In this document: one piece after another, positions 1 to 64,000 of the stretch
Numbering within the stretch: the stretch's first letter is position 1
Layout: each line of letters opens with the position of its first letter
NCBI RefSeq assembly: GCF_004799405.1
Contig: NZ_SSMW01000130.1
Coordinates: forward strand, 29,238 to 93,237
DNA length: 64,000 nucleotides
DNA from: Bradyrhizobium sp.
GTDB lineage: Bacteria > Pseudomonadota > Alphaproteobacteria > Rhizobiales > Xanthobacteraceae
Reading direction: 5' to 3'
Made by a program: the position numbers and the translations under genes
Notes under the pieces: generated by a model
Database searches by the model: none
The model's input: the letters and a program-made list of their open reading frames with translations, nothing else
Told to the model about the DNA's origin: nothing

Positions 1-1227
1 GCTGACGATATCCGGCAACGGGGCGACGCGAATCTGCGCATTGGCCTCGGAGGCCTGATGCGCCACGGTGGTGACGATGGCTTCGATCAGTTCGCGGGTG
101 TCGATCAGCACCGGCTCGAATTCGCGCCGCCCCTCGCGGGTGAGATTGAGGATCGCGGTGATCAGGCGGTCCATCTTGGCGATCGACGATTTGATGAACC
201 CCAGCGCCTCGCTGTAATCCTGCGAAAGCTGCTTGTCCTGGTCGTCGAGAGCCGGCTCGACCTCTTCGCCTGCGGCGACCGGCACCAGCGGAGCCGAAGC
301 CGCCGCGCGGACCAGCGCGGCGATCCGCTTGAAGATGTCGGCGCGCAATTCCTCGAGTTCGCTGGTGAAGCCCATGATGTTGACCAGCGGCGAGCGCAGG
401 TCGTGGCTGACGATATAGGCAAAGCGCTGGATTTCGTTGTTGGCTTCGCGAAGGTCGGAGGTGCGCTCGTCGACCGTGGCTTCCAGGTTGAGGTTGTTGT
501 CGCGCAATTGGGCTTCGGCTTCATCGCGCGCGCGCGCCGAGCGCCGCACCAGGAAAATCGAAATGCCGGCCAGGGCGACCACGAGGCCGGAACCTGTGAC
601 GGTAACGATGGAGGCAAGCCGCTGCGTGCGGTCCGCGGTCGCCGTGCGCAACGCAAACAGCCTGTCTTCTTCCGCCCGCATGGCGCCGGCGACGTCGTCC
701 AGGCGTTGAACCGAATCGTTGCTGCCGGACTGGCGCAGCATCGCGATGCCGCCGGCAATGTCGTTGCGGGTCACGAAATCGATGGCCTGGGCAAATTCCG
801 CCAGCCGCGCCTGAACCGGCGGGCGCAGCAGCTTGCTGTTTTCAGCCTGAACCGGATTGTCGCGGGTCAATCGGGCAAGCTTGTCGAGATCGGGAAGGAC
901 GGTCGCAACGGCGGTCTGGTGTTCGGCCAGAAACCGCGGGTCGGTGGTCAAAAGATAACCGCGGGCGGCACTCTCGGCGCGGCGGATTTGCAGCAAAAGC
1001 GCGTTGATCTGGTTTTCCACTTCAACGGTATGCACCACCCAGAGGCTGTCTTGCCGCGCCTGGTTGACCAGGATGACAGAGGATGTGCTGATTGCGACCA
1101 ACACCAGAAATCCCGCCGCAAGCAGCAGGATCTGCCCAATCGCGCGCTGGCGCGTGGCATCGAGCGTCACAAGTGGCAGGCGTGGTAAAATCAACGATCC
1201 CCCGCGGGGAAGTTCCCGGCGACGCAC
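1..1227 (-). CDS. CHASE3-domain sensor histidine kinase (5' part only; 3' end lies beyond the left edge)
   Basis: Absent from the ORF track because no stop lies in the window. The minus frame with codon first bases at positions divisible by 3 is open from position 1 up to a TGA at 1237-1239. Translation gives an N-terminal TM helix (AIGQILLLAAGFLVLVAISTSSVILV), a CHASE3-like segment (LWVVHTVEVENQINALLLQIRRAESAARGYLLTTDPRFL), a second TM and the HisKA H-box FAYIVSHDLRSPLVNIMGF (His codon 403-405). The start is not resolved among GTG 1227, TTG 1194 and GTG 1170. Confidence 0.8.
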   Translation of the reverse strand, partial: MRRRELPRGGSLILPRLPLVTLDATRQRAIGQILLLAAGFLVLVAISTSSVILVNQARQDSLWVVHTVEVENQINALLLQIRRAESAARGYLLTTDPRFLAEHQTAVATVLPDLDKLARLTRDNPVQAENSKLLRPPVQARLAEFAQAIDFVTRNDIAGGIAMLRQSGSNDSVQRLDDVAGAMRAEEDRLFALRTATADRTQRLASIVTVTGSGLVVALAGISIFLVRRSARARDEAEAQLRDNNLNLEATVDERTSDLREANNEIQRFAYIVSHDLRSPLVNIMGFTSELEELRADIFKRIAALVRAAASAPLVPVAAGEEVEPALDDQDKQLSQDYSEALGFIKSSIAKMDRLITAILNLTREGRREFEPVLIDTRELIEAIVTTVAHQASEANAQIRVAPLPDIVS

Positions 1228-1282
1228 AAACGTCCATCAAGGCAAATCGTTCCGCGGCATTTTAGCTTATTTCGGGGGCCCC

Positions 1283-2632
<1,350 letters not shown>

Positions 2633-2719
2633 GTTGTCCTAAAAGGGCGAATAGCGAATGGCGAGTAGCGAATAGTCAGCCGAGAAACCATTCGCCACTC
2701 GCCACTCGCCGTTCGCCTC

Positions 2720-3214
2720 TTACTCTATAATCACCAGCGGTTCGCCGAATTCGACCGGCTGGCCGTCCTCGACAAGAATTTGCGTCACGGTGCCGGCGCG
2801 CGTCGACGGAATCTGGTTCATCGTCTTCATCGCTTCGATGATCAGCAAGGTTTGTCCGGCCGCCACCTTGGCGCCGACCTCGATGAACGGCCTCGCGCCG
2901 GGCTCGGAAGCCAGGTAGGCGGTGCCGACCATGGGCGAGGGCACCGCACCCGGATGCTGGGCGAAATCCGCAATATCGAACGGCGCGGCCGCCGCAGCGG
3001 CAGCAGCAGCCGGCGCAGCCGCAGCGGGTTGAAAGCTCCCCGGCATCGAGGCGGCGATGCTGATGTTGCGCGCGACCCGCAACCGCAAGCCCGCACGCTC
3101 GATCTCGATCTCGGTGAGGCTGGTCTCGTCGAGCAGCAGCGCGAGTTCGCGAATAATCGCACTGTCGTCGCTGGTGAACGTCGGGGCTGGCTTGGGTTCA
3201 GGCTGGCGCGCCAT
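2720..3214 (-). CDS. accB: acetyl-CoA carboxylase biotin carboxyl carrier protein
   Basis: 164 aa with an Ala/Pro-rich linker and a C-terminal biotinyl domain carrying the EAMKTMN motif. The accB-accC order is preserved. Confidence 0.95.
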
Positions 3215-3256
3215 GATCTTGATCCGAAACTTCTGTTGGGTGGCGGGGCAGGCGCG

Positions 3257-3736
3257 TCAGGCTTTCGCCCCGACGCCGATCCTGGCGGCAAGGCCATTGA
3301 TCGCGAGCCTGTAACCGTCGATGCCGAAGCCGGAAAGCGTGGCGAAAGCGGCTTTGGCGGTGAAGGAATGGTGACGGAAACTTTCACGGGCGTGAATATT
3401 GCTGATATGCACTTCGACGGCCGGAATTTTCACCGCGACCAGCGCGTCATGCAGGGCGATCGAGGTATGCGAATAGCCGCCGGCGTTGATGACGATGCCG
3501 GCCGCTTTCCTGGCGCGCGCCTCGTGGATGAAATCGATCAACTCGCCCTCGTGGTTGGACTGCCTGCAATCGGCTTTCAGGCCGAATCGCGCCGAGGTCT
3601 CCGCGCAAAGTTTCTCGACATCGGCGAGCGTGGCGTGGCCATAGGTCTCCGGCTCGCGGGTCCCCAGCAGATTGAGGTTGGGCCCGTTGAGTACGTAAAT
3701 TGTCTCGGCAGGTGTCTTTGGGGTTGCCTTGGCCAT
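3257..3736 (-). CDS. aroQ: type II 3-dehydroquinate dehydratase
   Basis: 159 aa with motifs [21 protein letters not shown] and HISNIHARE. This is the classic aroQ-accB-accC arrangement. Confidence 0.95.
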
Positions 3737-3944
3737 CCAGATTCCGGCGATGTGGCGGTGGGTGGCGCGGTTATAGGTAACAACAGGCCCAAGGGGAAGC
3801 CTTTAGGCCTTCGCTGACTTGGTCCAAATACTTCATGCAGTTCGCAAAAAGCCGCGTGGAACTTGCGGAAACCACTCGTTAACCAAGGTTAAAGGATCAG
3901 CCTGTGCGCCGGCGCGGGTTGGCGGGGCCTTCGGGAACGAGAAA

Positions 3945-3966
3945 GGGCGGGCCTTTCGGCCCGCCC
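3945..3966 (-). terminator. Rho-independent terminator-like hairpin downstream of the DUF1236-like gene
   Basis: GGGCGGGCC-TTTC-GGCCCGCCC is a perfect 9-bp GC stem. On the minus strand it is followed by TTTC, 23 nt after the stop at 3989. Confidence 0.6.
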
Positions 3967-3988
3967 GCTCGGTTGTGCGTAGAGACGA

Positions 3989-4681
3989 TTAGACGTCGAG
4001 GACTGCCACGATCTCGAAGGTGCGCGGGTCCACCACGACGATCTGGTCGTTAACGAGGATGTACTCATATCCGCGCCACTCGGGATAGATCGTCACGATT
4101 TCCGTCGGCAGCGTATGGAACGACACGTCGCGCGGAACGCGGGTACCGACCGAGATCGAGAAGTTGACGTGGTTCAACGGAGCCACATGCTGTTCCCGGA
4201 TCACCGTACTGATCTTGGTCCGCTGTTCGCCCGACATCTTGGCGCCGGCGCCGGCCTGTCCGGTGGTCCTGCCCTCTTCAGGACGCTTGGACTCGGCGTT
4301 CACGTTGCCGCGATCCTCGCGGCCCTGGGCTTCCATGCCCTTGTTGTTCTTGGGCTCATTGGTTTCCGAACGCATGTTGTTCGGCTTCTGACCCATATTG
4401 TCTTCGGCGCGCTGGCCCTTCTTCTCTTCCGGGCGCTGGCCCTTGACGTTGTCCTCAGCGCGCTGGCCCTTCATGCCGCCCGAGGTGTTGGGTTCGGATT
4501 GCGTCGCCTTCATGCCCGACGGCGCCATTGGTTTGGTAGCCGGAGCATTTGATGGCGCGGCGTGCTCTGCAGGCGCGCCCGCCGACGGCCCTTCCTTGCC
4601 CATGGTTCCCTGTGCATTTGCGAAGCCGGCTCCGGCGATCAGCGCCGCCACGGCAACCGACATCATATAACGATTAATCAT
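3989..4681 (-). CDS. secreted low-complexity protein with conserved C-terminal domain (DUF1236-like, tentative)
   Basis: Track ORF 3989..4762 trimmed to ATG 4679-4681, which has GGAG about 8 nt upstream and gives signal peptide MINRYMMSVAVAALIAGAGFANA. The charged middle has KGQR repeats. The C-terminal ~80 aa resemble rhizobial DUF1236 proteins (from memory, not searched). Confidence 0.6.
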   Translation of the reverse strand: MINRYMMSVAVAALIAGAGFANAQGTMGKEGPSAGAPAEHAAPSNAPATKPMAPSGMKATQSEPNTSGGMKGQRAEDNVKGQRPEEKKGQRAEDNMGQKPNNMRSETNEPKNNKGMEAQGREDRGNVNAESKRPEEGRTTGQAGAGAKMSGEQRTKISTVIREQHVAPLNHVNFSISVGTRVPRDVSFHTLPTEIVTIYPEWRGYEYILVNDQIVVVDPRTFEIVAVLDV

Positions 4682-4812
4682 CGAATATCTCCTCGCAGTG
4701 TTCATTGCCCGCGCCGACAACGAAGAGGGGTGCGCGATGTTCCCCGATATTCGGAGTTCCATCGGTTTAGTTTTGACGGTGAAGAAATACCGTCGAACGG
4801 TGCGAGATTCAT

Positions 4813-4842
4813 AAAAAAACCGGCTGCGCTGCAGCCGGTTTT
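4813..4842 (-). terminator. Rho-independent terminator of the DsbA-like gene
   Basis: AACCGGCTGC-GCT-GCAGCCGGTT is a 10-bp stem. On the minus strand it is followed by a run of seven T (plus-strand A run 4813-4819), about 45 nt after the stop at 4885. Confidence 0.8.
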
Positions 4843-4884
4843 CATGGAACGATTAAGGCAACGGTCAAACGTCGATTTCGTTCC

Positions 4885-5658
4885 TCAACACGTCGCCTTG
4901 CCGCAGCGGGCGATACCGATCTTTTGCTTGAGCTCATCCAGGCCGACCGCGCCGACCACGATCTGCTTGCCGATCACGTAGCTCGGCGTGCCGTTCATGC
5001 CCATGTCCTCGGCGAGCTTGAAGTTTTCCTCGATCGTGGCGCGCACTTCGGGGCTCGTCATGTCCTTTTCGAGTTTCGCCATGTCGAAGCCGGCGTCTTT
5101 CGCCGCCGCCATCGCCCGCGCCTTGTCGGCCTGGCCGCGGCCGCCGAGCAATTTCTGATGGAAGTCGAGATATTTCTTGCCGGTGGGGTCCTGCATCCGC
5201 GCGGCAACCGCGACCTGCGCGGCCTCGACCGAGCCGGGCCCGAGCACCGGAAATTCCTTCAGCACGACTTTCAGCTTCGGATCGGTTTTCATCAGCTCCA
5301 GCATGTCGGCCATGGCGCGTTTGCAGTAGCCGCAATTGTAGTCGAAGAACTCGACAAAGGTGACGTCGCCATCCTTGTTGGCGACGGTGACGCCGCGCGG
5401 CGAGTTGAAGATCGCGGTGGCGTTCTTGGCGATGGTGGCTTCATGTTTCGCGGTTTCGGCGGCGGCCTGGCGCTTGCTCAACTCGGTGATCGCATCTTCC
5501 ACCACTTCGGGATGTGCGAGCAGGTAGTTCTTGACGATGGTCTCGATATCCCCGCGCTGGCTGTCGGAAAAGCTCTGCGCCGACGCAACCGGCGGCGCAC
5601 CGCAAAGCGCGAGCGCGAACAGTGCGGGGGCGAGCGAACGAAACGAAGGCATTGGCAA
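4885..5658 (-). CDS. DsbA-family periplasmic thiol:disulfide oxidoreductase
   Basis: Signal peptide ending VASAQS and a thioredoxin-fold CxxC site in FFDYNCGYCKRA. Confidence 0.85.
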   Translation of the reverse strand: MPMPSFRSLAPALFALALCGAPPVASAQSFSDSQRGDIETIVKNYLLAHPEVVEDAITELSKRQAAAETAKHEATIAKNATAIFNSPRGVTVANKDGDVTFVEFFDYNCGYCKRAMADMLELMKTDPKLKVVLKEFPVLGPGSVEAAQVAVAARMQDPTGKKYLDFHQKLLGGRGQADKARAMAAAKDAGFDMAKLEKDMTSPEVRATIEENFKLAEDMGMNGTPSYVIGKQIVVGAVGLDELKQKIGIARCGKATC

Positions 5659-5726
5659 ATCCTCTGGAGCGGGTTCGGTGAATTTCTAAAGCAGGTTCCT
5701 GGTACCTTAGCTCTATTTATTTCTCG

Positions 5727-7154
5727 TTATTCTTTCTTCTGGCCCGGCATCGGCTTGGCGGTGACGATATCGTCGGCCTTGACCCAGCCCGGCGTGCCGA
5801 TCGCAAAACGTGTTTTCGCGCGCGAGGCGAGGTCGCGCGCGGTCTTGTTGTCGCCGCGAAGATAGGCGGCCTGGGCGGAAGCCAGATCGGCATCCGCCAG
5901 GTCTCCCTTCCGGCTGTAGGCCATCGCGAGCTCGGTATAGCCCAGCGGAGCTTCGGTCTCGCGTCCGACCGCCGCCTTGAGAATCCCGATCGCTTCCTCG
6001 GTATAGGCCTTATTATCGGCTCCCACGAGCGCCTGCCCAAGTAACATCTCGATGAGTGGTGCGTTATTCGAGAGCTGCACCGCCTTGCGCAGCGGCGCAA
6101 TCGCCTCAGTGGGCTTGCCGCCTTCCAATAGCGCCTGGCCGCGCAGTTCGTAAAAATACGGGTTGTTGGGCTGCACCTGGATCAGCCCGTCGATCTGGGT
6201 CAGCGCGTTGCGCAGATCGCCGTGCAGATAGGTCGTGATCGCGTGCGCATAGCGCGACGGCAGGCTGGTGTTGGACAATGGGTAGCGCCGATAGACGGTA
6301 TCCTGCCGCTCCATGAAGGCCGAAATCTTGGCGCGCATCATATCGTGCCGCATTTGCAGGGCCGGATCATCCTTCTTGTCCCAGAACGGACTTGAATGGG
6401 CCAATTCCTCCAGCGCGGCGACGCGCTCGGCGGGCATCGGATGCGACTGGACATAGGGATCGGCGCCATGTGCGGAGAACAGGCTGTCGTCGGAAAACCG
6501 CTTGAACGTCTCGTACATGCCCCTGGCGGATTGGCCGGTCGCGGTCAGGAACTTGACCCCGGCGCGGTCGGCGTTTTCTTCCTGCGCGCGCACATAGGAA
6601 ATCAGGGTGCGCTGAATCATCTCCTGCGGGCCGGCTATCGCGGCGGCGCCGGCATTGGCCAGACCACTGTTGGGATTGCTGCTTCTGGCGGCTGCGACCA
6701 TCGCGCTGGCGCCGAGCAGCATGGCGATGATCATCTGGGTCTGGGCCCGCGCCACCTGCTCGCGCATCTTGGCGAGATGGCCGCCGGCCAGATGGCCGGT
6801 TTCATGCGCCAGCACCCCGATGATCTGGTTCGGGGTCTCCGACTGCATCAGCGCGCCATAGTTCACGAAGATGCGGCGGCCGTCCGCGACGAAGGCGTTG
6901 AAGGCCTTGTCGTTGATGATCACAATCTGGATGTTCTGCTTTTCCAGGCCTGCGACGCGCAGGATCGGCCGGGTGTAGTCGCGCAACAACTGCTCGGCCT
7001 CGGTATCGCGGAGCACCGGCGGACCCTTGCTTGCCTCCTCTGCCCGCGCGGCGACCGGCGCAACCGCCAGTGCTGCCGCCGTGGCGATGGCGGTCAGTTT
7101 CGACAAGTTTTTGCGAAGCGCGAGATGAAGCAGCATGGAGCGGTTTTTAATCAT
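5727..7154 (-). CDS. M48-family zinc metalloprotease with C-terminal TPR repeats (BepA/YfgC-like architecture)
   Basis: HExxH motif in LAHETGHLAGGH and a TPR-like C-terminal half. Track ORF 5727..7418 trimmed to ATG 7152-7154, giving a signal-like N-terminus MIKNRSMLLHLALRKNLSKLTAIATAAALAVAPVAARA. Confidence 0.8.
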   Translation of the reverse strand: MIKNRSMLLHLALRKNLSKLTAIATAAALAVAPVAARAEEASKGPPVLRDTEAEQLLRDYTRPILRVAGLEKQNIQIVIINDKAFNAFVADGRRIFVNYGALMQSETPNQIIGVLAHETGHLAGGHLAKMREQVARAQTQMIIAMLLGASAMVAAARSSNPNSGLANAGAAAIAGPQEMIQRTLISYVRAQEENADRAGVKFLTATGQSARGMYETFKRFSDDSLFSAHGADPYVQSHPMPAERVAALEELAHSSPFWDKKDDPALQMRHDMMRAKISAFMERQDTVYRRYPLSNTSLPSRYAHAITTYLHGDLRNALTQIDGLIQVQPNNPYFYELRGQALLEGGKPTEAIAPLRKAVQLSNNAPLIEMLLGQALVGADNKAYTEEAIGILKAAVGRETEAPLGYTELAMAYSRKGDLADADLASAQAAYLRGDNKTARDLASRAKTRFAIGTPGWVKADDIVTAKPMPGQKKE

Positions 7155-7284
7155 TGGCGGCGGATCGGATACGTTATATGCCCTACCAAACCGCGGAATG
7201 CGGCCAGTCTGGGGCGCCCGTGCCCCGTTTCGGAAGTTCGCCGGAACTTCAAATCGGCGGCGCCAGCCCAAATAGCAGATATCG

Positions 7285-8472
7285 ATGCCTGATGCGACAT
7301 TGAGAGAACGTGCCGGGAGCCTCCTGACGGCATCGGGGCGCAGCGACGTTCCGCCGTTCATGGTGATGGACGTGATGGCGGCGGCGGCGCGAATCGAAGC
7401 CGATGGCGGCCATGTCATTCATATGGAAGTGGGACAGCCGGCGGCGTCGGCCCCGCAGGCGGCGATATCGGCCGCCCGTGCCGCGCTCGAGGTCGGGCGG
7501 ATCGACTACACTGCCGCGCTCGGCATTCCCTCGTTGCGCGAGCGCATCGCCAGGCATTATCGCGAGAGCTACGGCTGCGCCGTGAACCCGGAGCGGATCG
7601 TGGTCACCACGGGATCGTCGGGCGCGTTCATCCTGGCGTTTCTCGCCATGTTCGAGCCGGGTGACCGCGTCGCGGTCACCGTGCCCGGCTATCCGCCGTA
7701 TCGCCATATCCTGACCGCGCTCGGCTGCGAGCCGGTGCTGATCGAGACCACCAGCGAGACCCGTCATGCGCTGACCGGCGAAGCGTTGCTTGCCGCCCAT
7801 CGCCGCACCCCCCTGAAAGGCGTTCTGGTCGGAAGCCCGGCCAATCCGACCGGCACCATGATGTCGCGCGAGGCGCTCACCGGCCTGATCGGCGCGGCGG
7901 AAGGCGCCGGCATCCGCTTCATCTCCGACGAAATCTATCATGGCCTCGATTATGCGTTTGCCGCGGTGACGGCGGCGGAGTTGTCGCCGTATGCGCTGGT
8001 GATCAATTCGTTCTCGAAATATTTCTGCATGACCGGCTGGCGGGTCGGCTGGATGGTGGTGCCGGACCCGTTGGTGCGGCCGATCGAGCGGTTGCAGCAG
8101 AATCTGTCGATCTCGGTGCCGACGCTGTCGCAGATTGCCGCCGAAGCGGCATTCGACGGCCGCCAGGAGATGGAAGCGATCAAGCATGGCTACCAGGAGA
8201 ACCGCCGCATCCTGATCGAGGGCCTGCCGCAAGCCGGCCTGACCGAATTCCTGCCCGCCGACGGCGCATTTTACCTCTATGCCGATGTTTCGCAGTTCAC
8301 TTCCAACAGTTTCGAGTTTGCCGGCCGGATGCTGCAAAAGGCGCATGTCGCGGCCACGCCCGGCATCGATTTCGATCCGGTTCACGGTCATCGGTTCATT
8401 CGCTTTTGCTATGCGCGTTCGGCCGACGACATGCGCGAAGCCGTTGCGCGCATCGCGCGATGGCTGCGGTAG
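7285..8472 (+). CDS. PLP-dependent aminotransferase, class I/II
   Basis: 395 aa with the PLP-lysine region SFSKYFCMTGWRVGW. Substrate is not assignable from sequence alone. Confidence 0.85.
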   Translation: MPDATLRERAGSLLTASGRSDVPPFMVMDVMAAAARIEADGGHVIHMEVGQPAASAPQAAISAARAALEVGRIDYTAALGIPSLRERIARHYRESYGCAVNPERIVVTTGSSGAFILAFLAMFEPGDRVAVTVPGYPPYRHILTALGCEPVLIETTSETRHALTGEALLAAHRRTPLKGVLVGSPANPTGTMMSREALTGLIGAAEGAGIRFISDEIYHGLDYAFAAVTAAELSPYALVINSFSKYFCMTGWRVGWMVVPDPLVRPIERLQQNLSISVPTLSQIAAEAAFDGRQEMEAIKHGYQENRRILIEGLPQAGLTEFLPADGAFYLYADVSQFTSNSFEFAGRMLQKAHVAATPGIDFDPVHGHRFIRFCYARSADDMREAVARIARWLR

Positions 8473-8638
8473 ATCCGGCAATCCGTCGGATGTTCGATCG
8501 TCGCGGATAAATCGCAGGCGCGAGGTGCAACGCCATTGACTCCGCTGCTCCGATTGCTTTTGGCTGTATCCGGTGCGACGGTCGTCCGTGCGAACGGGGC
8601 GGATAGAACCGCGAAATTCCAAGGGGGGAGTGAGGGTC

Positions 8639-9952
8639 ATGGCAGCGAGCGTAACCGGAGCGCCGGCGAAACCCTGGTACAAAATCCTCTATCTGCAGGT
8701 TCTGATCGCGATCCTGCTCGGCGTCGTCGTCGGCTGGCTATGGCCTAGTCTGGCAACCAATGACTGGATCAAGGCGCTCGGCGACGGCTTCATCAAGCTG
8801 ATCAAGATGGTGATCGCGCCGATCATCTTCTGCACGGTGGTGTCGGGCATCTCGCATATCCAGGACGCGCGCAAGGTCGGCCGCGTCGGCGTCAAGGCGC
8901 TGGTCTATTTCGAAGTCGTGTCGTCATTCGCTCTGATTATCGGCCTGGTGATGGGTAACCTGATCCAGGCCGGACACGGGCTGGCCGCAAAACCCGATGC
9001 CGGTGCGGTCGCAGCCTACGTCAAGCAGGCGGAAACGCAAAAGTCGGTCGATTTCGTCCTCAACATCATTCCGGACAGCGTGGTTGGGGCGCTGGCGCGC
9101 GGCGACATCCTGCAGGTGCTGTTGTTTGCCATCCTGTTCGGCTTTGCGCTGATGGCGCTCGGCGAACGCGGCAGCAAACTGCGCGACATCATCGACGACA
9201 CTTCGCATGCGGTGTTTGGCGTGATCGCCATCGTCATGAAGGCCGCCCCGTTCGGCGCCTTTGGCGCGATGGCCTACACCATCGGAAAATTCGGACCCGC
9301 CGCACTCGGCAACCTGGTCGGGTTGATCGCGCTGTTCTATGCGACGGCCGGGCTGTTCGTGGTGGTCGTGCTCGGCCTGATCGCGCGCGCCGTCGGCTTC
9401 AACATTTTCAAGTTCATCGTCTACATCAAGGACGAACTGCTGATCGTGCTCGGCACCAGCTCGTCCGAAAGCGCGCTGCCGCAATTGATGGAGAAGCTCG
9501 AGCGTCTCGGCTGTTCCAAGTCGGTGGTGGGGCTGGTAGTGCCGACCGGCTATTCGTTCAATCTCGACGGCACCAACATCTACATGACACTGGCGACGTT
9601 GTTTATCGCGCAGGCGCTCGGCGTCGACCTGTCGTTCAGCCAGCAGGTGACTATTCTGGTGGTGGCGATGCTGACGTCGAAGGGCGCCAGCGGGGTCACC
9701 GGCGCCGGCTTCATCACGCTGGCGGCAACGCTCACGGTGGTCAATCCGGCGCTGGTGCCGGGCATGGCGATCGTGTTTTCGGTGGACAAGTTCATGAGCG
9801 AGGTGCGCGCGCTCACCAACATCACCGGCAACGGCGTCGCCACCGTATTCGTGTCGTGGTGGGAGGGCGAACTCGATCACGATCGGCTGCACGCTAATCT
9901 CAATCAGACCATCGATCCATCGGACCTGCAGACCGCCGTTACGACGGGGTAG
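8639..9952 (+). CDS. dctA: C4-dicarboxylate transporter DctA (dicarboxylate/amino acid:cation symporter family)
   Basis: Track ORF 8573..9952 trimmed to ATG 8639, preceded by GGGGGGAG. N-terminus [18 protein letters not shown] and polytopic TM organisation are typical of rhizobial DctA. Confidence 0.9.
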
Positions 9953-9972
9953 CACGGCGGACCGCTTTGGAA

Positions 9973-10290
9973 TCAACTGCGGCTCATGAGCTGCAATTGC
10001 AGTAGCGGCACGAATTGCTGGCCGCTGTGCATGTCGCGCTCATGGACGCCGCCCTGCGGCGTGGCGCGCGGGTATGAGATCTTCACCATGTTGAGGGACG
10101 GGACCGGAAACCGCTTAACGAGGGCGGCGTCCACCCCGTAGATATCGGCAATGGCGGCAGCCGAGATCGCGGGGTCGTCGTGATACTTCGCATAGCTCTC
10201 GCCGCTGTCGAAGAACAGGTCCACTGTCACCCAGAACGGGCCGGCGTTCTTGGAGCGGATATAGCGGCAGACCTCGTTGAGCTTAGGCAC
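9973..10290 (-). CDS. DUF4387-like small protein
   Basis: Contains the IRSKNAGPFWVTVDLFF motif I associate with DUF4387. Preferred start is GTG 10288-10290 (105 aa), overlapping the upstream gene's TAA by 8 nt. The in-frame ATG at 10320 would overlap it by 38 nt. Confidence 0.6.
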   Translation of the reverse strand: MPKLNEVCRYIRSKNAGPFWVTVDLFFDSGESYAKYHDDPAISAAAIADIYGVDAALVKRFPVPSLNMVKISYPRATPQGGVHERDMHSGQQFVPLLQLQLMSRS

Positions 10291-11686
10291 TGGCAGACTT
10301 TTCCGGGGCGGCTGCCACATCGATCCAGCGGGTGCGCGCGAGTTCAAAGGGCGAGGCGGTGTGGACCACGTGGTTGAGGTGAAACTCGAACACCTGGCCG
10401 CGTTCGATTTCGGCGGGCGAAAACGGGAAAGCGTAGCTCGGTATCTCCGTTCCCTCCCGCACCGGGAAGTGGAAGAAAAAGGGATTGCACACCCTGGCGG
10501 CTTCGGTCGCCATCGCCTGCGTCGGGGCGGTGGCGATGAACATCAGCCCGATCTCGCGCGGCGGCGCGGCGTTGCCGCCGGCGGGACGTCCGGATACCGC
10601 GTTCCAGCCGTAGGGGCGAAGCGAAATGTCGATGCTTCCGGCCTCGGCGCCGAGGGTACGGTTGACGCGCTCGCGCAGGCCCCGCGCCATGCGCTCGACA
10701 AAGCCGTCGACATCTTCCAGCACCGCCGGGTCCTCGATGCCGATCAGCATGATGGTCTGGAACGGACCGCCGCCGGCGCCTTCCAGTTTCATCGTGTAGG
10801 GCTTGGTCTCCCACCGCGATCCAGTGACGCGGACGCGCCGGTCGTCAAGCGCACGGTACTGCGCCTCGGTGACATCGAGCACGCCGCCGGGCTCGACCAG
10901 GCGGAACGGATCGCTGTTCTCGTAGAGCATGTGCGCGGACACCGTTTCCGGCGTGCAGCGGTTTTGCGGCGACAGGGGTTCAATGGTGAAGCCATCGCGA
11001 TCGATGCTCATCATGACGCCGGGACCGGTCGGATTGACGCTGCAGAGGCCGCCGCACTCGGCGATCTTGGCCGCATGCCAGGCGGCTGCGACATGGGCGC
11101 CGCGCATCAGGGGGATGGCGGCAAGTACCGCGGTGTCGGTGGTGCGCCCGCCAAGCACGATGTCGGCGCCGGCGGCGACCGCGGCCATGTAGGGCTCCGG
11201 TCCCAGCAGGGCGACAATGTGGTTGCAGGCCTCGAGGCTGGCGTCGCTGAGCGGTCCGGCCGGCGCCAGCGGCGTCACCATCCCGCCCGCGCTTCGGACC
11301 TTGAGATCCTCCTTGCCCTGTTCGGAATAGATCACCGCAATCCTGAGCGCCTCGCCGTGCTCGCGGGCCACTTCGATGGTCGTCTCAAGGGTTTGGTCCA
11401 CCGCCATGTCGCAGCCGGAGGTGCCGCAGGAGCCGATCAGCAGGGGAACGCCGGCACGGCGGCGGATATCCATGAGCAGCGACAGATCGCGTTTGATCGA
11501 CTGGCGGCCGTATTTGGTCCGGCCGGTGGCGAGATAGGCCGGACCGCTGTCGGTCGACCCGGCGTCGATTGCGATGGCGTGCGGCTTGAGGGCAAGCCCG
11601 GCCTCGAGTTCGTCGGCGCTGACGCCCCATCCCAGCACGCCCGCCGGCACCAGAACGCGAACGCATTGCTCTTCCTCAACGGTCAT
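10283..11686 (-). CDS. AtuA/DUF1446-like protein (tentative family call)
   Basis: Track ORF 10283..11851 trimmed to ATG 11684-11686 (MTVEEEQCVRVLVPAG...), because the upstream part is made of a repeat element. The family call rests mainly on the usual pairing with a DUF4387 partner. The N-terminus does not show the FWGD motif I recall from Pseudomonas AtuA. Confidence 0.45.
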   Translation of the reverse strand: MTVEEEQCVRVLVPAGVLGWGVSADELEAGLALKPHAIAIDAGSTDSGPAYLATGRTKYGRQSIKRDLSLLMDIRRRAGVPLLIGSCGTSGCDMAVDQTLETTIEVAREHGEALRIAVIYSEQGKEDLKVRSAGGMVTPLAPAGPLSDASLEACNHIVALLGPEPYMAAVAAGADIVLGGRTTDTAVLAAIPLMRGAHVAAAWHAAKIAECGGLCSVNPTGPGVMMSIDRDGFTIEPLSPQNRCTPETVSAHMLYENSDPFRLVEPGGVLDVTEAQYRALDDRRVRVTGSRWETKPYTMKLEGAGGGPFQTIMLIGIEDPAVLEDVDGFVERMARGLRERVNRTLGAEAGSIDISLRPYGWNAVSGRPAGGNAAPPREIGLMFIATAPTQAMATEAARVCNPFFFHFPVREGTEIPSYAFPFSPAEIERGQVFEFHLNHVVHTASPFELARTRWIDVAAAPEKSASA

Positions 11687-11717
11687 GCGGATTGCACTTT
11701 CGGCCGGTCCGTCCCGG

Positions 11718-11822
11718 CTAGAGCCGTTTCCGTTCCGATGGAATCGGAACGGAGCTCTAGATTCTTGTTTTGACGCGTTTTCTTTACGCGAACCGGTATC
11801 CACTTCGCTCGAAAACGCTCTA
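11718..11822. repeat. ~105-bp REP/MITE-like intergenic element, family A copy 1
   Basis: Imperfect palindrome CTAGAGCCGTTTCCGTTCCGATGGAATCGGAACGGAGCTCTAG (11718-11760) plus a conserved arm ...GGTATCCACTTCGCTCGAAAACGCTCTA. It aligns by eye with 33111..33210 and partly with 45112..45156. Confidence 0.8.
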
Positions 11823-13223
11823 ACGCGATATCTCCTCGAGTTCGAGGTCAAGCGTGCGTGGCCCCCAATAGCCGATCGAGACGACCACGATCAGCATCGC
11901 CACCGCGATCAGGCCGAACACGCCCTTGGTGCCCGCGTTCTCCAGGAAGAAGGCAATGATGAAGCTGGCGAACACCGCGCTGATCCGGCTCAGCGAGTAG
12001 GTGAACCCGACCGCACGGGCGCGAACCCGGGCGGGAAACAATTCACTCTGGTAATTGTGGAACGAGTAGGACAGCACGTTGTTCGACAGCGTGATCAGCA
12101 CGCCGAACAGGACCAGTAGCGGCATCGTGGTCTGGAACGAGAACGCCATTCCGAAAACGCCGATGCAGCAGGCTGCGCCGACCAACTGCCATTTCCGTTC
12201 GCACTTGTCGGCGAAGCTCATGGCCAGCAGCGGACCGAACGGATTGGCGATCGCGATGATGAAGGAATAGAGCAGGCTGGCGCCTAGATTGATGCCGGTT
12301 TGCTTGGCGATCAGCGTCGGCACCCAGGCGGCGAAGCCGTAGAAGCCGAAGGTCTGGAAGAACTGGAACACCATCAGCATGAAAGTACGGCTGCGATAGC
12401 GCGGCTCGAAGATTTCGGCGAGACGGCCGACCGGCTCGGCCTTCTCGACCGAATGGGTGTCGGGCGCCGGCAGCGACGCACCACCGAGGTCCGCCATCAC
12501 CTTGGCTTCGATCGAAGCAGTCACCGCCTCGGCCTCGTCCAGCCGTCCCTGGTTGATAAGCCAGCGCGGACTTTCCGGGATGTTGCGGCGGATAAACCAG
12601 ACAAAGATTGCGCCGGTCGAGCCGATCAGGACCACCCATCGCCAGCCGTCGTAACCGAGCGGACTGATCGGCACCAGTTGGTAGGCGATGAAGGCGACGA
12701 TGGGGACTACCGAGAACTGGACGGCCTGGTTGAAGGCGAAGGCGCGACCGCGCATCGATTTCGGCACGAGTTCGGCGATGTAAGTATCGATCGTGACCAA
12801 CTCCACGCCGATGCCGATGCCGGCGATCAGCCGCCACAGGCAGACGCCAAAACCGGTGTCCTGAAACGCCATCACCATGGTCGCTGCGCTGTACCACAGC
12901 ATGGAGTAGGTGAAGATCGCCCGCCGGCCGTATTTGTCGGCGAAGTAGGCGAAGACGAAAGTGCCGATGAACAGGCCGGTGAAGGTCGCGGCCACAAACA
13001 GCGCGGGGCCGGCGAATATGCTGACCTTCGCATTGGCGAGCAGGCCGGCCTTCATCAGGCCGGGAACGACATAGGCGGTCATGAACAGGTCGTAGAGCTC
13101 GAACATGCCGCCAAGCGAGAGCATGGTGATGAGCAGCCACACATGCCGCGTGCCCGGGAGCCGGTCCAGGCGTGCGAGAATGCTGGCTGCGCGGGTTTGG
13201 CCGGATGCGTCCGTCGTGGTCAT
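11820..13223 (-). CDS. MFS transporter
   Basis: 467 aa with about 12 hydrophobic segments and an MFS loop motif DKYGRRAIF after TM2. Substrate unknown. Confidence 0.8.
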   Translation of the reverse strand: MTTTDASGQTRAASILARLDRLPGTRHVWLLITMLSLGGMFELYDLFMTAYVVPGLMKAGLLANAKVSIFAGPALFVAATFTGLFIGTFVFAYFADKYGRRAIFTYSMLWYSAATMVMAFQDTGFGVCLWRLIAGIGIGVELVTIDTYIAELVPKSMRGRAFAFNQAVQFSVVPIVAFIAYQLVPISPLGYDGWRWVVLIGSTGAIFVWFIRRNIPESPRWLINQGRLDEAEAVTASIEAKVMADLGGASLPAPDTHSVEKAEPVGRLAEIFEPRYRSRTFMLMVFQFFQTFGFYGFAAWVPTLIAKQTGINLGASLLYSFIIAIANPFGPLLAMSFADKCERKWQLVGAACCIGVFGMAFSFQTTMPLLVLFGVLITLSNNVLSYSFHNYQSELFPARVRARAVGFTYSLSRISAVFASFIIAFFLENAGTKGVFGLIAVAMLIVVVSIGYWGPRTLDLELEEISR

Positions 13224-13366
13224 CGTTCCCCCCTGTTGTTTTTTTGAATGGCGACCGCAAGGGCCGCTCGTCGGTTGGCGGCGAGCATGCTCGCTTTTTT
13301 TCCATTATTGTAGGGGGCTGTCCGGATATTGTCTTCACCTTATGGCTACAAGTGTGGTTCGGGACG

Positions 13367-13400
13367 AAAAAAACCGCCCGGTTTTGCCGGACGGTTTTTT
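13367..13400 (-). terminator. Rho-independent terminator of rne (potentially bidirectional)
   Basis: On the minus strand, CCGUCCGG-CAAAA-CCGGGCGG (one G-U pair) is followed by a U run. It is flanked by an A run at 13367-13373 and a T run at 13395-13400, about 20 nt after the rne stop. Confidence 0.75.
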
Positions 13401-13420
13401 CGCATCGCCAACCGGATTTT

Positions 13421-16400
13421 CTATTCGCCGTTACCGAAACGGCGCGACCACCATCCGGCGCGTCGGGGCTGGTTGTCGTCGGCCGCCGCGGGAGCGGGTT
13501 CGGCGACCGGGGCAGGGCCCGACGGCTCGGACTGGCTGCTGCTGACCGGTGCCGCGGTCTCGGTGGGCTGGGCATTGACCAGGAAGCTTACCTTTTCGCG
13601 CACCGTCGATCGCCGCCGCGCGGCTCGTTCGGCTTCCTGAGCGGTCTCTGCTTCGGTCGAGCTACGCGCCGGCTCGGGCGGAACGTGATCCGCATCATGA
13701 TGGAAGCTGGGTGATGGCGCTACGAGTTCGGGCTGCATTGCCGGCCGATACGGCTCGGGTGGCACGCCGTCGAAATCGGCCACCGCGGTTGCGGCTTCCG
13801 GAGCCGAGGTTGGCCCGAGTTCGTCTTGAATCGATCCGGCCAGACCGTCTTCCGGTCCGCCGCGCCGGCGGCGTCCACCGCGGCGTCCGCGACGGCGAGG
13901 CCGCCGCTCGCCGCCTGGCGCCTGATCGGTGCGAACCGCACCGGGCTGGTCCTCGGCTTCGTCCTCGTCGGATTCGCTTTCTTCGGCAACGATGCCATCG
14001 GCTGCGGCGGGGTTGGCCGCAATGCGCCCAGCTTCGTTCTCGTCACGCACAAAGCCGCCTTCACGCGGCTCGCCGGAACGGCCGCGCCGCCGCCGTCGCC
14101 GCTTGCGCTTGTGGCCTTCGGCATCGGTTTCGCCGTGGCTTGCCTCGCCGGCAGGGGAATCGTCGGTCAACCCTTCGGTCTCGTCGGTCTCGACTTCCGC
14201 CTCGGTCTCGATGTCGAACGGCTCGTCCTCGTCGAAGGCCTCCTCGGTCTGCGGCGGGAAAGCCGCCACCTGCGCCGCCAGCAACGCCTTGGCCGCCTCC
14301 AGCGTGTGCACCTGTTCGCCGCGATCGATGACGAAGGACTGCTGGCCGCTCACGGTCGGATCGGCGATCACCGCCAGCGTCACCTTGAAGCTGTTTTCCA
14401 GATCGCGCAGATGACCGCGCTTGTGATTGAGGACATAAAGCGCGACATCGGTCCGGGTCCGCACCACGAGATTGTGGGTCGCGCCTTTCATCAAGATTTC
14501 TTCAAGCCCGCGCAACAACTGCAAGGCCACCGAAGATACCGAGCGGACGTGGCCGCTGCCGCCGCATTGCGGGCAGGGTTCGGTCGAACTCTCCAGCACG
14601 CTGGCGCGAATGCGCTGGCGCGACATTTCCAGCAGGCCGAAATGCGAGATGCGTCCGACCTGGATTCGCGCACGGTCCTGCCGCAGGCAATCGCTGAGCT
14701 TGCGTTCGACCGAGCGGTTGTTGCGCTTCTCGTCCATGTCGATGAAATCGATGACGATCAGTCCCGCGAGGTCGCGCAGGCGCAATTGCCGGGCGACTTC
14801 CTCTGACGCCTCGAGGTTGGTCTTGAGCGCGGTATCCTCGATGTGATGCTCGCGGGTCGAACGTCCCGAATTGACGTCGATCGACACCAGCGCCTCGGTC
14901 TGGTTGATGACGATGTAGCCGCCGGACCGCAATTGTACCGTCGGCGAGAACATCGCATCGAGCTGGCTCTCGACGCCCATCCGCGAGAACAGCGGCTGGC
15001 CGTCGCGATACTGCCTGACCGCGCGTACATTGGACGGCATCAGCATCTTCATGAAGTCGCGGGCTTCCTGATAGCCGGCTTCGCCGGCGACCTGGATTTC
15101 GTCGATTTCCTTGTTGTAGAGATCGCGCAGCGATCGCTTGATCAGCGAGCCTTCCTCGTAGACGAGGGTCGGCGCCTGCGACCTCAGCGTCATGTCGCGC
15201 ACGGTTTCCCACATCCGGATCAGGTATTCGAAATCGCGCTTGATCTCGGGCTTGGTGCGCGAGGCGCCGGCGGTGCGCAGAATGATCCCCATGCCTTCGG
15301 GCACGTCGAGATCCTGCACCACTTCCTTCAACCGCGAGCGATCCTGCGCCGAGGTGATCTTGCGGCTGATGCCGCCGCCGCGCGCGGTGTTGGGCATCAA
15401 GACCGCATAGCGGCCGGCCAGCGAAAGGTAGGTCGTCAGCGCCGCGCCCTTGTTGCCGCGTTCTTCCTTGACCACCTGCACCAGCATCACCTGGCGGCGC
15501 TTGATCACCTCCTGGATCTTGTACTGGCGGCGCGGACGGAAGGCGCGCTCCGGCACCTCTTCCATGACGTCGTCGCCGCCGACGGATTCGACGACTTCCT
15601 CTTCGGTCTCCTCGCCGTCGTCTTCATCGTCCGGATGTTCGTCGCCATGCGGGGCGGCGGCCTGCCCGGCGTGGTCCGATCCGGCCTGCTCGCCGTCGCT
15701 GTGCTCGGCATGTTCGGTGGATGGCGCGTCGTCGGCATGGGCCGCGTTTTCGCGCGCGTGCTGATCATGGGCATGCTCGTCGTCATGCTCGCCATGTGCT
15801 TGTTCTGCGTGGGTTTCCGTGCCGGCCGGGGCATCCGGCGAGGCGGCAGCGGATGCCTCGATGGCTTCCGAGACAGGCGTGGCGTGCTGTTGGTCCGGTG
15901 CCGGCTCCTCGCTCGCGGCGTGAGCGTGGTCGTCATGCGCATGTTCGTGCGAATGGTCGTGACCGTCATGGTCATGATGCCCAGCATCCGCATGATGATG
16001 TTCGGTGTCGTGCAAATGGCCGTGATCGTGTTCGGCGTGTTCGCCTTCCGGGCGTCCGCTTTCGAAGTGTTCATGATCTTCATGCGGCCGGGCTGCCTGC
16101 GCCGGATCGATGCTGGCATGCTCGACGACGTCGCTCTGGACTCGCTCGCCATGGCCGCGGCGGCGCGAGTTGCGGTGGCGCGGACGGCGGCCGCGATGGT
16201 TGGAGCGGTTTTCGGACTCTTCCTCGGCTTCGCGATGGGCGCGTTCGTCGGCCTCGATCAGCGCCTGGCGATCGGCGACCGGGATTTGATAATAGTCGGG
16301 ATGGATTTCGCTGAAGGCCAAAAATCCGTGACGGTTGCCGCCATATTCGATGAAGGCGGCCTGCAGCGACGGCTCTACGCGCGTGACCTTGGCGAGATAG

Positions 16401-16525
16401 ATGTTGCCGCGAAGTTGCTTGCGCTGGGCGGTCTCGAAATCAAACTCTTCGACGCGATTGCCGCGGACCACTACGACCCGGGTCTCTTCCGGGTGGGTGG
16501 CGTCGATCAACATTTTGTTGGGCAT
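13421..16525 (-). CDS. rne: ribonuclease E
   Basis: 1034 aa with N-terminus MLIDATHPEETRVVVV, core motif KEERGNKGAALTTYLSLAGRY, Zn-link CPQCGGSG and an Arg/Glu/Pro-rich C-terminal scaffold region. Confidence 0.95.
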   Translation of the reverse strand: MPNKMLIDATHPEETRVVVVRGNRVEEFDFETAQRKQLRGNIYLAKVTRVEPSLQAAFIEYGGNRHGFLAFSEIHPDYYQIPVADRQALIEADERAHREAEEESENRSNHRGRRPRHRNSRRRGHGERVQSDVVEHASIDPAQAARPHEDHEHFESGRPEGEHAEHDHGHLHDTEHHHADAGHHDHDGHDHSHEHAHDDHAHAASEEPAPDQQHATPVSEAIEASAAASPDAPAGTETHAEQAHGEHDDEHAHDQHARENAAHADDAPSTEHAEHSDGEQAGSDHAGQAAAPHGDEHPDDEDDGEETEEEVVESVGGDDVMEEVPERAFRPRRQYKIQEVIKRRQVMLVQVVKEERGNKGAALTTYLSLAGRYAVLMPNTARGGGISRKITSAQDRSRLKEVVQDLDVPEGMGIILRTAGASRTKPEIKRDFEYLIRMWETVRDMTLRSQAPTLVYEEGSLIKRSLRDLYNKEIDEIQVAGEAGYQEARDFMKMLMPSNVRAVRQYRDGQPLFSRMGVESQLDAMFSPTVQLRSGGYIVINQTEALVSIDVNSGRSTREHHIEDTALKTNLEASEEVARQLRLRDLAGLIVIDFIDMDEKRNNRSVERKLSDCLRQDRARIQVGRISHFGLLEMSRQRIRASVLESSTEPCPQCGGSGHVRSVSSVALQLLRGLEEILMKGATHNLVVRTRTDVALYVLNHKRGHLRDLENSFKVTLAVIADPTVSGQQSFVIDRGEQVHTLEAAKALLAAQVAAFPPQTEEAFDEDEPFDIETEAEVETDETEGLTDDSPAGEASHGETDAEGHKRKRRRRRRGRSGEPREGGFVRDENEAGRIAANPAAADGIVAEESESDEDEAEDQPGAVRTDQAPGGERRPRRRGRRGGRRRRGGPEDGLAGSIQDELGPTSAPEAATAVADFDGVPPEPYRPAMQPELVAPSPSFHHDADHVPPEPARSSTEAETAQEAERAARRRSTVREKVSFLVNAQPTETAAPVSSSQSEPSGPAPVAEPAPAAADDNQPRRAGWWSRRFGNGE

Positions 16526-17226
16526 TTTGGGACTCTTGACGGCGGGGGGCGCGTATCACGGCGAGCGCGTAGCGCGCGGCCGGGTGACGCGACGGTCCAC
16601 CTGATTCGGGGGTGAGGGGAAGGCCAAAACGCAATCCGGAGCGCCCCGCCGCACGCGATCCCGGCGGAGCAACGCGACGCGCGGAACTTTCGCTCCGCGT
16701 CGACGCAGTTATTCCGTGGATCATGGTCGGCAACACAGTCTGGCGCATCAAGCGTCGGCCCGTCTGAACACGTTGGCGGCAAAAAGCGCCGCCTTGTCTG
16801 TCGCTGAAGGCCCGGCGCGGCGCCAAAGCGCTCGCCGGTCATCGCGTGCCGAGCTCTGCAGCCCGGATAATCGGTTATGTCGTGTCTGGGAGCCGTCCCG
16901 GGAACAAGGTGGTAACCTGGAACCGGACGCCGCCTGGGCTCGAAACCGCCGCTCCTAGTCAGCCGCGCGCTGCGCTGGCTGTGGAGGGATCGGAAAGACG
17001 CTGGAATCTTCTTAAAGGAAGGTTCCGGCGCTGCACCGGGAGGCTGAACACGACACAACCGGGAGTTTTGACCGTCAGCCCTACGTACATACGTGGATTG
17101 ACGCCCCCATGCAAGGGAGGCGTCGCAACCCGGCAACACTTCGCCTTATTCGCCGGAACAGTGTTAAGCTGCGATTAACCCTGCAGTTCTAATGCGGTAA
17201 GAGGTCTGCCCGGAGGCACCGAATCG

Positions 17227-18516
17227 TTGGCGAACCGTGCAAATCACCTTGTTTTACTGGGATACTCGCTAGTGTGCGGCGCAGCATTGCCGTGTCTGGC
17301 GCCGGCCGCGCTCGGCGCGGCTGAGCGTCAATCCTCCATCCCGGTGGCGGCCTCGATGTTTCCCATCGCCTCCGGCGTCCGTCTGGCCGGCGACGCCAGG
17401 CAGACCCGCTTTGTGCTCGATCTCGACAAGACCGTGCCGTTTCGCGCCTTTCCACTGGCCGATCCTTATCGGGTGGTGGTCGACATCCCCCAGGTCAATT
17501 TTCAGCTTCCATCGGGCGCCGGTACGGAGGGACGGGGGCTGGTCAAGGCGTTCCGCTATGGCCTCGTGATGCCCGGCGGTTCGCGGATCGTGTTCGATCT
17601 GACGGGGCCCGCCAAAATCGCAAACTCCTACATGCTCGACGCGGCCAACGGCCAGCCGCCGCGCCTTGTGCTCGAACTGGAAGAAGTCGACCGCACCGCG
17701 TTCGTTCAATCGCTGGCGGCGGAGAGCCGGCCCGAATTGAAGCCTGCGATCGCCGACGCGCCGATCGCCGCGGAACCTGCGGCCGTATCCAAACCGGCCG
17801 CGGCGGTGGATTTGCGTCCTGTGATCGTGATCGATCCGGGCCATGGCGGCATCGACAACGGCACCCAGGCGGGCAGCGAAAACGAAAAGAAGCTGGTGCT
17901 GGATTTCGGGCTTGCGTTGCGCGACCGCATTGAAAAGAGCGGCAAATACCGCGTCGTCATGACCCGCACCGACGATACTTTCATCCCGCTTGCCGACCGG
18001 GTGAAGATCGCCCGCAACCAGTCCGCGGCGCTGTTTGTGTCGATTCATGCCGACGCGTTGCCGCGCCGCGAGGGCGATGCCCAGGGGGCGACGATCTACA
18101 CGCTGTCCGACCGCGCCTCCGACGCGGAGGCCGAGCGGCTGGCGGAAGCGGAAAACAAGGCCGACGCCATCGGCGGGGTCAACCTCACCGAGGAGCCGAC
18201 CGACGTCGCCGACATTCTGATCGACCTGGCGCAGCGTGAAACCCGTAACTTCTCCAACCGGTTCGCCCGTCTCTTGATGAGCGACATGAAGAACACCGTG
18301 CGGATGCACAAGAACCCGCTCAAATCGGCCGGATTCAAGGTGTTGAAGGCCCCCGACGTGCCATCGGTGCTGATCGAACTCGGCTATGTCTCCAACAAGG
18401 GCGACCTCGAAAATCTGGTGTCGGAGAGCTGGCGTTCCCGCACCGTCGGATCGATGGCGCATGCGATCGACGCTTTCTTCGCCAAACGCCTCGCAACCGC
18501 CGGGCCGGCGAATTGA
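17227..18516 (+). CDS. N-acetylmuramoyl-L-alanine amidase with N-terminal AMIN-like domain
   Basis: Amidase_3-type catalytic region (VIVIDPGHGGIDNG ... FVSIHADA) after an AMIN-like segment (TRFVLDLDKTVPFRAF...YRVVVDIP). The start is TTG in the track, so the exact start is uncertain. Confidence 0.85.
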   Translation: MANRANHLVLLGYSLVCGAALPCLAPAALGAAERQSSIPVAASMFPIASGVRLAGDARQTRFVLDLDKTVPFRAFPLADPYRVVVDIPQVNFQLPSGAGTEGRGLVKAFRYGLVMPGGSRIVFDLTGPAKIANSYMLDAANGQPPRLVLELEEVDRTAFVQSLAAESRPELKPAIADAPIAAEPAAVSKPAAAVDLRPVIVIDPGHGGIDNGTQAGSENEKKLVLDFGLALRDRIEKSGKYRVVMTRTDDTFIPLADRVKIARNQSAALFVSIHADALPRREGDAQGATIYTLSDRASDAEAERLAEAENKADAIGGVNLTEEPTDVADILIDLAQRETRNFSNRFARLLMSDMKNTVRMHKNPLKSAGFKVLKAPDVPSVLIELGYVSNKGDLENLVSESWRSRTVGSMAHAIDAFFAKRLATAGPAN

Positions 18517-18723
18517 AAAGGGGAACCGTCCGGTGATGGAAGCCCTAGTTTGGCCACAGCGGCTGCACTATAAAAAGCGGCCGCCGGATCTTCGGAATCG
18601 ATCGAAATTCCCGGCCGGCCAGCATGTTAATCGCGGCTGCGGAATCGATCGTTCCGCGGCGGATGTCGCGCCCAGGAAAACGCCGGTCGTCGCGGCGGCA
18701 GTGATTGAAACGGAACTTCAATA

Positions 18724-21216
18724 ATGCACAGGCTGGTGCGGTTCTTGGGTTTTCTGTTCACGATCGGAACCGTTGTGTTTCTGGTCGGGGTCGGCGCGGT
18801 TGCGGGGATGATCTGGCACTATTCCAGGGACTTGCCGGACTATTCGCAACTTCAGGATTATGAGCCGCCGGTGATGACGCGCGTCCATGCGTCGGACGGC
18901 TCGCTGCTCGGCGAATATTCCAAGGAACGCCGCTTGTACCTGCCGATCCAGGCGGTTCCAAAGCTCGTCATCAACGCCTTCCTCGCCGCCGAAGACAAGA
19001 ACTTCTACGAGCACGGCGGCATCGACTTTTTCGGCATGGCGCGCGCCGGCCTGCTTTATGCGGAGAACTACGGCTCCAATCGCCGCCCGCAGGGCGCCTC
19101 CACGATCACGCAACAGGTCACCAAGAATTTCCTTCTGACCAATGAAGTGTCGTTCACGCGCAAGATCAAGGAAGCGCTGCTGGCGATGCGGCTCGAGCGC
19201 GCCTACTCGAAGGACAAGATCCTCGAACTCTATCTCAACGAAATCTATCTCGGCCTCGGCGCCTACGGGATCGCCGCGGCGTCGCTGGTCTATTTCGACA
19301 AATCGGTGAACGAACTCACGGTTGCGGAAGCCGCCTACCTGGCGGCACTGCCGAAAGCGCCGGCCGCGCTTCATCCGATCCGCAATCGCGACCGGGCGAT
19401 CGAGCGGCGCAACTACGTGATCGACCGTCTTCTGGAGAACGGCTGGATCAAGCAGGCCGACGCCGACAAGGCCCGCAAGGATCCGCTTGTGGTCACCAAC
19501 CGGACCAATGCCGCGCACATTTTCGCCGGAGAATATTTCGCCGAGGAAGTCCGCCGCGATGTGTTCGAGCGCTACGGCGAAAAGAAGCTGTATGAAGGCG
19601 GCCTGTCGGTGCGCACCACGCTGGATCCGAAGATGCAGGTGATGGCGCGCAAGACCATGGTCGCGGGCCTCGTCAACTTCGATGAAAACCAGGGCTGGCG
19701 CGGGGCGATCAGCAAGATCGATATCGCGGGCGATTGGGGCGTGAAGCTCGCCGATGTCAAATCCCTGTCGGACATCTCGCCGTGGCGGATGGCGGTGGTG
19801 CTGGAGACCAGCGAGCAGTCCGCGCGAATTGGCTTTCAGCCCGGCCGCGAACTCGGCGGCGCCGTGCTCAAGGATCGGCAGACCGGAAACATCCCGCTTG
19901 ACGGCGTGAAATGGGCGAAAGCCGCCGCCGGCCCGGCCCGTGGCAGGACGCCGACGGCGATCTCACAGGTTCTAAGCCCGGGCGACGTGATCTATGCCGA
20001 TCCGTTGATCGGCAAGGATGGCGCCATCGTCGAGGGCCAGTACCGGTTGCGCCAACTGCCGGAAGTATCCGGCGCGATGGTGGTGATGGATCCATGGACC
20101 GGACGCGTGCTGGCGATGGTCGGCGGATTCTCCTTCGACCAGAGCCAGTTCAACCGCGCGACGCAGGCCTACCGGCAGCCGGGTTCCTCGTTCAAGCCGA
20201 TCGTGTACTCCTCCGCGCTCGACAACGGCTATACGCCGTCGACGGTGGTGGTCGACGCGCCGATCGAAATCGATCAGGGGCAGGGCGCCGGCGTCTGGCG
20301 CCCGGAGAACTATTCGGCCGGCCACTATCATGGACCGACGACGCTGCGTAACGCGCTGCGGTGGTCGCTCAATACCGTGACGGTGCGGCTGGCGCAGGAC
20401 GTCGGCATGCCCCTGATCGGCGAATACGCCAAGCGCTTCGGGGTCTATGACGAATTGCCGAACTATCTGTCCTACGCGCTCGGCGCCGGCGAAACCACGG
20501 TGATGCGGATGGTCACCGCCTATTCGATGTTCGCCAATGGCGGCCGGCGCGTGAAGCCGACCTTGATCGACCGCATTCAGGACCGTTACGGCCATACCAT
20601 CTTCAAGCACGATGCCCGCGAATGCCGCGGCTGCGACGCGGCGGGCGGCTGGAAGAACCAGCCCGAACCCCAGCTTGTCGATCGCCGCGAGCAGGTGCTG
20701 GATGCGATGACCGCCTACCAGATCACCTCGATGATGGAAGGCGTGGTTCAGGGCGGCACCGCGATCGCCTTGAAGGAGGTCGGCAAGCCGATCGCCGGCA
20801 AGACCGGCACCACCAACGATGAAAAGGACGCCTGGTTCGTCGGTTTCTCGCCCGACCTCGTGGTCGGGATTTACGTCGGCTACGACAAGCCGCGCAACCT
20901 GGGCCGCAAGGCGACCGGCGGTGTGCTGGCCGCGCCGATCGCCCGGGACTTCATGAAGCTCGCGCTGGCCGACAAGCCGGCGATTCCGTTCCGGGTGCCG
21001 GCCGGGATCAAGCTCATCCTGGTCGATCAGCTGACGGGAATGCGGGCCAGCCCGGGCAGCGGTGGAAAGACGATTCTCGAGGCGTTCAAGCCGGGCACAG
21101 CACCACCGGACAATTATTCGGTGATCGGCGTTGCCGACGCCGACGGCCGCCCGCTTGCGCCCTCGCCGGACGCCGACCGCACCATCCTGCGCTCCGGCAC
21201 CGGCGGATTGTACTAG
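18724..21216 (+). CDS. mrcA: penicillin-binding protein 1A (bifunctional glycosyltransferase/transpeptidase)
   Basis: 830 aa with an N-terminal TM anchor, GT51 motifs (EDKNFYEHGGID, RKIKE), transpeptidase SxxK (GSSFKP) and KTGTT. Confidence 0.93.
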   Translation: MHRLVRFLGFLFTIGTVVFLVGVGAVAGMIWHYSRDLPDYSQLQDYEPPVMTRVHASDGSLLGEYSKERRLYLPIQAVPKLVINAFLAAEDKNFYEHGGIDFFGMARAGLLYAENYGSNRRPQGASTITQQVTKNFLLTNEVSFTRKIKEALLAMRLERAYSKDKILELYLNEIYLGLGAYGIAAASLVYFDKSVNELTVAEAAYLAALPKAPAALHPIRNRDRAIERRNYVIDRLLENGWIKQADADKARKDPLVVTNRTNAAHIFAGEYFAEEVRRDVFERYGEKKLYEGGLSVRTTLDPKMQVMARKTMVAGLVNFDENQGWRGAISKIDIAGDWGVKLADVKSLSDISPWRMAVVLETSEQSARIGFQPGRELGGAVLKDRQTGNIPLDGVKWAKAAAGPARGRTPTAISQVLSPGDVIYADPLIGKDGAIVEGQYRLRQLPEVSGAMVVMDPWTGRVLAMVGGFSFDQSQFNRATQAYRQPGSSFKPIVYSSALDNGYTPSTVVVDAPIEIDQGQGAGVWRPENYSAGHYHGPTTLRNALRWSLNTVTVRLAQDVGMPLIGEYAKRFGVYDELPNYLSYALGAGETTVMRMVTAYSMFANGGRRVKPTLIDRIQDRYGHTIFKHDARECRGCDAAGGWKNQPEPQLVDRREQVLDAMTAYQITSMMEGVVQGGTAIALKEVGKPIAGKTGTTNDEKDAWFVGFSPDLVVGIYVGYDKPRNLGRKATGGVLAAPIARDFMKLALADKPAIPFRVPAGIKLILVDQLTGMRASPGSGGKTILEAFKPGTAPPDNYSVIGVADADGRPLAPSPDADRTILRSGTGGLY

Positions 21217-21359
21217 CGTTTTTGCGGGCAAGACCGGTTGGCGCGAAGAAAGCACGCCAGCCGATTGCGCTTTGCCTGCCCCGCCGCTACATCCCTCGCA
21301 GTATCGTAGCGTTTTCAAGCAAACGAAAATCGCGGCTCGCGCCGCAGATCAGAGAACCC

Positions 21360-22491
21360 ATGCGCGCTGAAGTCGAACGCCTCGTTGAAGAGATCAAGCA
21401 GTCGGTCGGGCTGCTGAGGAGGCATCTTTGACGTCGATGCATCCACCGCGCGCCTGGCGGAGTTGAACAAGCTCGCCGAAGATTCCAACCTCTGGAACGA
21501 TCCCCAGAAAGCGCAGAAGCTGATGCAGGAGCGGACCTCGCTGGAGGACGCGCTCGGCGGCATCGGCAAGGTCGAGCGCGAGCTTGAGGACAATGTCGGC
21601 ATGATCGAACTCGGCGAGGCCGAGAACGATGCAGGCGTGGTGGCCGAGGCCGAGACCGCTCTCAAAGCCCTGAAGAAGGAAGTGGCGCGCCGCGAACTCG
21701 AAGCGTTGCTCGGCGGCGAGGCCGACCGGTTCGACTCCTATCTCGAAGTTCATGCCGGGGCCGGCGGCACCGAGAGCCAGGACTGGGCCGCGATGCTGCT
21801 GCGGATGTATACGCGCTGGGCCGAGAAGCATGGCTTCAAGATCGAATATCTGGAGGAGACCCAGGGCGAAGAGGCCGGCATCAAATCCGCCACCATCCAG
21901 ATCAGCGGCCACAATGCCTATGGCTGGCTCAAGACCGAAGCCGGCGTGCATCGGCTGGTGCGGATATCGCCGTTCGATTCCAATGCGCGGCGGCACACTT
22001 CGTTTTCCAGCGTCGCGATCTTTCCCGTGGTCGATGACAGCATCAAGATCGATATCAAGGAATCCGACGTGCGCACCGACACCATGCGTTCGGGCGGCGC
22101 CGGCGGCCAGCACGTCAACAAGACCGAATCCGCCGTGCGGCTCACGCACATTCCAACCGGTGTCGCGGTGGTCTGCCAGGCCGGGCGTTCGCAGCACAAG
22201 AACAAGGCGCAGGCCTGGGACATGCTGCGGGCGCGGCTCTACGAAATCGAATTGAAGAAGCGCGAACAACAGGCCGCCGCCGACCAGGCCGCCAAGACCG
22301 ACATCGGCTGGGGCCACCAGATCCGTTCCTATGTGCTGCAGCCCTATCAGATGGTGAAGGACCTGCGCACCGGCGTGCAGACGTCGGATACGTCGGGGGT
22401 GCTCGACGGCGACCTCGACGAATTCATGGCGGCAACGTTGGCGCAGCGCGCCTTCGGCACCGCGCCCGCCGCGGTCGAGGATGTGGATTAG
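21360..22491 (+). CDS. prfB: peptide chain release factor 2, made by programmed +1 frameshift (ORF0 21360..21428, then 21430..22491)
   Basis: ORF0 reads [23 protein letters not shown] and ends at CTT TGA C. Skipping T21429 continues in frame as [29 protein letters not shown]..., joining track ORF 21463..22491, which carries the SPF and GGQ motifs. Confidence 0.95.
21417..21432 (+). promoter_or_regulatory. RF2 autoregulatory +1 frameshift site (internal SD AGGAGG + CTT TGA C)
   Basis: AGGAGG lies at 21417-21422, three nt upstream of CTT (21426-21428), followed by TGA (21429-21431) and C. Confidence 0.92.
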
Positions 22492-22494
22492 CCC

Positions 22495-23379
22495 ATGACA
22501 AAAGTTGCTTTCATCGGTCTCGGGCGCATGGGTCACGGCATGGCCGGCCGCTACCTCGACAACGGCTTTGAGGTCGCGGTCTGGAATCGCAGCAAGGCGA
22601 AGGCGGACGATCTGATCGCGCGTGGGGCGCGGTGGGCCGCTTCGCCGGCGGATGCCGCTGCCGGAGCCGATGCCATCGTGACCATGGTCGCCGATGATGA
22701 GGCCTCGCGAACCGTATGGATCGGCAAGGATGGCGCCGCCGCAACAGCCAAAGCCGGTGCGTTGGCGATCGAATGCTCCACGGTGTCCTATCGACATGCG
22801 CTCGATCTGGCGCGCGAACTGCGCCAGCGCGGGCTGGTCTACATCGATAGTCCGGTCACCGGTTTGCCGGACGCCGCGGCGAGCGGAAAATTGACGCTAT
22901 TGGTCGGCGCCGAAGCCGTTGACCTCGAGCGGGCGCGGCCTTATCTCGCGCCGCTCTCGGCCACGATCAGGCATTTCGGCGCGGTCGGGTCCGGCACGGT
23001 CTACAAGCTGATCAACAACCTGATGGGCGCGATCCAGATCGCCGGGGTCGCCGAGGGTCTTGCGATCGCCGAGCAGGCCGGCCTCGACATGAAGCTGGTG
23101 CTGGAGGCGATCGAAACCGGCGTTGCCGCGAGCCCGCAGGTGATCCGGCATTCCAGGCGCATGGTGGCGCGCAATTTCGCCGGCGCGAGTTTTACTTCAG
23201 CGCTGCGGCACAAGGATGCCGCCTATGCCGTTGCATTGGCCGAAAGCCTGCTGGCCGAATCTCCCTTGGTCGGACGCGCCGCCGTTCAGGCCTACGCGCG
23301 AGCCAAAGCCTACGCGCCCGATGACGACGAAGGCAAAATGATCGAGATCGTGTCGCGGCCGAAGGGCACGAAGGCCTAG
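22495..23379 (+). CDS. NAD(P)-dependent beta-hydroxyacid dehydrogenase family oxidoreductase (3-hydroxyisobutyrate dehydrogenase-like)
   Basis: 294 aa with Rossmann motif FIGLGRMG and the family-typical central and C-terminal helices. It starts 3 nt after the prfB stop. Confidence 0.8.
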   Translation: MTKVAFIGLGRMGHGMAGRYLDNGFEVAVWNRSKAKADDLIARGARWAASPADAAAGADAIVTMVADDEASRTVWIGKDGAAATAKAGALAIECSTVSYRHALDLARELRQRGLVYIDSPVTGLPDAAASGKLTLLVGAEAVDLERARPYLAPLSATIRHFGAVGSGTVYKLINNLMGAIQIAGVAEGLAIAEQAGLDMKLVLEAIETGVAASPQVIRHSRRMVARNFAGASFTSALRHKDAAYAVALAESLLAESPLVGRAAVQAYARAKAYAPDDDEGKMIEIVSRPKGTKA

Positions 23380-25604
23380 TTGACGGCTCGCAGATCGCGA
23401 GCGCTGCTCCATTCCGAAAACCAGCCGGTAAACCGTCCGCTGTCGCGCTGACCGCCGTGCCATGCCGCGGTGACCGCGCCGTCGCCTGTCACCAGCAGCA
23501 CCACATCAAGACCCCTGGAGCGGCGCAGCGTATCGATCGCCTGACGCGGGGTCTGCGCGATCGGGCCTGCGACGTTGAACGAGGTGTTGACGGATACCTC
23601 GACGCCGATGTGGCGGCCGAGTGCTTTCAGGTAGGCGTAGGTGAGGGGATCGTCGTCGGCGCGCACGATCTGGATGCGGCCGGTGCCGTCGGCATGGATC
23701 ACGGCTGGAATCTTCGCCCGTGCCTGCGGCTTCGATCGCGCCGTCAGCACCATGTAGTTATAGGCGTTGTAGTCGGCATCCGAGGCGCCCTCGAGCAGAT
23801 CGAAATACTCGCGCGCCGCTTCCAGCGTCGCCATCGGCGCCAACGGGCGGATCGCTTCGCGGTATTTGACGCGTTCGTTGAGCCGCTCGCGTGCTTCGGG
23901 GTCGCAAGGATTGGCAAGGATCGAACGATGGCCCAGCGCCCGCGGGCCGGTCTCGGCGGCGCCCTGATAGATCGCAACGATGCCGTTGCGCGCGATGATG
24001 AACGCCATCAGGTCGGCAACGGCGTCGCGTCCGTCAGGCGTCGAGATATCTCCAACCGGTTTTGAGGCGATATCCTCGGCCTCAAGCGCCGCTGCGACGT
24101 CTTCACGCGATGGCGGCGTCCCGCAATAAAACGCGTGTGTGATGGGCGCGCCGCGCGGCGCGGCGGCCAGATGCGCGAACAGCCATGCCGCGCCAATGGT
24201 CACGCCGGCATCGCCCGGCGTCGGCGGCACCCACAGATGCAGGCGGGCCTCGCGTTGCTTGGCCTTTGCGAACCACGCCTCGTCGAAATGTTCGAGCAGC
24301 CGCATGTTGCCGACCGCATTCAGCGCCACGCCGCCGGTGAGCACCAGCCGGTTGGCGCCGGTCGCGCGCAGGAGATGATCGACCACATGGATCATGGCGT
24401 CCTCGAACACCAGTTGCGTCGCGGCCGCCTTGTCGAGACGATCTTGCGTGTCGGGCCGGTGATGGATGTCCTCGAGGCGCAACACCGCATCGGGATTCCA
24501 GAGCTGATCCGGTTTCAGCGGCTCGCCGAGGATATCGATCAATGCCGGCTTGTAGGGATGATCGAACGGGTCGCAATACCAGTTGGCGAGTGCGCGATTG
24601 AGCCGGACTTCGCCATCGCCGCCGAAGTTCAAAACCTGCTTCAGCCGCGCGTAATAGCGGTTGCTCGCGCGATTCATGTCGCCCCAGGCGGCGGCGCCCA
24701 TGTAGCGGCCCTCGCTGGACAACCAGGTCCAGCCACCTTGCGTCGACGAGATCACGCTGTAGAAGGCGCCGAGCGAGTCGAAGACGCTGTCGTTGCAATA
24801 GAGTTTTCGCATCGCGCCATTCTCGGCGACATAGAGCGAGATCGATCCGCGGTCGCCGGTGCCGTCGAGCACGGCAATGGCGACGGGCTCGCTGTTGTCG
24901 TCGAACGGTGAGGCCGCAAAAGAAAACCAGGCATGATTGTCGTGGTGCGGCATGCAGATAAGAGGCCCGCTTTGCGGGAGGCCCAGCTGCTTGCCGAGGA
25001 TTTTCGGCGTGCGCGTCATCTGATCGAGGCGGCGGCCGTCAAATCCGGTGGCCGTCGTGGTGCGCAGCAGTTTTAGGCTTTGCGGCAACTCTTCCAGCAC
25101 CGACCGCGCCAGCGTTCCCGCCAGCGCCGGATAATCCCAGGTGGTAAGCCACGCCGCGATATCCGGAATGTCGCGTCCCATGCCGCGCAGCGTCGCCACG
25201 GCGGCGTCGATCGAGGCTTGCGGATATTCCGATGTGTGCTTGTTGCCGGAGAAGCGCTCTTCCTCGTTGTTGACGATCAGGCGCGGACCACGGGCTTGCG
25301 TGACCTCGACCAGCGCCACCCCCGAATTGTGCGTGCCGGGAGGCCCCAGCCCGGCAAGATAGACGGTCTCTCCGCGCGCCAGTTTTTCGCGCACAGCGGC
25401 AATTCGCGCATTGGCAAAGTCCGAGCCGAGCCGATGAAAACCGGCCCATTCCATCGATCGCGCGCCGAGCCACTGCGCGGCACGAAATCCGGCCGCGCCG
25501 AGCCTGGGGTATCGCGGACCCATTCGCCTGTTCGGTTCCAATCCGTCGGCCTTCGCGTGGCCATCCGGATCACGGCGATCCGGATGCTGCCATGCATCAA
25601 TCAT
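23376..25604 (-). CDS. carbamoyltransferase (NodU/CmcH family)
   Basis: Motifs MPHHDNHAWFSF, RLVLTGGVALNAVGN and VNTSFNVAGPIA. The start is unresolved: in-frame ATGs at 25604, 25523 and 25454, with the track start at 25703. None has a convincing SD. Confidence 0.8.
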   Translation of the reverse strand: MIDAWQHPDRRDPDGHAKADGLEPNRRMGPRYPRLGAAGFRAAQWLGARSMEWAGFHRLGSDFANARIAAVREKLARGETVYLAGLGPPGTHNSGVALVEVTQARGPRLIVNNEEERFSGNKHTSEYPQASIDAAVATLRGMGRDIPDIAAWLTTWDYPALAGTLARSVLEELPQSLKLLRTTTATGFDGRRLDQMTRTPKILGKQLGLPQSGPLICMPHHDNHAWFSFAASPFDDNSEPVAIAVLDGTGDRGSISLYVAENGAMRKLYCNDSVFDSLGAFYSVISSTQGGWTWLSSEGRYMGAAAWGDMNRASNRYYARLKQVLNFGGDGEVRLNRALANWYCDPFDHPYKPALIDILGEPLKPDQLWNPDAVLRLEDIHHRPDTQDRLDKAAATQLVFEDAMIHVVDHLLRATGANRLVLTGGVALNAVGNMRLLEHFDEAWFAKAKQREARLHLWVPPTPGDAGVTIGAAWLFAHLAAAPRGAPITHAFYCGTPPSREDVAAALEAEDIASKPVGDISTPDGRDAVADLMAFIIARNGIVAIYQGAAETGPRALGHRSILANPCDPEARERLNERVKYREAIRPLAPMATLEAAREYFDLLEGASDADYNAYNYMVLTARSKPQARAKIPAVIHADGTGRIQIVRADDDPLTYAYLKALGRHIGVEVSVNTSFNVAGPIAQTPRQAIDTLRRSRGLDVVLLVTGDGAVTAAWHGGQRDSGRFTGWFSEWSSARDLRAVN

Positions 25605-25729
25605 AATTGGCCGTCGGCAACAACGCCGTTTCGTGCGGCGGAATAACCGATGCTTGCATGCGCGCGCGGGGCTTGCGACACTTGATCCAAAATAAATTGC
25701 CAAAATAAATTGTCATTTGGGAGAAAACG

Positions 25730-26953
25730 ATGCCGGCTCGCAGCAGAAGCCTTGTCGCCCTGACGGCGTTCGCCGCCGTCGCGCTGACCGCAACCTCCGC
25801 CATCGCGCAAAAGAAATATGATCCGGGCGCCAGCGATACCGAGATCAGGATCGGCAATATCATGCCCTATAGCGGTCCGGCCTCCTCCTATGGCGTGATC
25901 GGCAAGACCCAGGCGGCCTATTTCAACAAGATCAACGCCGAAGGCGGCATCAACGGCCGCAAGATCACCTTCGTCACCTATGACGACAGCTACAGCCCGC
26001 CCAAGGCGATCGAGCAGGCGCGCAAACTGGTGGAGGGCGACGAGGTCCTGCTGGTTTTCCAGCCGCTCGGCACGCCGTCCAATTCGGCCATTCAGAAATA
26101 CATGAATGCCAAGAAAGTGCCGCAGCTGTTCGTCGCGTCCGGCGCCACCAAATGGGGCGACCCGAAGAACTTCCCCTGGACCATGGGCTGGCAGCCCAAC
26201 TACCAGAGCGAGGGGCGGATCTACGCCAAATACATTCTGGATCATTTTCCGAACGGCAAGATCGCGGTGTTCTGGCAGAACGACGACGCCGGTAAGGATC
26301 AGTTCAAGGGCCTCAAGGACGGCCTTGGAGCCAAGGCCGGCATGATCATCGCCGACAAATCCTATGAGGTGAGCGACCCCACCATCGATTCCCAGATCGT
26401 CGCCTTGCACGATTCGGGCGCCGACATCTTTTTCTCCTGGGCGGCGCCGAAGGGATCGGCGCAGGCAATCCGCAAGGTCGGCGAACTCGGCTGGAAGCCC
26501 AAATTCTTCCTCGCCAACACCGCAACGTCGGTCGCCTCCGTGCTCAAGCCCGCCGGCCTCGAAAACGCCCAAGGCATCATTTCGACGTCCTACCTGAAGG
26601 ACCCGACCGACCCGACCTGGAAGGACGATCCCGGCACCAAGACCTGGCTGGCGTTCATGGACAAATATTATCCGGACGGCGACAAGACCAATGCCAACAA
26701 CGTCTACGGCTACGTCACGGCGCAGACGATGGTGCAGGTGCTCAAGCAGTGCGGCGACAACCTGACGCGCGAAAACGTCATGAAACAGGCCGCCTCGCTG
26801 AAGAATTTCTCGACCGACATGATGCTTCCGGGAATCATGGTCAACACCGGGCCCGACGACTTCTTTCCGATCGAGCAGATGCAGTTGATGAAATTCGAGG
26901 GCGAGAGCTGGCATTTATTCGGTGACGTCATCACCGGTGAAGTCGGCCACTAA
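25730..26953 (+). CDS. ABC transporter periplasmic substrate-binding protein (Leu/Ile/Val-binding, type I PBP family)
   Basis: Signal peptide ending SAIAQ and N-terminal IRIGNIMPYSGPASSYG, typical of LivK-like binding proteins. No permease or ATPase genes are adjacent. Confidence 0.8.
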   Translation: MPARSRSLVALTAFAAVALTATSAIAQKKYDPGASDTEIRIGNIMPYSGPASSYGVIGKTQAAYFNKINAEGGINGRKITFVTYDDSYSPPKAIEQARKLVEGDEVLLVFQPLGTPSNSAIQKYMNAKKVPQLFVASGATKWGDPKNFPWTMGWQPNYQSEGRIYAKYILDHFPNGKIAVFWQNDDAGKDQFKGLKDGLGAKAGMIIADKSYEVSDPTIDSQIVALHDSGADIFFSWAAPKGSAQAIRKVGELGWKPKFFLANTATSVASVLKPAGLENAQGIISTSYLKDPTDPTWKDDPGTKTWLAFMDKYYPDGDKTNANNVYGYVTAQTMVQVLKQCGDNLTRENVMKQAASLKNFSTDMMLPGIMVNTGPDDFFPIEQMQLMKFEGESWHLFGDVITGEVGH

Positions 26954-26976
26954 GCGGTTTAGCTCGAACCCCCGCT

Positions 26977-28341
26977 TTAGCCCGCGCTGAGGCGAACCCC
27001 CGCGCGCAGGAATTTCTGCGGGTCGACCGCTTCGCCTTCGATCCGGGTCTCGTAGTGCAAATGCGGACCGGTGGAGCGGCCGGTTGAACCGACCGCGCCG
27101 ATCACCTGTCCGATCTTGACGGGATCGCCGACCTTGACGCTGATCTCCGACAGATGGCCGTAGCGGGTCGACAGGCCGTTGCCGTGGTCGATTTCGACCA
27201 TGCGGCCATAGCCGCCGGCCCACCCCGACGACGCCACTTTGCCGTTTGCGGTCGCCCGCACCGGATCGCCCATGGCGGCGCGGAAATCCAGGCCGGTGTG
27301 CATCGCCGGGCGGCCGAGGAACGGATCGCTGCGGACCCCAAATCCCGAAGTGAATTCGACTTCGCCGACCACGGGCTTGCGATATGGCACCAGCGCAAGG
27401 ATCCGGTTCAGGCGGTCGACCTGGGCGCGGGTGACGTTGATCCGGTAAAGCTCGCGCTCGAACGTGCTGGCATTGGCAGAAACCTTGATGGGGACGAAGG
27501 GGCCGCCCATGCCTGCGCGCGGGGTCGCGGCTTCCAGTTGCGCCATGTCGAGGCCGAGATCGGTAAACACGCCGCGCATCCGGCGCACCCGCGATTCCAT
27601 GCCGTCCTCGACCGAGTTGAGCGCCGCCATTTGGCGGCTCTCGACCTGATCGAGCGAATTCTGCAGACGGACGATCACATTGTCGACGCCCTGGATTTTA
27701 GCGAACTGGTTCGGCGGCGGGTTGGCGATCAGGGGCGCCCGCGATTCCAGCCGCGCTTCGCGGTCCGGGGGCGCCACGAAGATCACGGTATCGTTGATCG
27801 GCGAAGGCTTCGGCGTCCCCGAAGTCGCCTCGGTTGCCGGAGCGCCACGCGATGGCGGTTTGATCGATCCCGTTACCGACGCATCCGGAATGGCGCCAAG
27901 CGCGGTGGCGCGAGATTCCAGCACGGTCTGGCGGCGCATGACCTGGTCGAGTTTCTGGTCGAATTGCTCCTGGTCGAGCAGTTGGCGGCTGGTGGTGCGA
28001 TCGACCTTGGCGCGCAGTTCGGCGATGCGGTCCTCATAGGCGTATTGCATCTCCGCCTCGCGTGCGATCAGCCGGGTCAGGACGTCGTCGCGAAATGCAA
28101 AATAGGTCGCAGTCGCAGCCGACCACATGCCAAGCACCGTTACCGTGCCGACCACGATCCAGAACACCACCGGACCAAAGCGGACCTGCTTGCCGGCATG
28201 CACGATGGTGTAGCCGTTTTGCGCATGCCTGCCCGAAGCGGCATGGTTCGCCGCCGGGCGGCGGGGGGAAGCCCTTCCGTGGTCGTTTGAATGTTGTTGG
28301 GAATAGTCGGAATATTGACCCGAACGGTACGACATCGGCAC
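26977..28341 (-). CDS. M23-family peptidoglycan metalloendopeptidase with coiled-coil N-terminal region
   Basis: C-terminal LytM motifs HTGLDF, GYGRMVEIDHGNG and GSTGRSTGPHLHYE. One TM segment lies near the N-terminus. Confidence 0.9.
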   Translation of the reverse strand: MPMSYRSGQYSDYSQQHSNDHGRASPRRPAANHAASGRHAQNGYTIVHAGKQVRFGPVVFWIVVGTVTVLGMWSAATATYFAFRDDVLTRLIAREAEMQYAYEDRIAELRAKVDRTTSRQLLDQEQFDQKLDQVMRRQTVLESRATALGAIPDASVTGSIKPPSRGAPATEATSGTPKPSPINDTVIFVAPPDREARLESRAPLIANPPPNQFAKIQGVDNVIVRLQNSLDQVESRQMAALNSVEDGMESRVRRMRGVFTDLGLDMAQLEAATPRAGMGGPFVPIKVSANASTFERELYRINVTRAQVDRLNRILALVPYRKPVVGEVEFTSGFGVRSDPFLGRPAMHTGLDFRAAMGDPVRATANGKVASSGWAGGYGRMVEIDHGNGLSTRYGHLSEISVKVGDPVKIGQVIGAVGSTGRSTGPHLHYETRIEGEAVDPQKFLRAGVRLSAG

Positions 28342-28437
28342 TCCCGCGCCGGTCGGAGTTTTGAGTCCGTACGGCTAAATTTACGGGCGTGATTTGACCC
28401 ACTTATAGTTAATTTTTAGCGAATGGGGGCATGTGGG

Positions 28438-29151
28438 CTATAGCGCGCGGGCGGCCGCCAACACCTCGTCGGCATGGCCGTCAACCCTCACATGGCGCCA
28501 GATCCTTGCGACCCGGCCATCCGCACCAACCAGAACCGTGGTGCGAATAATGCCCTGGAAGGTCCTCCCATACATGGATTTTTCGCCCCAGGCACCATAG
28601 GCCTCCAGCATCCCGTGCGTTTCATCCGACAGCAGGGGAATGGAGAGCCGATGCTTGTCCCGAAAGGCTTCCTGCGTCTTGGGCGGGTCGGCCGAAATGC
28701 CGAGTATCGCGGTCCGGCTTTCGGCAAACGCATCTCCCAACCGGGTAAAGTCGATGGCCTCCCTGGTGCAGCCCGGCGTATCCGCGCGAGGGTAGAAGAA
28801 CAGCACCAGTTTTTCTCCCGCATAATCGGAAAGCGAGACGGTGTCGCCGCCGTCGCGCGGCAGATGGAAGGCCGGCGCCCTGGCGCCCTCGGCCAACCCC
28901 GATTTGCCGGCAGACGGCGCATGAGCTTTTCCGCCTAACGCGTTCCCTGCTGGCTGGTTTCTGGGCTTCGTCGGAGAGGACTTGGATTTGGTCGGGGAAG
29001 CGGACTTCGCGGGCCGGGCGGCCTTTGATTTACCTGCCGCTTTCCCGCCGGTTTTCGCGCGCGACGTTTTGACCGACGCCTTCCGTGCCGCCGCGGCGGG
29101 GGAGTTCCGAAGAGCTTTCCTGGGTGTTTTCTTGCGCGTTTTCTTGGACAT
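28438..29151 (-). CDS. bcp: peroxiredoxin Bcp with Lys/Ala/Pro-rich N-terminal extension
   Basis: Peroxiredoxin motif FFYPRADTPGCT. Track ORF 28438..29241 trimmed to ATG 29149-29151, preceded by AGGAAGG. The first ~88 aa are MSKKTRKKTPRKALRNSPAAAARKASVKTSRAKTGGKAAGKSKAARPAKSASPTKSKSSPTKP... Confidence 0.85.
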   Translation of the reverse strand: MSKKTRKKTPRKALRNSPAAAARKASVKTSRAKTGGKAAGKSKAARPAKSASPTKSKSSPTKPRNQPAGNALGGKAHAPSAGKSGLAEGARAPAFHLPRDGGDTVSLSDYAGEKLVLFFYPRADTPGCTREAIDFTRLGDAFAESRTAILGISADPPKTQEAFRDKHRLSIPLLSDETHGMLEAYGAWGEKSMYGRTFQGIIRTTVLVGADGRVARIWRHVRVDGHADEVLAAARAL

Positions 29152-29307
29152 ACGCCTTCCTTTCGTCGCTTTCGGCGGGCCAATCATTGGCCATTCCGGG
29201 TCTTGTCCTGGCAAGGCCGAATCGAGCTGGCCGCTGGGCAAATCTGATGGCCTCGGAGTATGGTTACAAGATTCGACACATCACCGACCGCTCGTTGAAC
29301 GTGCTCC

Positions 29308-32300
29308 TTGGGCCGCATGACGAGTAACGATACGAGTCAAGGATTGGCGGAGCCGGCACAGCAGCGCTCGTTAGGTGTCGACGGGCGAGGCCTTGGCGGC
29401 GACTTATCTTACAAACAGCGCCAGCACCGAGAGGCAATGGCAAGGAATACGTCGCCCCAGGGGTTGAATCCGCGTGCTGAAACCCAACTCCCGCAGTGGG
29501 ACGATGACGCTTGGGATCACGCGCAGGACGAGGCGGCGGGCCATCGTGCGCGCCGGCTGCTGGCCCGGCCGAGCTCCGGCTTTCATCGGCTTGGCGATCG
29601 CTTCGAGGCTTGGCGCCGTTGGCTGGCCGGGGAGCGCTGGGTAAGACGCCTCGCCGTCACGGCCGCCGTTCTGATGGCGATCTTTGCCGTGTGCTTCGGC
29701 GGACTGTGGTGGCGGCTTGGCGCCGGTCCGATCAATCTCGATATGGCGACGCCATGGCTGGCTGCGGCGATCGAGGACAATATCGGCCACGGCAATACCG
29801 TCGAAGTGGGCGGCACGCAGATCGAGCGGGCGGGCCGGATCCGCATCGCGGTGCGCATCCGCGACATCATCGTCCGGGATCGCGATCACGCCATCGTGGC
29901 GAGTGCGCCGAAAGCCGAGGTAAGACTGTCCGGTGCCGCGCTGTTGATGGGCCGGCTTCGCGCCGAGAGCCTCAACCTGGTGGGTGCCGAACTGGCGGTG
30001 CGCATCACGCGAGAGGGCTACGTTACGGTTTCGACCGGCGACACCTCAAAACCCCTGGCCACCGGCGTCGCATCGAAAAAAGACGCCGGCCTTGCGCCGA
30101 CATTTCCGCGCCAGGTGCCGTTAACGCCAATCCCCGGACCGGCTTCGCCGACTCCGCCCGCAGCCTTGTCTGGTGCTACTGCGACCGCCGCCGATAGCGC
30201 ACAAAGCGGATTGCTTGCCGGCCTCGATTGGCTCGACAGCCTGAGCTTGACCGGCCTCGATGGCCAGAACCTCAACGAAATCGGCTTGAAGAACGGCAAC
30301 CTGGTCGTCGACGATCAGCAACGCGGCAACAAATGGACGTTCGACAATGTCAGTTTGAGTCTTCGCCGGCCGAGCGGCGGCGGGGTGGCGCTCAGCGTTG
30401 GCGAAGATGGTGCCAATCCGTGGTCGCTTCGGGTCACGGTCGGTCCGCCCACCAATGGCGTGCGATCGGTCGATATCCGCGCCGACAAGGTCTCGACCAC
30501 GAACATCCTGCTGGCGCTGCGGGTAAAGGACCTGACCTACAGTGCGGATTTGCCGCTCAGCGGCGAATTGAAGGGCGAACTGGGCCGGGACGGCTTGCCG
30601 ACCTATTTCCGCGGCAAGATTACCGCCGGTGCCGGAACGATCATCGACAGCGATACGCCCGACTATCCGATGGCGATCGATTCGGCCGAAATGAACATCG
30701 AATGGGATTCCGGGCGGCGCGTACTGGTTGCGCCGTTCAAGATCGTTTCCGGCAAGAATCGCATCACGCTGCTGGCCCATCTTGAGCCGCCCAACGACAG
30801 CGTCGCCGATTGGCAGATGGGCTTGAGTGGCGGCACGATCGTGCTTGCCGCCGACGACGGCGAACCGGCGCTGATTTTCAATCGCATCGCTATCGGCTTT
30901 CGTTTCGACACCACAAGGCGGCGCGTGTTGCTGACCCAGGCCGACATCAGCAACGGCGACATTGGCATCGCCGGCACCGGCAGTGTCGATTATTCGGCGG
31001 AGCCGCGCCTGACCCTCGGTTTTGCCGGAACGCCGATGTCGGCATCCGCGCTCAAGCGGATGTGGCCGATCCTGATCGTTCCGGAGGTGCGCGAATGGGT
31101 GATTGAACGGGTCGAGCGCGGCTCGCTTCAGCGTATCGAGGTCGGCGTCAACTCGCCGGTTCACAACCTTTCGCGAAAAGGCCCGCCGATCCCCGACGAC
31201 GGGCTTTCCGTCAATATCGTCGCCAGCGGCGTGACGTTGCGGCCGGTCGACGAATTGCCGTCGGTGCAGGATGCAGATTTGAAAGCCCATGTGACCGGCC
31301 GCACCGCGACGGTGACGATCGGGCAGGGGTCGGTCGAGACCAAGGGGCAGCGCAAACTCAACATTACCGATCTGGTGTTCGAGGTGCCGGACATGGCGCC
31401 AAAGCCGGCGCCTGCCCGCGTCAAGTTTCACATCGATGGCCCGGTGCCGGCGGCGGCCGAAATTCTTGCGTCGGATCGCCTCAGTGAATTTTCCGGAACC
31501 TTGATCGACCCGAATACGAGCAAGGGGACGCTTTCCGCCATGGTCATGCTCGGGATGCCGATCAAGCGCGAACTGACCAAGGCCGACACCAGCTATGCCA
31601 TCACCGCCGACCTCGTCGGATTTGTCGCCGATCGGCTGGTGATGAATCAGAGGCTGGAAGCCAATACGCTGAAAGTCGTCGCCAACAACGCCGGCTATCA
31701 GGTCAAGGGCGACGTCCGGATCAATGGCCAGGCCGCTTCGCTGGATTATCGCAAGCCCAGCGACGGCGACGCCGACATCAAGGTACAGGCCACGCTTGAT
31801 GACGCCAGCCGCGCCAAACTCGGATTGGATCTTGGCTCCGCCGTCAGCGGCGCCGTCCCGATCAAGCTCAGCGGCAAGATCGGAGGTCTCGATCAGGACA
31901 GCCACCTCGGCATCGATTGCGACCTGACCTCGCTGAAGCTCGACAATATCCTGCCCGGCTGGATCAAGCTGCCGGGCAAGTCGAGCCGGGCGGTTTTCAA
32001 CGTGGTGCGGAAAGCACAGTCGACCCGTCTCGAAGACATCGTCATCGATGGCGGCGGCGTATCGATCAAGGGATCGCTCGAGGTCGATCAGAACAACGAC
32101 CTGATGAACGTCAACTTCCCGACCTACTCGCCTTCCGAGGGCGACAAGGCCTCGCTGAGGGTCGATCGCGGCGCCGACGGCGTCTACAAGGTGACCATGC
32201 GCGGCGATGTGTTCGACGGCCGCGGCTTTCTCAAGTCCACCATTTCGGGCAAGGATCCCGACGCCAAGAGCAAGACCAAGAACCTCGATTACGATCTCGA

Positions 32301-33060
32301 CGTGAAGCTCGGCGCGGTGGCCGGCTACAATGGCGAAGCGGCGCGCAGCGTCGATGTCAAGATGTCCAGGCGCAACGGAATCCTCAAGAATTTTGCGCTC
32401 GGCGGCAAGCTTGGACACGATACGCCGCTGACGGGCGATTTGCGGGGGCAGGCGCAAGGTCGCGAAGTGGTCTATCTCGAGACCAATGACGCCGGCGCGT
32501 TCTTCCGCTTCACCGACACCTACGCCAAGATGGTCGGAGGCCAGCTCGCTCTGGCGATGGATCCTCCGACGGTCGAGCCGCGCGCCAAAGAAGGCCTGAT
32601 CAACATCAGCGATTTCTCGATCAAGGGAGAATCGCTCCCGACGGGTACCGCACCCGGCACGCAGAACAGCACGTACTTTTCGAAATTGCGGGCGGAATTC
32701 ACCCGGCAGAACGGACAGCTCACGATCCACGAGGGCGTGGTGAAGGGACCGACGATCGGCGCGACCATCGAAGGTCGCATCGATTTCCCCGGCAACCAGG
32801 TGCGCATGCGCGGCACGTTTGTTCCGATGTACGGGCTGAACAATATGTTCGGCCAGATTCCGCTGTTCGGTCTCTTCCTCGGTGGGGGCAGCAATGAGGG
32901 CCTGATCGGGGTCACCTACGAGATCGTCGGGACGCCCGGCCAGCCGGTGCTGAACGTCAATCCGATTTCGGCGATCGCGCCGGGGGTGTTACGGAAAATC
33001 TTCGAGTTCGGCCCCAACAAGCAAGACAACCCGGTCGAGCTTCCGCCGAACAACAACTGA
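29308..33060 (+). CDS. large AsmA/YhdP/DUF3971-like envelope protein
   Basis: 1250 aa with a single N-terminal TM (VTAAVLMAIFAVCFGGLWW), a long beta-rich body and a C-terminal segment IPLFGLFLGGGSNEGLIGVTYEIVG, as in AsmA-like proteins (from memory). Confidence 0.65.
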   Translation: MGRMTSNDTSQGLAEPAQQRSLGVDGRGLGGDLSYKQRQHREAMARNTSPQGLNPRAETQLPQWDDDAWDHAQDEAAGHRARRLLARPSSGFHRLGDRFEAWRRWLAGERWVRRLAVTAAVLMAIFAVCFGGLWWRLGAGPINLDMATPWLAAAIEDNIGHGNTVEVGGTQIERAGRIRIAVRIRDIIVRDRDHAIVASAPKAEVRLSGAALLMGRLRAESLNLVGAELAVRITREGYVTVSTGDTSKPLATGVASKKDAGLAPTFPRQVPLTPIPGPASPTPPAALSGATATAADSAQSGLLAGLDWLDSLSLTGLDGQNLNEIGLKNGNLVVDDQQRGNKWTFDNVSLSLRRPSGGGVALSVGEDGANPWSLRVTVGPPTNGVRSVDIRADKVSTTNILLALRVKDLTYSADLPLSGELKGELGRDGLPTYFRGKITAGAGTIIDSDTPDYPMAIDSAEMNIEWDSGRRVLVAPFKIVSGKNRITLLAHLEPPNDSVADWQMGLSGGTIVLAADDGEPALIFNRIAIGFRFDTTRRRVLLTQADISNGDIGIAGTGSVDYSAEPRLTLGFAGTPMSASALKRMWPILIVPEVREWVIERVERGSLQRIEVGVNSPVHNLSRKGPPIPDDGLSVNIVASGVTLRPVDELPSVQDADLKAHVTGRTATVTIGQGSVETKGQRKLNITDLVFEVPDMAPKPAPARVKFHIDGPVPAAAEILASDRLSEFSGTLIDPNTSKGTLSAMVMLGMPIKRELTKADTSYAITADLVGFVADRLVMNQRLEANTLKVVANNAGYQVKGDVRINGQAASLDYRKPSDGDADIKVQATLDDASRAKLGLDLGSAVSGAVPIKLSGKIGGLDQDSHLGIDCDLTSLKLDNILPGWIKLPGKSSRAVFNVVRKAQSTRLEDIVIDGGGVSIKGSLEVDQNNDLMNVNFPTYSPSEGDKASLRVDRGADGVYKVTMRGDVFDGRGFLKSTISGKDPDAKSKTKNLDYDLDVKLGAVAGYNGEAARSVDVKMSRRNGILKNFALGGKLGHDTPLTGDLRGQAQGREVVYLETNDAGAFFRFTDTYAKMVGGQLALAMDPPTVEPRAKEGLINISDFSIKGESLPTGTAPGTQNSTYFSKLRAEFTRQNGQLTIHEGVVKGPTIGATIEGRIDFPGNQVRMRGTFVPMYGLNNMFGQIPLFGLFLGGGSNEGLIGVTYEIVGTPGQPVLNVNPISAIAPGVLRKIFEFGPNKQDNPVELPPNNN

Positions 33061-33110
33061 CCGGCCGCCACGCAGCGCCTTCCCATTTCCCCGATGCAGG
33101 CAGGGCCGAA

Positions 33111-33210
33111 CCAGAGCCTGATTGAACTGAGTTGAATCAGGCTCTGAGTCCTTTGTTTGGGCATGTTCTTTTCGGGAAACCGGCTGCCACTTTTCCGGAT
33201 CATGCTCTAG
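33111..33210. repeat. ~100-bp REP/MITE-like intergenic element, family A copy 2
   Basis: Hairpin CAGAGCCTGATTGAAC-TGA-GTTGAATCAGGCTCTG (33112-33146, one mismatch) plus an arm ...GGCTGCCACTTTTCCGGATCATGCTCTAG. It aligns by eye with 11718..11822 in the same orientation. Confidence 0.8.
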
Positions 33211-34460
33211 CGCCGCAGCGCGGGCACCAGCAGGAACGGCAGCATCCCCAGCACCACCGCCACCAGCGAGAACACGATCAACGGATTGTAGCTGTGGGTC
33301 CAGTCGTGAATCAGTCCGCCGCTCCAGGAACCGAACGCCGATCCCAGTCCGCTGCCGATCGAAATGGTGCCGTAGATGGTGCCGACCCGTTCGCCGCGAA
33401 AGATCTTCATCGCGGTCGCGGTCAACAGCGGGCCGCGCGATCCGATCATGCTGCCGAAGCAAATCACGAAACCCGTCAGCAGCCAGTAGTTCGGGTACCT
33501 TTGTATCAGCCAGAGCTGGATGATGCCGATGATCGAAACCGCGTAGCTGAACAGCACCGACGGGCGCCGCCCGATGATGCCGTCGAGCGAGGTGATGCCG
33601 AGCATGCCGAACAAAAGCACCACGCCGCTGAAACCCCAGGCGGTCGCCGCCTGCAAGGGCGGGAAGCCTGCATCGATCAGGTAGGCGACGATCTGCGCCG
33701 AAATCGCGTACATCCCGATGGCGGTAAAGAAGAACGTGGCGAACAGGGCCCAGAAGGCGTGGTGACGCATCGCGGTGAACAGCGTCCAGCCCTCATCGAC
33801 GAAATCCGGATCGGTCTTTTTGACGACATGCGGGGATCCGGTCGAGAACAGCCGCCATGGCAGCAGCAGCAGCGGCACCAGCAGGAACAGCGCGATGCCG
33901 CCGAACACCTGGTAGGCGCCGCGCCAGCCGATATGATCGATCAGGAGTTGCGAGGCCGGCAGCAGCAGCAGCACACCGGTGCCGGTCGCCGAATACACCA
34001 CCGCCATCGCGGTCGGCAGTCGCGGGCCAAACCAGCGGCCGAGCAGGATTGAATTGGGCACGTTGCCGATCAACGCGATGCCGATGCCCACGCACAGGCC
34101 GATGCTCAACTGGAACTGCCAGAGGTACTGGGCATGGGAGGCGATCAGAAACGACCCGCCGAGCAGCAGCAGGCCAATCGAATAGACGGCGCGCGGGCCG
34201 GAATGGTCGAACAGCCGGCCGATCAGCGGCGCCGTCAGTCCGCCGGCCAGCCAGATCAGCGAATAGACCGAGACCACCTGGGCGCGGTCCCAGCCGAAAT
34301 TCTCCGAAATGGGTTTGAGGAAAACCGTGAAGCTCTCGCCGAGCCCGCGGCCGATCACCGATAGTGCAAAGCACAATGCCAGCACTTTCAGCGCCACGCG
34401 CTGCGGTTTCAACGCTTGCGTCGCAGCGCTCTGGCTTGCGGCATTCGGGTCCATGACCAC
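33207..34460 (-). CDS. MFS transporter
   Basis: 417 aa with about 12 hydrophobic segments. Substrate unknown. Confidence 0.75.
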   Translation of the reverse strand: MVMDPNAASQSAATQALKPQRVALKVLALCFALSVIGRGLGESFTVFLKPISENFGWDRAQVVSVYSLIWLAGGLTAPLIGRLFDHSGPRAVYSIGLLLLGGSFLIASHAQYLWQFQLSIGLCVGIGIALIGNVPNSILLGRWFGPRLPTAMAVVYSATGTGVLLLLPASQLLIDHIGWRGAYQVFGGIALFLLVPLLLLPWRLFSTGSPHVVKKTDPDFVDEGWTLFTAMRHHAFWALFATFFFTAIGMYAISAQIVAYLIDAGFPPLQAATAWGFSGVVLLFGMLGITSLDGIIGRRPSVLFSYAVSIIGIIQLWLIQRYPNYWLLTGFVICFGSMIGSRGPLLTATAMKIFRGERVGTIYGTISIGSGLGSAFGSWSGGLIHDWTHSYNPLIVFSLVAVVLGMLPFLLVPALRR

Positions 34461-34509
34461 TAGGGAGCGCCTTTCCGCCGGAAGGAGCAGGGGTCTTGGG
34501 CGAATACGC

Positions 34510-35763
34510 CTATGCAGGCCTGAGCAGGACGTGGCGTTTCTTGCCCATCGACAATTTGATGACGCCTTCGGGCGTGAGGTCAGCCGGTTTCAGCACCATC
34601 TTCTCGTCGGTCACCGCGACATCGTTGACGCGCAAGCCGCCGCCCTTGATCTGGCGGCGCGCCTCGCCATTCGACGCGACGAGGCCCGCCTTGACGAACA
34701 GCGCCAGCACGCCGGCGCCGGCTTCCAGTTCGGCGCGGGAAATCTCTATCGCCGGAAGGTTTTCGGCGATCGCGCCTTCCTCAAACGTCTGCCGCGCGGT
34801 TTCGGCGGCGGTGCGGGCGGCCTCCGGTCCATGCAGCAGCGCGGTCGCGGCGTCCGCAAGGGCCTTCTTGGCTTCGTTGATCTCCGCACCGTGCAATTTG
34901 CCTAGCCGGGCGATCTCGCTCATCGGCAGGATCGTGAACAGCTTGAGAAACTTGACGACGTCGGCGTCTTCGACATTTCGCCAGTATTGCCAGAAGTCGT
35001 AAGGGCTGCATTGATCGGCGTTGAGCCAGATCGCGCCTTGCGCGGTCTTGCCCATCTTGGCGCCCGACGCCGTGGTGAGCAGCGCCGTGGTCAGCGCAAA
35101 CAATTGCGGCGTTCCCATGCGCCGGCCGAGGTCAACGCCGTTGACGATATTGCCCCACTGGTCCGAGCCGCCCATCTGCAGCCGGCAGCCGACCCGCCGC
35201 GACAGTTCGACGAAGTCGTAGGCCTGGCAGACCATGTAGTTGAACTCGATGAAGCTCATCTCCTGCTCGCGCTCGAGGCGCAGGCGCACCGAGTCCATCG
35301 CCAGCATGCGGTTGACCGAGAAATGCCGGCCGACGTCGCGCAGCATTTCGATCCAGTTCAATTTGGTCAGCCATTCGGCATTGTCGAGCATCACCGCATC
35401 GCTGGCGCCGGAACCATAGCGCAGCACCTTGGCGAACACGCCGCGGATGCTGGCCTTGTTAGCCTCGATTTCCTCGAGGCTTCGCAGCGCGCGCGATTCG
35501 TCCTTGCCGGAGGGATCGCCGACCATGGTGGTGCCGCCGCCCATCAGCGTGATCGGCTTGTTGCCGCTGCGCTGCAGCCAGTACAGCATCATCATGGTCA
35601 GGTAGTTGCCGATGTGCAGCGACGGCGCCGTGCAGTCGTAGCCGACATAGGCCGTCGCCTGACCCTTGGCGGCGAGCGCGTCGAGGCCCTCAAAGTCGGA
35701 ACATTGATGGATGAAGCCGCGTTCCTGCAGAATATTCAAAAAATCCGATTTAAAGGCGGTCAT
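34510..35763 (-). CDS. tyrS: tyrosine--tRNA ligase
   Basis: 417 aa with class I signature [15 protein letters not shown]-type loop GAKMGKT and a C-terminal S4-like domain. Confidence 0.95.
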
Positions 35764-35925
35764 TTGTCTGCGACTCTGATCATTCTTATTTCACGCTATT
35801 TCTATCTAGTTGCGGAACCAAAGCGGATTTTGCTGCCGCTGCCCGGCATGTTGTGGCATTATAAGATGTGCTGGTTCGACACAAGCAGGGCGTCACGGGC
35901 AGGGCGTCGAGAAGGCACCATTTCG

Positions 35926-37029
35926 ATGATGATGACGGCGATCGGTCTGATGAGCGGCACCTCGCTCGACGGGGTCGATGTCGCCTTGATCGAAACCGAC
36001 GGCAAGCGGGTCCAGGCGTTTGGGCCTTCCGGCTATCGGCCGTACACGGAAACCGAGCGCAGCCTGCTGCGCCAGGCCCTGACGGAAGCCATCCATTTGC
36101 CGCAGCGCGATGCGCGGCCGGGCATCCTGCGCGAGGCCGAGCGGGCCGTCACCATTGCCCATGCCGAGGCGGTCGCCGCCTTTACCGCGCAGAACCATAT
36201 TACATGCGAGGACGTCGATATCGTCGGCTTTCACGGCCAGACCGTGCTGCATCGTCCCGCGCAGAAAATGACCGTGCAGATCGGCGATGCGGCGGCGCTG
36301 GCGAAAGCCATCCATATCCCGGTCATGCATGATTTTCGCGCGGCCGATGTCGCCGCCGGCGGCCAGGGCGCGCCTTTCGTGCCGGTCTATCACCGCGCGC
36401 TGGCGCAATCGCTGGAGCGCGAAGGACCGGTGGTCGTGGTCAATATCGGCGGCGTTTCCAACATCACCTACATCGACGGCGCCGACACCTTGATCGCCTG
36501 CGATACCGGGCCCGGCAACGCGTTGCTCGACGATTTCATCTTCCGCAAGACCGGCCAACCGTTTGATTGCGAAGGCCGCATGGCCGCCCAGGGCGCCGCC
36601 GACGAGGCCTGGGTCGCCCGTGGCCTGCAGCATCCCTTCTTTGCGCTGCCGCCGCCGAAATCGCTGGACCGAAACGACTTTGCCTCGCTGGCATTGCCCG
36701 ATGTTCCGCCGGCCGATGGCGCGGCGACCCTGACCGCTTTCACCGCGGCGGCCATCGCCCGAATCGTGCCATTGCTGCCGAAGGCGCCGCGGAGCTGGAT
36801 CGTTGCCGGCGGTGGCGCCCGCAATCTCACCATGATCAGGATGCTGCGCGAGCGGCTACAGCCTGCCACCGTCGAATCCGCGGACTCGCTGGGATGGTCG
36901 GCCGATTCGATCGAGGCGCAGGCGTTTGGTTTTCTGGCGGCGCGCGGCCTGAAAGGCCTGCCGCTCAGCTATCCCGCAACCACCGGCGTTCCGATCCCGA
37001 TGACGGGCGGGGTGATCGCACGGCCCTGA
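35926..37029 (+). CDS. anmK: anhydro-N-acetylmuramic acid kinase
   Basis: This is the C-terminal 368 aa of track ORF 34987..37029. It starts at an ATG triplet run (35926-35934) giving MMMTAIGLMSGTSLDGVDVALIE. The upstream 313 codons are antisense to tyrS. Confidence 0.9.
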   Translation: MMMTAIGLMSGTSLDGVDVALIETDGKRVQAFGPSGYRPYTETERSLLRQALTEAIHLPQRDARPGILREAERAVTIAHAEAVAAFTAQNHITCEDVDIVGFHGQTVLHRPAQKMTVQIGDAAALAKAIHIPVMHDFRAADVAAGGQGAPFVPVYHRALAQSLEREGPVVVVNIGGVSNITYIDGADTLIACDTGPGNALLDDFIFRKTGQPFDCEGRMAAQGAADEAWVARGLQHPFFALPPPKSLDRNDFASLALPDVPPADGAATLTAFTAAAIARIVPLLPKAPRSWIVAGGGARNLTMIRMLRERLQPATVESADSLGWSADSIEAQAFGFLAARGLKGLPLSYPATTGVPIPMTGGVIARP

Positions 37030-37044
37030 TCGCGCGATCCGTTG

Positions 37045-37557
37045 TCAGGCCTCGGCAGCCATCCGGGCAAGCGTCGCAACCGTATTCATGTTACGCGCGG
37101 TTCCTGTCCTGGCCGCGGGGATGACGAGTTTCGACGTGCCCATGCCTTGGCCGTAGTGGATGTAGATCTCGCGACGCCCCAACTTGACCTGTTCGTCCCG
37201 CTGGCCGCGAATGCCTGCCAGCGTGTCCGCTGAAGGGGCGCGATCGAGAAACACCGCCATGGTGCGGTTGGGCGCTGCTTTCGGAAATGGATTGTCGGCG
37301 AATACTTTGGCCATTTCGGCGGCGGTGCGCACCAGCACGCCGAGCGGCTTGCCGGCATAGGCTTCCAGCCGCTTTTCAAGGGCGGCCTTGATGGCGGCTT
37401 CGGGCTTGCGGCTGGTGAAGACGACATTGCCGCTGGCGATGTAGGTCCGGACGGCGCCGAACCCCAGCTCCTCGCAGATGTCCTTGAGATCGCTCATCGG
37501 CAATTTGCCGGTGCCGCCGACATTGACCGCGCGCAGCAGCGCCACGAACGAGCCCAT
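37045..37557 (-). CDS. DUF1697-family protein
   Basis: 170 aa with N-terminus FVALLRAVNVGGTGKLPMSDLK, typical of DUF1697 (from memory). Confidence 0.7.
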   Translation of the reverse strand: MGSFVALLRAVNVGGTGKLPMSDLKDICEELGFGAVRTYIASGNVVFTSRKPEAAIKAALEKRLEAYAGKPLGVLVRTAAEMAKVFADNPFPKAAPNRTMAVFLDRAPSADTLAGIRGQRDEQVKLGRREIYIHYGQGMGTSKLVIPAARTGTARNMNTVATLARMAAEA

Positions 37558-37570
37558 CGCCGTCCGACGC

Positions 37571-38218
37571 TCAGCGAACGTTGGCGAGGCGCATGTCGAG
37601 ATAACCCGTCACCGTTTCCATCAGCGGCTCCAGTTTGCCGTCGAAGAAATGGTTGGCGCCGGGAATGATCTGCTGGTCGATCACGATGCCCTTTTGGGTC
37701 TTGAGTTTTTCGACCAGCGTGTTGACGTCCTTGGGCGGCACCACGGCATCCTTCTCGCCATGCACGATCAGCCCCGACGAAGGGCAGGGCGCGAGAAACG
37801 AGAAATCGTAGAGATTGGCCGGTGGCGCAATCGAGATAAAACCTTCTACCTCCGGACGGCGCATCAACAGCTGCATGCCGATCCAGGCGCCGAACGAAAA
37901 GCCGGCGACCCAGCAGGCGCGCGCTTCCGGATTGATGGTCTGCGCCCAGTCGAGCGCGGACGCCGCATCCGACAGTTCGCCGGTGCCGTGATCGAACGAT
38001 CCCTGGCTGCGGCCGACGCCGCGAAAATTGAAGCGCAGCACCGAGAAGCCGCGATGCGCGAACGCGTAATAGCACTGGTAGATGATCTGGTGGTTCATCG
38101 TACCGTGAAACTGCGGGTGCGGATGCAGTATCATCGCAATCGGCGCATTCTTCTGCTTGGCCGGATGATAACGGCCTTCGAGGCGGCCTGCGGGGCCGGT
38201 GAAAATGACTTCAGGCAT
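37571..38218 (-). CDS. alpha/beta-fold hydrolase family protein
   Basis: 215 aa with GFSFGA nucleophile-elbow-like motif (GxSxG) and a short single-domain size. It ends 13 nt upstream of the DUF1697 gene. Confidence 0.6.
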   Translation of the reverse strand: MPEVIFTGPAGRLEGRYHPAKQKNAPIAMILHPHPQFHGTMNHQIIYQCYYAFAHRGFSVLRFNFRGVGRSQGSFDHGTGELSDAASALDWAQTINPEARACWVAGFSFGAWIGMQLLMRRPEVEGFISIAPPANLYDFSFLAPCPSSGLIVHGEKDAVVPPKDVNTLVEKLKTQKGIVIDQQIIPGANHFFDGKLEPLMETVTGYLDMRLANVR

Positions 38219-38534
38219 CGATGGTCCCTGGCAAAATCAACCGCCTTTGTGCCGGTTCGTCTGACGCTTTCGCGAGACGAACCCTTGAGCAGATAAAGGG
38301 GCGGATCAGGCGCCGCTGGCTTGAACGGACGGCGCCCGGTGAACTGGAGGCCGCGTTCTAGCATGAGGCAAGGGTCAAAAAGCAAGCGTCTTGAACATCC
38401 GGCAATGCGTTCAAGGCGTTAGCTGTCCGATTGCCCGCGGACGCGCGGATCGCCAATTGCCACAGCGTCTGAACAGGCCGACAAGATTGCCGACAAGTCT
38501 CACAAACCGTCTTTAAGGTATTATCATACTTCAT

Positions 38535-39701
38535 ATGCCCAACCGCGTTTATCTCGACTGGAATGCGACCACGCCGCTGCGCCCTGAGGCCAGGGAGGCG
38601 ATGGCCGCGGCATGGGAGCTAAGCGGCAATCCCTCGTCGGTGCATGCCGAAGGCCGCCAGGCCCGCAGGCTGGTCGAGGAAGCGAGGACCCTGCTGGCGG
38701 ACGCGATCGGTGCCCTGCCGCGAAACGTCATCTTTACGTCTGGCGGAACCGAGGCCAACGCGCTGGCGCTGACGCCCGGGTTGCGGCGGGGTTCCGCGCC
38801 TTCGGTCGGAAGGTTGCTGGTTTCGGCCATCGAGCACGCCTCGGTCCTCGCGGGCGGGCGATTTCCGGCCGAGGCGATTGGCACCATCGGTGTGACGCCC
38901 GCTGGCCTTGTGGATCTAGACAGCCTGCGCGCGATGCTCGATGGCGGCCCGCCGGCGCTGGTGTCGGTGATGCTGGCCAACAACGAAACCGGGGCGGTGC
39001 AGCCGGTCGCGGAGGTGGGCGAGATCGTCCATGCCGCCGGCGGATTGCTGCATGTCGATGCGATCCAGGCGTTTGGGAAAATTGCTTTCGATATCAATGC
39101 GATGAATGCCGATCTGATGACGCTATCGGCGCATAAGATCGGCGGGCCGAAAGGAATTGGCGCGGTGATTTTGGCCGAGGGGACGGCTGGACTTGAACCG
39201 CTGCTGCGCGGCGGCGGCCAGGAACTGGGACGCCGGGCGGGAACCGAGAACGTGGCGGGAATTGCGGGGTTTGGCGCCGCCGTCGGGGCTGCTATGGCCG
39301 CGTTATCGGTTGACGCGATCCGCGTCGAAAGCTTGCGAAACCGGCTGGAGCGGGGCCTGCGGCAGGCCCCCGAAGTCATCGTATTCGCCGAAAATGTGCC
39401 GCGGCTGCCGAATACCACGCTTTTCACAGTGCCCGGCCTCAAGGCGGAGACCGCGGTGATCGGATTTGACCTCGCGGGGATCGCGGTATCGTCCGGTTCG
39501 GCATGTTCCTCCGGAAAGGTGCAGCCATCCCACGTGCTGGAATCCATGGGATTTGGCCCGAAACTGGCTCAGGGAGCCGTGCGGCTCAGTCTGGGCTGGT
39601 CTACGTCCGAGGGGGACATCGATCGCTGCCTGCAGGCTTGGCGAAAGCTCCGTGGCACCTTACTTAAAGGGAGCGACGAAACACGGCTTGAACGATTCTA
39701 A
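38535..39701 (+). CDS. cysteine desulfurase, NifS/IscS-like (class V aminotransferase, group I)
   Basis: 388 aa with PLP-lysine region SAHKIGGPKGIGA and active-site loop SSGSACSSG. It heads the suf cluster. Confidence 0.85.
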   Translation: MPNRVYLDWNATTPLRPEAREAMAAAWELSGNPSSVHAEGRQARRLVEEARTLLADAIGALPRNVIFTSGGTEANALALTPGLRRGSAPSVGRLLVSAIEHASVLAGGRFPAEAIGTIGVTPAGLVDLDSLRAMLDGGPPALVSVMLANNETGAVQPVAEVGEIVHAAGGLLHVDAIQAFGKIAFDINAMNADLMTLSAHKIGGPKGIGAVILAEGTAGLEPLLRGGGQELGRRAGTENVAGIAGFGAAVGAAMAALSVDAIRVESLRNRLERGLRQAPEVIVFAENVPRLPNTTLFTVPGLKAETAVIGFDLAGIAVSSGSACSSGKVQPSHVLESMGFGPKLAQGAVRLSLGWSTSEGDIDRCLQAWRKLRGTLLKGSDETRLERF

Positions 39702-39786
39702 GCAGGTGATTTCGTCCCGGAAACATCGTAATAGTCTTTCGGAATTGATCCACCGCGGTCCTTGAAACCGCGAGCGGAGGAATGGA

Positions 39787-41265
<1,479 letters not shown>

Positions 41266-41269
41266 AGGG

Positions 41270-41374
41270 CATCATCCTGAGGTGCTTGCGAAGCAAGCCT
41301 CGAAGGATGGCGGCAGCGAAAACCAACGATCATCCTTCGAGGCTCGCCGAAGATGGCTCGCACCTCAGGATGAC
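41270..41374. repeat. ~105-bp nested palindromic element between sufB and sufC
   Basis: Outer arms TCATCCTGAGGTGC (41273-41286) and GCACCTCAGGATGA (41360-41373). Inner arms GCCTCGAAGGATG (41297-41309) and CATCCTTCGAGGC (41331-41343). Local hairpin GCTTGC-GAA-GCAAGC. Confidence 0.8.
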
Positions 41375-41392
41375 GGAGAAGGATAGACGAGA

Positions 41393-42145
41393 ATGCCACT
41401 ACTCGAAGTAAGAAATCTGCAGGTCCGTGTCGAGGAGCGTGAGATTCTCCACGGGCTTTCGCTTGTCGTGAACAAGGGCGAAGTCCACGCCATCATGGGG
41501 CCGAACGGCTCCGGCAAATCGACGCTGAGCCATGTCATCGCCGGCAAGCCGGGCTATGAAGTCACCGGCGGCGAAATCCTGTTCGAGGGCGAAGACCTGC
41601 TGGCAATGTCGCCGGAGGAGCGTTCCGCCAAGGGCGTATTCCTCGCGTTCCAGTATCCGGTGGAAATTCCCGGCGTGACGACGATGACCTTCCTGCGCAC
41701 CGCGCTCAATGCCCAGCGCAAGGCACGGGGTCAAACCGAATTTCTGGTACCGGACTTTCTCAGGAAAGTGCGCAAGGTGGCGGACTCGCTCAATATTCCC
41801 ATGGACATGCTCAAGCGCGGCGTCAATGTCGGGTTCTCCGGTGGCGAAAAGAAGCGCAACGAGATCTTGCAGATGGCGCTGTTCGAGCCGAGCCTGTGCA
41901 TCCTGGACGAGATGGATTCCGGCCTCGATATCGACGCGCTGCGAGTTGCCGCCGACGGCGTCAACGCGCTGCGCTCGCCCGACCGGGCGGTGGTGGTGAT
42001 CACGCATTACCAGCGGCTGTTGAACTACATCGTGCCCGACTTCGTGCATGTGATGTCGAAGGGACGGGTCGTCAAAAGCGGCGGCAAGGAACTGGCGCTG
42101 GAGCTCGAGGCTTCCGGCTACGCCAGGTTCGACGACGCGGCCTGA
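41393..42145 (+). CDS. sufC: Fe-S cluster assembly ATPase SufC
   Basis: 250 aa with Walker A GPNGSGKST, ABC signature FSGGEKKR and Walker B CILDEMDSGLD. Confidence 0.95.
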   Translation: MPLLEVRNLQVRVEEREILHGLSLVVNKGEVHAIMGPNGSGKSTLSHVIAGKPGYEVTGGEILFEGEDLLAMSPEERSAKGVFLAFQYPVEIPGVTTMTFLRTALNAQRKARGQTEFLVPDFLRKVRKVADSLNIPMDMLKRGVNVGFSGGEKKRNEILQMALFEPSLCILDEMDSGLDIDALRVAADGVNALRSPDRAVVVITHYQRLLNYIVPDFVHVMSKGRVVKSGGKELALELEASGYARFDDAA

Positions 42146-42164
42146 GCTTTGAAGCGGATTTGAA

Positions 42165-43490
42165 ATGAACGTCGTACTGGCCAAAACCGACACCGGACGC
42201 GCGCTGAGCGACAGCTTTGCGCTAGCACGTGCGCGGCTGCCGGGCGCGGGCAAGGTCGCCGATCTCAGGCGGCAGGCGTTCGATGCCTACGAACGCGCAG
42301 GGCTGCCTCATCGCCGGATCGAGGACTGGAAATACACGGATTTACGCGTGCTGATGCGCGAGGTATTGCCGCTCGCGGCAGCACCGGATCGGGCCGCGTT
42401 GACGCGCGCGGATGCGGCCTTGAAGCTGCACGCGATCAAGAGTGTGCGCCGGCTGGTGCTGGTCGACGGCGTATTCGCGCCAAAGCTGTCCGATACGGCC
42501 GATCTTGAAAACGGCCTTGGCATTCGCACCCTGCGCGAGGTGCTGGAAGGCGGCGACGCGGCGCTGCAGGCGCAATTGTTCACCCCCGATAACTCCGATT
42601 CCATGGTGGCGCTGAACAGCGCGATGGTGACGGACGGACTCGTCATCGAGGTCGCCGATGGCGCCGTGCTCACGCAACCCCTGCATATCGTCCATATCGC
42701 CAGCGGCGGCACGCCCGCCGCGATGTTCACCCGCTCCTTGCTGCGTCTCGGCAAGGCCGCAGGCGCGACGCTGGTGGAAAGCTATATCGCCACTGAGGGC
42801 GCCAAAGCCTATCAGGTCCACGACTCGCTCGTGATCTCGATCGGCGACGATGCCCGGCTCCACCATGTGCGCCTGATCGAAGATGGCCGCGAGGCCTTCA
42901 ACATTTCCTCGGCCGTGGTCACGCTGGGTGCCCATGCGCATTTCAATACCTTCGGCATGACCAGCGGCGCGAGTGTCAGCCGCTACCAGGCGGTCGTGGT
43001 GTTTGCCGGCAAGGGCTCGCGAGTCGAGACCAACGGCGTCAACCTGCTCAATGGCCGCCAGCATGCCGATACCACGCTGTTCCTGGACCATGCGGTGCCG
43101 AACTGCGCCAGCCGCGAGATCTTCCGCGCAGTGGTCGACGACCGCGGCCATTCGGTATTTCAGGGCCGCATCATCGTCCGCCCCGGGGCGCAGAAGACCG
43201 ACGCCAAGATGATGACGCGGGCGCTGTTGTTGTCCGACGAGGCCGAGGCCGACAACAAGCCCGAACTGGAGATTTTCGCTGACGACGTCACCTGCGGCCA
43301 CGGCGCCACCACCGGCGCGCTCGATGAGAGCCTGCTGTTTTATCTTCGCGCACGCGGTCTTTCGGAGACGGAAGCGCAGGCGCTGCTGATCCAGGCCTTT
43401 GTCGGCGAAGCCATCGAATCCATCGTCAATGACGACTTGCGCGAGCTTGCGATCGCAGCGGCGCAACGCTGGCTGGCGGCACGGGGTTGA
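42165..43490 (+). CDS. sufD: Fe-S cluster assembly protein SufD
   Basis: 441 aa with C-terminal similarity to the SufB/SufD beta-helix (ADDVTCGHGATTGALDE). It lies between sufC and sufS. Confidence 0.85.
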   Translation: MNVVLAKTDTGRALSDSFALARARLPGAGKVADLRRQAFDAYERAGLPHRRIEDWKYTDLRVLMREVLPLAAAPDRAALTRADAALKLHAIKSVRRLVLVDGVFAPKLSDTADLENGLGIRTLREVLEGGDAALQAQLFTPDNSDSMVALNSAMVTDGLVIEVADGAVLTQPLHIVHIASGGTPAAMFTRSLLRLGKAAGATLVESYIATEGAKAYQVHDSLVISIGDDARLHHVRLIEDGREAFNISSAVVTLGAHAHFNTFGMTSGASVSRYQAVVVFAGKGSRVETNGVNLLNGRQHADTTLFLDHAVPNCASREIFRAVVDDRGHSVFQGRIIVRPGAQKTDAKMMTRALLLSDEAEADNKPELEIFADDVTCGHGATTGALDESLLFYLRARGLSETEAQALLIQAFVGEAIESIVNDDLRELAIAAAQRWLAARG

Positions 43491-44734
43491 TCATGCATCC
43501 GGCGGTCTCAAACGGTTCCTATGACGTCACCCGGGTGCGGCAGGATTTCCCCGCACTGGCGCTGAAGGTCTATGGCAAGCAGCTGGTCTATCTCGACAAT
43601 GCCGCATCGGCGCAGAAGCCCTATGCGGTGCTCGATCGCATGACCGAGGCCTACAAAAGCGAATACGCCAATGTGCATCGCGGGCTGCATTACCTGGCAA
43701 ATGCTGCGACCGAGGCCTATGAGGGTGGCCGCGCCAAGGTCGCGAAATTCCTCAACGCCAGGCGAAACGAGGAGATCGTCTTCACCCGCAACGCCACCGA
43801 GGCGATCAACCTCGTGGCGTCGTCATGGGGCGAACCCAACATCGGGGCCGGCGACGAGATCGTGCTCTCGATCATGGAGCATCACTCCAATATCGTACCC
43901 TGGCATTTTCTCAGGGAACGTCATGGCGCCGTCATCAGGTGGGCGCCGGTCGACGACGAAGGCAACTTCCTGATCGAGGAATTCGAAAAGCTGCTGACCG
44001 ATCGCACCAGGCTGGTCGCGATCACGCAGATGTCGAACGCGCTCGGCACCCTCGTTCCCGTCAAGGACGTGGTGAGACTGGCGCATGCCCGCGGCATTCC
44101 GGTGCTGATCGACGGCAGCCAGGCCGCCGTGCATCTGGCGATCGACGTGCAGGATATCGACTGCGACTTCTACGTCTTCACCGGCCACAAGCTCTACGGC
44201 CCGACCGGCATCGGCGCGCTCTATGCCAAGCACGAGCATCTGGTGGCGATGCGGCCCTACAATGGCGGCGGCGAGATGATCCGCGAAGTCGCCCAAGACT
44301 GGGTCACCTATGGCGATCCCCCGCACAAATTCGAGGCGGGCACGCCGGCGATCGTCGAGGCCATCGGGCTCGGCGCCGCCATCGATTACGTCAATTCGAT
44401 CGGCAAGGAGCGCATTGCCGCACACGAGCATGGCCTGTTGACCTATGCCCAGGAGCGCCTGCGCGAGATCAACTCGCTGCGCCTGATCGGCACCGCCCGC
44501 GACAAGGGACCGGTGATCTCGTTCGAGATGAAGGGCGCACATCCCCACGATGTCGCGACCGTGATCGACCGGCAGGGCATCGCGGTGCGCGCCGGAACCC
44601 ATTGCGTGATGCCGCTTTTAGAGCGGTTCAACGTGACGGCCACCTGCCGCGCCTCGTTCGGGATGTATAATACCCGCGAGGAAGTCGACCATCTGGCACA
44701 GGCGCTGATCAAGGCGCGGGAATTGTTTTCATGA
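43487..44734 (+). CDS. sufS: cysteine desulfurase SufS (group II)
   Basis: 415 aa with PLP-lysine region GHKLYGPTGIG and active-site RAGTHC. Its start overlaps the sufD stop (ATGA). Confidence 0.92.
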   Translation: MIMHPAVSNGSYDVTRVRQDFPALALKVYGKQLVYLDNAASAQKPYAVLDRMTEAYKSEYANVHRGLHYLANAATEAYEGGRAKVAKFLNARRNEEIVFTRNATEAINLVASSWGEPNIGAGDEIVLSIMEHHSNIVPWHFLRERHGAVIRWAPVDDEGNFLIEEFEKLLTDRTRLVAITQMSNALGTLVPVKDVVRLAHARGIPVLIDGSQAAVHLAIDVQDIDCDFYVFTGHKLYGPTGIGALYAKHEHLVAMRPYNGGGEMIREVAQDWVTYGDPPHKFEAGTPAIVEAIGLGAAIDYVNSIGKERIAAHEHGLLTYAQERLREINSLRLIGTARDKGPVISFEMKGAHPHDVATVIDRQGIAVRAGTHCVMPLLERFNVTATCRASFGMYNTREEVDHLAQALIKARELFS

Positions 44735-45102
44735 CCGACACAGCCGAAGTCAAAACCAGCAACATGCAGACCAATTCGGCGCTGCCGCCGGAGGAGACGG
44801 AACGGCTCGGCGGCGAGATCGTGGCTGCGCTGAAGACCGTGTTCGATCCGGAAATTCCGGCCGATATCTACGAACTCGGCCTGATCTACAAGGTCGATAT
44901 CAAAGACGACCGCGCCGTCGACGTCGAGATGACGCTGACGACGCCGAACTGTCCGGCGGCCGGCGAGTTGCCGACGATGGTCGAGAACGCGGTCGCCAGC
45001 GTGCCCGGGGTCGGCGTGGTCAATGTCAATCTGGTCTGGGACCCGGCATGGACGCCGGACCGGATGAGCGATGAAGCGCGCCTCGTGCTCAATATGTGGT
45101 GA
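44731..45102 (+). CDS. sufT: SUF-associated DUF59 protein (SufT/PaaD-like)
   Basis: 123 aa with motif TLTTPNCPA. Its start overlaps the sufS stop (ATGA). Confidence 0.8.
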   Translation: MTDTAEVKTSNMQTNSALPPEETERLGGEIVAALKTVFDPEIPADIYELGLIYKVDIKDDRAVDVEMTLTTPNCPAAGELPTMVENAVASVPGVGVVNVNLVWDPAWTPDRMSDEARLVLNMW

Positions 45103-45111
45103 GGCAGCAGG

Positions 45112-45156
45112 GCGTTTTCGAGCGCAACGGATACCGGTTCGGGTAAAGAAAAAAGA
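45112..45156. repeat. truncated copy of family A element (arm only, opposite orientation)
   Basis: GCGTTTTCGAGCGCAACGGATACCGGTTCGGGTAAAGAAAAAAGA matches the reverse complement of the 11775-11820 arm almost base for base. The terminal palindrome is absent. Confidence 0.65.
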
Positions 45157-45221
45157 GTGGATTAGCGGCTAACTTCTCACAATATAACGACCGGCATTGA
45201 ATTGCTGTCAGGACTGAACAC

Positions 45222-45626
45222 ATGTCAGACATGACGCCCACTTCCAACACTCCCGCATCCAAGCCGAAGCCGCGGCCCCGTCCGCAGGTCATGAAGCTCA
45301 CCGAAGCCGCCGCACAGCGGATTCAGGAGCTGACCAAGCGCGCCGATTCCGAGATCGTCGGCCTGCGCGTCGGCATCAAGAACGGCGGCTGCGCCGGGCA
45401 GTCCTACACCGTCGAATACGCCCACGACATCAAGCCGACCGATGAGGTCGTCGAGGACAAGGGCGTCAAGATCCTGGTCGATCCCAAGGCCGTGCTGTTC
45501 CTGCTCGGCACCGAGATGGACTACAAGGCTGACAAGATGCAGTCACAGTTCATCTTCAACAACCCCAACCAGACCGGCGCCTGCGGTTGCGGTGAATCGG
45601 TGCAACTGACCGCGGCGAAGATCTAA
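45222..45626 (+). CDS. sufA: A-type Fe-S cluster carrier (HesB/IscA/SufA family)
   Basis: 134 aa with C-terminal CGCGES motif (GACGCGESV) and an upstream conserved Cys in GGCAGQ. Confidence 0.85.
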   Translation: MSDMTPTSNTPASKPKPRPRPQVMKLTEAAAQRIQELTKRADSEIVGLRVGIKNGGCAGQSYTVEYAHDIKPTDEVVEDKGVKILVDPKAVLFLLGTEMDYKADKMQSQFIFNNPNQTGACGCGESVQLTAAKI

Positions 45627-45633
45627 CACGGCT

Positions 45634-45717
45634 GTCGTCCCGGCCTTACGAAGTCGTCGAACATCCCGCTAAACGTGAAGCCGCGGCGTATAGGTCCCGG
45701 CTCAAGACCGGGACGAC
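45634..45717. repeat. inverted-repeat element downstream of sufA
   Basis: 10-bp inverted repeats GTCGTCCCGG (45634-45643) and CCGGGACGAC (45708-45717), with an inner hairpin GTCCCGG-CTCAAGA-CCGGGAC (45694-45714). Confidence 0.5.
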
Positions 45718-45741
45718 GCGTTGAGGTGTGAGCGGAATCCG

Positions 45742-46137
45742 ATGGACCGCGATTTCCTGATCGACCTGTTCGCCGATTTCGGCCCGGTGACGATCCGCCG
45801 GATGTTCTCCGGCTTCGGCATTTCCGCGGATGGCATTCACTTCGCGCTGGCGCTGCGTGGCGGTCTTTACCTGCGCGCCGACGACCAGACCATTCCGCGA
45901 TTCGAGGCCGAAAGGTCGAAGCCGTTTCAATATCAAACCAGGGTCAAGACCGTCACCGTCGGTTCCTATTGGCAGTTGCCGGAACGCTTGTATGACGACC
46001 CCGAGGAACTGACCGATTGGGCGAGGGCGGCGTTGGCCGCCGCACAACGCGCGGCTTTGCGCAAGCGGCCGAAGAAGCGAAAGGCCGTGAAGAAGGCGGT
46101 CAGGAAGAAAGCGCCGAGGAAAAAGTCCGCATCCTGA
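45742..46137 (+). CDS. TfoX/Sxy N-terminal-domain protein with Lys-rich C-terminal tail
   Basis: MDRDFLIDLFADFGPVTIRRMFSGFGISADGIHFALA resembles TfoX_N proteins (from memory). Track ORF trimmed to ATG 45742. The tail is RKRPKKRKAVKKAVRKKAPRKKSAS. Confidence 0.7.
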   Translation: MDRDFLIDLFADFGPVTIRRMFSGFGISADGIHFALALRGGLYLRADDQTIPRFEAERSKPFQYQTRVKTVTVGSYWQLPERLYDDPEELTDWARAALAAAQRAALRKRPKKRKAVKKAVRKKAPRKKSAS

Positions 46138-46149
46138 GAGAGACTGGGT

Positions 46150-46285
46150 CTTTCACCTCTCCCCGCTCGCGGGGAGAGGTCGGATCGCGTAGCGATTCGG
46201 GTGAGGGGGACTCTCCGCGAGTCCGGTGGTTGAGAGAGCCCCTCACCCCAACCCTCTCCCCGCAAGAGCGGGGCAAGGGGGGAAG
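46150..46285. repeat. cluster of GC-rich REP-like hairpins between convergent genes
   Basis: ACCTCTCCCC-GCTCGC-GGGGAGAGGT (46155-46180). GTGAGGGG (46201-46208) pairs with CCCCTCAC (46240-46247). CCCTCTCCCCGC-AAGA-GCGGGGCAAGGGG (46252-46280). Confidence 0.7.
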
Positions 46286-46307
46286 AACGTCCTCATCCTG
46301 CGTAACA

Positions 46308-47420
46308 TCACGCCACCTGGCTGTGGGCCTCGGCGGCGTATTCGGGATCGGCTTCGCAGATGACGCGGTTGCGGCCGTTGCGCTTGGCGGCGTAGAGGCA
46401 GGCGTCCGCGCGCTCGATCAGCGAATCCGTATCGTCGTTCGGTTTCAGCATGGAAACCCCGACCGAGATGGTGACGCGGCCGAGAATTTCGCCGGTGGAC
46501 TTTTTCTTCAGTTCCTTGGCCATCACGGCGCGGCGGATGTGATCGGCGACCGTGAGCGCCTGGCGTAGCGCAGTGTTGGGCAGCACCACCGCGAATTCCT
46601 CGCCGCCGTAGCGGGCGGTGATGTCCTGGCCCTTGATGGTCTGCTTCAGCGACATGCCGACCAGCCGCAGCACCTGGTCCCCGGTGAGATGGCCGTAGCT
46701 GTCGTTGAACGATTTGAAATGGTCGATATCGAACATCAGCAGTGAAAGCGGCTCGCCGTTGGCGAGCGCGTTCTGGACCGCCATGTCGATCGAGCGATCG
46801 AAATATTTGCGGTTGCCAAGGCCGGTCAAGGGGTCGGTGAGGCTTTCGGCCCGGATCGCTTCAAGGCTCCGCTGGAGGTTGCTGATTTCGGATTTCGACA
46901 GCGTCAGCCGGTCCTCGAGCGCCTTGTTGGTGTCGCGCATCTCCTGGGTGGATTTCACGAGCGTCTCCACGATCGCTTTGACCTGATCGCGGTTCTGGGC
47001 GACCGACAGCTTTTGGGTCGCTCCGCTCAGACTGTCGTCGTAGCTCGCCGACATTCCAAGCGCGTCCGTGATGAGCGTCATCACGTCGTCGATCTCGCCG
47101 ATCACGCGCGCGCCGACCTTGTCGATGCGGTCGGTGGTCTTGACCTGGGAAAGATAGGTCTCGTAGATCTGCTCGAGATCGGCCTCGGTCAGCTTGCCGT
47201 TGCGGGCCAGCGTCTCGTTGATGATCTTGTTGAGAGGCGAGTTATATCCGGTGGCGTAGACGTACCAGATTTCAAAATTGCGGGGCACGGCGGTTTGCCG
47301 GAGCGATCTGATCTGGCCCAGTGCGACTTCGGCAAAGGCCATCGTGCGTTCGTATTCGTCGAGCACCTTCACTGATCGCGTCCCCAATAGCGAGCGTTCT
47401 GCCCGCGGTCCCCGCCGCAA
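46308..47420 (-). CDS. diguanylate cyclase (GGDEF domain) with N-terminal coiled-coil sensor region
   Basis: Active site RYGGEEF and a C-terminal GGDEF fold (AAKRNGRNR). The start is uncertain: in-frame GTG near 47372 and ATG 47342 are alternatives. Confidence 0.85.
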   Translation of the reverse strand: MRRGPRAERSLLGTRSVKVLDEYERTMAFAEVALGQIRSLRQTAVPRNFEIWYVYATGYNSPLNKIINETLARNGKLTEADLEQIYETYLSQVKTTDRIDKVGARVIGEIDDVMTLITDALGMSASYDDSLSGATQKLSVAQNRDQVKAIVETLVKSTQEMRDTNKALEDRLTLSKSEISNLQRSLEAIRAESLTDPLTGLGNRKYFDRSIDMAVQNALANGEPLSLLMFDIDHFKSFNDSYGHLTGDQVLRLVGMSLKQTIKGQDITARYGGEEFAVVLPNTALRQALTVADHIRRAVMAKELKKKSTGEILGRVTISVGVSMLKPNDDTDSLIERADACLYAAKRNGRNRVICEADPEYAAEAHSQVA

Positions 47421-47544
47421 TGCCTAAAAATATCGCGGTCAAGCTAACGGACGAGAATGAACGACCGGTAAACGGGCTTCCGGGCCTCTTGGGTGTCAGC
47501 GCTTCTGATTCGGATTCTTGTAACGTTCAGACCCTTGCAAACGT

Positions 47545-49035
47545 TTAGACTCTTGCCCGAACAGGTCGCAACAGGAACGCCGGAAGGTGCGAGTGATCGG
47601 CAGGTTCCGCAGCCTGCTCGCGCGGGATCTGCGGCGCCTCGGCGCGGCCGATCGAAGGTGTCCGCGAGGCAATAGGTGCGGATGGCGGCGTGAATGCAGC
47701 CGGTACCTGCGGTTGCGGGCTGGAGTTGCGGCTACCACCCGACGCATGTCGCGGTCCGCGATCGCGGCGCGGCTTGCGTCCGTCGCGTGACCCCTCACGC
47801 GAAGCTTCTTTTGCTTCCCCGCGCCCACGCCGGTGGCGGGGTTGCTCGGTCTCGGTGCTGGACGCAGTCGCCGGATTATCGAGAGGCTCGTGATCGACCG
47901 ACCTGCTCGCAATGCCGCTTTCGGCGCGGGGGATAGTCTGCCCGATCAGCTTTTCGATCGCGAGCATGGATTTCTGGTCGAGCGGTGTAACGAGGGAGAT
48001 CGCGGTGCCGGCACGGCCGGCACGGCCGGTACGGCCGATGCGATGGACGTAGTCGTCGGCGTGATGCGGCACATCGAAATTGAAGACGTGGCTGGTCTCG
48101 GGAATGTCGAGGCCGCGGGCGGCGACGTCGGAGGCGACCAGCAGCGGAATCTCGCCCGTGCGGAATTGATCGAGAGAAGCGGTACGGGCCGATTGATCCA
48201 TGTCGCCGTGCAGCGCGCCGACGCTGAAACCGTGCTTCTGCAGCGATTTGTATATCAGCGCGACCTCGCGCTTGCGGTTGCAGAAGATGATCGCGTTCTT
48301 GAGATCCTTGGCGTCGCGCAGCAGCCGGCGCAGGGTCTCGCGTTTTTCGTGCGGCTCGCGGCCGACCGAAACCTGAAACTGCGACACGCCGACGGCGGTC
48401 GTTGCGGGTCTCGAAACTTCGATCTTCTCGGGATTGTGCAGGAAGGTTTCGGTGATGCGGCGGATTTCGGGCGGCATGGTCGCGGTGAAGAACAGCGTCT
48501 GCCTGGTAAAGGGGATCATCTTGCAGATGCGCTCGATGTCGGGAATGAAACCCATATCGAGCATGCGATCGGCTTCATCAATCACCAGCAACTCGACGCC
48601 GGTGAGCAGAAGCCCGCCGCGCTCGGTATGGTCGAGCAGCCGGCCGGGGGTTGCGATCAGCACGTCGACGCCGCGCGTCAATTTGGTGTCCTGGTCGCCG
48701 AACGAAACGCCGCCGATCAACAGCGCCACGTTGAGTTTCTGGCCGGCGCCGTATTTGTCGAAACTCTCCTTGACCTGGGCTGCGAGTTCGCGGGTTGGCT
48801 CGAGGATGAGGGTGCGGGGCATTCGGGCGCGGGCGCGGCCCTTTTCCAGCATGGTGAGCATCGGCAGGACGAAGGCGGCGGTCTTGCCGGTGCCGGTCTG
48901 GGCGATGCCGAGAACGTCCCGGCGGGCCAGCACGTGAGGAATCGCCTGTTCCTGAATGGGGGTGGGGGTGGTGTAACCGGTGGCCGCGACGGCGGCGAGC
49001 ACCTTGTCGGACAGGCCGAGATGGGAAAAAGACAT
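47545..49035 (-). CDS. rhlE: DEAD-box ATP-dependent RNA helicase (RhlE-like) with Arg-rich C-terminal tail
   Basis: Motifs AQTGTGKT, VIDEADRM and HRIGRTGRAG. Track ORF trimmed to ATG 49033-49035 (MSFSHLGLSDKVL). Confidence 0.92.
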   Translation of the reverse strand: MSFSHLGLSDKVLAAVAATGYTTPTPIQEQAIPHVLARRDVLGIAQTGTGKTAAFVLPMLTMLEKGRARARMPRTLILEPTRELAAQVKESFDKYGAGQKLNVALLIGGVSFGDQDTKLTRGVDVLIATPGRLLDHTERGGLLLTGVELLVIDEADRMLDMGFIPDIERICKMIPFTRQTLFFTATMPPEIRRITETFLHNPEKIEVSRPATTAVGVSQFQVSVGREPHEKRETLRRLLRDAKDLKNAIIFCNRKREVALIYKSLQKHGFSVGALHGDMDQSARTASLDQFRTGEIPLLVASDVAARGLDIPETSHVFNFDVPHHADDYVHRIGRTGRAGRAGTAISLVTPLDQKSMLAIEKLIGQTIPRAESGIASRSVDHEPLDNPATASSTETEQPRHRRGRGEAKEASREGSRDGRKPRRDRGPRHASGGSRNSSPQPQVPAAFTPPSAPIASRTPSIGRAEAPQIPREQAAEPADHSHLPAFLLRPVRARV

Positions 49036-49301
49036 TGAGCTTCTGGGAGCCTCTGATCGAAACCGCCGCTTGGATTCTCGAAAAATGACTGTCGCGCTCA
49101 ACCCCGGAACGGCACGCAGATTTGCACGGGATTCTTGGATACGCAGACAGGCGGCTTATTCGGGGCATCGCGTTTCGATACCGGGCCGCGTCGAGCCGGA
49201 ACATAGGGACGAATTGGACAAAGTCAATGGAGCACATGCGGGAAGCGTTGAAAAAGCTTAATGTTTTTGCATGAATGCCGTGAAAGCGGACAGGAATCAC
49301 C

Positions 49302-49889
49302 ATGTTCTCGAAAGCGCGCCTCGATACCCTCAGCGATGGAATTTTCGGCGTCGCCATGACGCTGCTGGTTCTCGACGTACGGCTGCCGGATGATTTTCAT
49401 CCCCAAAACAACGGTGAGTTGCTGCAGGGCCTTGCCGATCTGTGGCCGAAATTCCTGCCCTATGTGATTAGCTTCGGCGTGCTGGGATTGCGCTGGCTTT
49501 CCAATATCGAACTGCGGTCGCGCGCCGAATACGTCGAGCGCGAATACACCAATTGGTGGTTGCTTTATCTGTTGCTGATCACCTGCGTGCCGTTCTCGAC
49601 CATCGTGGTCGGTCGCTTTGCGCATTTCGCGCCGGCGATCTGGCTTTATGCCGGTCATACGCTGCTGATTGCCGCGGTCGGATTGCGGCTGTTTTCCATC
49701 ACGCCGCACCTGGAGGCAGGCGACCATCTGCGTCACCGACAGTTGTCGGCGGTGCTGCTGATCGTTACCTCGGTGCTGGCGATTGTGCTCAGCTTCGTCA
49801 ATTCGAGGGTGGCGCTTTGGGCGCTCGCCCTGAATTTCGCCGCACCGCTGCTTCGGAAATGGCGCCGCCGGGCCGGCGCGTCCGATTGA
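49302..49889 (+). CDS. TMEM175/DUF1211-family membrane protein (putative K+ channel family)
   Basis: 195 aa with N-terminal signature RLDTLSDGIFGVAMTLLVLD and about six hydrophobic helices. Confidence 0.7.
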   Translation: MFSKARLDTLSDGIFGVAMTLLVLDVRLPDDFHPQNNGELLQGLADLWPKFLPYVISFGVLGLRWLSNIELRSRAEYVEREYTNWWLLYLLLITCVPFSTIVVGRFAHFAPAIWLYAGHTLLIAAVGLRLFSITPHLEAGDHLRHRQLSAVLLIVTSVLAIVLSFVNSRVALWALALNFAAPLLRKWRRRAGASD

Positions 49890-49964
49890 ACCATCGGCCC
49901 GGCTTTGCCGACTACGGCATAGGCGGAGCCGCGCCAGCGGCGGGCCGTGCAAGCGGGGAATTCG

Positions 49965-51467
49965 ATGAAGATATGGCTTTCCAGACTGGCCGCGGTGGTC
50001 GGCGCCATTGCCGCGTCGGTGGCGCTTGCTGCGCCTGCCTATGCGGAGAAGCGCGTCGCACTGGTGATCGGCAACAATGATTACAAGAACGTTCCCAAGC
50101 TGCAGAAGGCCGTCAACGACGCCCGCACCATGGGCGACACCTTGAAGCAACTGGGTTTCAGTGTGATGCTGGCGGAGAACCAGACGCGCCAGGCGTTCAG
50201 CCAGACCCTGCTGGCGTTCGACGCGGCCGTGGAGCCCGGCGACACCGCGTTCTTCTTCTATGCCGGCCACGGCTTTGAAATCGCGGGACAGAATTTCCTG
50301 CTGCCGACCGACGTGCCGGCGGCAAGCGAGGGCCAGGAAGAACTGGTGCGCGACGCCTCCGTGCTGGCCGACCGAATCATCGAGCGCCTGCAGAACAAGA
50401 AAGTGCGCACCGCCATCCTGGTGTTCGACGCCTGCCGCAACAATCCGTTCGAACGCTCAGGCACCCGCGCGGTGGCCGGCGGCGGCGGCCTCGCGCCGAT
50501 GACGCAACTGCCGGAAGGCGTCTTCTCGGTGTTTTCAGCCGGGCCGCGGCAGACCGCGCTCGATCGTCTCTCCAACAATGACGACAATCCCAATTCGGTG
50601 TTCACGCGAACCTTCGCCAGGGAACTGCTGCAACCCGGCGAAAACCTCGTTCAGGTGGCCCAGCACACGCGCCGGCTGGTCAGCGAGATGGCGGAGACGG
50701 TCAGCCACAAGCAGATTCCGGTTTATTTCGACCAGATGGTCGACGACGTGTTCCTCAATGGCGTGGCCAAGGGAGAACCCGAACCCGCAAAATCTGCCGA
50801 GCCTGCGCAAAAGGTCGTGGCGTTGCCGCCGGTGTCGGTGCCGCGCACGGCGCCCTCGAACGATTCCGTCAACGCCCCGATCGCGATGTTCTCGCGCCAC
50901 AATGGCGGGTGGACCGTGGTGTTCTCGATCGCCGATCCGACCCTGGGAATTTCGTGGCGCATGGGTGACGCCGGCGAATTCCGCGAAACCGGGTTCATGG
51001 ACACGCTGGATCCGCGTACGCGCAAGCGGATGCCCAACCCGTCGATCGAACTTGCCGCCGACGCCCCGGCGGCCACCATCGAGGTCCGTTATGTCGATGC
51101 GTCCGGCGAATTGCAGGGCCCGTTCCCGATAAAGTTCGATCCGGAGGCCGCACTCATCCACGATCAGCGCAAAATCCTTGACATGACCGCGACGAGCTGG
51201 CTGTCGTTTCGCGAGTTCAACGGGCTGCTGGTCTACTACACCCAGCTGATGTCGTATCGCTGCGCGATTCGCGAAGCGCGCGTCGGCATCGACACCGCGG
51301 TGCCGGACAAGGTCCTGAAAATGCCGCCGTGCGACCCCAGGGATCCCTCGGCCATCCCGCACGAGGCTTTGCCCTATCTCAAGCTGCCGCCTGAAACCAA
51401 ATCGGTCTCGGTGGAGTTGACCTATCGCGACGGCAGCGTCTCGGAAATCAAGAGCTTCCGGCGCTGA
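49965..51467 (+). CDS. secreted caspase-family (peptidase C14) protein with uncharacterised C-terminal domain
   Basis: Signal peptide MKIWLSRLAAVVGAIAASVALAAPAYA, catalytic His in FFFYAGHGFE and catalytic Cys in LVFDACRNNPF. Track ORF trimmed to ATG 49965. Confidence 0.8.
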   Translation: MKIWLSRLAAVVGAIAASVALAAPAYAEKRVALVIGNNDYKNVPKLQKAVNDARTMGDTLKQLGFSVMLAENQTRQAFSQTLLAFDAAVEPGDTAFFFYAGHGFEIAGQNFLLPTDVPAASEGQEELVRDASVLADRIIERLQNKKVRTAILVFDACRNNPFERSGTRAVAGGGGLAPMTQLPEGVFSVFSAGPRQTALDRLSNNDDNPNSVFTRTFARELLQPGENLVQVAQHTRRLVSEMAETVSHKQIPVYFDQMVDDVFLNGVAKGEPEPAKSAEPAQKVVALPPVSVPRTAPSNDSVNAPIAMFSRHNGGWTVVFSIADPTLGISWRMGDAGEFRETGFMDTLDPRTRKRMPNPSIELAADAPAATIEVRYVDASGELQGPFPIKFDPEAALIHDQRKILDMTATSWLSFREFNGLLVYYTQLMSYRCAIREARVGIDTAVPDKVLKMPPCDPRDPSAIPHEALPYLKLPPETKSVSVELTYRDGSVSEIKSFRR

Positions 51468-51491
51468 ACCTCGATCAACGAAAGCCGGATC

Positions 51492-52745
51492 ATGGACGCG
51501 GGTACTTCTTCGGAACGGTCATCCCGGCTCGATACGCGATGCTGCATTGTCGGCGGCGGGCCCGCCGGCATGATGCTGGGATACCTGTTGGGGCGCGCCG
51601 GGATCGACACCGTCGTGCTGGAAAAGCATGCCGACTTCTTCCGGGATTTCCGCGGCGATACCGTGCACCCCTCGACGCTGCAGGTGATGGACGAACTCGG
51701 CCTGATCGACGGCCTCCTGAAGCTTCCGCACCAGCGTGTGCAAAAGATGGACGGCAAATTCGGTGACACCTCGATTCGGGTCGCCGACCTCAGCCGTGTG
51801 CCAACCAAATACCCGTTCATCGCGCTGATGCCGCAATGGGATTTTCTTAATTTTCTGCGCGAGAGCGGCAAACAGTTCGCCTCGCTCAAGGTCATGATGA
51901 ATGCCGAGGCGGCCGATCTGGTCTGGTCGGGCGACACCGTCGCAGGCGTCAAAGTGAACACGCCGGATGGACCGGTCGAAATCCATGCCGATCTCACGAT
52001 CGGCTGCGATGGGCGGCATTCGGTCGTTCGTCAGCGGGCCAACCTCGAACTGACGGAGATCGGCGCGCCGATGGATGTGTTGTGGTTTCGCGCCGGCAAA
52101 CGCCTGGGCGAAACCGAAAACCTGTTTGCCCGGGTTGAGACCGGCAAGATGATGGTGACTTTCGACCGCGGCGATTATTGGCAATGCGCCTATGTGATCG
52201 CGAAGGGACAATATGAAGCGGTGAAGGCGCGCGGCCTCGAGGCATTTTTGGATGACGTCAAGCGCATGGCGCCGATCCTGAAGGAGGGGGTCGCCGAGGT
52301 CAAAACCTGGGACGACGTGAAACTGTTGACGGTGGCGATCGACCGGCTCAAGCACTGGACGCGGCCCGGGTTGCTTTGCATCGGCGACGCCGCGCATGCG
52401 ATGTCGCCGATCGGCGGCGTCGGCGTCAACCTGGCGGTTCAGGACGCGGTCGCGACCGCGAACCTGCTGGCCGCGCGATTGACCAAAGGGCGTCCTTCGG
52501 AGGATGAACTCGATGCGGTGCGGCGGCGCCGGGAATTTCCGGTGCGGATGACGCAGGCGATGCAAGTCATGGTCCAGAATAATCTGATCAGTGCCGCGCT
52601 CAGCCCCGGCGATCGGCCGCTCAGCGCTCCGGTATTTTTGCGTATCATAAGTGCGGTGCCGTGGCTGCAGGGTCTCACCGCGCGATTCGTCGCCGTCGGC
52701 GTGCGGCCCGAGCATGTGCAATCGCCGGAAGCTGCGCGATCGTAA
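51492..52745 (+). CDS. FAD-dependent oxidoreductase/monooxygenase (UbiH/PHBH-like fold)
   Basis: 417 aa with dinucleotide motif IVGGGPAG and the later GDAAHAMSPIGGVGVN motif. It starts 24 nt after the caspase gene. Confidence 0.8.
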   Translation: MDAGTSSERSSRLDTRCCIVGGGPAGMMLGYLLGRAGIDTVVLEKHADFFRDFRGDTVHPSTLQVMDELGLIDGLLKLPHQRVQKMDGKFGDTSIRVADLSRVPTKYPFIALMPQWDFLNFLRESGKQFASLKVMMNAEAADLVWSGDTVAGVKVNTPDGPVEIHADLTIGCDGRHSVVRQRANLELTEIGAPMDVLWFRAGKRLGETENLFARVETGKMMVTFDRGDYWQCAYVIAKGQYEAVKARGLEAFLDDVKRMAPILKEGVAEVKTWDDVKLLTVAIDRLKHWTRPGLLCIGDAAHAMSPIGGVGVNLAVQDAVATANLLAARLTKGRPSEDELDAVRRRREFPVRMTQAMQVMVQNNLISAALSPGDRPLSAPVFLRIISAVPWLQGLTARFVAVGVRPEHVQSPEAARS

Positions 52746-52765
52746 CGCGGCGGGGTTTTTCGCGT

Positions 52766-53536
52766 CTAACCCATCACCGAGAAACCGCCGTCAACGGGAA
52801 TCGCAGTCCCCGTGACAAAATCCGATGCGCTCGAGGAGAGAAACACCGCGATCCCCGCGAAGTCGGCGATCTCGCCCCAGCGTGCCGCCGGCGTGCGGGC
52901 CAAAACCTTGTCATGGAGGCCCGCGATCTCCTGACGGGCGCGCTTGGTCAAGTCGGTATCGATCCAGCCCGGCAGCACCGCATTGACCTGGATGTTGTCG
53001 CCGGCCCACGCCACCGCGCAGGAGCGGGTGAACTGCACGATGCCGCCTTTGCTGGCGGCATAGGCCGGCGCGAAGCCGGCGCCGAAGATCGACATCATCG
53101 AGCCGATATTGATGATCTTGCCGCCGCCTGCCGCCTTCATGGCCGGATAGACCGCCTGCGAGCACAGGAAGGCGCTGGTGAGGTTGGTCCTGATCACGCT
53201 GTCCCATTCGGCGATATCGAGGCTGTGCGGGGGTTTGCGGATGTTGATGCCGGCATTGTTGACGAGGATGTCGATCCGCCCGAATTCGCGCACCGTGCGC
53301 TCGACCATGGCGGCGACGGCGGATTTGTCGGTGACGTCGGCGACGACCGAGATCGCCTTGGCGCCGCTTTGCCTTAGGTCCGCGGCCGCGGCGTTCGACT
53401 TGGCTTCGTTGCGGCCGGCGATGACGACCGCAGCACCCGCTGCCGCCAATCCGCGCGCCATGCCAAGGCCGATGCCGCCATTGCCGCCGGTGACAACAGC
53501 GACCTTGCCGGCGAGATCGAATAGCAGGCCCGCCAT
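52766..53536 (-). CDS. SDR-family oxidoreductase
   Basis: Track ORF trimmed to ATG 53534-53536 (MAGLLFDLAGKVAVVTGGNGGIGLG). Carries the catalytic YAASKGG motif. 256 aa. Confidence 0.88.
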   Translation of the reverse strand: MAGLLFDLAGKVAVVTGGNGGIGLGMARGLAAAGAAVVIAGRNEAKSNAAAADLRQSGAKAISVVADVTDKSAVAAMVERTVREFGRIDILVNNAGINIRKPPHSLDIAEWDSVIRTNLTSAFLCSQAVYPAMKAAGGGKIINIGSMMSIFGAGFAPAYAASKGGIVQFTRSCAVAWAGDNIQVNAVLPGWIDTDLTKRARQEIAGLHDKVLARTPAARWGEIADFAGIAVFLSSSASDFVTGTAIPVDGGFSVMG

Positions 53537-53721
53537 CAGCGCTTGCTCTGCCAGATCAAAACGAGGCCGAACATGGCCAATGCTGCGCCGTATCCCGCCC
53601 ACTGGATCTGGCTGATCATGAAACTCGATTCCGGCCATTTGACCGCGCCGGTACCCTGGCCGATCCAGAGCAGCCCGATAGCGAGCGCAATCAAGCCGAC
53701 GACCAGAAGCAATGTGCGCAT
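53536..53721 (-). CDS. small two-TM membrane protein (61 aa), hypothetical
   Basis: MRTLLLVVGLIALAIGLLWIGQG...AGYGAALAMFGLVLIWQSKR. GAGGA lies about 9 nt upstream of ATG 53719-53721. Its TGA overlaps the SDR ATG by 1 nt (TGATG). Confidence 0.45.
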   Translation of the reverse strand: MRTLLLVVGLIALAIGLLWIGQGTGAVKWPESSFMISQIQWAGYGAALAMFGLVLIWQSKR

Positions 53722-53841
53722 GGGATTTTTCCTCGTTCGCCTTGGCAGCGCCGGTGCTCCCGCGCCACGAGCGACACAGTGGCGCGCCCGCTGCCGCGGA
53801 GCAAGGGCGGGATTTTGCTGGATTGCCGTTCGTCCAGACAC

Positions 53842-53871
53842 AAAAAAGCCCCGGACGATGCCGGGGCTTTT
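53842..53871 (-). terminator. Rho-independent (bidirectional-looking) terminator downstream of the porin gene
   Basis: AAAAGCCCCGG-ACGATG-CCGGGGCTTTT, a GC stem flanked by A and T runs, about 30 nt after the stop at 53899. Confidence 0.8.
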
Positions 53872-53898
53872 GAGTTATCTGATTTCAGCTCGGACGTT

Positions 53899-54708
53899 TT
53901 AGTGCCACATATTGAACTTGTAGATCAGCGACGTCGTGGCTGCTTGCACGTCTACCTTGGAATGTTCCGAGAGGAAAACCGGAACTCCCGTGAAGGTGTT
54001 TATGCCCGTTCGATCGGCCCCGTTGAAACGGGAGTAGCGATATTCGTTGCGCCAGTACAGGCCCGGAATGCTGGGTACCGCAAATTCGGTACCGCTGCCG
54101 AGGAACCAGCCATGGAACGTGGTGGCGGCCAGTGACGACCCCAAAGGCCCGAGTCCACCGCTCACGTTCAGATCAACTTGACCGAAGTGGGTTTCGGTGT
54201 AGCCCCCGTTGAAATAAGTCAGCAGCGACGGCGTGACCAGAATGCCGATCCGCGGGCCCACTGCCCACGACCAGTTCTGCTTGTCAGATCCAAAAACGGT
54301 GGCAACTCCAAATGGGGGAGCGGCAGTGAAGAGCGGCACAGAGCCTTCGAAGTTGCCCTTGGCACCCCCAAAATCATAGTCGCCCATAACGCCGAAAACG
54401 ACACCGTAGCCTAACGCTGTAAACTGGTAGTCGCAGCCAGCGCCAACCATGCCGAGCCAGCCTCTTCCGCCGGTGGTGGTCGTGTCGGTGAGCGGGGTGT
54501 TGGTGGGATCGCCAGTTAATACTCCATAGTGATCGTCATAGGACATGCTGTAGCCGCCGCCGCCGCTAATATAGCAGCCAGTCCATGTCGCGACCGGCGG
54601 CGCTACCACAGGAGCCTTGGTGTAGCGGGGGGCCGGGGCCATGTCGGCTGCGAACGCTGATCCCGTCAGGGCGGCCAAGGCGGACAAAGTCATCGCTAAC
54701 TTTTTCAT
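53899..54708 (-). CDS. outer-membrane beta-barrel protein (small porin/OmpA-like barrel family)
   Basis: Track ORF trimmed to ATG 54706-54708 (GAGGA upstream). Signal peptide MKKLAMTLSALAALTGSAFA, alternating beta-strand pattern and aromatic C-terminus YKFNMWH. Confidence 0.7.
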   Translation of the reverse strand: MKKLAMTLSALAALTGSAFAADMAPAPRYTKAPVVAPPVATWTGCYISGGGGYSMSYDDHYGVLTGDPTNTPLTDTTTTGGRGWLGMVGAGCDYQFTALGYGVVFGVMGDYDFGGAKGNFEGSVPLFTAAPPFGVATVFGSDKQNWSWAVGPRIGILVTPSLLTYFNGGYTETHFGQVDLNVSGGLGPLGSSLAATTFHGWFLGSGTEFAVPSIPGLYWRNEYRYSRFNGADRTGINTFTGVPVFLSEHSKVDVQAATTSLIYKFNMWH

Positions 54709-54927
54709 TTTCAATTCCTCGCTGAAAGCGCTCGGACCCATTCGCGGGCAAAAGGACGCTGGACTTCAAAACCTGTCGCGATTTATAACCAGCTCTGGCC
54801 AAAATGCTGTTGCACAAGCGCAACAATCGCCAGGGAAAGAACAAGGTATTGTTTTTATTGTAGTTTTTATGTGGAAATAAAGTGAAATAGTCCGTGCGGG
54901 GCGATTAGCGTCGGCTAAGCGGCGCCT

Positions 54928-56985
54928 TCATACGTCCAGCAGGTCCTCGCGGGCGAATTCGGCCTTGTCGGAAATGAAGGCGAATCGGGCCTCGGCCTTG
55001 GCGCCCATCAGCCGCTCCACGGAATCGGCGGTGCCTTCGCGATCGTCCGCCAGCAGCACCACGCGCAGCATGGTGCGCTTGGCCGGGTCCATGGTGGTTT
55101 CCTTCAATTGCGCCGGCATCATTTCGCCCAAGCCCTTGAAACGGCCGACCTCGACCTTGGCGTTGGCGTTGAACTCGCTTTTGAGCAGCGCGTCCTTGTG
55201 GGCGTCGTCGCGGGCGTAAACCGTCTTGCCGCCGTGGGCGAGGCGATAGAGCGGCGGCACCGCGAGATAAAGATGCCCCTCATCAATCAGGCGCGGCGTC
55301 TGCCGGTAGAAAAACGTGATCAGCAGCGAAGCGATATGCGCGCCGTCGACGTCGGCATCGGTCATGATGATGATGCGCGAATAGCGCAGGTCCTCTTCGC
55401 GGTAATGGGCGCCGGCGCCGCAGCCGATCGCCTGCATCAGGTCGGCGAGCTGCGTGTTGGCGGTCAGCTTGTCCTTGGTGGCGGATGCGACATTGAGGAT
55501 CTTGCCCCGCAACGGCAGGATGGCCTGGGTTTTGCGGTCGCGCGCCTGCTTGGCGCTGCCGCCGGCGCTGTCACCCTCGACGATGAACAGCTCGGAGCCT
55601 TCGGCAGCGGTGTTGGAGCAGTCGGAGAGCTTGCCGGGCAGGCGCGCTCTCTTGGTCGCGGTCTTGCGGGAAATTTCCTTTTCCGCGCGGCGGCGCAGCC
55701 GCTCGTCGGCCCGCTCGATGACGAAATCCAGCAGCTTGTTGGCCTGCACCGGATTGCCCGACAGCCAATGGTCGAACGGATCCTTGATGGCCTGCTCGAC
55801 GATGCGCTGGGCTTCGGTGGTTGCCAGGCGGTCCTTGGTCTGGCCCTGGAATTCCGGCTCGCGCACGAACACGCTGAGCATCACGGCTGCACCCACCATG
55901 ACGTCTTCGGAAACGATGGAGGCGGCACGCTTGCTTTGGCCGACGCGTTCGGCGTGATCCTTCAGGCCGCGCAGCAGCGCGCTGCGCATGCCCGATTCAT
56001 GGGTGCCGCCATCCTGGGTCGGCACGGTGTTGCAATAGGACGACAGGAAACCATCGGCGTCGGCGGTCCAGGCGACGGCCCATTCGCAGGCGCCATGGGC
56101 GCCGACGCGGCCCGATCGGCCGGAGAAGATATCTGGATGCACCAGAGTGTCGGCGTGAACCGCGGCGCTGAGATAATCCTTTAACCCGCCGGCGAAGTGA
56201 AACCTGGCTTCGGCGGGAACGTCTTCGACGCCCTTCAGCAAGCTTGCGTCGCAGCGCCAGCGGATTTCGACGCCGCCGAACAGATAGGCCTTCGAACGCG
56301 CCATCTTGAACAGGCGCTGCGGCTTGAAGGTGGCCCTGGCGCCGAAAATGTCGGTATCGGGCTTGAACCGGATGGTCGTGCCGCGGCGGTTGTTGATCTT
56401 GCCGAGTTCTTCGAGCTTGCCCTTGGGATGGCCGCGCTCGAAGCTCATGCGATAGAGTTTCTGGCTGCGCGCGACCTCGACTTCGAGCCGCGAGGACAGC
56501 GCGTTGACCACGGAGACGCCGACGCCGTGCAGGCCGCCGGAGGTCTCATAGACCTTGGAGTCGAATTTGCCGCCGGAATGCAGCGTGCACATGATGACTT
56601 CGAGCGCGGATTTCTTCGGAAACTTCGGATGCGGATCGACGGGGATGCCGCGGCCATTGTCGATGACGGTCAGAAACCCGTCTGCGCCGAGTTCGACTTC
56701 GATGAAATCCGCGTGCCCCGCCAGCGCCTCGTCCATGGCGTTGTCGATGACTTCGGCGAACAGGTGATGCAGCGCCTTCTCGTCGGTGCCGCCGATATAC
56801 ATCCCGGGGCGGCGGCGCACCGGCTCGAGGCCTTCCAGCACCTCGATATCGCGTGCGGTGTAGCCGGCCTCGGCGCTGGAGGCGCGGGAGGCGACCTTGA
56901 GCGGAGCCCGGGCCTTCGGCCCCGGGGCGCCAAACAGGTCGTCCGTGGTTTTGTTTTTTGCAGCGGATTTCAAGGGTTTCGGCAT
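54928..56985 (-). CDS. parE: DNA topoisomerase IV subunit B
   Basis: 685 aa with GHKL ATPase motifs EVIDNAMDEA and GLHGVG and TOPRIM EGDSAGG plus PLRGKILNV. The length lacks the long GyrB-specific insertion, favouring ParE. Confidence 0.88.
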   Translation of the reverse strand: MPKPLKSAAKNKTTDDLFGAPGPKARAPLKVASRASSAEAGYTARDIEVLEGLEPVRRRPGMYIGGTDEKALHHLFAEVIDNAMDEALAGHADFIEVELGADGFLTVIDNGRGIPVDPHPKFPKKSALEVIMCTLHSGGKFDSKVYETSGGLHGVGVSVVNALSSRLEVEVARSQKLYRMSFERGHPKGKLEELGKINNRRGTTIRFKPDTDIFGARATFKPQRLFKMARSKAYLFGGVEIRWRCDASLLKGVEDVPAEARFHFAGGLKDYLSAAVHADTLVHPDIFSGRSGRVGAHGACEWAVAWTADADGFLSSYCNTVPTQDGGTHESGMRSALLRGLKDHAERVGQSKRAASIVSEDVMVGAAVMLSVFVREPEFQGQTKDRLATTEAQRIVEQAIKDPFDHWLSGNPVQANKLLDFVIERADERLRRRAEKEISRKTATKRARLPGKLSDCSNTAAEGSELFIVEGDSAGGSAKQARDRKTQAILPLRGKILNVASATKDKLTANTQLADLMQAIGCGAGAHYREEDLRYSRIIIMTDADVDGAHIASLLITFFYRQTPRLIDEGHLYLAVPPLYRLAHGGKTVYARDDAHKDALLKSEFNANAKVEVGRFKGLGEMMPAQLKETTMDPAKRTMLRVVLLADDREGTADSVERLMGAKAEARFAFISDKAEFAREDLLDV

Positions 56986-57205
56986 GGTTCTTTATGTGTT
57001 TTGCGCGCCGTGGGCGCCGCGAATCGGCTCCCATGACTATGCCACGGATGGGCTGCAAATGTGACTGTGGTCCGCGCGCAGGCACGGGCTCGCCTTTGTG
57101 ACTTGATGTCACGCCGGTGGCTGGCTTACCTGTTCGGGACATTGGGCGAGCAGAAGGTTCACGCCTCGTTAAGGGCGAGCGAAGGGCCGCAAAGGGCGTG
57201 TTGGG

Positions 57206-57736
57206 ATGGAAGATGCGTTTCGCGGCGTGGCCGATTTTGTCCGCGACCATGAGGTGTGGGCCGCGCCCATCGTTCTGGCGCTGGCGTTCGGGGAGTCGCT
57301 GGCTTTCATCTCGCTGCTGATTCCGGCCTGGGGAGCGCTGGTCGCGATCGGCGCCCTGATCGGCGTCAGCGGCATCAGCTTCTGGCCGGTCTGGATCGCC
57401 GGCGGCATTGGCGCCGCGCTGGGCGACTGGGTCTCCTACTGGTTCGGCTTCAAGTACAAGGAACACGTCGCGCAGATGTGGCCGCTGTCGCGCTACCCCG
57501 CGCTGCTGCCGCGCGGCGAAGCCTTCGTGAAAAGTTGGGGCGTCCCCTCGATTTTCATCGGACGGTTTTTCGGACCCCTGCGCGCCTCGGTGCCGCTGGC
57601 GGCAGGGATTTTCGAAATGCCGTATTGGAGTTTTCAGGCGGCGAATTTCATCTCCGCGCTGGTGTGGTCGGCGGCGCTGCTGCTGTTCGGCGACGTGATT
57701 TCACAAATCCTCGAATGGATCTGGCGCACGGTCTAG
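57206..57736 (+). CDS. DedA-family inner-membrane protein
   Basis: 176 aa; FGESLAFISLLIPAW and GRFFGPLRASVPLAAG are typical DedA/SNARE-associated motifs. Confidence 0.8.
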   Translation: MEDAFRGVADFVRDHEVWAAPIVLALAFGESLAFISLLIPAWGALVAIGALIGVSGISFWPVWIAGGIGAALGDWVSYWFGFKYKEHVAQMWPLSRYPALLPRGEAFVKSWGVPSIFIGRFFGPLRASVPLAAGIFEMPYWSFQAANFISALVWSAALLLFGDVISQILEWIWRTV

Positions 57737-57776
57737 GGTCGCCGTTTTTTGATCCGGGGCGTGACGCTGGTTTGTC

Positions 57777-57805
57777 TTGACGAAAACCGGGCGCGGCCTT
57801 ATAGC
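57777..57805 (+). promoter_or_regulatory. sigma70-type promoter candidate
   Basis: TTGACG (57777-57782), a 17-nt spacer, then TATAGC (57800-57805). The predicted TSS at about 57812-57813 coincides with the uORF ATG. Confidence 0.55.
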
Positions 57806-57812
57806 CCGCTCC

Positions 57813-57890
57813 ATGATCGACGCCGCGACCATTCTCATCGCTCGCCGCCGCCGCAGCATCTCTGCGGTACGGGCGGACATCTGCGTTTAG
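57813..57890 (+). promoter_or_regulatory. candidate leader peptide uORF (25 codons, four consecutive CGC Arg codons)
   Basis: The ORF from ATG 57813 to TAG 57888-57890 encodes MIDAATILIARRRRSISAVRADICV. CGC x4 lies at 57843-57854. There is no SD upstream. It is not in the ORF track (too short). Confidence 0.45.
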
Positions 57891-57987
57891 ATATCAGCCC
57901 CTGCCGCCGGATCCGGTCCGCGGCACTTCATTTCCAAAACAGCGCGATCTGAACCGGCGGCTCCCCTCAACGAAGCAGGAGCAAGCC

Positions 57988-58671
57988 ATGTTTACCCGAC
58001 CTTTTTTCGAGCCCGATCGAGCCGCGAGCCTGGCGTTTGCCGACGCGCGCGGATTCGGCACGGTCTGCGCCTGCGACGGCGGCAAGCCGGTCGCGTCCGC
58101 GCTGCCGTTCTGCCTCGAATATTCAAGCGACGGCACGCCCCGCGTCTCGTTCCACGTCGCTCGCGGCAATACGCTGGCGACGCTCGCCGACGGCCGGTCA
58201 AGCTGGTTGTTTGCGGTGAACGGCGCCGATGCCTATGTCTCGCCGCATTGGTACGCCTCGCCGGACCAAGTGCCGACCTGGCTGTATCAGGCCGTGCATC
58301 TGTCGGGCCCGGTTCGCACCATGACGGCACAGGAATTGGCCGGCCATCTGGATGCGCTCAGCGCCAAATTCGAAAGCTGGCTGGCGCCGAAACCGTCATG
58401 GACGACAGGCGAAATGACGGCGGGGCGGCGTGAAGCGATGATGCAGGCGATCGTGGGTCTTGTCATGACGGTCGAAGGGATCGAGGGCAGCTTCAAGCTC
58501 AACCAGCACAAGTCCGACGTCGATCACGCGGCGATCAGCGATGCACTGGCGCAGCAAGCCGATCCCGCCGCGCAGGCGATCGGCAAACAACTGGTCGCGC
58601 TGCGGCCGCAGTTGGATTACAAACAACCGCTGTCTGTCAGCGGTCTCGCCGATTCAAGGAACGCACCATGA
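57988..58671 (+). CDS. FMN-binding PaiB-family protein (annotated family: negative transcriptional regulator)
   Basis: 227 aa; the C-terminal KLNQHKS motif and overall layout are as in PaiB-like proteins (from memory). AGGAG lies about 6 nt upstream of the ATG. Confidence 0.75.
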
Positions 58672-59675
58672 CCCTCTCCGACACCAAGCAGCCGGGAGTC
58701 CCGGCACCGACCTTGCACACCAAGGCGGCGAAGCCCGCCGTGTTCGTCGATGGCGCCGCCGGAACAACGGGGCTGGGCATCCGTCAGCGTCTTGACGCGC
58801 AGAACGACGTCGCGGTGCGAAGCATCGCTGCGGAAATGCGCAAGGATCCAGGCGCCAAGCGCGCGCTGATGGAGGAAGTCGACCTTGTCATCCTCTGCCT
58901 GCCGGATGATGCCGCAAGGGAGACCGTCGCGCTGATCGACGGCATGGGAGCCGCGGCGCCCAAGGTGCTGGACGCTTCCACGGCCTTTCGAGTCGCGTCC
59001 GACTGGACTTACGGATTTCCGGAGCTTGCGCCGGATCAGGCCGACAAGATCCGCTCGGCGCGAAAAGTCTCGAATCCCGGCTGCTATCCGACCGGCGCGC
59101 TGGCGTTGCTGCGGCCGCTGGTCGATGCCGGCCTGGTGCCGGTTGACTACCCCGTGACGATCAACGCGGTGAGCGGCTATTCGGGCGGTGGCAAGTCGAT
59201 GATCGAAAATTTCGAATCCGGCACCGCGCCGGCCTTCGAACTCTATGGCCTCGGCTTCGAGCACAAGCATATTCCGGAGACGCAGCGTTACGCCAATCTG
59301 ACGCGGCGGCCGATCTTCGTGCCTTCGGTTGGCAATTTCCGGCAGGGCATGCTGGTGTCGGTGCCGCTGCATCTCGACACCTTGCCGGGAAAGCCCGACG
59401 CCGCCGATCTGCAAGCCGCGCTGGCGAAGCGCTACGCCGGAGCCATCTACGTTTCGGTGATGCCGCCGGGCGATGCCGCAATACAGAGCGGCCGGCTCGA
59501 GCCCGAGGCACTCAACGAAACCAACCGGCTGGAACTCTATGTCTTTGGCAGCGACAAGCACCGCCAGGCGGTGCTGGTCGCGCGACTAGACAATCTGGGC
59601 AAAGGCGCTTCCGGCGCGGCGATCCAGAACATGCGGCTGATGCTCGGATTCCCCGAGCCCACCGGGCTGCGCTAG
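58668..59675 (+). CDS. argC: N-acetyl-gamma-glutamyl-phosphate reductase (short, type 2 ArgC)
   Basis: [18 protein letters not shown]-terminal NAD motif and active-site Cys in [10 protein letters not shown]. Its ATG overlaps the upstream stop (ATGA). The true start may lie a little downstream. Confidence 0.88.
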
Positions 59676-59689
59676 GTCGCGGTTTCCAT

Positions 59690-59725
59690 GGAAGCAGCGC
59701 ATCGTGAAGACGATGCGCTGCTTCC
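59690..59725. terminator. strong stem-loop between convergent argC and MAPEG genes (no U tract)
   Basis: GGAAGCAGCGCATCGT-GAAG-ACGATGCGCTGCTTCC is a perfect 16-bp stem. Confidence 0.5.
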
Positions 59726-59740
59726 GGGACGAGCCAAACG

Positions 59741-60139
59741 TCAAAGCACCTTGAAAATCGCCAAGGCCAGCACGGCTTGCGCGAGGAAACCGACGGTGAA
59801 GGCCAGCGTGCGAAACACCGGCAGGCCCATGGTGTAGACGACCACATGCGCGACGCGAGCCCAGAAATACACCGCGCAGGCATAGGCGGTCCACTTCGTC
59901 GAATAATCGATCTGGGCCAGGATCAGCACCAACGGCGCGAAGATGACGAGGTTCTCGACCGCGTTGTCATGCGCGAACATCAGGCGGGTGGCCCATTCCG
60001 CATGCGGCTTGTCGTTGCGCGACGGGTTGGCCATGGCGCCGCCGAGACCGCGAACCTGACGGCGATTGAGGATGTAGGGCACCCACAGCAGCCCGGTCAG
60101 AATAACCGTCAGTGTCAGCCAGAAGAGTTCGCGTGTCAT
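59741..60139 (-). CDS. MAPEG-family membrane protein
   Basis: 132 aa with four hydrophobic helices. The segment AHDNAVENLVIFAPLVL resembles the bacterial MAPEG family (from memory). Confidence 0.65.
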   Translation of the reverse strand: MTRELFWLTLTVILTGLLWVPYILNRRQVRGLGGAMANPSRNDKPHAEWATRLMFAHDNAVENLVIFAPLVLILAQIDYSTKWTAYACAVYFWARVAHVVVYTMGLPVFRTLAFTVGFLAQAVLALAIFKVL

Positions 60140-60213
60140 GGTTTCCCCCTTGGGTCATTTTCGAATCCCGTCCCGGCGGGACGGCCTGTTATATTCAAAC
60201 CCGCATCGTTGCG

Positions 60214-62019
60214 CTACGCGCGGACTCGCACATAGCTGCCGGGCGCGTCCTCGATCGGGGGCAACGCTTCGGTTCCGACCGCGCGCGCCGGCACTTCTTC
60301 CGCGTCGATGCTGCCGAGCCACTCGCGCCAGTCCGGCCACCACGATCCCTTGTGTTCCTGCGCGCCCTTGAGCCATTCCTCAAGGGTCCCGGTCGGCGGG
60401 TGATCGTTGGTCCAGTACTGATATTTGCCCGACGCCGGCGGGTTGACCACGCCGGCGATATGGCCGGACCCGGCCAGCACGTATTTCACCGGCCCCCCGA
60501 AAAACTGCGAGCCGTACAGCACCGATTCCGCCGGCGCAATATGATCCTCGCGGGTCGCCATGTTGTAGACCGGCACCTTTACTTTCGACAGGTCGAGCAG
60601 GGTGTTGTCGAGCACCATGCTGCCGGTGGAGAGCCGGTTCTCCAGGTAGCAGTTGCGCAGGTAGTAGGAATGGTTCGCCGCCGGCATCCTTGTCGCGTCC
60701 GAATTCCAGTGCAGCAGGTCGAACGAGGAGGGCGGCTTGCCCTTCAGGTAATTGCTGACGACATAGGACCAGATCAGGTCGTTCGAGCGCAGCATGTTGA
60801 AGGCCATCGCCATCTTGCCGCCTTCGAGCACGCCGGTTTCCTGCATGTCGCGCTCCAGCGCCGAAATCTGGTCTTCATCGACGAACACCAGGAGATCGCC
60901 GGCATGGGTGAAGTCGACTTGCGCCGCAAAGAAGGTCGCCGACGTCACCCGCACCCGCCGGTTTTCCGCAAGCCACGCCAGCGTCGAAGCCAGCAGCGTG
61001 CCGCCGACGCAGTAACCGGCGGTGTGAACCTTCATCTCGCCGGTGGCCTGCTCGATGACATCCATCGCCGTCAGCGGGCCCTCTATCATGTAATCCTCGA
61101 AGGTTTTCTTGCCGAGTTGCTTGTCCGGATTGACCCAGGAAATCACGAACACCGTGATGCCCTGATCGACGCACCACTTGATGTAGGATTTCTCCGGCTT
61201 GAGATCGAGGATGTAGAACTTGTTGATCCACGGCGGGACGATCAGAAGTGGCGTACGCAGCACGTTCGGGGTCGACGGCTGATACTGGATCAGTTGCATC
61301 AACTCGTTCTGAAAGATGACCTTGCCCGGCGTCGTCGCCATGTTGACGCCGACCTCAAGATTGGAAGGGTCGGACTGGCGAATCCGCAAGCTGCCATGTC
61401 CGGCCTCGATATCCTCCGCCAGCATTTTCATGCCGCGAACGAGGTTGTCGCCGCTCGATGCCAGCGTCTCGCGCAGGACTTCCGGATTGGTGAGCACAAA
61501 ATTCGACGGCGCCAGCGCGTTGGTGATTTGCTGGACGTAGAACTCGGCCTTCTTGCGGGTGTGCGGATCGAGGCCTTCGGCGTTGACGACCAGATCCCGC
61601 GCCCATTGCGCGGTGAGCAGGTAGCCCTGCATCACAAAATCGAAAAACTGGTTCGATTTCCACTCGGGATCCTTGAAGCGTTTGTCGCGCGGCGATGGCT
61701 CGATCGCAGGCGGGGCCTGTTCGCCGGCGAGCCGGCGCATCGATGAGCCCCAGAGATCGAGATAGGCCTTGCCCATCTTGGTCTGCAGTTCTGCCGCCCG
61801 CGTTTTGTCCGACAGCCAATATTCGGCCACCGCGGTGAGGGTCTTGATCACCTCGCCGAGTTCGCTGGGCGGTTTATCCTTGAATTCGCCGCTCTCGCGC
61901 GGCTTGAGATAGGCCGCGAGCGCCTGGCCGCTGCTTTCCATCGCCCGGGCGAGGTTCATCGCAAAGGCTTCGGGGTCGAATTTCTTCGCGACCTGGGTTT
62001 CGGTGGTAACGTCGTTCAT
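60214..62019 (-). CDS. phaC: class I poly(R)-hydroxyalkanoate synthase
   Basis: 601 aa with lipase-box-like GYCVGGTLL (active-site Cys) and an N-terminal PhaC_N-type region ([14 protein letters not shown]). Confidence 0.93.
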
Positions 62020-62274
62020 AACTGGACACTATAGCTTCGTTGGGAGTTCGTCACCGCGCAGTTGGCAACGGCATTTTCGGTGTTAATCTCGGTAGTCGTG
62101 CGTGCTGCACTGCGATAGGGTAGCTCGGTTCCGTCACATTGAAGCCTCAACGGTCCGATCTGTTGTTCAGGCTTTAATCGTTTCGGACGACAATGGTTTG
62201 AACGATTGCAATGGAATCTGACAACGTAGTGTCGCTGCAAGGCTCATACCAGCGACGGTAGGATTACCTGGCGG

Positions 62275-62598
62275 ATGTCGGTGGATCGAAGAATAAGCAT
62301 TCTGTCTGCGGCAGCGCTGTTGGTGGCGGCGCTGGCGCTTGGCGGCTGTTCGACGTCGATTGCGGATATGCCGCTGGCCGGCACGCCAGCCGATGCGCCG
62401 GAGCGCCCAACGGAAACCGGCGTCTTTCTTCCGATTCATGACCTGCCGCCGCCCCGTGACGAGGCCACCATGGAGCCGGCGGAACGGGCGAAGATGCGGT
62501 CCGAATTGGTGGCCGCGCGCGACCGCCAGGCCGCCTTGGCGGCGACCCAAAATCCGGCGACCCAAAATCCGCCCTCGCAAAACCCGGCCGCGAAATGA
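62275..62598 (+). CDS. small lipoprotein, hypothetical
   Basis: 107 aa with signal peptide plus lipobox LALGGC. The C-terminal peptide repeat is ATQNP-ATQNP-PSQNP. Confidence 0.55.
   Translation: MSVDRRISILSAAALLVAALALGGCSTSIADMPLAGTPADAPERPTETGVFLPIHDLPPPRDEATMEPAERAKMRSELVAARDRQAALAATQNPATQNPPSQNPAAK
62542..62586 (+). repeat. 3 x 15-bp tandem repeat inside the lipoprotein gene
   Basis: GCGACCCAAAATCCG occurs twice (62542-62556, 62557-71), followed by a diverged third unit CCCTCGCAAAACCCG (62572-86). Confidence 0.85.
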
Positions 62599-62799
62599 CC
62601 TGACGGCGCTGTTACGGGTGGCGCTGCGGTTCGTCCGTGATAAAAGAACCCAATTCAACCGCAGATCGGGACGAAGCCGTCAATTATCCCCGAATTCGCG
62701 CTAAATCATTGATTGAGCGTGATTTCCGGACGAGGCCGAATGCGGCTTCGTTACCAAATGTGTCGGCGATTCCTCTCCCGGTTGCCGGAGCAAGGTTCC

Positions 62800-64000
62800 A
62801 TGGAAGATTTCTACCGCATCCGCCGTCTACCTCCTTACGTGTTCGAACAGGTCAATCGGGCCAAGGCGGCTGCACGCAATGCCGGCGCCGACATCATCGA
62901 TCTCGGCATGGGTAATCCGGACCTGCCGGCGCCGCCCCATGTCATCGAAAAACTCAAGGAAACGCTGGGCAAGCCGCGGACCGACCGCTATTCCGCCTCG
63001 CGTGGCATTACGGGGCTGCGCAAGGCGCAGGCGGCCTATTACGCCCGGCGTTTTGGCGTGAAGCTCAATCCCGAAACTCAGGTGGTGGCGACGCTGGGCT
63101 CGAAGGAGGGCTTTGCCAACGTGGCCCAGGCGATCACCGCGCCCGGCGACGTCGTGCTGTGTCCGAATCCGAGCTATCCAATTCACGCCTTCGGATTTCT
63201 GATGGCCGGCGGCGTGATCCGTTCGGTGCCCTCGGAGCCGACGCCGCAATTCTTCGAGGCGGTGGAGCGCGCGATCGTTCATTCGATCCCGAAGCCGCTG
63301 GCGCTCGTGGTCTGTTATCCCTCCAATCCGACCGCCTATGTCGCAAGCCTGGATTTTTACAAGGATCTGGTGGCGTTCGCGAAGAAGCACGAGATCTTCA
63401 TCCTGTCGGATCTGGCCTATGCCGAAGTCTATTTCGACGGCCACCCGCCGCCCTCGGTGCTGGAGGTGCCCGGCGCGATCGATGTAACCGTGGAATTCAC
63501 CTCGATGTCGAAGACGTTTTCGATGGCCGGCTGGCGGATGGGATTTGCCGTCGGCAACGACCGCATCATCGCCGCGCTGGCGCGGGTGAAATCCTATCTC
63601 GACTATGGCGCGTTCACGCCGATCCAGGTTGCCGCGACCGCGGCGCTGAATGGTCCTGAGGATTGCATTCGCGAGATGCGCGATAACTACCGCAAACGCA
63701 GGGACGCGCTGGTGGAATCATTCGGCCGGGCGGGGTGGGAGATTCCGCCGCCCAGCGCCTCGATGTTCGCCTGGGCGCCGCTGCCGCCGGCCTTCAAGGA
63801 TGTCGGCAGCATGCAGTTTGCCACCCTGATGGTCGAGAAATCAGGCGTCGTGGTCTCCCCGGGGGTCGCCTTCGGCGAGCACGGCGAGGGCTATGTTCGC
63901 ATCGCCATGGTGGAAAACGAGCAGCGTATCCGCCAGGCCGCCCGTGGCGTGCGCCGCTTCCTTGAAAGCGGCATTGAAACGTTGCACAACGTGGTTCCTC
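62800..64000 (+). CDS. PLP-dependent aminotransferase, class I/II (AlaC-like), 3' end beyond the right edge
   Basis: Absent from the ORF track because no stop lies in the window. ATG 62800 opens a frame that stays open to 64000. It reads MEDFYRIRRLPPYVFEQVNRAKAAARNAGADIIDLGMGNPD... with PLP-lysine region SMSKTFSMAGWRMGF. Confidence 0.85.
   Translation, partial: MEDFYRIRRLPPYVFEQVNRAKAAARNAGADIIDLGMGNPDLPAPPHVIEKLKETLGKPRTDRYSASRGITGLRKAQAAYYARRFGVKLNPETQVVATLGSKEGFANVAQAITAPGDVVLCPNPSYPIHAFGFLMAGGVIRSVPSEPTPQFFEAVERAIVHSIPKPLALVVCYPSNPTAYVASLDFYKDLVAFAKKHEIFILSDLAYAEVYFDGHPPPSVLEVPGAIDVTVEFTSMSKTFSMAGWRMGFAVGNDRIIAALARVKSYLDYGAFTPIQVAATAALNGPEDCIREMRDNYRKRRDALVESFGRAGWEIPPPSASMFAWAPLPPAFKDVGSMQFATLMVEKSGVVVSPGVAFGEHGEGYVRIAMVENEQRIRQAARGVRRFLESGIETLHNVVP

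What the first reader, a model, noticed from the sequence alone, without database searches (positions are those of the whole stretch)
57777..57990. Candidate arginine-sensing leader upstream of the coupled paiB-argC pair
Seen in sequence:
- TTGACG-17 nt-TATAGC lies at 57777-57805.
- An ATG at 57813 sits 7-8 nt after the -10 with no SD, so the uORF would be leaderless.
- The uORF encodes MIDAATILIARRRRSISAVRADICV, with CGC CGC CGC CGC at 57843-57854 (6 Arg in 25 codons).
- Complementary segments follow: CCGCAG 57851-56 with CUGCGG 57862-67, and GCCGCCGG 57903-10 with CCGGCGGC 57954-61.
- GCUCC 57960-64 pairs with GGAGC 57978-82, which is the SD of the PaiB-like ORF (ATG 57988).
- The last two helices share nt 57960-61 and are therefore mutually exclusive.
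- The PaiB-like stop overlaps the argC start (ATGA 58668-71), so anything controlling the first ORF also controls an arginine-biosynthesis gene.

Established: runs of cognate codons in leader peptides drive ribosome-mediated attenuation of trp, his, leu, thr, phe and ilv operons.

Inference: this could be an Arg-codon attenuator or an arrest peptide. I am not aware of a described one for argC in alphaproteobacteria.
Basis: partly seen in the sequence, partly recalled or inferred. Interest (0 to 1): 0.72.

Follow-up and report, generated by a model that had tools for sequence, protein, structure and literature searches.

The report
Arginine-codon leader attenuator before argC
A tiny upstream gene with four arginine codons in a row, followed by three competing RNA hairpins, sits in front of the arginine-synthesis gene argC here and in 28 related soil bacteria, and looks like a trp/his-style attenuator that senses arginine, a specificity I could not find described.

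Summary
The one slip is the Arg count: the uORF has 5 Arg, not 6.

Twenty-eight related loci keep the same block: Bradyrhizobium, Afipia, Tardiphaga and other Nitrobacteraceae. The block is a TTGAC-N17-TATA promoter, an ATG 6-8 nt after the -10 (so a leaderless mRNA), and a 23-29 codon uORF with an Arg run (RRRR or longer in 27 of 29). All indels are in-frame. At the Arg codons there are 10 synonymous CGC>CGT cells against 1 non-synonymous change.

Three mutually exclusive hairpins are present in all 29:
- 1:2, Arg codons with GCGGUAYGGGCGG.
- 2:3, an antiterminator that holds the uORF stop codon.
- 3:4, UGCCGC..GCGGCA followed by the most U-rich stretch of the leader.

This is the trp/his/leu geometry with the correct sign: an Arg-stalled ribosome favours 2:3, and a ribosome at the stop codon favours 3:4.

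The element tracks argC, not paiB. Three relatives have leader-argC with no paiB, and argC can be of either type (TIGR01851 or TIGR01850).

Rfam, Pfam, NCBIfam and my literature searches found no described arginine attenuator of this kind. I call it a new variant of a known kind. All evidence is computational.

The parts
57777..57782 (+). -35 hexamer TTGACG
   Evidence: TTGAC is invariant in 29/29 leaders, and the conserved block begins exactly here.
57800..57805 (+). -10 element TATAGC (TATATC, TATGAC or TATACG in relatives), 17 nt after the -35
   Evidence: Spacing of 16-18 nt is kept in 29/29. The generic scan did not call it because position 6 is not T.
57813..57890 (+). Leaderless leader ORF (25 codons plus TAG), MIDAATILIARRRRSISAVRADICV
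   Evidence: The ATG lies 6-8 nt after the -10 in 29/29. The uORF is 23-29 codons, all indels are multiples of 3, and the stop codon varies among TAA, TAG and TGA.
57843..57854 (+). Regulatory run of four CGC Arg codons (segment 1)
   Evidence: RRRR or longer in 27/29 (RRGR in L008, RRHRR in L016). Ten CGC>CGT synonymous cells against 1 non-synonymous.
57845..57876 (+). Hairpin 1:2, Arg codons paired with GCGGUACGGGCGG (segment 2, 57864-76)
Evidence: Forms in all 29, -14.3 to -20.9 kcal/mol. The window AG/CU versus L001 UG/CA is a compensatory change.
57864..57907 (+). Hairpin 2:3 (antiterminator): GCGGUA 57864-69 with UGCCGC 57902-07, stacked on GGGC 57871-74 with GCCC 57897-900, with an apical hairpin that holds the uORF stop codon
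   Evidence: This is the MFE of the segment in all 29, -21.6 to -33.5 kcal/mol, mean z -3.6. The outer pairs are kept in 25/26. The inner helix has a different sequence but is still paired in L142, L145 and L017.
57902..57925 (+). Hairpin 3:4 (terminator-like): UGCCGC.GGAU / GUCC.GCGGCA
   Evidence: RNAalifold consensus. Energy -11.4 to -15.0 kcal/mol in all 29. 95.8% of cells are paired, and GGA:UCC becomes GAA:UUC in L017/L019.
57926..57935 (+). U-rich tail CUUCAUUUCC after hairpin 3:4
   Evidence: It is the most or nearly the most T-rich 8-mer of the leader in 24/29. It is canonical in relatives (AUUUUU in L002-L005, U8 in L009, GCUUUUU in L140) and absent in 5/29.
57903..57961 (+).
   Evidence: MFE of the downstream half in 26/28. 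93.3% of cells paired, 5 pairs with changes on both sides, 0/500 shuffles reach this. Its role is unresolved.
57960..57982 (+). Anti-SD GCUCC paired with SD GGAGC of the PaiB-like ORF
   Evidence: CUCC/GGAG pairing is kept in the paiB-bearing loci. The SD is mostly paired in every modelled ribosome state.
57988..58671 (+). PaiB-like FMN-binding protein gene (227 aa)
   Evidence: PF04299 FMN_bind_2, E 4.8e-38. Absent between leader and argC in L059, L140 and L143.
58668..59675 (+). argC, N-acetyl-gamma-glutamyl-phosphate reductase (type 2), start overlapping the paiB stop (ATGA)
   Evidence: TIGR01851, 414 bits against a cut-off of 230.

Best explanation
This is a classic ribosome-mediated transcription attenuator whose regulatory codons are arginine codons.

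Proposed sequence of events:
1. Transcription starts at or 1 nt before the A of ATG 57813. The mRNA is therefore leaderless, and a 70S ribosome begins the 25-codon leader ORF directly.
2. With charged tRNA-Arg plentiful, the ribosome runs through CGC x4 (57843-54) to the TAG at 57888-90. There it covers segment 2 and the top of the 2:3 hairpin. Segment 3 (UGCCGC 57902-07) then pairs with segment 4 (GCGGCA 57920-25), and RNA polymerase terminates in the U-rich tract 57926-35. The product would be an RNA of about 115-120 nt, and paiB-argC is not expressed.
3. With tRNA-Arg poorly charged, the ribosome stalls on the first Arg codons. It masks segment 1 but leaves segment 2 (GCGGUAC GGGCGG 57864-76) free. 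Segment 2 pairs with segment 3 as soon as segment 3 emerges (antiterminator 57864-57907). The terminator cannot form, and transcription continues into paiB-argC.
4. The read-through RNA then settles into the long hairpin 57903-61 plus a small anti-SD:SD hairpin. The function of these two is not resolved.

Shown by computation: conservation, frame, codon pattern, the three alternative hairpins, their geometry and energetics, and the linkage to argC.

Inferred: the transcription start site, translation of the uORF, termination at the tail, and the arginine response.
For: 1. 29 leaders from the window and from Bradyrhizobium, Afipia, Tardiphaga and other Nitrobacteraceae keep the promoter, the ATG 6-8 nt after the -10, and the uORF with its Arg run.
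2. Coding signature. All indels between the ATG and segment 2 are multiples of 3. The run is always read as CGC/CGT = Arg. There are 10 synonymous cells against 1 non-synonymous at the Arg codons, while flanking residues vary freely. This is the pattern expected when the codons matter rather than the peptide.
3. Segment 2 is constrained as RNA. Its Ala codon is GCG in 29/29, whereas another Ala codon in the same uORF is GCT 15 / GCC 9.
4. The 1:2, 2:3 and 3:4 hairpins form in all 29, with means of -17.3, -24.8 (z -3.6) and -13.6 kcal/mol.
5. Geometry. The last Arg codon is 6-9 nt from segment 2 in the 20 first loci, and the stop codon is 9-12 nt from segment 3 in 19 of those 20 (24 nt in L016).
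6. Constrained ensembles on the transcript ending at 3:4. With a ribosome on Arg1 or Arg2, the window favours 2:3 by 2.5 or 3.8 kcal/mol. With a ribosome at the stop, it favours 3:4 by 4.2 kcal/mol. The shift has this sign in 25/29.
7. The tail after 3:4 is the most or nearly the most T-rich 8-mer of the leader in 24/29, and is canonical in several relatives.
8. G57922-A57925 lie in the loop of the long hairpin H4 yet are conserved like stem bases (G21 and G22 invariant, C23 15/16, A24 13/16) and complementary to UGCC 57902-05.
9. The downstream gene is argC of either type (TIGR01851 or TIGR01850). In L059, L140 and L143 the leader directly precedes argC with no paiB.
10. There is a precedent in the same class: S. 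meliloti trpL is a leaderless uORF in a transcription attenuator (PMC10117765, PMC6614838).
Against: - There are no experimental data of any kind.
- The window's U-tract is weak (CUUCAUUU), and 5 of 29 leaders have no U-rich tail.
- The generic terminator scan did not call the hairpin; the stem has a bulge.
- Hairpin 3:4 is supported mostly by invariance, with only one pair changed on both sides.
- Without a ribosome the 2:3 and 3:4 ensembles are nearly isoenergetic (window +1.9 kcal/mol). The ribosome-dependent shift is near zero or reversed in several of the more distant leaders, L140-L146.
- The best covariation belongs to the long hairpin H4, which the transcriptional model does not need.
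- In the read-through state the SD is still predicted to be paired.
- CGC is a common codon, so sensitivity to Arg limitation is assumed rather than shown.
Confidence: 0.65

Rival explanations
1. Translational attenuation. The position of the ribosome on the uORF decides whether CCGGCGGC 57954-61 pairs with GCCGCCGG 57903-10 (SD free) or the adjacent GCUCC pairs with the SD (SD blocked), so that paiB-argC translation rather than transcription responds to arginine.
For: The anti-SD:SD pairing is conserved in the paiB-bearing loci. The long hairpin has real covariation. Some leaders lack a U-rich tail. It could act as a second layer that silences leaky read-through transcripts.
Against: The probability that the SD is unpaired does not change consistently between no ribosome, a ribosome on the Arg codons and a ribosome at the stop, in 20 homologues (window 0.00-0.04 in all states). 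The long hairpin and the SD hairpin coexist in the MFE of 26/28. With 2:3 formed, segment S4 is freed and would strengthen SD sequestration, which gives the wrong sign. The anti-SD hairpin is not kept in the same form where argC follows the leader directly (L059, L140). This model also leaves the 3:4 hairpin and its U-rich tail unexplained.
Confidence: 0.15
2. Nascent-peptide arrest. The leader peptide, inside the ribosome tunnel, senses free arginine or a related metabolite, as TnaC, SpeFL or the fungal arginine attenuator peptide do, and the stalled ribosome remodels the leader RNA.
For: There is a recurring A-V-W-A after the Arg run. Arg-sensing by uORF peptides has precedent in fungi (my own knowledge).
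Against: Residues around the run vary freely, and W is replaced by R or G in 9/29. The conserved A-V-W-A codons are invariant at third positions too, so the constraint is on the RNA (segment 2) rather than on the peptide. Arrest under high arginine would leave segment 2 free, which would induce a biosynthetic gene when arginine is plentiful. That is the wrong sign.
Confidence: 0.05
3. No ribosome sensing. The region is a structured 5' UTR (for stability, processing or protein binding) and/or is controlled by a repressor at the palindrome around the -10. The Arg-coding frame is a by-product of GCC/GGC repeats used for RNA pairing.
For: The GC-rich repeats CGCCGCC and GGCGG are what make the helices. 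C>U changes at Arg third positions also preserve G-U pairing. A palindrome GGGCGCGGC-N6-GCCGCGCCC spans the -10 in 14/29. H4 has the strongest covariation.
Against: This does not explain the fixed ATG 6-8 nt after the -10 in 29/29, the indels that are all multiples of 3, the run always being in the Arg frame rather than the Ala or Pro frame, the stop codon always lying inside the top of 2:3, or the link to argC of two different types. The palindrome is degenerate in the window itself and absent in about half the leaders.
Confidence: 0.08
4. The same Arg-codon sensing but a different output: Rho-dependent termination or RNase-mediated decay of the leader, as in Salmonella speF orf34, rather than intrinsic termination at 3:4.
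For: U-tracts are weak or absent in some leaders. The region after 3:4 is C/U-rich and G-poor. The speF orf34 precedent uses Arg codons with Rho and RNase G (PMC6386406).
Against: The C-rich stretch is only about 20 nt and lies in the loop of a stable hairpin. Most leaders do carry a hairpin plus U-rich tail at the expected place.
Confidence: 0.07

Closest known systems
Sinorhizobium meliloti trpL / rnTrpL attenuator upstream of trpE(G) (PMC6614838, PMC10117765)
   Same: It is alphaproteobacterial. The leader ORF is leaderless, so the mRNA starts with its AUG. It is a ribosome-dependent transcription attenuator in front of a biosynthetic gene for the cognate amino acid, built from alternative hairpins.
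   Different: Its regulatory codons are Trp, not Arg. Its peptide is 14 aa against 23-29 aa here. Its attenuated RNA and peptide have demonstrated trans functions, and nothing of that kind is known here. There is no sequence similarity (Rfam search empty).
Enterobacterial leu, his, thr, phe and ilv leader-peptide attenuators (leuL especially; my own knowledge)
   Same: A short leader ORF with a run of cognate codons in its middle (leuL has four Leu codons in 28). The 1:2 / 2:3 / 3:4 logic is the same. The stop codon lies close to segment 2 or 3, and the terminator is followed by U residues.
   Different: Those leaders have an SD-led uORF and strong U-tracts. Here the uORF is leaderless, the U-tract is weak or variable, and an extra conserved long hairpin and an SD hairpin follow the terminator. 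To my knowledge and in my searches, arginine is not among the amino acids described for this class.
Salmonella speF leader orf34 (PMC6386406)
   Same: A bacterial uORF in which consecutive Arg codons report arginine supply through the speed of the ribosome and alternative mRNA folds.
   Different: It has two Arg codons in a 34-codon ORF. Its target is ornithine decarboxylase, not arginine synthesis. Its outputs are Rho termination, RBS unfolding and RNase G decay rather than an intrinsic terminator. It is a gammaproteobacterial system.
Mycobacterial polycysteine leaderless short ORFs (bioRxiv 10.1101/834739)
   Same: Leaderless uORFs with runs of one codon type act as amino-acid-responsive attenuators of downstream operon genes for that amino acid.
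   Different: The amino acid is cysteine, and the organisms are actinobacteria. A trp-type three-hairpin terminator arrangement is not part of what I read (title and abstract only).
Fungal arginine attenuator peptide (arg-2 / CPA1 uORF; my own knowledge)
   Same: A uORF upstream of an arginine-biosynthesis gene that makes expression respond to arginine.
   Different: It is eukaryotic. It depends on the peptide sequence and stalls ribosomes at high arginine. It involves no Arg-codon run, no RNA switch and no transcription coupling.

Membership tests
Classic ribosome-mediated transcription attenuator (trp/his/leu type) | A short leader ORF immediately upstream of a biosynthetic gene or operon, conserved as an ORF | tested here: met
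   A 23-29 codon ORF in 29/29 leaders. The frame to segment 2 is preserved through indels that are multiples of 3.
Classic ribosome-mediated transcription attenuator (trp/his/leu type) | A run of codons for the amino acid made by the regulated pathway | tested here: met
   Four or five consecutive Arg codons in 27/29, with only synonymous variation apart from L008. The downstream gene is argC (TIGR01851 at 414 bits, or TIGR01850 at 399 bits).
Classic ribosome-mediated transcription attenuator (trp/his/leu type) | Three overlapping, mutually exclusive hairpins 1:2, 2:3 and 3:4 | tested here: met
   All three form in each of the 29 leaders. Segment 2 (GCGGYA) and segment 4 (GCGGCA) compete for segment 3 (UGCCGC).
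Classic ribosome-mediated transcription attenuator (trp/his/leu type) | 3:4 is an intrinsic terminator (GC-rich stem followed by a U run) | tested here: inconclusive
   The stem is 10 bp and GC-rich, at -13.9 kcal/mol. The tail has 5 U in 8 in the window. It is canonical in L002-L005, L009 and L140 but missing in 5/29. The generic scan did not call it.
Classic ribosome-mediated transcription attenuator (trp/his/leu type) | Geometry: a ribosome stalled on the regulatory codons frees segment 2, and a ribosome at the stop codon blocks 2:3 | tested here: met
   The distances are 6-9 nt (20 first loci) and 9-12 nt (19 of those 20). The constrained-ensemble shift has the expected sign in 25/29 (window +2.5 / +3.8 against -4.2 kcal/mol).
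Classic ribosome-mediated transcription attenuator (trp/his/leu type) | Amino-acid-dependent premature termination in vivo or in vitro | not testable with these tools
   This needs Term-seq or Northern blots, reporter fusions, or in vitro transcription.
Translational attenuator (SD sequestration switched by uORF translation) | The SD of the main ORF is paired with an anti-SD | tested here: met
   GCUCC 57960-64 pairs with GGAGC 57978-82, and this is kept in the paiB-bearing loci.
Translational attenuator (SD sequestration switched by uORF translation) | The position of the ribosome on the uORF changes SD accessibility | tested here: not met
   There is no consistent change in the probability that the SD is unpaired across four ribosome states in 20 homologues. 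H4 and the SD hairpin coexist. This is equilibrium modelling only.
Regulatory arrest peptide (TnaC, SpeFL, AAP type) | A conserved peptide sequence, especially near the stall site | tested here: not met
   Outside the Arg run the residues vary. The conservation of A-V-W-A is at nucleotide level and includes third positions.
Any Rfam RNA family, or any Pfam/NCBIfam leader-peptide family | A match to a curated model | tested here: not met
   Rfam 15 at E<=10 returned 0 matches in 57500-58300. Five leader peptides had no NCBIfam or Pfam match at E<=10.

The most novel reading that the evidence does not exclude
The element may be more than an arginine version of trpL. In a lineage whose arg genes are scattered and which, as far as I recall, lacks ArgR, the terminated leaderless RNA of about 120 nt and/or its Arg-rich peptide could act in trans on other arg genes, as rnTrpL and peTrpL do for trp. 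The covarying long hairpin with the SD hairpin would then be a second, separate checkpoint, giving a two-tier riboregulator. A palindromic operator at the -10 would add a third, transcription-factor layer.
Probability: 0.15. Interest if true: 0.8.

Novelty: new variant of a known kind. Interest (0 to 1): 0.68.

Why it matters
Leader-peptide attenuation is textbook for Trp, His, Leu, Thr, Phe and Ile/Val. I found no description of it for arginine biosynthesis.

- If confirmed, this adds arginine to the list and gives a concrete, testable mechanism for controlling an arginine-pathway gene in Bradyrhizobium, Afipia and Tardiphaga, common soil bacteria whose genera include plant symbionts, where regulation of this pathway is, to my knowledge, poorly understood.
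- It is a second case, after S. meliloti trpL, of a leaderless leader ORF in alphaproteobacteria.
- It links a PaiB-like FMN-binding protein of unknown role to arginine metabolism by co-regulation.
- It offers a compact arginine-responsive part for reporters.
- It shows that unannotated 24-codon ORFs can be recognised from sequence alone.

Tried and rejected
- Rfam scan of 57500-58300 at E<=10: no match.
- Generic promoter and terminator scan. It called no promoter, because the -10 lacks T6. The only terminator-like sites are at the dedA stop, 57728-45.
- Whole-leader equilibrium folding with masked ribosomes, to test the SD switch: no consistent effect. I dropped that model as the decision step.
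- RNAalifold on the full MAFFT alignment gave a mixed consensus with little covariation, because several exclusive folds are superposed and the variable parts are misaligned. I moved to per-segment and per-sequence analysis.
- Metagenome scan with GCGGYNYGGGC..TGCCGC..GCGGY was far too unspecific in GC-rich DNA.
- PaiB homologue search: the 120 hits listed were all >=77% identical, so it did not widen the sample.
- The supplements of the Bradyrhizobium TSS map (PMC4842269) contain no argC entry as held. The Turnbough 2019 review is not held.
- The leader peptides have no Pfam or NCBIfam family.
- Other reading frames considered and rejected. The antisense ORF 57701-57880 also reads RRRR, but its ATG is absent in most homologues. 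The TTG-started 37-aa extension from 57777 fails because the gap between -10 and ATG varies from 6 to 8 nt. The +1-frame ORF 57749-57952 is broken by the non-triplet indels downstream of the uORF.
- A riboswitch reading was rejected. Conservation lies in GC stems, the loops are variable, and there is no Rfam hit.
Full report
**1. The observation**

- TTGACG lies at 57777-82, then 17 nt, then TATAGC at 57800-05.
- ATG is at 57813, seven bases later, with no purine-rich Shine-Dalgarno in between.
- The ORF 57813-57890 reads MIDAATILIARRRRSISAVRADICV, with CGC x4 at 57843-54.
- The listed complementary pairs are all present.
- The PaiB-like ORF (57988-58671) ends inside the argC start (ATGA at 58668-71).

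There are two slips. The peptide has five Arg, not six. The two 3' helices share only two bases, so a slightly shortened SD hairpin can sit next to the long helix.

Pfam and NCBIfam confirm the genes. The first ORF is an FMN_bind_2 (PaiB-type) protein, and the second is argC of the 'argC_other' type, TIGR01851.

**2. Comparative test**

A search with the PaiB-like protein in one genome per species returned 19 loci, Bradyrhizobium-like MAGs and isolates with 61-90% PaiB identity. All 19 carry the same block. It consists of TTGAC-N17-TATA, an ATG 7-8 nt after the -10, a 24-29 codon ORF with an Arg run, and 91-101 nt to the main ATG.

I widened the sample in two ways.
- A DNA-pattern scan of metagenomes was mostly noise but gave two true homologues, L059 and L095.
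- Type-1 ArgC homologues led to named genomes: Bradyrhizobium prioriisuperbiae, Afipia massiliensis, Tardiphaga sp. 709, Nitrobacteraceae AZCC 2161, Bradyrhizobium sp. NFR13, and two MAGs. All seven carry the leader.

That makes 29 leaders in total.

Conservation starts exactly at the -35, and upstream sequence is unalignable. Leader identity to the window (0.72-0.87) equals that of paiB codon positions 1+2. It is far above third positions (0.46-0.69) and the upstream spacer (0.55-0.62). So the conservation reflects selection, not recent ancestry.

**3. The uORF behaves as a regulatory leader ORF**

- The run is RRRR or longer in 27 of 29 (RRGR in L008, RRHRR in L016).
- At the four Arg codons there are ten CGC>CGT synonymous cells and one non-synonymous change.
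- Three separate indels between the ATG and segment 2, and the C-terminal extension in L008 and L010, are all multiples of three. Downstream of the stop codon, indels have arbitrary lengths.
- The stop codon varies among TAA, TAG and TGA.
- The residues around the run vary freely. Minority counts per codon position are 113 / 118 / 165.

This is what is expected when the codons matter and the peptide does not. It argues against an arrest peptide or a functional small protein. No curated peptide family matches, and gene callers did not call the ORF in the NCBI and JGI records.

**4.

Downstream of the Arg run lies GCGGUAC-GGGCGG (segment 2, 57864-76). It is nearly invariant, including third codon positions. 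Its Ala codon is GCG in 29/29, while another Ala codon in the same ORF splits GCT 15 / GCC 9.

Segment 2 can pair backwards with the Arg codons to form hairpin 1:2 (57845-76).

Segment 2 can also pair forwards with UGCCGC (segment 3, 57902-07). GGGC:GCCC stacks on top of that, and a variable apical hairpin contains the uORF stop codon. This is hairpin 2:3 (57864-57907).

Segment 3 can in turn pair with GCGGCA (segment 4, 57920-25) plus GGAU:GUCC, forming hairpin 3:4 (57902-25). The tail that follows is CUUCAUUUCC.

All three hairpins form in each of the 29 leaders, with means of -17.3, -24.8 (z -3.6) and -13.6 kcal/mol.
- The outer 2:3 helix is kept in 25/26 distinct sequences, with only pair-preserving one-sided changes.
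- The inner 2:3 helix has a quite different sequence yet is still paired in the Tardiphaga, AZCC 2161 and L017 lineages.
- Hairpin 3:4 is 95.8% paired, with GGA:UCC replaced by GAA:UUC in one lineage.

The tail after 3:4 is the most or nearly the most T-rich 8-mer of the whole leader in 24 of 29. It is canonical in several relatives: AUUUUU in L002-L005, U8 in L009, and GCUUUUU in B. prioriisuperbiae. It is absent in five.

**5. Mechanism**

The geometry is that of the trp, his and leu attenuators.
- The last Arg codon lies 6-9 nt before segment 2. A ribosome stalled on the first Arg codons therefore masks segment 1 and leaves segment 2 free.
- The stop codon lies 9-12 nt before segment 3, inside the top of 2:3. 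A ribosome that reaches it blocks 2:3.

I computed ensemble free energies for the transcript that ends at 3:4, with the ribosome footprint forced single-stranded. In the window:
- A ribosome on Arg1 or Arg2 favours 2:3 by 2.5 or 3.8 kcal/mol.
- A ribosome at the stop favours 3:4 by 4.2 kcal/mol.
- With no ribosome the difference is +1.9 kcal/mol.

The shift has this sign in 25/29. It is small or reversed in some of the more distant leaders.

So low arginine leads to a stall, then the antiterminator, then read-through into (paiB-)argC. High arginine leads to completion of the uORF, then the terminator, then a short RNA. That is the right sign for a biosynthetic gene.

The promoter and the fixed 6-8 nt gap put the TSS at the AUG, which makes the mRNA leaderless. 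S. meliloti trpL, also alphaproteobacterial, is exactly such a leaderless attenuator ORF (PMC10117765, PMC6614838).

**6. The element follows argC, not paiB**

In L059, L140 (B. prioriisuperbiae) and L143 the leader directly precedes argC with no paiB. The surrounding synteny is otherwise the same: parE-dedA-(MBL hydrolase)-leader-argC-MAPEG-phaC.

Where paiB is present, argC may be type 2 (TIGR01851, in the window clade) or type 1 (TIGR01850, in L012-L019, Afipia and Tardiphaga). The constant partner of the leader is therefore an N-acetyl-glutamyl-phosphate reductase gene.

**7. What remains unexplained**

It extends to a hairpin of about 17 pairs, 57903-61, called H4. H4 is the MFE of the downstream half in 26/28. 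It is 93.3% paired, with five pairs changed on both sides, which none of 500 shuffles reach.

Its 3' arm is transcribed after the termination point, so it cannot take part in the termination decision. It excludes 3:4 and coexists with a small anti-SD:SD hairpin.

The SD is predicted to be mostly paired whatever the ribosome does. I therefore do not accept SD sequestration as the arginine switch. It may damp translation of leaky read-through transcripts, or H4 may serve stability or processing.

The bases G57922-A57925 are unpaired in H4 yet conserved like stem bases (G21 and G22 invariant, C23 15/16, A24 13/16), and they complement UGCC 57902-05. That supports 3:4 as a second, selected fold of the same sequence.

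**8. Comparison with what is known, and novelty**

- Rfam 15 has no match, even at E<=10.
- Six full-text literature searches found no leader-peptide attenuator with Arg codons for an arginine-biosynthesis gene.
- A comparative survey of Actinobacteria found no RNA regulation for arginine and mentions T-boxes elsewhere (PMC1262725).
- The nearest relatives in kind are S. meliloti trpL, the enterobacterial leader peptides, Salmonella speF orf34 (two Arg codons, with Rho and RNase G outputs; PMC6386406), and the mycobacterial polycysteine leaderless ORFs (bioRxiv 10.1101/834739).

I therefore class this as a new variant of a known kind. The mechanism is classic. The amino acid is new, the start is leaderless, and there is an extra conserved hairpin layer.

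**9. Verdict**

- Confidence that the uORF senses arginine supply through ribosome speed: about 0.8.
- Confidence that the output is intrinsic termination at 57926-35: about 0.65.

All of this rests on sequence analysis, and the experiments listed above would settle it.

Noticed in passing
window 57789-57812; L001 2802-2825; also L059, L140, L141, L142: An inverted repeat GGGCGCGGC-N6-GCCGCGCCC brackets the -10 element and reaches the uORF ATG. It is perfect over 8-12 bp in 14 of 29 leaders (12 bp in L059), with arm changes that keep the symmetry (C..G becomes A..T in L141 and L059). It is degenerate in the window (right arm GCCCGCTCC). It may be an operator for a repressor, which would add transcription-factor control to the attenuator.
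   Followed up: partly
window 58668-59675 versus L017 3686-4744, L141 3001-4059: The gene after the leader(-paiB) is a type-2 argC (TIGR01851) in the window clade, but a type-1 argC (TIGR01850, only 28-34% identical) in L012-L019, Afipia and Tardiphaga. One argC type has replaced the other in place, under the same leader.
   Followed up: partly
L059 1485-1702 (minus strand), L140 2714-3003, L143 2708-3003: In these three loci paiB is absent and the leader sits directly before argC. paiB is therefore an optional passenger of the attenuated transcript. In L143 the leader is about 80 nt longer.
   Followed up: yes
window 57737-57776; L001 1664-2752: Most relatives have a gene of about 330-360 aa for an MBL-fold hydrolase (a weak AidB-type lactonase match, below cut-off) between dedA and the leader. 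The window has only 40 nt there, as do L014, L018 and L143.
   Followed up: partly
L008 2815-2904, L010 2820-2909: The usual stop codon is changed (TAA>CAA), and a 15-17 nt insertion extends the uORF by five codons (..RVQDLRV). The inserted bases lengthen the 2:3 hairpin to -33 kcal/mol, and the new stop codon keeps its 10-12 nt distance to segment 3.
   Followed up: partly
window 57701-57880 (minus strand): The antisense ORF of 59 aa also reads RRRR, because the repeat is GC-symmetric. Its ATG is missing in most homologues, so it is not a conserved gene.
   Followed up: yes
window 57728-57745: A small hairpin ACGGTCTAGGGTCGCCGT followed by TTTTTT overlaps the dedA stop codon. It is a plausible dedA terminator and would isolate the leader promoter from upstream transcription.
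   Followed up: no
L142 4120-5845, L145 4287-5325, L146 5824-6858, L017 4741-5223: In the Tardiphaga, AZCC 2161 and NFR13 loci, argC is followed by glutamine synthetase-like genes, and by a GNAT acetyltransferase (L142) and glutaminase genes (L142, L145), instead of MAPEG-phaC. L017 has a GNAT gene overlapping the argC stop. These are nitrogen-metabolism neighbours that might share the transcript.
   Followed up: no
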